Shown here: positions 1 through 35,808 of the stretch, piece after piece | Layout: every line of letters starts with the position of its first letter | How positions within the stretch are numbered: position 1 is the stretch's first letter | NCBI GenBank assembly: GCA_944351375.1 | Contig: CALVPN010000003.1 | Coordinates: 1 to 35,808 of the forward strand | DNA from: an uncultured Bacilli bacterium | GTDB taxonomy: Bacteria; Bacillota_I; Bacilli_A; RF39; UBA660 | Direction of reading: 5' to 3' | Length of the DNA stretch: 35,808 bases | Translations under genes and position numbers: made by a program | The notes under the pieces: generated by a model | The model's input: only the letters and a program-made list of their open reading frames with translations | The model's database searches: none | Told to the model about the DNA's origin: nothing

Positions 1-29
1 AACTAGTAATAAATACCAATAACCTTACT

Positions 30-749
30 CTACAAATTACTATTATGACCAGTTAAACAAGCAATTAACCCATTAAATGTTTTTAAATCTTTTCCTAATG
101 AAACAATTTTATCAGCTTTACTCATTATACGTCCTTCCTTAAATTTACTAGGACATATAGATACAGCACCTAATTTAAATCTATTACTAGAATTTATAAT
201 TATACTTTTGATATTTGAATTTAATCTATCAAATTTCTCTTTATTATTTAATTCTAGATCACTACCATCTAAAACTCTCACTGGAAAAGGAAACATATGA
301 TGCATAATACCATCAATGATTATCTCAGCTTCTTCTTCATTGTCAAAATATTCAGGATACCAAGTAGCCACATTAATAGCTACTTCTACTGGATGAACAA
401 ATCCATGGCTATTAACTAGTCTGTTTTTTACAATTTTATTATTTTGCCAAGGTAATTCATATAAATCATGAAATAAAGCAATTATAACAGCTCTAGTTTT
501 AGTAACTTCATCAAAACCTTTTCTTTGTGCTAATTTATAAGTCATAATAGCATCACTCAAAAGATGTATTCCCAAATTTACTGTGTCATGATGAAGAAAT
601 TCATCATCATTCATTCTTCTTTGAAACTCTTCATGTTCAAAAATAGGAGCAGCTATTTTCCAAAAAAACTCCTTATCTTCTAAGTCAAGACCAAATCTAT
701 CCATTAAATAATATGCCATATTAATATTTTTTTCACTTATATTCTTCAT
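30..749 (-). CDS. HD-domain metal-dependent phosphohydrolase
   Basis: Motif pattern H...H-x(n)-HD...H...HH...D (FLHH, GIH, ALFHDL, HGFVHP, IMHHMFP, ADKIVS). GAGG SD upstream; starts 11 bp after smpB. Confidence 0.8.
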   Translation of the reverse strand: MKNISEKNINMAYYLMDRFGLDLEDKEFFWKIAAPIFEHEEFQRRMNDDEFLHHDTVNLGIHLLSDAIMTYKLAQRKGFDEVTKTRAVIIALFHDLYELPWQNNKIVKNRLVNSHGFVHPVEVAINVATWYPEYFDNEEEAEIIIDGIMHHMFPFPVRVLDGSDLELNNKEKFDRLNSNIKSIIINSSNRFKLGAVSICPSKFKEGRIMSKADKIVSLGKDLKTFNGLIACLTGHNSNL

Positions 750-760
750 CTTTTTACCTC

Positions 761-1198
761 TTATTTATACTTATTAATCTTAGCAGCTTCTCTTTTCAAA
801 TCTCTTTCCTTGATACTCTCTCTTTTATCATAATTTTTCTTACCCTTACATAACCCAAGTTCTATCTTTGCTTTTCCTCTTACAAAATAAAGTTTTAAAG
901 GAATAAGAGTATAGCCCTCTAATTTTAATTTATTATCTAATTTTCTAATCTCATTTTTATGAAGTAACAGCTTCCTACTACGTGTCTCTTCATGATTAAA
1001 AATATTACCCTCTTTATAATGATCTATAAACATATTAATAAGATATACTTCACCATTTCTTATAATAGCATAACTATCTTTAATATTAGCTTTACCACCT
1101 CTTATAGACTTAATCTCTGTACCCTTTAAAACAATACCAGCCTCATAAGTATCTTCTATAAAATAATCATATCGGGCCCTTCTATTAATAATTTCCAT
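761..1198 (-). CDS. smpB: SsrA-binding protein SmpB
   Basis: NRRARYDY...[25 protein letters not shown] and the [12 protein letters not shown] tail; canonical position after rnr. Confidence 0.98.
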
Positions 1199-1218
1199 TT
1201 ATATCACTCCAACAATTA

Positions 1219-3309
1219 TTATAATTTTTTAACAACTTCAAAATCAATAGTTTTCGCTTCTTTAGAAGCTGCTACTACTTTAATTAGTACTCTTTCTCCA
1301 ATAGTATATTTAACTTTACTACGTTCCCCTACTAAAGTCATTCGCATCTCATCAAATACAAAATAATCATCCATAAGTCTAACAGGAACTAACCCTTCTA
1401 CTAAATTATCAAGCTCAACAAACATACCAAAAGACATAACAGAAGTAATCATTCCAGGAAACTCTTCACCAATATGACTTTCCATATATTCAGCCATCTT
1501 CATATCTTCTACTTCTCTTTCACAATCTACAGAAGCTCTCTCCATTGCTGAAGAATTATCTGCAACAAATATCATTTTTTCTTGGTTATGATGAATAGTG
1601 TGACTACTTAAATCGTGACTAAACAAGTATGTTCGTAAAAGTCTATGTACTGTAGTATCGGGATAACGTCTTATTGGTGAAGTAAAGTGAGTATAACAAC
1701 TGCTTCCTAAACCAAAGTGACCTACATTAGTAGGAGAATATATTGCTTTTTGCATACATCTTAGTAATAGTGAAGTAAGAATAGGACCTTCCTTCTTCTC
1801 ACGAACAAATTTAAGTAATTTTTGAATAGCAGTACTTTTATTTCCTTTCAAATCGCCAGTTACTTGATATCCTAAATTACTAACAAAACCCAAGAAGTCT
1901 CTAATTTTTTCTTCTTTAGGGCTCTCATGAATACGATAAATAAAAGGTAAATCCATATTATATATATGCATTGCCACACACTCATTAGCAGCAATCATAA
2001 AGTCTTCAATTAAGTTTTCTCCAGAACCTCTTTCTCTTTTTGTTATTTCATAAGGTACACAATTTTCATCCACAAGTATCTTCGCTTCATCTACATCAAA
2101 ATCTAAATATCCTCTTTTTACTTTCATTCTTCTAAGAATAGTAGCAAACTCACTCATAGTTTTCAAATCATCTACAAACTCTTCATATCCCTCTGGCACA
2201 ATATTTTTTTCTAATATACTATTAACATTTTTATAAGTCATTTGTTTTCTAGATTTAATTACACTAGGAAAAATATCATAATCTAAAAGTTTACCTTCAC
2301 TATCATATTTCATTACACAACTAATAGCAAGTCTATCAACATTAGGATTCAAAGAACAAATACCATTAGATAACTCATGAGGAAGCATAGGAATAACTCT
2401 ATCCACAAGATAAACTGATGTACCTCTATCCATTGCTTCTTTATCTAGCGGACTTCCTTCTTTAACATAATAGGAAACATCAGCGATATGAACACCAAGA
2501 GTATATATATCCCCATCTTTTTTTATAGAAATCGCATCATCTATATCTTTAGTATCATCACCATCGATTGTAAATATTATCTTATCACGCAAGTCTCTTC
2601 TACCTTTTAAATCAGCTTCAGTTACTTCCATAGGGATGGATTTAACTTCTTCAGTAACCTCTTCTGGAAAACTAGTATTAATACCATATTTATATACAAT
2701 TGATAAAATATCAACTCCAGGATCATTCTTATGACCAATTATTTTAACTACTTTACCTTCTGCTTTTTTATTACTTATTCTTTTAACAATCCCTATAACT
2801 ACTTTATGTCCATCTACAGCATTAAGACTATTTTCTTTAGCAACAACAACTTCTAAATTTACTTTATCTTCATCTAAAGTAACATAACCAACATTATTTT
2901 TAAAGTTAATCTCTCCTACATAAGTATTACTTTCATGTTTTAAGACTTTAACAATTCTACCTTCTACTCTATCAAGACCTTTTTTATTAACTAACTCAAC
3001 AACCACTAAATCTCCATGCAAAGCCCCATTTATATTTTCTTTAGGAATATAAATATCTACATCACTATCATCCACATCTACAAAGCCAAATCCTTTTTTA
3101 TTGGAATGAAGAACACCTTTAAGTAAATGACTATCTTTAAACAACATATATTTATCTTTATTAGTATGATAAACTAAAGTTTCCATTTCAAGTTCATTTA
3201 ATACTTTTAATAATTCTTCTAAATTATTAGTTTCTAACCTTTCTTCTATCTCAAAAACAGTAAGACTTCTTTCTGACTCTTCTAATATTTTCAATATACT
3301 TTCTCTCAT
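1219..3309 (-). CDS. rnr: Ribonuclease R
   Basis: N-terminal HTH and cold-shock domains (GFGFV), RNB catalytic motif IDGDDTKDIDDA, HFTSPIRRYPD, C-terminal S1 domain. Start taken at MRESIL (3309); the ORF track starts at 3324. Confidence 0.96.
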   Translation of the reverse strand: MRESILKILEESERSLTVFEIEERLETNNLEELLKVLNELEMETLVYHTNKDKYMLFKDSHLLKGVLHSNKKGFGFVDVDDSDVDIYIPKENINGALHGDLVVVELVNKKGLDRVEGRIVKVLKHESNTYVGEINFKNNVGYVTLDEDKVNLEVVVAKENSLNAVDGHKVVIGIVKRISNKKAEGKVVKIIGHKNDPGVDILSIVYKYGINTSFPEEVTEEVKSIPMEVTEADLKGRRDLRDKIIFTIDGDDTKDIDDAISIKKDGDIYTLGVHIADVSYYVKEGSPLDKEAMDRGTSVYLVDRVIPMLPHELSNGICSLNPNVDRLAISCVMKYDSEGKLLDYDIFPSVIKSRKQMTYKNVNSILEKNIVPEGYEEFVDDLKTMSEFATILRRMKVKRGYLDFDVDEAKILVDENCVPYEITKRERGSGENLIEDFMIAANECVAMHIYNMDLPFIYRIHESPKEEKIRDFLGFVSNLGYQVTGDLKGNKSTAIQKLLKFVREKKEGPILTSLLLRCMQKAIYSPTNVGHFGLGSSCYTHFTSPIRRYPDTTVHRLLRTYLFSHDLSSHTIHHNQEKMIFVADNSSAMERASVDCEREVEDMKMAEYMESHIGEEFPGMITSVMSFGMFVELDNLVEGLVPVRLMDDYFVFDEMRMTLVGERSKVKYTIGERVLIKVVAASKEAKTIDFEVVKKL

Positions 3310-3339
3310 TCTAATCACGCTCATCTTTCTTATAATTAC

Positions 3340-3368
3340 ATTTTACTCTATATTTAATACAATGTAAA
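3340..3368 (-). promoter_or_regulatory. Putative sigma-A promoter for rnr-smpB
   Basis: Minus strand TTTACA-17 bp-TAAAAT just upstream of rnr. Confidence 0.55.
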
Positions 3369-3395
3369 AGAAAAAAGACACTATTACATGTCTTT
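3366..3395 (-). terminator. Intrinsic terminator after secG
   Basis: Minus strand AAAGACA-N8-TGTCTTT stem followed by a T-rich run, overlapping the secG stop. Confidence 0.55.
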
Positions 3396-3609
3396 ACATA
3401 AATGATGATACTAAACAAATAATAAAGAAAGCTGCTCCAAGTAACATTGTTATTCTAGTAATAAACAACTCACTACCTCTTTCTTTTCTATTTTTAAATA
3501 AATCAGTAGAATTACCTGAAAGAATTTGTGCCGCACTTTCAGCTTTACCACTTTGTAATAGTACAATTACTATTAATAGTATTGATATAATTAATAGAGC
3601 TATTTGCAT
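3394..3609 (-). CDS. secG: Preprotein translocase subunit SecG
   Basis: 71 aa, two TM segments, VLLQSGK...LF...K.RG.E loop, GGAGGTG SD, eno-secG-rnr synteny. Confidence 0.95.
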   Translation of the reverse strand: MQIALLIISILLIVIVLLQSGKAESAAQILSGNSTDLFKNRKERGSELFITRITMLLGAAFFIICLVSSFM

Positions 3610-3671
3610 AATTTACACCTCCGGTTATACTCAATATTAGACTCATTGTCCATTTCTTTTAAACTGTTAAT

Positions 3672-3700
3672 ATAATAGCATAAACACTAAACAATTGCAA
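3672..3700 (-). promoter_or_regulatory. Putative sigma-A promoter for secG
   Basis: Minus strand TTGCAA-17 bp-TATTAT with an extended -10 TG. Confidence 0.55.
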
Positions 3701-3710
3701 GTAAAAGAGC

Positions 3711-4940
3711 CTATTTACTAAGCTCTTCTTCTATTCTCATTAATTGATTATATTTACAAATTCTATCTGTTCTTGACATAGAACCAGTCTTAATTTGACC
3801 TAAATCAAGTCCAACAGCAAGATCTGCTATAGTAGTATCTTCAGTCTCACCACTTCTATGAGAAATAACTGTTTTGTAATTGTGAGATTTAGCAAGTTCA
3901 ATAGTTTCAAGTGTCTCCGTAATAGTACCAATTTGATTTACTTTTAATAGTATTGCATTACCGGCCTTTTTATCAATACCTTTTTGTAAGCATTCTTTAT
4001 TAGTAACAAATAAATCATCACCTACTAACTGAATTCTATCACCAAGTAATGCAGTTACTTTACTAAATCCTTCCCAGTCATTTTCATCAACTGGATCTTC
4101 AATAGAAATAATAGGATAAGTATTAACTAAATCTTCATAGTATTTAATTAACTCATCAGTACTAAGTACTTTACCCTCTCCTACAAGGTTATATTTACCA
4201 TCAGAATAGAATTCTGATGCTGCAACATCTATAGCATAACAAACATCTTTACCTGGCTCATATCCAGCACGTTTAACAGCTTCAGTAATTAACTCAAATC
4301 CTTCTTTATTAGTATTAAGATTAGGAGCAAAACCACCTTCATCTCCAACACTAGTAGCATATCCCTTTTCATTTAAAACATTTTTAAGACTATGAAATAC
4401 TTCAGCACCTACTCTAACTCTTTCATGAATAGTATCTCTTTGAGGAATAATCATATACTCTTGAAAATCTAATGAGTTATCAGCATGAGCTCCTCCATTA
4501 ATGATATTCATCATAGGAACAGGTAAAGTTTTACCATTTCCAACATATTCATATAACTCTTTTCCATTAGCTTTCGCAGCAGCCTTTAAACAAGCCATAG
4601 AAACACCAAGAATCGCATTAGCACCTAACTTACTCTTAGTCTTAGTACCATCTAACTCTAACATTTTATAGTCTATTTCTTTTTGTTTAGTAACATCCAT
4701 TCCAATTAGATTATCACGTAAAACAGTATTAACATTATTAACAGCATTTAATACTCCTTTACCATTAAATCTACTCTTATCTCCATCTCTCATTTCTAAG
4801 GCTTCTCGCTCTCCTGTAGAAGCTCCACTAGGTACACAAGCCCTACCCATAATACCATTATCTAGTATTACATCTACTTCAACAGTAGGATTACCTCTTG
4901 AATCTAATATTTCTCTTCCTATAATATTTTTAATATCCAT
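3711..4940 (-). CDS. eno: Enolase (phosphopyruvate hydratase)
   Basis: [45 protein letters not shown]. Start at MDIKNI (4940) behind AAAGGA SD; the ORF track TTG start at 4961 is unlikely. Confidence 0.98.
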
Positions 4941-5024
4941 AAAATCATCCTTTCTAAACAACTATATTATATCACTATTTTAATTTCAACTACATAAATT
5001 TTACTAAAAAATGTGAAACATTAT

Positions 5025-5426
5025 TTATTGCTTTTTAACATTTTGTTTCACATTTTTCTTATTCTTAAACTCTCTCATTGATATAGCAGAAGCCATTCTC
5101 ACAGGAACAATAGTAGTTGCTTCTTCTTCATCAGCAACAACAGCATAAGCTTCAGGAAAATAATCTCCTAATACACTAGCAATATAGGAAACATCAGTAA
5201 GCGAACTTTCTTTTAAAAGCTCATCAACTTATAAATTAAGCTCGTTAATTTTAGACCCATAATTAGCAGGATTATTTCTACCATAAGAAACAAATATTCA
5301 AAACAAATACTTAAACCCAAGCTCTTCCGCTTCTCTTATATCTTTTTCAAAAGTAACAATATCACTATTCTTATCAAAAGTAAGTATTAAAGTATTATAA
5401 TCTTCATCTTTAAAACTAGTCATCAT
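5025..5426 (-). pseudogene. Pseudogene of a ~133-aa hypothetical protein with two in-frame stops
   Basis: GGGAGG SD (5434-5439), ATG at 5426, reading MMTSFKDEDYNTLILTF...KYLF*(TGA 5298-5300)IFVSYGRNN...NELNL*(TAA 5229-5231)VDELLKESS...KNVKQNVKKQ*. No frameshift. Confidence 0.75.
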
Positions 5427-5456
5427 ATTTAAACCTCCCAAACTTCAATAAACAAA

Positions 5457-6002
5457 TTAATGTTTTCTTTTCCTATGTTTCTTGCAAATAGCAGTTTTAA
5501 CATATTGATATTTTCTTTCTAAAGCAGCCTTATAAAATTGTTCTAAATTTAAAAAATAAGTCAAAGAAGAACCTTTTTCATAAATTAAAGAATTAATTAA
5601 CATATTTTTAGTATTATGATAAAATTCCATATCATCTTTAAATACTTCTTTAAAATCAACTTCTTCCAATTTAATTGTAGTATACCTTACATTTTTACAA
5701 GGTTTCTCACACATTTTATATGCTATATCTACCGCTATAGAAGCATTAACAAAACTATCATCAGTAAAACCATGTCTATTAATAGAAACAAGCAAACAAG
5801 ATGCCATTTTAAATGTATCTAAATCTCCTACAACATAATTTTTTCGTAAATACTCACATAACACCTTATATTCCAAAATAATATCATGTATTATTGCTAA
5901 AGTACTCTCTGATTTATCTACATTATTTTCATCTAAGCCATAAATAATTAAATTAATCAATTCGATATTCTTTAGTTTTACACTATTTATACTATTTTTC
6001 AC
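5457..6002 (-). CDS. Hypothetical protein with a degenerate Fic/Doc-like motif
   Basis: 181-aa ORF overlapping the murD stop. FKMASCLLVSINRHGFTDD resembles the Doc pattern EKAA.L...I..NHPF.DG. Basic C-terminus. Start uncertain. Confidence 0.65.
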   Translation of the reverse strand: MKNSINSVKLKNIELINLIIYGLDENNVDKSESTLAIIHDIILEYKVLCEYLRKNYVVGDLDTFKMASCLLVSINRHGFTDDSFVNASIAVDIAYKMCEKPCKNVRYTTIKLEEVDFKEVFKDDMEFYHNTKNMLINSLIYEKGSSLTYFLNLEQFYKAALERKYQYVKTAICKKHRKRKH

Positions 6003-7356
6003 TATCTTTAAAACTCCTAACTATATCTCTAAATTCATCCCCTCTATCCTCACATTGTTTATACTGATCCCATGACGCAGATGCAGGACTAAGTAACACT
6101 GTATCACCATCCATTACAACACTATTAATATAATTCATCGCTTCACTTAATTTTTGAAAAACATTAGTCTTAATACCTACACTATCTCCATATTCTTTAA
6201 CTCTATCACGGCATTCCCCAATACCAACTATTTCTTTAACAGGACTAATAAAGTTATCTAAATCATGAAACTCTTGTCCTCTTTCAAGTCCTCCAAGTAT
6301 TAAAATAACATTCTTATCAAATGATGATAAAGCAATAGTAGTACACTTAGTATTAGTAGCCTCTGTATCGTTATAATAATCTACACCATTAACTTTATCT
6401 ATAAACTCTAATCTATGTCTAACACCTGTAAATGTTTTTAAAACACTAACTATAGACTCATTATCAACTCCTACTTCTTTCGCAACCATCATTGCCCCTA
6501 AAGCATTCTCAACATTATGATTTCCTTTAAGTAAGAATTCATCACGATTCATAATAAACTCATCATAGTAATAAAGTTTATTATCAATAAAGTATGCTCC
6601 ATTCACTTCCCTTTTAGAAGAAAAATACTTAACATTACTCTTAATATCAACTGTTCCCTTCATAACTTCATCATTTTCTATATTTAAAATAGAAACATCA
6701 TCTTCAGTTTGATTTGCAAAAAGTTTAAGTTTTACTTTCTTATATTCATCATAATTACCAAAGAAGTCTATATGCGCTTCTGATAAATTAGTCATTAATG
6801 CAATATGAGGATTAAATTTATCCATATTAGCAAGTTGTTGACAAGATACTTCCATCACGATGATATCACCGCTCTCTAACTTTTCTAAAAAACTACATAA
6901 AGGATATCCAATATTACCTGCTAAATGAACTTTTTTACCACTCTTTTTAATCATCTCATAAGTAAGAGTTGTCGTAGTAGTTTTACCATTAGTACCAGTA
7001 ATACCAATTAATGTAACATCATCTGGTAATAGTCTATAAGCCATCTCTGCTTCATTAATAACTTCTATTCCTAACTCTTTAGCCTTAATTACATACTTAT
7101 GATCATTTCTAATACCAGGATTTTTAATAACATAATCAAAACTATCATCAAGTAAATCATCAGGATGACTATCAAATATTAAAGTAACACCAAGCTTCTC
7201 TAGTTCTAAAACCTTATTCTCATCCTGCTTATCTCGACTTCCTCCATCATTTAAGATAATAGTATTATTATATTTACTTAAATATTTACATACTTCATAG
7301 CCACTACGTGCCATCCCTAATACTAATATTTTTTTATTTTCAAACATAATCATCAC
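5992..7356 (-). CDS. murD: UDP-N-acetylmuramoyl-L-alanine--D-glutamate ligase
   Basis: LVLGMARSG, KNPGI, GITGTNGKTTTT, AGNIG, HRLE, YYNDTEATN, LLSPASASWDQY..RG. Start could be 7347 or 7353. Confidence 0.96.
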   Translation of the reverse strand: MMIMFENKKILVLGMARSGYEVCKYLSKYNNTIILNDGGSRDKQDENKVLELEKLGVTLIFDSHPDDLLDDSFDYVIKNPGIRNDHKYVIKAKELGIEVINEAEMAYRLLPDDVTLIGITGTNGKTTTTTLTYEMIKKSGKKVHLAGNIGYPLCSFLEKLESGDIIVMEVSCQQLANMDKFNPHIALMTNLSEAHIDFFGNYDEYKKVKLKLFANQTEDDVSILNIENDEVMKGTVDIKSNVKYFSSKREVNGAYFIDNKLYYYDEFIMNRDEFLLKGNHNVENALGAMMVAKEVGVDNESIVSVLKTFTGVRHRLEFIDKVNGVDYYNDTEATNTKCTTIALSSFDKNVILILGGLERGQEFHDLDNFISPVKEIVGIGECRDRVKEYGDSVGIKTNVFQKLSEAMNYINSVVMDGDTVLLSPASASWDQYKQCEDRGDEFRDIVRSFKDSEK

Positions 7357-7409
7357 TCGTTTCCTTCAATAACATTATACTAAATAATAGAAATATTTAA
7401 ACCCTTTAA

Positions 7410-7438
7410 TTGAAAAGTAATCAATATATTGATATAAT
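7410..7438 (+). promoter_or_regulatory. Putative sigma-A promoter for the FemABX gene
   Basis: TTGAAA-17 bp-TATAAT with an extended TG. The palindrome ATCAATATATTGAT (7420-7433) lies in the spacer. Confidence 0.65.
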
Positions 7439-7463
7439 TTAATAAAAGAAAGTGTGGTCTTAT

Positions 7464-8708
7464 ATGAAAATAATAACTCTAGATGAAATAAGTTTTGACA
7501 AATTTGCAAATACTCACAAATACCGTAACTATTATCAAACATCAGCTTACGGAAGAACTATTAAAAATAATGGTTATGATATTCATTACATCGGTATTGT
7601 AGATGATTTAGGTAATATTTTAGGAGCATCTCTACTTTTATATAAAGAAGTAATGATGAACTATAAAATCGCCTATGCACCACGTGGCTTTCTTTTCGAT
7701 TATACAAATATCAATAATTTAAAAGAATTCACAACTAGACTTAAAAAATTATTAAGTAAACAAGGTTTTATTTCTGTCACAGTTGATCCTTATCTTCCTG
7801 TAAATATTAGAAATAGAGATGGGAAAATTATAAATATCAATAACGAAGCGAATATCTCTTTAGAAAACCTAAAAGGCTGTGGTTTTAATTATCTAGGACC
7901 AAACTTATTTTTTGAAAGTAAAAAGCCAAGATTTGAAGCAATTATTACTCTAAATGATGATATTAAAGATATATATCAAAGCTTTGAAAAAAGAGTAAGA
8001 CACAAGATTAAAAAAGCTATTAGAAGTGGAATAGAAATATATAAAGGATCTAAAGATGATCTTCCTATATTTTACGATTTAATAAAGAAGAAATATGATA
8101 AACCATTAAATTATTATATAGATTTATATAATAACTTTGATACAGACATTGATTTATACTTTGCCAAACTAAATACAGAAACATTTGTTATTACTAGCAG
8201 ATTACAATATGAAAGAGAAATAGAAATAAATAATAATCTAGCTAATAAAATTCAAACTGCTACTAATATAAACTCTAAAAATAAACTAATTAATGAAAAA
8301 ATGGAATCAGATAAACTTGTTAACACCTACAAGAAAAATCTTGTTTGGGCTACTAACTTATTAAAAGATAATCCTGAAGGATTAATCATAGGAACTGCTT
8401 TAAATCTTTCTTATGATAATGTATGTTATTTAATAATCGAAGGATTTAATCAAAGTTTTAAGACTTTAAATCCTAACTATCTTATCAAATGGAAAATGAT
8501 AAACGACTACAAAAATAAGAACTTTAAATATATAAATTTAAATGCTGTAAGTGGTGATTTTACAAATATTAATAAATACAGTGGTCTTAACGAGATGAAA
8601 CTAGGCTTTAATTCATTAGTAACTGAATATATAGGAGAATTTGAACTTATTATTAGTCCATTACCTTATAATTTATATAAAAACTTAAACAAAGAAAAGA
8701 AAAAGTAA
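7464..8708 (+). CDS. FemABX/MurM-family peptidoglycan aminoacyl (bridge) transferase
   Basis: F..F...H..NYYQT, YAPRGFLFDY, VDP, IKKAIRSG, a coiled-coil insert, and GLNEMKLGFN...EYIGEFEL. ATG at 7464 preferred over GTG at 7452. Confidence 0.9.
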   Translation: MKIITLDEISFDKFANTHKYRNYYQTSAYGRTIKNNGYDIHYIGIVDDLGNILGASLLLYKEVMMNYKIAYAPRGFLFDYTNINNLKEFTTRLKKLLSKQGFISVTVDPYLPVNIRNRDGKIININNEANISLENLKGCGFNYLGPNLFFESKKPRFEAIITLNDDIKDIYQSFEKRVRHKIKKAIRSGIEIYKGSKDDLPIFYDLIKKKYDKPLNYYIDLYNNFDTDIDLYFAKLNTETFVITSRLQYEREIEINNNLANKIQTATNINSKNKLINEKMESDKLVNTYKKNLVWATNLLKDNPEGLIIGTALNLSYDNVCYLIIEGFNQSFKTLNPNYLIKWKMINDYKNKNFKYINLNAVSGDFTNINKYSGLNEMKLGFNSLVTEYIGEFELIISPLPYNLYKNLNKEKKK

Positions 8709-8716
8709 AAAATATT

Positions 8717-9352
8717 CTAATCGCTAGAATATTTTTTTATATCTTCTTCATTAAAACATATACTATCCATTACTTCATTAGCAACATCTTCCCACTCTTT
8801 ATAAACATTAACTGGAGTATTAAACTCAATAGTAACTAGTTTATTATCAAGAGTAAAGAATCTAATATTATAATAAGTATTCTGATCAGTTGCCACTAAC
8901 TTCGCAAAAGTTTTATCATGTTTCTGATAAACTCCACTCTCTAAAAGAGTCATATTAGTAAGTCCTGCTATCATATTATTAAGATAAGCCTCTAACCCAT
9001 CATCAGTCATATCTTCATTAGTAGTACTAACAAAAACATGCTCTGAATCTGACTTACTCATAAACACTAATTCTGGACGATTATTATAGTTATATTTAGA
9101 CTTTAACGTCACTTCATCTAACATTGTAAAAGTATCTGGAATATTTAAAAAGAAACTACTATCAACTCTATAAGTCTTAAAGTTAACTTCCACTCCATCC
9201 ACTTTAATTACATCATTTTTCTCTTGTTCTTTCTTTTTACCACTATTAACAGAATCTACAGTATAGTCATGAATCATATTAGCAATAAAGAAAGCAACTA
9301 CTACTATTAAAATAATACCAATAACCCCTAAAATAATCTCTTTTCTTTTCAT
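8717..9352 (-). CDS. Hypothetical protein with an N-terminal membrane anchor (possible PsbP/DcrB-like extracellular domain)
   Basis: MKRKE followed by a hydrophobic helix; F.L.IP..F near the domain start and a closing W...A..VMDSI helix. Start reset to 9352 because the ORF-track start overlaps the tuf terminator. Confidence 0.7.
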   Translation of the reverse strand: MKRKEIILGVIGIILIVVVAFFIANMIHDYTVDSVNSGKKKEQEKNDVIKVDGVEVNFKTYRVDSSFFLNIPDTFTMLDEVTLKSKYNYNNRPELVFMSKSDSEHVFVSTTNEDMTDDGLEAYLNNMIAGLTNMTLLESGVYQKHDKTFAKLVATDQNTYYNIRFFTLDNKLVTIEFNTPVNVYKEWEDVANEVMDSICFNEEDIKKYSSD

Positions 9353-9386
9353 ATTAAACACCATAAAAAGTATAACATATATTAAC

Positions 9387-9412
9387 AAAAAAAAGAAGCC
9401 CTAAGGCTTCTT
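9387..9412 (-). terminator. Intrinsic terminator of the str operon (after tuf)
   Basis: Minus strand AAGAAGCC-TTAG-GGCTTCTT followed by a T run. Confidence 0.9.
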
Positions 9413-9424
9413 AATAAGTTTCTA

Positions 9425-10615
9425 TTATCCTTCAATTTCAGAAACAACACCAGCACCAACAGTACGTCCACCCTCACGGATAGAGAACTTAGTACCTTTT
9501 TCAATAGCAATTGGGTGAATTAATTCAACTTCCATTGTTACGTTATCACCAGGCATAACCATTTCTACACCTTCTGGTAAAGTAATTACACCAGTAACAT
9601 CAGTAGTTCTGAAATAGAATTGTGGACGATAGTTACTGAAGAATGGTGTATGACGTCCACCTTCTTCTTTACTTAGTACGTAAACTTCAGCTTTAAATTT
9701 ATTGTGAGGTTTAACACTACCAGGTTTAGCAAGAACTTGTCCACGTTCAACTTGTTCACGAGAGATACCACGAAGTAAAACTCCTGCATTATCTCCAGCT
9801 TCTGCATAATCAAGTTGTTTTCTAAACATTTCGATACCAGTAACAACTGTCTTTTGAGTATCACGGATACCAACGATTTCAACTTCATCGTTAAGTTTTA
9901 ATTGTCCACGTTCAACACGTCCAGTAACAACTGTACCACGACCTGTAATAGTGAATACATCTTCAATACTCATTAAGAAAGGTTTATCAGTATCACGTTC
10001 AGGAGTTGGGATCCATTCATCAACAGCATCCATAAGTTCATAGATTGCGTTAACATATTTCTCTTCTCCTTCAAGAGCTTTAAGAGCAGAACCCTTAATA
10101 ACTGGAGTATTATCTCCATCAAATCCGTATTCAGTTAATAAATCACGAACTTCCATTTCAACTAAATCGATTAACTCTTCATCATCAACCATATCACATT
10201 TGTTTAAGAATACAACCATACGAGGTACTCCAACTTGACGTGATAATAGAATATGTTCACGAGTTTGAGCCATAGCTCCGTCAGTAGCTGCAATTACAAG
10301 AATTGCACCATCCATTTGAGCAGCACCAGTAATCATGTTTTTAACATAGTCAGCATGTCCTGGGCAGTCAACGTGAGCATAATGACGATTATCAGTTTGG
10401 TATTCTACGTGTGCAGTATTAATTGTAATACCACGTTCTCTTTCTTCTGGAGCTTTATCAATGTTTGCATAATCTGTAAAATCAGCCCAATCAGGGTTCT
10501 TATCATGTAAACATTTAGTAATAGCTGCAGTTAATGTAGTTTTACCATGATCTACGTGTCCAATTGTACCAATGTTAACATGTGGTTTTGAACGATCAAA
10601 TTTTTGTTTTGCCAT
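9425..10615 (-). CDS. tuf: Elongation factor Tu
   Basis: [39 protein letters not shown]. Start MAKQKF at 10615 behind AGAGGAGG SD. Confidence 0.99.
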
Positions 10616-10647
10616 ATTTTTTCCTCCTCTTTTTTTATACAATTTAT

Positions 10648-10676
10648 ATTTTATCTAACAATTACTAAATTTGCAA
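10648..10676 (-). promoter_or_regulatory. Putative internal promoter for tuf
   Basis: Minus strand TTGCAA-17 bp-TAAAAT in the fusA-tuf spacer. Confidence 0.6.
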
Positions 10677-10708
10677 CTGTTTAGAACTAATTTTACCAAA
10701 GTTTCTTA

Positions 10709-12778
10709 TTAATTTCCACTCTTTTTAATGATTTCTTCAGCAATATTTTTAGGTACTTCTTCATAATGATCAAATGTCATAACAAAGTTACCTCTACCTT
10801 GAGTATTACTACGTAAGTTAGTAGCATATCCAAACATCTCAGAAAGTGGAACCATTGCTGATAATTTAACCACATTTCCAAGTGACTCTTGTCCTAGTGG
10901 ACGACCACGTCTACTAGTTAAGTCTCCCATAACGTTACCGAAGTATTCATCAGGGGTAGTAACATCAACTTTCATGATTGGCTCAAGTAATACTGCTTGA
11001 CATTTATTCTTAGCTTCTTTTAAAGCCATAGACGCAGCAATCTTGAATGCCATTTCATTTGAGTCAACATCATGATATGAACCATCATATAAAGTTGCTT
11101 TAACATCAATCATAGGATATCCTGCTAAAATACCAGTTTGCATTGCTTCTTGTAATCCCTTATCAACAACAGGTATATATTCACGAGGAACAACACCACC
11201 TACGATTTGATCAACAAATTCATAACCTTTATCAGGATTTGGTTCAAACTTAACCCAAACATGTCCATATTGTCCACGTCCACCAGATTGTTTAATATAC
11301 TTACCTTCACATTCAGCGGTTTGCTTAATAGTTTCACGATAAGCAACTTGTGGTGCACCAACATTAGCTTCAACATGGAATTCACGTTTCATACGATCAA
11401 CTAATACATCAAGATGTAACTCACCCATACCAGCAATAACAGTTTGACCTGTTTCATGATCAGTATGAACTTTAAATGTTGGATCTTCTTCAGCAAGTTT
11501 TTGTAATGCAAGTGCCATCTTATCTTGATCTGCCTTACTCTTAGGTTCAACAGCAAGTTGAATAACTGGCTCAGGAACAATAAGTTTCTCTAAGATAATA
11601 GGTTTCTTCTCATCACATAATGTATCACCAGTAGTTGTATTCTTAAGACCAACAGCAGCTGCTATATCACCAGTATATACATCACTAATTTCTTTACGAG
11701 TATTAGCATGCATTTGTAATATACGACCAATTCTTTCTTTAGAATCTTTAGTAGAGTTAAGTACATAACTACCACTAGCTAAATGTCCTGAGTAAACTCT
11801 AAAGAATGTTAAACGTCCAACAAAAGGATCAGTCATAACTTTAAATGCTAATGCACTAAATGGTTCATTATCACTTGGATGACGTTTTTCTTCTTCTCCT
11901 TTTAAGTTATGTCCTTTAATTGATTCTACATCAAGTGGACTTGGTAAATAATCAATAACTGCATCCATTAAAGGTTTAATACCCTTATTACCTAAAGCAT
12001 CTCCACACATAACTGGGAAGAACTTAGTTGCAAGGCATCCTTTACGAATAGCACGTTTAATCATTTCAACAGTTACTTCTCCACCTTCTAAGTATGTTTC
12101 CATCATTTCATCATCAAATTCAGCGGTCGCTTCAATTAAGTCAGCATGTTTCTCCTCTACTAAGTCTTTTAAGTCAGCAGGAATATCTATTTCCTTAGCA
12201 TCCTCTTCAGGCTTACCATCAAATTCAATTGCTTTCATAGTAACTAAATCAATAACTCCACGGAAATCATCTTCAGCCCCAATTGGCCATTCAATAGGTT
12301 TAGCATTAACTCCTAAACGATCTTTAATTGATTTAAGACTATAATTAAAGTCAGCACCCATTTTACCCATTTTATTTGCAAAAATAATTCTAGGTACCAT
12401 AAATTCATCAGCTTGTCTCCAAACTGTTTCCATTTGAGGTTCAACACCAGCTTGAGCATCAAGCAAAGCTACAGAACCATCTAAAACTCTTAAACTACGA
12501 CTAACTTCGATAGTAAAGTCTACATGTCCTGGAGTATCGATTATATTAAAACGATGATTTTTCCAGTGTACTGTAGTAGCTGCAGATGTAATTGTAATAC
12601 CACGCTCTTTTTCTTGTTCCATCCAGTCCATTTGACTAGCACCATCATGAGTTTCTCCAATTTTATGGATATTACCACCATGGAACAAAATACGTTCAGT
12701 AGTTGTAGTCTTACCAGCATCGATATGAGCCATAATTCCAAAGTTTCTTGTCTTCTCTAAAGACGTATCTCTTGCCAT
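10709..12778 (-). CDS. fusA: Elongation factor G (atypical G4 and G5 motifs)
   Basis: [40 protein letters not shown]; str operon position. G4 reads NKMG and G5 reads DAL. Confidence 0.98.
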
Positions 12779-12790
12779 AATTTCTCCTTC

Positions 12791-13258
12791 CTACCAACGA
12801 TAATGTGCATAAGCTTTATTAGCTTCTGCCATTCTGTGGGTATCTTCACGTTTTTTAACAGCAGCACCTGTTCCATTAGATGCATCTATAATTTCATTAG
12901 CTAAATTATCAGCCATTCCACGTCCTCCACGTTTTCTTGAGAAACCAACTAACCAACGTAAAGCTAAAGCTTCAGCTCTTGCTGGAGTAACTTCTTGAGG
13001 AACTTGATAATTAGCACCACCGACTCTTCTAGATTTAACTTCTAAAAGAGGTTTAATATTTTCCATTGCTTCATTAAAAGCATCTATTGCGTCTTTACCA
13101 GTCTTTTCTTTAACGATATTAAAAGCATCATAAACGATAGTTTGAGCAACACCTTTTTTACCATCAAGCATAACTGTATTAATTAGTTTAGCAACAGTCT
13201 TAGACTTATATATAGGATCTGGTAAAATATCTCTTTTAACAGCACGTCTTTTACGCAT
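12791..13258 (-). CDS. rpsG: 30S ribosomal protein S7
   Basis: [36 protein letters not shown]. Confidence 0.99.
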
Positions 13259-13289
13259 AATTTATCCTCCTTCCGATTTCTTTTACATA

Positions 13290-13703
13290 TTAATTCTTAG
13301 GTCTTTTAGCCCCGTATTTACTACGGCCTTGTTTTCTATCTTTAACTCCTGCTGTATCTAGTGCGCCACGAATAATATGATAACGAACTCCGATTAAGTC
13401 CTTAACACGTCCACCACGAACTAATACAACACTATGCTCTTGTAAGTTATGTCCAATGCCAGGAATGTATGTATCTACTTCCTTACCATTAGATAAACGA
13501 ACACGTGCATACTTACGTAAAGCTGAGTTTGGTTTCTTAGGTGTCTTAGTACCAACACGAGTACAAACTCCACGTTTTTGAGGAGATGGATTATTAGTTT
13601 GTTTTCTTCTAATTGTATTAACTCCTACTAAAAGCACTGGTGCTTTACTCTTACGAACTTTCTTTCCTCTACCTTTATGTACTAATTGATTTACTGTAGG
13701 CAT
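13290..13703 (-). CDS. rpsL: 30S ribosomal protein S12
   Basis: [32 protein letters not shown], with the Firmicutes-type insert. The KDLPG motif reads KDLIG. Confidence 0.99.
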
Positions 13704-13719
13704 TGTAATTTCTCGCTCC

Positions 13720-13798
13720 TTTCTTTACACATATCCAGGTGTATCATATTTACTTTTAAATAAAATTTTGCCCACGGCAAAACTAAATTTAAATCAGC
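13720..13798 (-). promoter_or_regulatory. Structured 5' leader of the str operon (candidate r-protein leader)
   Basis: Two hairpins between promoter and SD: TTTTGCC-GTG-GGCAAAA (13766-13782) and TACAC-CTGGATAT-GTGTA (13726-13743). Confidence 0.5.
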
Positions 13799-13804
13799 AT
13801 ACTT

Positions 13805-13834
13805 AATATAACACTATGTTTAAGTAATTGTCAA
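13805..13834 (-). promoter_or_regulatory. sigma-A promoter for the rpsL operon
   Basis: Minus strand TTGACA-18 bp-TATATT with an extended TG. Confidence 0.65.
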
Positions 13835-13850
13835 TATATTTCTAAAAAAA

Positions 13851-14387
13851 TTAAATATCATCTCTAACTATTCCAAAACCTTTAGTATTATTAAAGGAAA
13901 ATACTAAAACTTTAGAACCAGCCTTTCCCTTTTTATAATCTTCTTTCTGACAGTTAATTTTACGACATCTTGTACCGTTTAAAGGAAATATAACATCTAA
14001 ATAATAATGAACAGTTGAACTAGAAGCAGACCCAGAAGTTTTCTTCCATACACCATTTAATATTCCATCTTGGACTTTAACGCATTTCTTATTTTTAGGA
14101 ATAATATTTCTTGAAAACATAAAAGCTACAAGAAAAAATATTAATGCTCCACCTAAGCCAACAAAAAAAACTTCATTATCTTTAAGAAAAACTACATTGT
14201 AAATCATAAGGGCTAAAAATAAGCAACCAAAAATAATGCCTATAATAGAAGATAAATAATATTTACTATTATTATTTTTTACAAATTTTTGTACTAAAGT
14301 ATTCTCATTATCTGTTAATTCTCTAACCCCCAATTCTGATATCTCTATATCCTTATACTCATTATCTCTAGGAATTCTATTTTCCAT
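13851..14387 (-). CDS. Hypothetical membrane protein (2 TM helices plus a C-terminal beta-rich domain)
   Basis: 178-aa ORF, AAGGAGGT SD, two hydrophobic segments. Confidence 0.8.
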   Translation of the reverse strand: MENRIPRDNEYKDIEISELGVRELTDNENTLVQKFVKNNNSKYYLSSIIGIIFGCLFLALMIYNVVFLKDNEVFFVGLGGALIFFLVAFMFSRNIIPKNKKCVKVQDGILNGVWKKTSGSASSSTVHYYLDVIFPLNGTRCRKINCQKEDYKKGKAGSKVLVFSFNNTKGFGIVRDDI

Positions 14388-14860
14388 AATCTACCTCCTT
14401 ATTATTGTGAAATAAAAAAACTAACTTTACACATATATTTATAACTCTTAACTTTAGAGTATTTTAACTCTCCAGAATTAATTATCATAGGAAATTTTCA
14501 TCTTTTAAATCAGCTGCCAATTATAACAATAAATTTTAATAACATTTACAGAAGACATGTTCTATACCGCTTTAGACTTTATCTCTTTAACTTAAAAAGA
14601 TATAACCGCTGTTAATCTACCTCGTAACAAATCCTCCACATACCATTTTGTCATTACTCTTTAAATAAAGAATATCAAAATATACAAATAAAATCAACAC
14701 TTTTGTTTAAACAATTATTATTTGTATAAACTCTATTTTCCCCATCAGTAAATGACAAAACATAATTGTAAATACTATTTTCTGAAGTATTTCCATAGTT
14801 CAACAACTTAATTTCATTAATATCTCTAAACATCACAGTTAAAAAAATAATTTTAACAAT

Positions 14861-15868
14861 CTAAATATTTCGTATATTAGATAACACTTTCCTTTTAACA
14901 TCATCTTCATTTACAGTTCCTGCAAAATCATCCAGTTCTTTAATAAAACTAAATTCCTCGCTATCTTCACCTATAGTATAAGCACCATACTTACTAATAA
15001 TAAGTTTATTAAACTCATTTAAAATCTCCATTTTTTTATCATTACTAATATTCCAATTATATATTTCTCTAAGTCTATCTAAACATGAAATAATTTGTAT
15101 TTTTCTGATATCTTCTTTAGAAGAATAATAAGTGCCATCTTTAATTGTTTGTATAGTAATACCATCACATACTTTAAAAATATCAAATATATCTTCATTA
15201 ACACTTAAACAAGAAGCCATAATTCCTTTACTATTACTTCTATAGAAATAATATTTAGAAGGAATAAAACCGATTAGAGATGCTTTTAAAATAGTAGGAT
15301 AAACAAATGCTATATCTTCCCATTTAACAGAAGGAATAAAAGGCTCTTCATCAAATAAATCTCTTCGATAGATTTTATTCCAACAAGCTAGAGACTGATA
15401 ACATAAAAAGCCTGGATTTTTAGAAACATCAATAATTCTAGGCGAAATATTACCATATTCTCTTTCTATAAAACTTTTACTACTATCTTTTTCTGAAACT
15501 CTTTGAACTCCAGCAGATACAACTTTTAAACCTTTACACACCTTTGTTAAAGCTAACATATCTCCATACATATATCTATGAACAAAATCATCACTATCAA
15601 CAAAACCAATGTACTCACCACTAGCATTTTTAAGACCAATATTTCTAGCAACAGAAACACCTTTATTTTCATCTAAATGAATATATTTAAAAATTTCAGG
15701 TAACAACTCACAATATTTTTTTATTATATCTAAACTATTATCACTAGAATTATCATCTACAATAATTACTTCAAAATCCAAAACATCTTGTAAAACTAAA
15801 CTATTTAAACAATCTTCAAGATAAGCTCCACTATTATAAACAGGAACTATTATACTCAAATTCTTCAT
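14861..15868 (-). CDS. Glycosyltransferase family 2 protein
   Basis: SIIVPVYN, EVIIVDDNSSDNS, NKGVSVARNIGL, YIGFVDSDD, WNKIYRR, WED. Confidence 0.92.
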   Translation of the reverse strand: MKNLSIIVPVYNSGAYLEDCLNSLVLQDVLDFEVIIVDDNSSDNSLDIIKKYCELLPEIFKYIHLDENKGVSVARNIGLKNASGEYIGFVDSDDFVHRYMYGDMLALTKVCKGLKVVSAGVQRVSEKDSSKSFIEREYGNISPRIIDVSKNPGFLCYQSLACWNKIYRRDLFDEEPFIPSVKWEDIAFVYPTILKASLIGFIPSKYYFYRSNSKGIMASCLSVNEDIFDIFKVCDGITIQTIKDGTYYSSKEDIRKIQIISCLDRLREIYNWNISNDKKMEILNEFNKLIISKYGAYTIGEDSEEFSFIKELDDFAGTVNEDDVKRKVLSNIRNI

Positions 15869-15952
15869 AAAACCACCCTGTCAAGAAAATGATATCATCA
15901 ATAAAATAAAAATACAATGATTATTTATTAAATTTTTACGATTCTTTTAGAA

Positions 15953-15995
15953 AGGACACTCATGACCAAAGTCACGAGTGTTCCTGGCTCAGTTT
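15953..15995 (-). mobile_element. IS200/IS605-like terminal hairpin remnant (no transposase)
   Basis: Minus strand TTTAT|AAACTGAGCCAGGAACACTCGTGAC-TTTG-GTCATGAGTGTCCT. A GC-rich imperfect palindrome between divergent genes, resembling the CTCRYGACTTTAGTCRTGAG hairpins recalled from Firmicutes IS605-family ends. Confidence 0.55.
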
Positions 15996-16129
15996 ATAAA
16001 TTATTTATCAATCCAAGTCATTCTCAATACTAAATCTACTAAATAATTAAGATTCTTCCCATTACAACCAAAACAAAAAGCAAAAATCACTTACATATGA
16101 TATAATAGTATATATATGGGAGGAAAAAA

Positions 16130-16789
16130 ATGAATTTACAAGCATTAAACAATATAAGTTATGGTATGTATATAATTACAACTGAAGATAATAATAAAAA
16201 TATAGGGTGCATTATAAATACAGTAACTCAAATAACTTCAGAAAAACCAATTATTTCCATCAGTTTAAACAAAGAAAATTATACAAACGAAATACTTAAA
16301 AAAACAAAGAAATGTAGCATTTCAATATTATCAGAAAAAACTAATAAGGAACTAATTGGAAGGTTTGGCTATTTTTCATCAAAAAATACTGATAAATTTA
16401 AAGACACTATATATGAAAAAATAGATAACTTACCAGTTGTTAAAGAGAGTTCCTGTGCTTATATAATAGGAGATGTTATTGATATTATAAATGTAGAAAC
16501 TCATGATATATTTCTAATAAGAGTAAAAAAAGTAGAACAATTAACTAATGACACACCAATGACTTACAAATATTATCATGAAGTATTAAAAGGAAAATCT
16601 CCATCTAAAGCCCCTACTTACATAAAGGAAGAGAATATTAACTTGAACAAAGAAGAAAATAAATATAAATGTACAGTTTGCGGATACATTTATGATGATG
16701 CTAAAGAAAAAATAAAATTTGAAGATTTAAAAGACGATTGGAAATGTCCAATATGTGGAGTAGGTAAAGACAAATTTATAAAATTATAA
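16130..16789 (+). CDS. Flavin reductase-rubredoxin fusion (high-molecular-weight rubredoxin-like)
   Basis: [33 protein letters not shown], then rubredoxin CTVCGYIY...[18 protein letters not shown] and TGATATAAT -10. Confidence 0.9.
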
Positions 16790-16795
16790 GCAACT

Positions 16796-16829
16796 AAAAA
16801 GCCTTGACTAATTTAAATCAAGGTTTTTT
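16796..16829. terminator. Bidirectional intrinsic terminator between convergent genes
   Basis: AAAAAGCCTTGA-N10-TCAAGGTTTTTT with A and T tracts on the two sides. Confidence 0.8.
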
Positions 16830-16830
16830 A

Positions 16831-18486
16831 TTATTCATGAAAACAACTACCACCAATAAACTCTCTAATTATAGAGTCATCTGGAATACTCTCACTTGGA
16901 ATAGGAAGAATTAATCTTAAGATATTAAGGAGCCTTTTTGCCTCTTCATAATAAGTTGAATCTTCATCTACTGAATAAAGTAAAGGTTCAACATATGTTT
17001 TTAATACTCCTAATTCATATATTAAAGCTGTATTAATAGTGGCATCCGCTTCATCTTGATAAGGAAATATATATTTTTCTTCTCCACTCCTAACATTATT
17101 CCATACGCTTAACGTTTTAACTACATCATATCCTCTTGTCCTATTATCTCTAATTATTCTTCTTAAGAGTCTATTATCTGTAGTAGGAAAACGATTATGG
17201 TAATCTATATTAAGTTCTGTTAAAGCAGATAAATATATTTTAAATTTATTTTTAGCAGGTATTTCTTTTAACACTTTAGGGTTCAAGGCATGTATTCCTT
17301 CTATTAACAAAATATCATCTTTATCTAATTTTAACTCTTTAACAAACTCTTTAACTCCTTCTTTAAAGTTATAAATAGGAGCCACTACTTCTTTACCTTC
17401 TAATAATTCATTAATTTGTTTGGTTAATAACTTATTATCAACTGCTTCAAAACACTCATAATCCTTCTCTCCTTTTTCATTTACTGGTGTCTTATCCCTA
17501 TCCACAAAATAATCATCCATACTAATCATTTTAGGATTAAGTCCAAAGCTCTTTAAATACATACAAAGTTTAGTAGTAGTTGTCGTCTTACCACTAGAAG
17601 ATGGACCAGCAAGTAATATTATTTTCTTATCTTTTTTATTATCTACTATCTTTCTAGCCACATTTAAAAGTCTATTACTCTGTAAAGTTTCATCTATTCT
17701 AATTAAATCTGCAATCTTACCACGACTAACAACTTCATTTAAATCAGCAATAGTTTCTATTTTCATTAACTTAGTCCAATCTCTACATTCTTTAAAGACT
17801 TTAAACATATTAGGATGATGAGTATATGTTTTAATTTGATTATGAGAATATTCTGTAGGAAACTGTAATACAAAACCATTATCATCGACATAAGTTAGCT
17901 TAAATTCTTTTAAACAACTAGTAGATGGAGGCATCTGCCCATAAAAGTAATTATAATAATTAGAAAGTCTATAAAGAGTAATAGATGTATTAGTATTATA
18001 TTTCATAATATTAGCTTTAGCTAAATCGTTAATACTCTCAAAATAATGTATAGCAGATATTCTATCCACACTAACTTTAGTAATAGATAAATCCATCTCT
18101 ACTAGTTTTAACATCTTTCTAGCTATTGTCTTTAAAATTGTCTCTGTAAGAGGAAAAGTTGTTTTAATATAGATTCCCTTATCTAAAGAGTGCATTACTT
18201 TAATATCTGCATCAAGACCAAACATCTCTTTAACAGCAACTACTAAAAGAAAGGTCAAACCAGCAATATGAGCTCTATTACCAATCTTAGAATTCAAATC
18301 GAAAAAAGTTATTCCACAAGGATCATTAACTACATAACTAAGTTCTTTAGAAACATTATTAACACTTGCAAGAATAATAGGAAAACGATAATCTTTCTGA
18401 TATTCTTTACTTAATTGCAATAAGGTTGTACCACGAGGTACTATCTCTTCTTTTCCGTTTATTGTTACTTTAACATCTTCTATCAT
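16831..18486 (-). CDS. Nucleoside (uridine) kinase/phosphoribulokinase family protein with an N-terminal TGS/ThrRS-like region
   Basis: LLAGPSSSGKTTT, ISMDDYF, IEGIHALNP, TDNRLLRRIIRD, GEEKYIFPYQ, SIIREFIGGS. Confidence 0.88.
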   Translation of the reverse strand: MIEDVKVTINGKEEIVPRGTTLLQLSKEYQKDYRFPIILASVNNVSKELSYVVNDPCGITFFDLNSKIGNRAHIAGLTFLLVVAVKEMFGLDADIKVMHSLDKGIYIKTTFPLTETILKTIARKMLKLVEMDLSITKVSVDRISAIHYFESINDLAKANIMKYNTNTSITLYRLSNYYNYFYGQMPPSTSCLKEFKLTYVDDNGFVLQFPTEYSHNQIKTYTHHPNMFKVFKECRDWTKLMKIETIADLNEVVSRGKIADLIRIDETLQSNRLLNVARKIVDNKKDKKIILLAGPSSSGKTTTTTKLCMYLKSFGLNPKMISMDDYFVDRDKTPVNEKGEKDYECFEAVDNKLLTKQINELLEGKEVVAPIYNFKEGVKEFVKELKLDKDDILLIEGIHALNPKVLKEIPAKNKFKIYLSALTELNIDYHNRFPTTDNRLLRRIIRDNRTRGYDVVKTLSVWNNVRSGEEKYIFPYQDEADATINTALIYELGVLKTYVEPLLYSVDEDSTYYEEAKRLLNILRLILPIPSESIPDDSIIREFIGGSCFHE

Positions 18487-18610
18487 TTTAACACCCTCTT
18501 AATTCTATATATGATTATACCAAACTTACCATGCAAAGTCTAATAATTTTGCCACATCTTGTAGGGTATAATTTAAAGTTTATTTGGATATAGTAGAATT
18601 AGGTGATAAT

Positions 18611-19180
18611 ATGAATCTAATACCAATGATTGTAGATAAAGAAATAAATGGTGAAAGGAGTTATGATATTTTTTCTAAGCTATTAAAGAATAGAATAATT
18701 ATATTAAGTGGTACTATTAATGATGAGTCTGCTAATACAATAGTTGCAGAACTACTCTACCTAGATTCTCTAAATCATGAAGACATATCTCTTTATATTA
18801 ATTCCCCAGGTGGCTCAGTAACTGCAGGTTTCGCTATCTATGATACAATGAATTTAATTAAAAGTGATGTTTCTACTATTTGTATGGGACTATCTGCATC
18901 AATGGCAGCTTTTCTCCTATCTAGTGGCAAAAAAGGTAAAAGGTATGCTCTACCTAATAGTGAAATAATGATACATCAACCACTTGGAGGAGCAGAAGGT
19001 CAAGCAACAGAGATTAAGATAGCAGCAGAACATATCATAAAAACTAAAAAAAAGCTAAACAAAATCCTAGCTTCAAACACTAAACAAAAATTAGAAAAAA
19101 TAGAACAAGACACAGAAAGAGATTATTTCTTAGAAGCTAAGGAAGCTAAAGAGTATGGGCTAATAGATAAAGTTCTTTAA
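18611..19180 (+). CDS. clpP: ATP-dependent Clp protease proteolytic subunit
   Basis: [26 protein letters not shown] (catalytic Ser), MIHQP, ERD, YGLIDKV. ATG at 18611 behind AGGTGA. Confidence 0.97.
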
Positions 19181-19395
19181 TCAGTAAAAACTTTATCCAT
19201 TAGTTTTTTTATTTTCTTCTTACGCTCTTTTGTTTTCTTTTTATTAACAAAAACTTCTTTAGTATCACTATTAATTTCTAGAACATCCCCCTCTTTAACA
19301 GTAGGAATTTTATCTATTTTATAAGTCATAACTTTTCCTTTATCTAATTCAATCACTACCAAATTGTTCTCTATTCTATCAACAATTACTTCCAT
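19177..19395 (-). CDS. DUF3006-family small protein
   Basis: IVDRIE..LVVIE...P..KEGDVL...T.ERK..I..LMDKVF. 4-bp convergent overlap with clpP. The SD points to an upstream ATA at 19419. Confidence 0.8.
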
Positions 19396-19606
19396 AGGTT
19401 TAACATATTCACTAAATATAAAAGTACCTCCTTTCTCATAATATCTCTTTCTAAAGACACTATAACAGAAAAGGAAATCTTTGAAAAATTACAAAAACTC
19501 GATATTAAGAACTTTTTTTACCTTATTTTTTAAATTGTTCTATAATAATTTCTAATTTCTGAATTAAAATTTCTTACAATTTATAGAATTCAAAGTTTTT
19601 AAAATT

Positions 19607-20515
19607 TTAACTAATAAATTTAAGTGCTAACTCTTTAATCTTTCTAAATCTATGATTAAGTCCTGACTTAGTAATCTTCTTGCCAGTCTCTAAACTAATA
19701 ATCTCACTAAGTTCTTTAAGTGAAGCCTCTTGATATTTCTTACGGTATTCTAAAGCTTCTTTAGTCTTATCATCAAGCAACCCAACACCCATATTATCTT
19801 CAAGTACTTTTATATAGTTTAACTGTTCCATCGCTGTCTCTAAAACTCTATCCATATTAGCTTGTTCACAATTATTAAGACGATTAGTTTTATTTTTTGT
19901 ATCTCTATAAACCCTTATCTCTTCATAATATAGTACTGCTTTACTACAACCAATTATCTTCAAAAAATCACTTATCTTATCAGCTTCTTTAATATATAAC
20001 ATAAATCCTTTATCACGACTTAGTAGTTTAGCATTTAATGAATAAGTATTAAGAAGTTTCTGAACAAAAACAGCTTCTTCCCCCTTCTCTATTAAAAACT
20101 CTAAATGATATCTACTAGTCTTTGGATCATTAATACTCCCACTACTTAAAAAAACACCTCTTAAATAACCTCTAATCTCATCATCTAGCTCTACTAAATA
20201 ACCAGGAACAACTTCACTATCAATACAAAAATTTTCTCTAATAAAAGTATTTCCTTTAGTAATAATTAAAGCTTTTAATTTATTTTTACTAAAATTATTA
20301 TTATCTAAAAGCTCTTCATCATAAGATATCTCTTCATAACTATCAAGTAAATCTTTTAAATAATTTATAACACTATCATTTTCACTACTAATTGCAATAG
20401 AATCTTTTATTATTTGAAAATTATTACGAAAAAAACCAGAAATTAAAGCTATTTTAGCAGTTTCAGTTAATTTTAATGTTGTTATTTCATTTTTAACAGT
20501 ACCTGTAAAAGACAT
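19607..20515 (-). CDS. whiA: DNA-binding protein WhiA
   Basis: MSFT..VK.E, YLRGVFLSSGSINDP..YHLE, NRLNNCEQAN, SLKEL, ITKSGLNHRFRKI; follows yvcK. Confidence 0.95.
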   Translation of the reverse strand: MSFTGTVKNEITTLKLTETAKIALISGFFRNNFQIIKDSIAISSENDSVINYLKDLLDSYEEISYDEELLDNNNFSKNKLKALIITKGNTFIRENFCIDSEVVPGYLVELDDEIRGYLRGVFLSSGSINDPKTSRYHLEFLIEKGEEAVFVQKLLNTYSLNAKLLSRDKGFMLYIKEADKISDFLKIIGCSKAVLYYEEIRVYRDTKNKTNRLNNCEQANMDRVLETAMEQLNYIKVLEDNMGVGLLDDKTKEALEYRKKYQEASLKELSEIISLETGKKITKSGLNHRFRKIKELALKFIS

Positions 20516-20527
20516 AAACCTCACCCC

Positions 20528-21481
20528 TTATTTCATCAAGTATGAAAATATTAAAGCACTAAGTTTCCTGCTGTGATGTTTTAATGTACCATCAGCAATA
20601 GTTAAAAGATCTGCTTCAATAAATTCCGTATCTAATTTAGATAAAACAGGATAATCTATCTTAACAGGATCTTTCTGTTCTTTAGTTGCATACCTCAAAG
20701 CCATCTCTTCACTTATTTTAGAATTTGATGCTATAACTGCATCAAGTTTATGTTTACCTAAATAACTATTTATAAGTTTAACGTGATCACTTACAGTAAA
20801 GTCATCAGTCTCTCCTGGTTGTGTTACTATATTGCATAGATACATAATAGGAGTCTTAACTCCGTCTAAAGATTCTCTTATATCATCACTAATAATATGA
20901 GGAAATATACTAGTATAAAGACTTCCCATACTAAAAATGATTAAATCTGCCTCTTTAATAGCAACCTTTACTTCTTCTAATACTTCAGGTTGATCTTTAT
21001 AAAAAAGTCTCTTTATTTTTTTATCACTCTTAGTAATAGAAGCTTCCCCTTCTATAACGCTACCATCAGTCATCTCTGCCACAAGAGTAACGTTAGCATC
21101 TTCTGTTAATGGTAACACTTTATTTTTAATATCTAAAAGAGTACAAAGTTCATTAATAGACTCTTTTAAACTACCTGTAATATTTAAAAGAGATATAAGT
21201 ATTAAATTACCTAAAGCATGCCCATCTAAATCACTTGTGGTATTAAAGCGATACTCTAACATATTCTTAATATTATTACTAGTAGATGATAAACTACTAA
21301 GTACTTTTCTAATATCTCCAACAGCAGGAGCATGAAACTCTTCTCTTAATTTACCAGTACTTCTCCCATCATCTGAAACAGTTATAACTGCAGTTATATC
21401 TAAAGGGAAGTCTTTAAGTCCTTTAAGCAAATAAGAAAGACCTGTTCCTCCACCAAAAACTACAATCTTTTTATTATTCAT
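20528..21481 (-). CDS. yvcK: YvcK/GlmR (UDP-GlcNAc-binding, CofD-related) protein
   Basis: VVFGGGTGLS, TVSDDGRSTG, GHALGNL, GSLYTSI, NIVTQPGETD. Confidence 0.93.
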   Translation of the reverse strand: MNNKKIVVFGGGTGLSYLLKGLKDFPLDITAVITVSDDGRSTGKLREEFHAPAVGDIRKVLSSLSSTSNNIKNMLEYRFNTTSDLDGHALGNLILISLLNITGSLKESINELCTLLDIKNKVLPLTEDANVTLVAEMTDGSVIEGEASITKSDKKIKRLFYKDQPEVLEEVKVAIKEADLIIFSMGSLYTSIFPHIISDDIRESLDGVKTPIMYLCNIVTQPGETDDFTVSDHVKLINSYLGKHKLDAVIASNSKISEEMALRYATKEQKDPVKIDYPVLSKLDTEFIEADLLTIADGTLKHHSRKLSALIFSYLMK

Positions 21482-21488
21482 TTACTAC

Positions 21489-22367
21489 TCATCTCCTTGA
21501 AATCTCTAAAGCAACTCTTGCAGCCTCGCCCATAGCAATAACTATTTGATAATCATACTTATTTAAGGCATCACCTACTGCATAAATTCCATCTATAGAA
21601 GTCATTAAATCTTCATCTGTCTTAATATAGCCTCTATCATCTAAAATACCTAAAGACTCTAAAAAGCTAGCATTAGGAATCTGTCCAATATATATGAATA
21701 CTCCATCAGTAATTATATCATTACCATTATTTGTCTTAATAGTAATTCTATCATTCTTACTAAAACTTTCTACTTCTCCTTTTACAAAAGAAATATTATC
21801 TATTTTCTTAATCATATCTTGTAAATAAGCTTTCGCTCTAAATTCATTACGATATAAAACAGTAACAGACAAAGCTAACTTACTTAAATATATTGCCCCT
21901 TCAAAAGCAGCATCACTTGCCCCTACTACTACAACATCTTTATTCTTATATAAAGCCCCATCACAAACAGCGCAGTAACTTATTCCCTTAGTCCTAAGTT
22001 CATCTTCACCTTTAACTCCAAGTAATTTAGGTTTACGACCAGTAGCAATTATAACATAGTCACAGATATATTCATCTTTACTAGTAATAACCTTTTTCTC
22101 TTTATCTACTTTTATCTCTTTAACTTCTTCATACTTAACAGGAACACCTAAATCAGTAATCTGTTTTAACATCTTTAAAGCTAAGTCACTTCCACTAATA
22201 GACTCGTACGTTGGAAAGTTCATAATATTACCATTATCTACAATCTGTCCTCCTGGCATAGACTTTTCTAAAATAATACATTCTATCCCTGCTCTATTTA
22301 AATAAAGGGCAGCAGTCATACCTGCAACACCACAGCCTATAATAACCACTTTATATTTATTATTCAT
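21489..22367 (-). CDS. trxB: Thioredoxin-disulfide reductase
   Basis: IIGCGVAGMTAA, GGQI, IIATG, ISYCAVCDG, GIYAVGD. Start reset to 22367 (GAGG SD; overlaps the lgt stop). Confidence 0.88.
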   Translation of the reverse strand: MNNKYKVVIIGCGVAGMTAALYLNRAGIECIILEKSMPGGQIVDNGNIMNFPTYESISGSDLALKMLKQITDLGVPVKYEEVKEIKVDKEKKVITSKDEYICDYVIIATGRKPKLLGVKGEDELRTKGISYCAVCDGALYKNKDVVVVGASDAAFEGAIYLSKLALSVTVLYRNEFRAKAYLQDMIKKIDNISFVKGEVESFSKNDRITIKTNNGNDIITDGVFIYIGQIPNASFLESLGILDDRGYIKTDEDLMTSIDGIYAVGDALNKYDYQIVIAMGEAARVALEISRR

Positions 22368-23154
22368 AAAGCACATCCTCTCTATATAATACTTTTTTTC
22401 TTCGCACAAAAACAAAGTAAATACCAACAACAAACAAGACTACTGATACAAGTTGAGCCACTCTAATAGGACCTAACATTAAACTATCAAGTCTCATACC
22501 TTCTATTATAAACCTAATAAAAGAATACCACATCATATAAAATCCCATAAGTTGTCCAGTTTTTAAATTCTTATAAAATTTTCTAATTAATAAAAGTATT
22601 ATAAAGCCAATTACATTCCAAACTGATTCAAAGAAGAATGTTGGCACATAGTAATCTCCATTAATATACATACCTCTAATAATAAATTCCGGTATATATA
22701 AACTCTTTAAATATCCATATGAAGTAACACAACCATACGCTTCACTATTAAAGAAATTACCCCATCTACCTATCGCTTGTCCAATAATAAGACCAACAAC
22801 TAGTATATCCAAAAGTTTTAAAGGATTTAATTTATGCTTCTTACTATAATACCAAAGATATAAAAGTCCACCAAGTATTCCTCCATGAATAGCAAGTCCT
22901 CCATGCCATATATAAAGTATTTCTATAGGATTAGACAAGTAATATGGTAGATTAAATAAAACATAATAAAGTCTCGCTCCTAAAAAAGCAAAGATAATTG
23001 TATAGAAAAACATATCAAAGAGTTCATCTTTATTAACTTTTTCTTTTCTAAGCTCTAAAAAGACACAAATTCCACCTACTATTACCCCTAAAAGAATAAA
23101 GATAGAATAATAATATATTTTTATAAAACTTAAATCCAAAAACACTCTATCCAT
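22360..23154 (-). CDS. lgt: Prolipoprotein diacylglyceryl transferase
   Basis: GARLYYV, IWHGGLAIHGG, GQAIGRWGNFFNSEAYG, PTFFFES, RFIIEGMR. Confidence 0.97.
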   Translation of the reverse strand: MDRVFLDLSFIKIYYYSIFILLGVIVGGICVFLELRKEKVNKDELFDMFFYTIIFAFLGARLYYVLFNLPYYLSNPIEILYIWHGGLAIHGGILGGLLYLWYYSKKHKLNPLKLLDILVVGLIIGQAIGRWGNFFNSEAYGCVTSYGYLKSLYIPEFIIRGMYINGDYYVPTFFFESVWNVIGFIILLLIRKFYKNLKTGQLMGFYMMWYSFIRFIIEGMRLDSLMLGPIRVAQLVSVVLFVVGIYFVFVRRKKVLYREDVLYE

Positions 23155-23575
23155 GATGTTTTACCTTTCTTATAACAGGTTTAATAACAAACTGTTCTAT
23201 TAAAACATTCGCTACTGAGATTAATATTGATATGGCAAGTGCAACCCAGAAATCTAAAAGATTAAAGTACTTACCAAGTATCCAATCTGCAAGTTTTAAA
23301 ATAAATAAATTTATAAATGGATAAAAAAGTCCAAGAGATAGAGCAGTTACTGGTATTGTTAATCTAACTAACAAAGGTTTAACTGTTTGATTTAAAATAT
23401 AAATTATAAATGATGCAAGTATAGAAAAAAGTACAGGATGCGATGGATCTATATAAAATGTTTCAAAACCAAAGGAAACTAAAAAGAAGACTAATGAATA
23501 ACTAGCAAAATACAAAAGCCATTCTAAAAATCTATTTAATCTGATTTTTTCTTTTGTCTTTACAATTATTCTCAT
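23147..23575 (-). CDS. YvlD-like membrane protein ('phage holin family')
   Basis: Four TM helices, LNQTVKPLL..LTIPVT.LSLGLF...IN; typical uvrA-yvlD-lgt context. Confidence 0.85.
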   Translation of the reverse strand: MRIIVKTKEKIRLNRFLEWLLYFASYSLVFFLVSFGFETFYIDPSHPVLFSILASFIIYILNQTVKPLLVRLTIPVTALSLGLFYPFINLFILKLADWILGKYFNLLDFWVALAISILISVANVLIEQFVIKPVIRKVKHHG

Positions 23576-23594
23576 AGTCTCCTCCTCCTATAAT

Positions 23595-26402
23595 CTATAA
23601 CATATTCTTTAAAAACTGTCCTGTATAAGACTCTTTAACTTTACTTACTTCTTCTGGAGTACCAGTAGTAACTATACTACCTCCAAGGTCTCCTCCTTCA
23701 GGACCTAAATCTATGATGTAGTCTGCACATTTTATAACATCTAAGTTATGTTCTATAACAAGAACTGTATCTTTATTATCAACTATTTTCTGTAAAATTG
23801 CAAGTAACTTCTTAATATCTGCAGAATGTAGTCCTGTAGTTGGCTCATCTAAAACAAATAAGGTTTTACCAGTAGCCTTCTTTTGTAACTCTTTAGCAAG
23901 TTTAACACGTTCAGCTTCTCCTCCAGAAAGTGTTGGGGCACTTTGTCCTAGTTTAATGTAGCCAAGTCCTACATCTTCAAGTACTTGAAGTTTATTCTTA
24001 ATCTTAGGAACATTACTAAAGAACTCTAATGCCTCACTAACTCGCATATCTAAAACATCTGCAATATTCTTCTCTTTATAGTAAATGTTTAAAGTTTCTC
24101 TATTATACCTCGTGCCATGACAAACTTCACAAGGAACATAAACATCAGGTAAGAAATGCATTTCTATTTTCTTAACACCATCTCCCCTGCAAGCCTCACA
24201 TCTACCACCTTTAACATTGAAAGAAAATCTATTCTTCTCAAATCCATACATTTTCGCTTCTTTAGTATTAGTAAATAACTCTCTAATATCATCAAACACC
24301 CCTGTATAAGTAGCAGGATTACTTCTTGGAGTTCTACCAATTGGTGACTGTGATATATCTACAAGTTTATCAATATTATCAAGACCAAGTATCTTCTTAT
24401 GTTTACCAGGCTTAGTTTTAGATTTATATAAAGTATTAGATGCAGCTTTAACAAGTATTTCATTAATTAAACTACTCTTACCACTACCACTAACACCTGT
24501 AACACAAGTAAATGCTCCAAGAGGAATTTTAACATCTATGTTTTTTAAGTTATTCTCTTCTGCTCCTTTAATAGTTATATATTTGCCAATACCTTTTCTT
24601 CTAGTTTTTGGTATTTCAATACACTCTTTTCCACTTAAATAACGTCCAGTAACACTATTATCATTAGCCATAACTTCACTAGGAGTACCTGCTGCAACTA
24701 TTTTTCCCCCTCTATCACCAGCTTCAGGACCTACATCAACTAAGTAGTCTGCAGCAAGCATAGTATCAGTATCATGTTCTACAACTATTAAAGTATTACC
24801 TAAATCTCTCATCTTAAGTAATGAATTAATAAGTCTGTCATTATCTCTTTGATGAAGTCCAATACTAGGTTCATCAAGTACATAAAGTACACCTGTTAAA
24901 CGTGAACCTATCTGAGTAGCAAGCCTAATACGTTGTGCCTCTCCTCCTGATAAAGTTCCAGCACTTCTTGCAAGCGTTAAATATTCAAGACCAACATTCT
25001 TTAAGAAAGATAAACGTGACTTAATTTCTTTTAGCATAAGGTCTGCAATTTGCATTTTCTCTTCACTAAGTTTTAATTTATCAAAGAAGGTAATAAGTTC
25101 TTTAATACTCATTAGGGTAACTTCATAAATATTTTTATCCCCTACTTTAACAGATAAAACTTCATCAGCAAGTCTTGCTCCATTACACACTTCACAAGTA
25201 GTCTCTATCATAAACTTCTCTAGCCATTCTCTAATCCAACTACTAGATGTTTCCATATAACGACGTTCAAGATTATTAATTATTCCTTCATAATAATCAG
25301 TCTGATTAGTAACATTACCGCTTTTAGAAGCAAAGTGAAAATTAATTAATTCATCACTTCCATATAAAATTAAGTCTTTCTCTTTTTCTGTTAGTTTCTT
25401 AAAAGGTTTAGTAAGACTTATTTTATAATGCTTACACAAACACTCTAATTTTTTAAAATAAATATTATCAGTATCATCTCCAAGAGTAACAATCGCTCCA
25501 TCTTTTAAAGATTTATTTTTATCAGGAATAACTAAATCAGGATCTATTTTTAATTTAATACCAAGTCCCTTACACTCAGGACATGCCCCATAAGGTGCAT
25601 TAAAACTAAATAGACGAGGTTCAAGTTCAGGAAGTGAAAAATCACAATAAGGACAAGCAAAGTCTTCTGAATATATAACTTCTCCACTTCCAAGAAAATC
25701 AACAACTACTTTACCCTTACTAAGCTTAGTAGCAACTTCCAAAGATTCAAATAATCTACTTCTAATACCATCTTTTAAGACAATTCTATCTACAATTACT
25801 TCAATATTAGACTTCTTATTCTTCTCTAAAGTAATCTCTTCTGTTAAATCATGCATCTCTCCATTTACTCTAACTCTAACAAAACCTTGTTTCCTTAAAT
25901 CATCAAGTAAATCTTTATGAGTACCTTTCTCTCCATGAACAACAGGAGCCATTATAACAAGTTTAGTTCCTTCTTCACGTTCTAATATTTTATTAGTCAT
26001 CTCTTCAATACTTTGACTAGTTATAGGAATATTATGATTAGGACAATATGGAACACCAACTCTTGCAAATAAAAGACGTAAGTAATCATATATTTCTGTA
26101 ACAGTACCAACAGTACTACGAGGATTCTTACTAGTAGTCTTTTGATCGATACTAATCGCAGGACTAAGCCCTTCTATAGAGTCTACATCAGGCTTTTCCG
26201 TCCCCCCAAGAAATTGTCTAGCATAAGCAGACAAACTCTCTACATATCTTCTTTGTCCTTCTGCATATATCGTATCAAAAGCAAGAGAAGATTTACCACT
26301 ACCACTAACACCTGTCATTACAATTAATTTATCTTTAGGTAACTCTATTGAAACATTCTTTAAATTATTTTCTCTAGCCCCTTTAACTATTATTTTATCC
26401 AC
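23595..26402 (-). CDS. uvrA: Excinuclease ABC subunit UvrA
   Basis: Two ABC domains ([10 protein letters not shown] twice, LSGGEAQR and [12 protein letters not shown]) and Zn-finger CxxC pairs; GTG start. Confidence 0.99.
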
Positions 26403-26520
26403 TGTATATCACTTCCTTAAAACGCTATATATTATAATACAAAATAATACTTTTTTCTACTACCAAAATATACCATAAGTATAACAAATAGTCAAACAAA
26501 TTTTCTATAATAAGTAAATA

Positions 26521-26552
26521 ATAAAAGTATAGACCATTTTCTAATCTATACT
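26521..26552 (-). terminator. Intrinsic terminator after the 26554-27240 gene
   Basis: Minus strand AGTATAGATTA-GAAAA-TGGTCTATACT (11-bp stem with 2 G-U pairs) followed by TTTATT. Confidence 0.7.
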
Positions 26553-26553
26553 A

Positions 26554-27240
26554 TTATCTTTGTCCTAATAAGAAAGCAATTAAAGGTATTAAAATACTAC
26601 TAGCGATTACAACAAATGCTAAAGCATAATTAGTAACAAAAGCTGCTATATCATTATCTTTCTTCTTAGGAAGTGGCATTGGAATAATCTTATTATCATC
26701 ATCTTCTCCATAATGACCTGTTCTCTTAACTTTACTTATACCTCTACCGCCTTCTTCTTCAAGAGCCTTATTAAGTTTAGTAATTTCCTGCTTGTTTTTA
26801 ATTTCTATATAATCACACAAATAAGTATGACCGCCACTAACTACTATCATCTGATAATAATTAACTAAATTCTCTGGTATAAATATTTTAAACTGTGGAT
26901 AATTCTCTTTCAAAAACTGCGGTCTTAAATGTTCTAATGTTTCCGACAAAATACCTATTTCTAAGAAAGCTAAATTATATATATTATTATTTATCTTATT
27001 AGTAATATCATCATCCATTACATCTATGCTTTTAAAATTAACATAATCTTCATTATTACTAGTAACACCTACTACTATATTTTTAGGATTAAAGTTAATA
27101 ACATAATACCCTTTACCATGAATATATTTCATAGTAGAATCCATAACATAAAAAAGACGTGTATATTCATCATTATTATGATAAGTCTTAGTATACTCAT
27201 CTAATGTTGATTCAAAAGGAAATCTAATTATCTCTCCCAT
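26554..27240 (-). CDS. Hypothetical C-terminally membrane-anchored protein with a degenerate kinase C-lobe-like region
   Basis: MKYIHGKGYYVINFNPKNIVV resembles L.YLH..GIVHRDLKP.NILV; NNIYNLAFL resembles SDIYSLG; hydrophobic C-terminal helix. Confidence 0.75.
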   Translation of the reverse strand: MGEIIRFPFESTLDEYTKTYHNNDEYTRLFYVMDSTMKYIHGKGYYVINFNPKNIVVGVTSNNEDYVNFKSIDVMDDDITNKINNNIYNLAFLEIGILSETLEHLRPQFLKENYPQFKIFIPENLVNYYQMIVVSGGHTYLCDYIEIKNKQEITKLNKALEEEGGRGISKVKRTGHYGEDDDNKIIPMPLPKKKDNDIAAFVTNYALAFVVIASSILIPLIAFLLGQR

Positions 27241-27306
27241 AGGAAATCACCGTCTTTTCTATCTTTCTATTCTTTATACTATAATTTTATAGCATTTTAA
27301 GATTAA

Positions 27307-27555
27307 TTACAATAGGCGTTTATATTCAAGGATCAACTCTCTAGCTCTAGTTGTCTTAACAGAACCCAACCAATAATCTTCAGGACTGCCTCCCATTATT
27401 AAAGAAACTCTATCATTATTTTTTAACTAATAATCAAGTAGTACTTCTTTTCCATTAACAATCTCTCTATCTAGATTATAACTAGTACTATCATCTTCTA
27501 ACAATACTAAATCTATAAGAGTAGAACCTAAAGGAAATTCAATAGTTAAATATAT
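27307..27555 (-). pseudogene. RelA/SpoT-family remnant (TGS + AH region)
   Basis: Frame reads IYLTIEFPLGSTLIDL...IVNGKEVLLDY*(TAG 27427-27429)LKNNDRVSLI..GSPEDYWLGSVKTTRARELI...*, matching Rel LP.G.T.IDF...VNGK.V.L.Y.LKNGD.VEI...PS.DWL..VKT..AR..I. No start codon. Confidence 0.8.
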
Positions 27556-27625
27556 CTAAAGAATCTCTCATAATACTACTACATCTCAAAGATTAGAAAG
27601 ATAATGTCAAAAAAATAAGTATTTG

Positions 27626-28195
27626 TCAACAACAATATTTAATTTTTTCTTTCATTGCTTTAATAACCCTACTAATATGAGAAGAACTAACATCTAAAAG
27701 TTTAGTTATTTCATAATATTTAAAGTTATTTATTCTCAAAGTAATAATCGCTGCATCTTCTATACTTACACTATATAAGTAATCTTTTACCTCATCGTAC
27801 ACATCTAAATCATCTATAATGTCATATGGATCTTTTGCATTACTATCCCTAACTTCATATTCTAATTCTCGATATTTTAAAAGAGGTCTATTCTTAAGCG
27901 TAAGAATACTTCTATACATATAATTAAAACTAGATGTTAAACATACTAAAAGAAAAGAATAAAACAAAGTTCCTTTATTAGAATCAAATTTCTTAATAGC
28001 ATGATTAAAAGCAATGATACCTTCCTGTAAGAAATCATCAAGAGTAAAACCCTCATAGTGATTAGTTTTTAAATAATTATAATATTCCAAAGCTTTGCCA
28101 TAAATAACAGGTTTATACTTTTTAAGCATGATATTATAGGCCACTTCATCATTATCATAAATTAAATCTAAAAGCTCATAATCATTATATTTCAT
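27626..28195 (-). CDS. sigH: SigH/ComX-like alternative sigma-70 factor
   Basis: D.EL...D..A...L.KYKP, DDFLQEG.IA...AI..FD..KG..F, C-terminal HTH; canonical position after rlmB. Confidence 0.75.
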   Translation of the reverse strand: MKYNDYELLDLIYDNDEVAYNIMLKKYKPVIYGKALEYYNYLKTNHYEGFTLDDFLQEGIIAFNHAIKKFDSNKGTLFYSFLLVCLTSSFNYMYRSILTLKNRPLLKYRELEYEVRDSNAKDPYDIIDDLDVYDEVKDYLYSVSIEDAAIITLRINNFKYYEITKLLDVSSSHISRVIKAMKEKIKYCC

Positions 28196-28200
28196 AAATC

Positions 28201-28905
28201 CTACTTTCTATTTCGGACTACCTCATATATCAATATACCAGCTGCAACAGAAGCATTTAAACTATCTATTTTAGGACTAATAGGAATAGTCACTAAAAAG
28301 TCACAATTTTCTTTAACTAGCTTACTAATACCTTTCTCTTCATTTCCAATAATAAGACAGGCTTTTCCATTATAATCTACTTCTCTATAGTCTTCCCCAT
28401 TCATAACAGTACCATATATCCAAAAACCATTATCTTTAAGAATCTTAATAGTATTATTAAGATTAGTAACTAAAACTATATCAATATCAAATACTGTACC
28501 TACACTAGTCTTAACAACAGTAGAATTTATAAGCACTTGTCTATCATTAGGAATAATAATTGCATTAAAACCAGCCGCTACCGCTGTTCTAATAATTGCT
28601 CCAAAATTATGAGGATCAAGAATATGATCTAATATAAGTACTTTATCATATTCTTTTTCTATAATTTTATTTAAAGACGTATATTGATAGTCCTCCATAT
28701 CAATGATTATACCCTGGTGAACACCATCTGCCAAATTATCAAGTTCTAATTTTGACATAAATCTAATCCTAGATTTTAAATTTTCACTAGATAAAATTTC
28801 ATTTTTCTCATAATAATTTTTTTCAACATATATTTTTCTTACTTTTTTCAATTTTTTTTCATCTTTAAGTATTCTTTCTGCCACATTTCTTCCATACACT
28901 AACAT
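28201..28905 (-). CDS. rlmB: 23S rRNA (guanosine2251-2'-O)-methyltransferase RlmB
   Basis: VYGRN, HQGI, LDHILDPHNFGAIIRT, IGNEEKGIS, DSLNASVAAGILIYEV. Confidence 0.95.
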   Translation of the reverse strand: MLVYGRNVAERILKDEKKLKKVRKIYVEKNYYEKNEILSSENLKSRIRFMSKLELDNLADGVHQGIIIDMEDYQYTSLNKIIEKEYDKVLILDHILDPHNFGAIIRTAVAAGFNAIIIPNDRQVLINSTVVKTSVGTVFDIDIVLVTNLNNTIKILKDNGFWIYGTVMNGEDYREVDYNGKACLIIGNEEKGISKLVKENCDFLVTIPISPKIDSLNASVAAGILIYEVVRNRK

Positions 28906-28907
28906 AA

Positions 28908-29282
28908 CTATTCCTCCGTAATAAACTTCATAACTTCATCTATTCTATCTACTCTACTACTAAGTTTCAAATACCCAATTAGTGCTTCTATTGCTGTCGC
29001 TTTTTTATATTCTATCACACTACAACCTTTAGGATTAGCATGACTCTTAGCATTTCTAGCCCGTTTAATAACACTAATCTCATCTTCATTAAAAAAGTCA
29101 CTATCTAACATTTTATCTAAAAAATAAGCTTGTCTTTTCGCACTAACATAATTAATAGACTCCTTCTGCAAATCATTAACTTTATTAATTTTTTTGCGGG
29201 TTAAATACATTCTAATATACTCTTCATAAACTGCATCACCAAGATAAGCAAGTACTAAAGAATTAACACATCTAATATCCAT
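28908..29282 (-). CDS. mrnC: Mini-ribonuclease III
   Basis: LAYLGDAVYE, VSAKRQA, KRARNA, YKKATAIEALIGYL. Start reset to 29282 behind GGGGAG. Confidence 0.93.
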   Translation of the reverse strand: MDIRCVNSLVLAYLGDAVYEEYIRMYLTRKKINKVNDLQKESINYVSAKRQAYFLDKMLDSDFFNEDEISVIKRARNAKSHANPKGCSVIEYKKATAIEALIGYLKLSSRVDRIDEVMKFITEE

Positions 29283-29316
29283 AAACATCTCCCCTAAAGA
29301 AAAAAGACTAAAAAGT

Positions 29317-30006
29317 CTAATCTCTATCATTACCCATAACAATTAAAACTAATCTTAGTAGTTCTAATAATGTTGATATTAAAGAAGCAACATAAGTCAT
29401 AGCAGCTGCCATCAACATAGAACTAGCCATAGATTTCTCGCTTGTTTCAACTACTTTTAACTTACTAAGAAACATTTTACCTCTTTTAGAAGCATTAAAC
29501 TCAACAGGTAAAGTAATAAGTTGAAATAATAATATTGCCACTAAAAGGAATATACCAACCCAAGCAAGATCCATAGAACCAAAGATAAGACCAATTAAAA
29601 CAGCTAAATAACCAAACTTAGAACTAAAATTAACAATAGGTACTAAGAAAGATCTAAACCTTAAAAAGAAATATCCTTCCTTATCTTGAACAGCATGTCC
29701 ACATTCATGAGCAGCCACACTAACACTGGCAATAGAGTTCCCATTGTATATATCAGTAGAAAGTCTAACAACTTTAGCTCTTGGATCATAATGGTCAGTC
29801 AAATATCCTCTAGTCTCTACAACATAAATATCCTCTAATCCATTATCTTTTAATATTTCTCTAGCAACTTCTGCTCCTGTCATCCCACTTTTAACTTTAA
29901 CTTTTTTATATTTCTTATATCTTGTTCTTAAATAAATATCTGCAACAAGAGTTATAAGAAAAGCAAGTATAACAAGTCCATATCCAAAATACATATAATA
30001 AAACAT
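29317..30006 (-). CDS. YugP-like membrane zinc metallopeptidase (Zn_peptidase_2)
   Basis: TGAEVAREIL, LTDHYDP, AAHECGHAVQ (HExxH), TLPVEFNASKR, AAAMTYVA. Confidence 0.92.
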   Translation of the reverse strand: MFYYMYFGYGLVILAFLITLVADIYLRTRYKKYKKVKVKSGMTGAEVAREILKDNGLEDIYVVETRGYLTDHYDPRAKVVRLSTDIYNGNSIASVSVAAHECGHAVQDKEGYFFLRFRSFLVPIVNFSSKFGYLAVLIGLIFGSMDLAWVGIFLLVAILLFQLITLPVEFNASKRGKMFLSKLKVVETSEKSMASSMLMAAAMTYVASLISTLLELLRLVLIVMGNDRD

Positions 30007-30016
30007 TTAAAACCTC

Positions 30017-31402
30017 CTATATTTTCTCTATAGTAGTACCTTCTCTACTATCTATTAATCTAAAACCAATACTTTCTAAATAATCACGAATCCTATCAGC
30101 TTCATTATAATCTTTATTTTTCTTGGCTTCATTTCTCTTTTCTATTAATTTAACTATTCTCTGATCAATATCTATTATATCATCTTTTAGCAAATCTAAA
30201 CTTAAAACTTTATCAAATTCCATAACTAACTGTTTTTTAGTCTTATCACTAGTATCAAGTTTCAACACTTCATAAAGAACTGTTAAAGCCATCGCTGTAT
30301 TCATATCATCTGATAAAGCATCTTTAAATTTATCTAAATAAGTATTAATTATTTCCTCATCAAGTTCACCTTCATCTTTAAGTAGCGATACTCTATTCTT
30401 AAGTTTCTTATAAGCATTCTCTGCTTGTCCTAAAGCTTCATAAGTAAAGAGTAATGGTTTACGATAATGAGACTCTAAACACATATAACGATAACTTAAA
30501 GGATTATAACCTTCTTTTTCTAAAGTACTAACAGTAAGTATATCTCCTTTAGATTTACTCATCTTACCACTTTTATCATTTAAATGTTCTCCATGTACCC
30601 AATAATTACACCATTTATGATCTAAATAAGCTTCACTCTGAGCGATTTCATTAGTATGATGTGGAAAGATATTATCAACACCACCACAGTGTATATCAAG
30701 ATGTTCTCCTAAATTTTTAATAGCAATACAAGAACACTCTATATGCCAACCAGGATAACCCACACCAAAAGGACTATCCCATTTTAACTCTTGTGAATCA
30801 AACTTAGACTTAGTAAACCATAAAACAAAGTCAGCTTGATTTTTCTTATTACTATCAAACTCCACACCTTCACGAACCCCCACTACCATATCATCAATTT
30901 TATGATTAGTTAAAATATAGTAATCATTAAGTTTAGATGTATCAAAATAAACATTACCACCTGCTTTATAAGCATAACCTTCATCAAGTAATTTCTCTAT
31001 CATCTTTATATAAGAATCTATATTACTAGTAGCAGGACTAACAATACTAGGCCACTTAATATTAAGTTTCTCTGTATCTTTTTTAAACTCATCAGTGTAA
31101 AACTTAGCGATATCTAATACTGATTTGTGTTCTCTTTTCGCACTTTTAAGCATTTTATCATCACCACTATCAGAATCACTTGACAAATGCCCAACATCAG
31201 TAATATTCATACAACGTTTAACATTATATCCTAACATATTTAAAGTTTTCTCTAATATATCTTCCATTATATAAGTCCTTAAATTACCAATATGAGCATA
31301 ATGATAAACAGTAGGACCACAAGTATACATCTTAACTTCATTTTTATCTATTGGCACAAACTCTTCTACACTTCTTGTAAGAGTATTATATAATTTCATC
31401 AT
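30017..31402 (-). CDS. cysS: Cysteine--tRNA ligase
   Basis: MYTCGPTVY, HIGN, NITDVGH, PGWHIECS, FPHHTNEIAQ, KMSKS, ADRIRD. Confidence 0.98.
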   Translation of the reverse strand: MMKLYNTLTRSVEEFVPIDKNEVKMYTCGPTVYHYAHIGNLRTYIMEDILEKTLNMLGYNVKRCMNITDVGHLSSDSDSGDDKMLKSAKREHKSVLDIAKFYTDEFKKDTEKLNIKWPSIVSPATSNIDSYIKMIEKLLDEGYAYKAGGNVYFDTSKLNDYYILTNHKIDDMVVGVREGVEFDSNKKNQADFVLWFTKSKFDSQELKWDSPFGVGYPGWHIECSCIAIKNLGEHLDIHCGGVDNIFPHHTNEIAQSEAYLDHKWCNYWVHGEHLNDKSGKMSKSKGDILTVSTLEKEGYNPLSYRYMCLESHYRKPLLFTYEALGQAENAYKKLKNRVSLLKDEGELDEEIINTYLDKFKDALSDDMNTAMALTVLYEVLKLDTSDKTKKQLVMEFDKVLSLDLLKDDIIDIDQRIVKLIEKRNEAKKNKDYNEADRIRDYLESIGFRLIDSREGTTIEKI

Positions 31403-31454
31403 ATCACTTCTTTCTAATTATATATATTATTTTTCTATGTTATATGTGAACTAA

Positions 31455-32138
31455 TTATTTATATAGTCTTTTACTTTTTTGTAAAACAATTCTATTGTCT
31501 TCGTCTATAACTTTAAAGTATCCTTCTCTTCTTATTTTTCTATTCAAAACCAAGTCAATTTCTTTACTTCTATTAGTATTTTTATTAATAATCTCTTTAT
31601 GATACTCTGGAATATCACAAGGCATAGGACAATCTAAAACCATTTCAATATCTTCTTTAGTAAAACTACGACCATAAAAAGAAATTGAATCATCTATAGA
31701 TTCATAATGTAAACTATAGATTTTAGAAAAATTATTAGGATAAATTACAATACTACCACAATCAATAAAAATACAGGCTTTATCACTATCTTTATCATCA
31801 GTATAATCAATATTGTAAAGAAAGCTATCTTCTAATGTTTCTTTAGCCAAACTATTAAATTTTTCTTCATCAGTTATTTTTAAAAGGCCATCAGAACAAT
31901 AATCTCCATTTTTACGATTAACAAAAGTTCCAATAAGCTCATTTCTTAATAAACTCAAAGGAAACATTCCTTTATAAATATAATTATAGCCAAGAGTATA
32001 ACCGAAAACATCAAAAGACAAAGCAGAAAAACCTTTATCCAACTCCGAATATTCCTGTAATTTCTGCAAATTTTTCTCAATTCTCCTATATTCATCTCTT
32101 AAGCCAAATACTACTTCTCTTATTTTATAATTATCCAT
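31455..32138 (-). CDS. Hypothetical protein
   Basis: 227-aa ORF with an AAGGAAAGTGA SD and a basic C-terminal tail; no family recognised. Confidence 0.75.
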   Translation of the reverse strand: MDNYKIREVVFGLRDEYRRIEKNLQKLQEYSELDKGFSALSFDVFGYTLGYNYIYKGMFPLSLLRNELIGTFVNRKNGDYCSDGLLKITDEEKFNSLAKETLEDSFLYNIDYTDDKDSDKACIFIDCGSIVIYPNNFSKIYSLHYESIDDSISFYGRSFTKEDIEMVLDCPMPCDIPEYHKEIINKNTNRSKEIDLVLNRKIRREGYFKVIDEDNRIVLQKSKRLYK

Positions 32139-32159
32139 ACTTTTTCACTTTCCTTTTAA

Positions 32160-32513
32160 TTAATCTACATATTTATGTTGCTCACTAGTCCAAGCAGGAG
32201 TACAAGGTACACATGCCTCAAACTCTCCTTCAAAAGCATAACACTCATTTTTATCAAGTAAAATAACGTCACCACTTTTAAACTTTATCTTTTCTTCCTT
32301 GCCTTTAACTTCTAAAATACCACTACCAGCCATGATATAAAGTAGTTCTTTACAAGCAGTATTAGTTTGATAACCTACTTTAGGACTTCTTCCATTTATT
32401 TTAATAACAGCAACATTAATATCGGCATCAGTCATAGGATAATCCATACCAGAATAGCCATCCCCACTATAAAACTCTGCCTTTTCTTTACTTACATAAA
32501 TAATAATAAACAT
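32160..32513 (-). CDS. Cupin-domain protein
   Basis: GR.P...N..CKELLYIMAGSG and GDVILLDKNECYAF...CTPAWTSEQH. The exact start is doubtful because the SD abuts the ATG. Confidence 0.8.
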   Translation of the reverse strand: MFIIIYVSKEKAEFYSGDGYSGMDYPMTDADINVAVIKINGRSPKVGYQTNTACKELLYIMAGSGILEVKGKEEKIKFKSGDVILLDKNECYAFEGEFEACVPCTPAWTSEQHKYVD

Positions 32514-32529
32514 CTCCTTTCAAAAAATA

Positions 32530-33492
32530 TCATTCATTGTTTTCTATTAGTAATTTCATTTCTTTTAATTTTGTTTCTAATAATTTCTTATCAATAAGCT
32601 TTAATTTATATTCAGAAATTAAAGTTTGAGTCATATTTTTACTAAGTGAGTATTCTACAACATCTTTATCTTTAGAACTACAAAGAATAACTCCAACACT
32701 AGGATTTTCTTGTTCTTTTTTAACATCTCTATCTAATGCTTCTAAATATAAGTTCATTTTTCCTAAATATTCTGCTTTAAATTCTCCTAATTTCAATTCA
32801 AAAGCTACTAAACAAGATAACTCTCTATTGTAAAATAACAAATCTATAAAAAAGTCATGATTACCAACTTGAACTCTATACTCATCTCCAATAAAAGTAA
32901 AGTCTTTTCCTACTTCCAAAATAAAATCTTTTAAATTCTTAATAATAGCATTTTTTAAATCTTTTTCAGAAAATTCATTAGGTAAATCCAAAAATTCCAA
33001 ACTATAAGTATCTAAAATTCTTGTATTAGGATAATCTTCTTCATCAATAGTTTTTGTAACTGCTGGTAATTGTTTACCACTAGAAAGCATATACCTTTCA
33101 TAATAAGATGACGTAATCTGCCTATCTAATTCACGTTTAGAATAATTATTCTTTATAGATAATTGTAGATAAAAATGTCTTTCTTCTTTCGTTTTAGAAC
33201 CACTTAAAATAAGCAAATTATTTGTCCATGACAATTGCGTCACCAGTGGTGTCGCAATCTCATCATCTTTATACGTACTATAAAATTGAACCATTCGCTC
33301 TATATTTCTTTTAGTAAAACCACGTATATTAGGATAATTATTCTTCATAAATTCAGCAGCTTTTGTAATAATCTTATCACCATAGGCACTATTTTGTTTT
33401 AATTCATATAAAAATTTACCAACTTCTAAATATAATAAAATCATTTCTTCATTTACTTTTCTATATGCATTATTTTTTCTTTTTTCAATCAT
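32530..33492 (-). CDS. YhcG/DUF1016 PD-(D/E)xK nuclease-domain protein
   Basis: VN.E.I.LY.EVG, GFT.RNI.RM.QFY, LSWT, Y.LEFL.L, FIDLLFY...LVAFELK, ENPSVGVILC. The true start may lie about 11 codons upstream. Confidence 0.92.
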   Translation of the reverse strand: MIEKRKNNAYRKVNEEMILLYLEVGKFLYELKQNSAYGDKIITKAAEFMKNNYPNIRGFTKRNIERMVQFYSTYKDDEIATPLVTQLSWTNNLLILSGSKTKEERHFYLQLSIKNNYSKRELDRQITSSYYERYMLSSGKQLPAVTKTIDEEDYPNTRILDTYSLEFLDLPNEFSEKDLKNAIIKNLKDFILEVGKDFTFIGDEYRVQVGNHDFFIDLLFYNRELSCLVAFELKLGEFKAEYLGKMNLYLEALDRDVKKEQENPSVGVILCSSKDKDVVEYSLSKNMTQTLISEYKLKLIDKKLLETKLKEMKLLIENNE

Positions 33493-33665
33493 TTCAATTA
33501 TCTGGTTAAAATTAATATCTAAAATAATAACACCTCCTTTGCATTTACTTACCCATATTATATCTTATTATCATATCTTTTTCTATAATAAATAAGTCTA
33601 AATATATAATTTTATTTATAACATTACTATATTTTATAGTCTACTTTATTCTATACTAAACCTAA

Positions 33666-33695
33666 TGAGCCTCAAGACTTTAATCTTGAGGCTCA
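33666..33695. repeat. Perfect 12-bp inverted repeat overlapping the AAA gene stop; related to the 15953 palindrome
   Basis: TGAGCCTCAAGA-CTTTAA-TCTTGAGGCTCA. Confidence 0.85.
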
Positions 33696-34912
33696 CTATA
33701 ATTAATAACATTAGAAACAGGTATAATATAATTGTTTTCATCTAACTTAGTCAAAGTATCATAAAAACATATTATACCTCCAGTACCTATTTCTTTTTTA
33801 GTTTTCTCTAACTTCCTAAAACTCTTAATCATTTCTTTTTTAGGAATAGCAGCCTTTTTTATCTCTAAAGGATATAACTTATTATTCTTATAAAATATTA
33901 AGTCTATTTCATTTTTCTCTTTATCACGATAATAATAAAGATTAGGAGTAATTCCTCTAGCATTATATGCTTTAATTATTTCACTAACAATAAATGTTTC
34001 TAAAAAATGTCCTGAACTAGAGCCAAGCTGTAACTCTCTTGCACTAGTATATCCTGCTAAATAAGCAGCAAGACCTGTATCCATAAATACAATTTTAGGT
34101 AAATGGGTTATTCTTTTAAGTTCACTATTCATATAAGGTTCAAGTAAATAAACAAGTCCAGATATTACTAAAATACTTAGCCATCTAACTGCCGTAGGAA
34201 CACTAATTAAAGCATCATTAGCAAGTGCCGTATAATTAAGTTGTTCTCCTGTTCTTGAAGCCACACTCACAATAAATTTTCTAAAACTAAGTTCATTTCC
34301 TATCTCTGTCAATTCTTTAACATCACGAGAAATATAAGTATCAAGATAACTATTAAAATAAATATCTCGTGACATATCTTTCTCCATATAAAGTGTAGGC
34401 ATACCACCTTTAAATATTATCTCATATAATTTATTAACATCTATCTTAGGCATAATTTTATACTCATTTAATTTAGCAGGGTCAAACAATTCTTTCTTTT
34501 CATTTTTAACTATCTCAGAATACATAAAGCTATTTAAGTTAACAATACCAACACGACCTGCTAAAGACTCGCTAACATTTTTCATCAAATGAAATTGTTG
34601 TGAACCTGTTAACCAGTACATTCCATTTTTATTTTCTTTATCAACATTTATTTTTATATAAGAAAACAAATTAGGAGCATATTGCACTTCATCAATAAGC
34701 AAAGGAGCAGGATGTTCTTCTAAAAACAATTTAGGATCACTCTTTGCTTGCTCACGTAAAACTTCATCATCCAAAGTTATATATTCCATATTATCAGGCT
34801 TCAAACTTAGCAAAAGTGTTGTTTTACCAACTTGTCTAGGTCCAAAAACAAACAGTACTTTAAATGTCTTACTTACATTTTCTACTATTTCTTTTACTTC
34901 TCTAGAGTACAT
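33680..34912 (-). CDS. AAA+ ATPase (AAA_14) with a C-terminal DUF4143 domain
   Basis: GPRQVGKTT, LIDEVQY, LTGSQ, ESLAGR, GGMP, PKIVFMDTGL, EIDLI...PLEIK. ATG at 34912 preferred over GTG at 34921. Confidence 0.92.
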   Translation of the reverse strand: MYSREVKEIVENVSKTFKVLFVFGPRQVGKTTLLLSLKPDNMEYITLDDEVLREQAKSDPKLFLEEHPAPLLIDEVQYAPNLFSYIKINVDKENKNGMYWLTGSQQFHLMKNVSESLAGRVGIVNLNSFMYSEIVKNEKKELFDPAKLNEYKIMPKIDVNKLYEIIFKGGMPTLYMEKDMSRDIYFNSYLDTYISRDVKELTEIGNELSFRKFIVSVASRTGEQLNYTALANDALISVPTAVRWLSILVISGLVYLLEPYMNSELKRITHLPKIVFMDTGLAAYLAGYTSARELQLGSSSGHFLETFIVSEIIKAYNARGITPNLYYYRDKEKNEIDLIFYKNNKLYPLEIKKAAIPKKEMIKSFRKLEKTKKEIGTGGIICFYDTLTKLDENNYIIPVSNVINYSEPQD

Positions 34913-34983
34913 ATAAATCACTTCCTCTTACATTAATGATACAGCAGAATGTGAAGAAAGCCAATATTTATATATTAAATTAG

Positions 34984-35808
34984 TCAGACCGTTATCTCCT
35001 TCTTACCATTATACCAAGCATCAACAATAATAGGAGTAACTACTTCATCTATAACTTTATCAACTCTTCTCGCTCCAAATTTTTCATAATTGCTTTCTTT
35101 AATAACTTTATCCACAATTTCTTTAGATATCTTTATCTTTAAATCTTTCCTTTTAAATCCTTCTATTAACACATATAATCTTTTTTCCACAATCCTGTGT
35201 ATAACATCACGACTTATATCATTAAAATAATAAATCTTACCTATTCTATTAACAAATTCCACACCTAGAAAATCTTCTATATCTATATTATTTTTACTTT
35301 CAGTAAAACCAATAGAATCTTTAGAAAATCCTAAATTAGTAGTCATAAAAAGAAACACATTATCAAATCTTACCTTTCTACCTCGAGAATCAGTTAATAC
35401 CCCTTCATCAAGAACTTGTAAAAACAGTTTCATCACTTCCCCACTTGCTTTCTCTATCTCATCTAAAAGTATAACTGAGTGAGGATGCATTCTAATCGTA
35501 TCAAGAACAGTTAAATGATTATCAAAACCAACATAACCTGGAGGAGAACCGATAATCTTACTAACAGTATGTGCCTCTTTATATTCACTCATATCAAGCC
35601 TAATAAAGTTAGCATCTCCATATAAAAGATTAGCAAATTCTTTAACTAATAAAGTTTTACCAACACCCGTTCTTCCACAGAATAAAAAAGATTCTATATG
35701 AGGCTTATCTTGAAACCCAAGTCTAACCTTCTTAACTCTATTACACAAATCAGTAATAATTTCATCTTGTCCTAAAACTATCTTTTTTAAACTCTTATCT
35801 AAGTTATT
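34984..35808 (-). CDS. clpC: ATP-dependent Clp protease ATP-binding subunit (ClpC-like), 3' part; continues beyond the window
   Basis: Frame is open to the window end (VLGQDE). D2 motifs GRTGVGKT, RLDMSEY, GSPPGYVG, LDEIEKA, IGF loop and FGARR. Confidence 0.88.
   Translation of the reverse strand, partial: NNLDKSLKKIVLGQDEIITDLCNRVKKVRLGFQDKPHIESFLFCGRTGVGKTLLVKEFANLLYGDANFIRLDMSEYKEAHTVSKIIGSPPGYVGFDNHLTVLDTIRMHPHSVILLDEIEKASGEVMKLFLQVLDEGVLTDSRGRKVRFDNVFLFMTTNLGFSKDSIGFTESKNNIDIEDFLGVEFVNRIGKIYYFNDISRDVIHRIVEKRLYVLIEGFKRKDLKIKISKEIVDKVIKESNYEKFGARRVDKVIDEVVTPIIVDAWYNGKKEITV

Follow-up and report, generated by a model that had tools for sequence, protein, structure and literature searches.

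Translational GTPases are taken to read guanine through one fixed residue, the Asp of the G4 motif (NKxD). In E. coli EF-Tu, the residues that contact guanine are Asn135, Asp138, Ser173, Ala174, and Leu175 (PMC6144822). In Ras, as far as the available text of another report goes, the G4 Asp bonds N1 and N2 of guanine and the backbone of the G5 Ala bonds O6 (PMC11594714). These contacts imply that both positions changed in the protein described below face the edge of the base. SpoIVA, according to the accessible portion of PMC7952092, is a TRAFAC GTPase turned ATPase: it arose by duplication, retains G1–G3, has Ser/Thr in place of the G4 Lys and a poorly constrained G4 Asp position, and carries N, D, or S at G5. 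The same portion cites an engineered change of the Ras G4 Asp to Asn that makes the protein specific for xanthine. MglA groups 2 and 3 have lost the G4 Lys, for which an Arg is proposed to compensate, and have kept the G4 Asp, with a G5 motif DAR (PMC4316618, accessible part). In EFG II, G4 NKxD and G5 gSAx are conserved and RGITI is relaxed, as stated in the available sections of a survey of EF-G duplicates (PMC3150367).

The window (the whole stretch of DNA that we analysed, 35,808 nucleotides) carries a fusA gene between rpsG and tuf, in the order rpsL-rpsG-fusA-tuf (Table 1). Its product matches the EF-G profile TIGR00484 over residues 1–687 with 1183.6 bits (cut-off 659.4), matches S. aureus EF-G (2XEX) over its full length with 1031 bits, and has intact domain IV loops. 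The G domain was modelled with AlphaFold from an alignment (mean pLDDT 87.6, and 97–98 around both loops; 36 from the single sequence). Compared with solved EF-Gs, the model keeps the EF-G fold (TM 0.88, rmsd 1.5 to 5VH6). Fold and str-operon position are those of canonical EFG I (TIGR00484; S. aureus 2XEX, B. subtilis 5VH6, T. thermophilus 1DAR), and the difference lies in the pocket: NKMG stands for NKxD, and the G5 loop CGDAL, which aligns to CGTAF of 2XEX, has Asp for Ser/Thr. Where canonical translational GTPases have the G4 Asp and (g)[ST]Ax at G5, this protein has Gly138 and Asp260. The G5 background throughout the order is GTALGN, as against GSAFKN in canonical EF-G. On this sequence evidence we class the protein as an EF-G orthologue (EFG I) and file it as a pocket variant.

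Table 1. Features of the fusA locus in the window
Feature	Position	Strand	Basis
fusA, EF-G, 689 aa, sole copy found in the genome	10709..12778	-	TIGR00484; tblastn of the genome
G4 motif N135-K136-M137-G138, Gly for Asp; codon GGT at 12365-12367	12365..12376	-	sequence
G5 loop C258-G259-D260-A261-L262, Asp for Ser/Thr; codon GAT at 11999-12001	11993..12007	-	sequence
G1 P-loop AHIDAGKTT, intact	12704..12730	-	sequence; same in 94/95 swapped rows
Switch I ERGITI, intact	12590..12607	-	kept in 95/95 swapped rows
G3 DTPGH with the catalytic His, intact	12524..12538	-	kept in 95/95 swapped rows
G-domain-coding block (approximate), codons 1 to ~330, traded as a unit among relatives	11789..12778	-	nucleotide identities; trees of gene parts
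tuf, EF-Tu with the canonical motifs NKCD and GSAL, internal control	9425..10615	-	profile and motif reading
rpsG and rpsL (names presumed from recognition of the sequences), completing the str operon	12791..13703	-	ORF translations

We found no second EF-G by tblastn in the 923-kb genome, which is 85% complete; the only matches besides fusA were TypA, LepA, IF2, and EF-Tu. Like EFG II, as portrayed in the accessible sections of the survey, the protein has its divergence concentrated in the G domain, but the pattern is the reverse: G4 and G5 are changed and RGITI is intact. With RGITI intact, a single copy found, and a score of 532 on the EF-G2 profile NF009377 (cut-off 890), we rejected its identification as an EFG II paralogue.

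A sequence-only reading of the window had reported Gly at codon 138, Asp at codon 260 in the context CGDALGNKG, and an adjacent EF-Tu that keeps NKCD and GSAL. Re-reading the sequence confirmed all three. The same reading pointed to atypical residues nearby, EPQMET and HGGNIH; these are real, but canonical genomes of the genus have them too, so they are not tied to the swap. It had further cautioned that the G4 change creates a perfect 9-nt tandem and might be an artefact at that site. Among 25 swapped genomes of the same genus, 13 have the repeat in perfect form, and 12 keep Gly although synonymous changes interrupt the repeat, so the caution fails. We also compared fusA with contigs of four public runs, i.e., with assemblies and not raw reads, and contigs of these other runs give Gly138: an RNA-library contig (X16 record 12, 11838–12538) has 11 differences, none in codon 138 or 260, another contig (X15 record 7) has none over codon 138, and those of two DNA runs are only consistent with both codons. 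The gut runs listed with matching sequence are mostly from chicken. The best 120 homologues all carry NKMGKMG and CGDALGNK; as they were ranked by likeness to the query, they show that the swap is real and not how frequent it is. Among named records, the nearest carry the label Candidatus Onthousia faecipullorum (L179 and P0066, the former 98.5% identical over residues 35–244), a genus that we take to belong to the Bacilli order RF39.

The dN/dS of fusA against ten swapped relatives is 0.045–0.12, which shows purifying selection. A decaying copy beside a canonical fusA, which would have undone the earlier reading, was thus rejected for this genome, where tblastn of the 85%-complete assembly gave no second fusA and the gene is constrained. 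That the whole pattern comes from a sequencing artefact or a decaying gene is, in our judgement, extremely improbable. The tandem and the incompleteness of the genome would leave some room for it, but the assemblies of other runs agree, synonymous variants break the tandem, the dN/dS values are low, and 74 of 369 genomes combine the G5 Asp with a non-Asp G4 through several different G4 codons. Separately, one relative (G051, 74% complete and 4% contaminated) has two partial fusA genes, one swapped and one canonical, on separate contigs (C33 and C63; L039 and L056), a pair that represents either contamination or a second copy.

We surveyed the order, taken here to be the RF39 Bacilli. We drew 401 genomes; 367 had a match to the G domain, 369 were readable, and 32 gave no reading. 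The readable genomes comprise 294 with the canonical pocket, 74 with Asp at G5 and another residue at G4 (hereafter swapped), one with neither Asp, and none with both. Asp at G5 with any residue at G4 was matched in 73 genomes from 30 of 145 genera, with no control matches, and G4 Asp with Ser/Thr at G5 in 276 other genomes of the order. The 20 genomes that had a G-domain match but fitted neither pattern were read singly: 18 are canonical, one has Cys/Asp (G4/G5) over two contigs, and one, G128, has Asn/Ala. The swapped pocket is found in about one in five of the related species checked. Beside the G5 Asp, the G4 residue in the 73 matches is Gly (42), Glu (16), Cys (6), Ala (5), Thr (3), or Ser (1), and never Asp. 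Loss of the G4 Asp is accompanied by the G5 Asp in 74 of 75 genomes, and a G5 Asp beside an intact G4 Asp was seen in none of the 369 genomes of the order and none of 70 genomes of Gracilibacteria. The co-occurrence of the two changes proposed from the single locus therefore takes the form, in the census, of a strict mutual exclusion of the two Asp. In these matches, the fixed element is the G5 Asp, and it is G4 that becomes free.

The two pockets coexist at short distances. In the query's own genus, both sites lie on one contig in 38 of 53 genomes, of which 25 are Gly/Asp, 12 Asp/Thr, and one Gly/Thr (G019). Four genera carry both alleles, with the swapped form in 7 of 11, 5 of 9, 7 of 12, and 9 of 21 genomes. 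Two further residues are enriched with the swap: Thr26 and Asp143 occur in 76 and 77 of 77 swapped rows, versus 24 and 28 of 78 others, with exceptions among later matches. N135 and K136 are invariant and A261 nearly so in a 134-row alignment. EF-Tu has NKCD and GSAL in all 20 Gly/Asp loci with a readable tuf.

We think, with confidence only a little past even, that the base-reading carboxylate has moved from G4 to G5 and that this EF-G still uses GTP. Asp260 would likely read guanine in place of the lost G4 Asp, perhaps with looser discrimination. From G5 it would reach the space once held by the G4 carboxylate; two carboxylates in that space would clash, which would explain why Asp/Asp is never seen. 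Once the G5 Asp is present, the G4 side chain would be freed from selection. States with a single change would be poor, so that the two sites would travel together. An Asp260 standing in for the lost carboxylate would hence account at once for the absence of Asp/Asp, the free G4, and ready reversals, and near-identical species running either pocket fit a near-equivalent function. The other GTPases picked by motif in this genome point the same way. N/TKxD is retained by EF-Tu, TypA, LepA, IF2, Era, Der, MnmE, Ffh, FtsY, and two circularly permuted GTPases (names beyond fusA and tuf are our presumption from their motifs); the change is thus confined to EF-G, and the cell continues to rely on GTP. 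The exception among the GTPases picked by motif is a SpoIVA-like P-loop protein (G000:C18:11887-13389), recognised by motif only. MglA groups 2 and 3, in the accessible account, are alike in that a base-contacting residue is proposed to be handed over from G4 to G5; they differ in that the Lys is lost there and the G4 Asp stays, whereas the query loses the G4 Asp.

Several points sit badly with such a relocation. A carboxylate at 260 could repel O6 of guanine and instead accept a bond from N6 of adenine. Glu at G4, present in 16 of 73 matches as NKME and spread over several genera (including L340–L345), is unexplained by a simple model in which the G4 Asp makes room. Two genomes, G019 (Gly/Thr) and G128 (Asn/Ala), appear from their sequences to have neither Asp. 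Repeated origin in nucleotide-dependent lineages with small genomes is hard to explain if the pockets are exactly equivalent. Finally, the poorly constrained G4 Asp position of the ATPase SpoIVA, with N, D, or S at G5, resembles the relaxed G4 seen here.

To mask both motifs, we dropped columns 133–146 and 256–268 and built a FastTree phylogeny from 207 distinct full-length rows. This set was enriched for swapped rows by a scan for G4-Gly, and the order census is the unbiased count. The state changes 17 times at each site of the masked tree. In 14 independent pairs across supported branches, the two sites differ the same way in 12.9, the opposite way in 0, and show no difference in 1.1 (averages; sign test p ~0.0002). 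The number of origins of the swap is uncertain from these sequences: changes vary with the part of the gene, from 11 on the G-domain tree to 31 on the C-terminal tree, and among 53 close genomes there are 9 on rpsL+rpsG, 9 on the 3' part of fusA, and 4 on each of two 5' parts. The trees of gene parts thus disagree. In one pair, the canonical G269 and the swapped G433, nucleotide identity is 0.73–0.81 over codons 1–330 and 0.97–0.99 over codons 331–689. Together with the conflict between part trees, this drop shows that the G-domain block is exchanged between species, and it moves both ways. The joint changes run in both directions, partly by recombination of this block.

The canonical pocket has also been regained. 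G045 is canonical at both motifs and 94–100% identical to its swapped kin in all other windows. Five genomes inside a swapped clade have NKMD and CATAL, and a non-Gly residue at 259 is otherwise found only in swapped forms. G019 is like one canonical species over codons 256–330 and like its swapped kin elsewhere, a mosaic that makes it either a recombinant or a chimeric assembly. From these comparisons, the pair of sites is best described as a recurrent, reversible, recombining polymorphism and not a one-off. The proposal that the paired changes reflect compensation or changed specificity, and not error, is therefore well supported: none of the three results named in advance as fatal to it came up. 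The sequences favour neither of the two decisively.

The polymorphism itself raises a further, rather unlikely explanation: the protein would be a retuned GTPase, with altered affinity for GDP, ppGpp, or an antagonist of EF-G, and fluctuating selection in the gut would keep both alleles. Their presence inside the four mixed genera and the movement of the block in both directions between species are what one would expect of it, but no antagonist or regulatory partner was identified, and neutral alleles, too, can persist across species when a conserved gene recombines often.

To look outside the order, we scanned 46 of 64 parts of the GTDB species genomes for EF-G-like G4-Gly, with a pattern for Gly only, and obtained at least 119 loci, 91 EF-G and 28 other. 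All 58 EF-Gs that reach G5 have Asp there, and the other 33 end before G5. Most (89) are 66–100% identical to the query; the two others, labelled Gracilibacteria and Peribacteria, are about 60% identical. We read 70 of the 97 matching genomes in the class of the Gracilibacteria genome: 66 have Asp/Ser-Thr, one Asp/Ala, two Gly/Asp (the genomes that prompted this survey), and one Asn/Asp. An order-level search around G457 covered two genomes only. The 68 of the 70 G domains with enough sequence form one clade apart from the RF39 order (support 99), within which the three swapped G domains lie apart from one another, at three positions with weak local support. Transfer of a whole G domain between the RF39 order and Gracilibacteria is thus unsupported.

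The Asn/Asp case, G463 (L278), has like the query lost the G4 Asp (NKIN) and gained the G5 Asp. Unlike the query, whose loop keeps its length, it belongs to another phylum and has a rebuilt and shortened GGDGR loop (GGDGRG), in an open frame of 1205 aa. G128 (L377), a single genome, has NKMN with CGAAL, and its state is possibly an intermediate. EF-Tu D138N is an engineered xanthine-specific GTPase, and G128 and G463 carry Asn naturally at the position altered in such enzymes. Those are single laboratory substitutions, whereas in the query the loss comes with an Asp at a second site, in a natural essential factor.

Bacteroides have an EF-G2 paralogue that is a nucleotide-independent or GTPase-dead translocase. 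With both guanine motifs off consensus, the query could be imagined to work likewise, and we regard this as very improbable: of 95 swapped rows, 94 retain G1 and all 95 retain RGITI and DTPGH, the genome yielded no canonical copy beside this one, and the strict need for the G5 Asp implies that a ligand is still read. One swapped EF-G (L090) has the P-loop AHIDAVKTT; this is a single record and may be an error.

The purine context bears on the main rival reading, which we hold as less likely than not: that the fuel has changed, with EF-G using ATP, or ATP and GTP alike. Loss of the G4 Asp would remove the filter against N1 of adenine, and the G5 Asp would accept a bond from N6. Cells unable to make GMP would in this way save guanine nucleotides, and their EF-G would evade ppGpp. 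We compared 40 swapped and 40 canonical genomes, hand-picked mostly from mixed genera. GMP synthase was found in 0 of the 80. The search of the query genome (85% complete) gave neither IMPDH nor NDK, and its single match to the PRTase fold reads as a PRPP synthetase; it did give guanylate kinase, a Ham1 protein, and three genes with a RelA/SpoT domain. Such a setting would suit a factor running on ATP, as would the separate cases in Gracilibacteria, the spread of two alleles across genera, which would fit balancing selection, and a G4 that is free but never Asp, as in the GTPase-derived SpoIVA (PMC7952092, accessible portion). But EF-Tu and IF2 stay canonical, the canonical pocket returns repeatedly, and the two purine gene families tested are alike in both groups (PRTase-fold genes occur in 21 of the 40 genomes of each), i.e., no link of the swap to purine gene content appears for these two families. 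In 38 of the 80 genomes there is no PRTase-fold match at all.

The likeness to SpoIVA, within what the accessible portion of its description covers, is also partial. Both have a relaxed G4 Asp position (six residue types among 73 matches here) and both can have Asp at G5. SpoIVA has replaced its G4 Lys, whereas K136 is invariant here, as is the N, and A261 nearly so; its G5 varies between N, D, and S, whereas here the G5 Asp accompanies the loss of the G4 Asp almost without exception; and SpoIVA derives from a duplicate, whereas the query fusA is the housekeeping copy. In its widest form, which we consider doubtful, the idea of a changed fuel would have about one-fifth of the RF39 gut Bacilli use an ATP-driven or purine-indifferent EF-G, encoded by a G-domain cassette traded between species. 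Fluctuations in nucleotide supply or ppGpp would maintain this cassette against the allele that uses GTP only, and Patescibacteria would have arrived at it independently.

We found no description of a G4/G5 Asp swap in EF-G in the openly accessible literature that we searched, mostly at the level of abstracts and without supplements; the same search gave no confirmation of Toc34 Glu210 as a precedent for a G5 acid that reads guanine. The evolutionary evidence argues strongly for a real new EF-G variant with a coupled two-state pocket. An essential factor here occurs naturally in two mutually exclusive pocket states, and close relatives carry either in nearly the same protein. The pair offers a clean two-site test of how GTPases discriminate between G and A, and of whether GTP itself is required for translocation. 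If the relocated carboxylate with continued use of GTP is the correct reading, the protein clearly exemplifies reversible compensatory evolution of a core enzyme and cautions that annotation based on motifs misreads such proteins. If ATP is used, this would be a housekeeping EF-G with another fuel, independent of GTP pools and perhaps of ppGpp. The order also holds some variety outside the swap: several EF-Gs with a canonical G4 (L372–L388) have G5 tails GSAKAN, GSAKGN, or GSGKAN together with Phe26.
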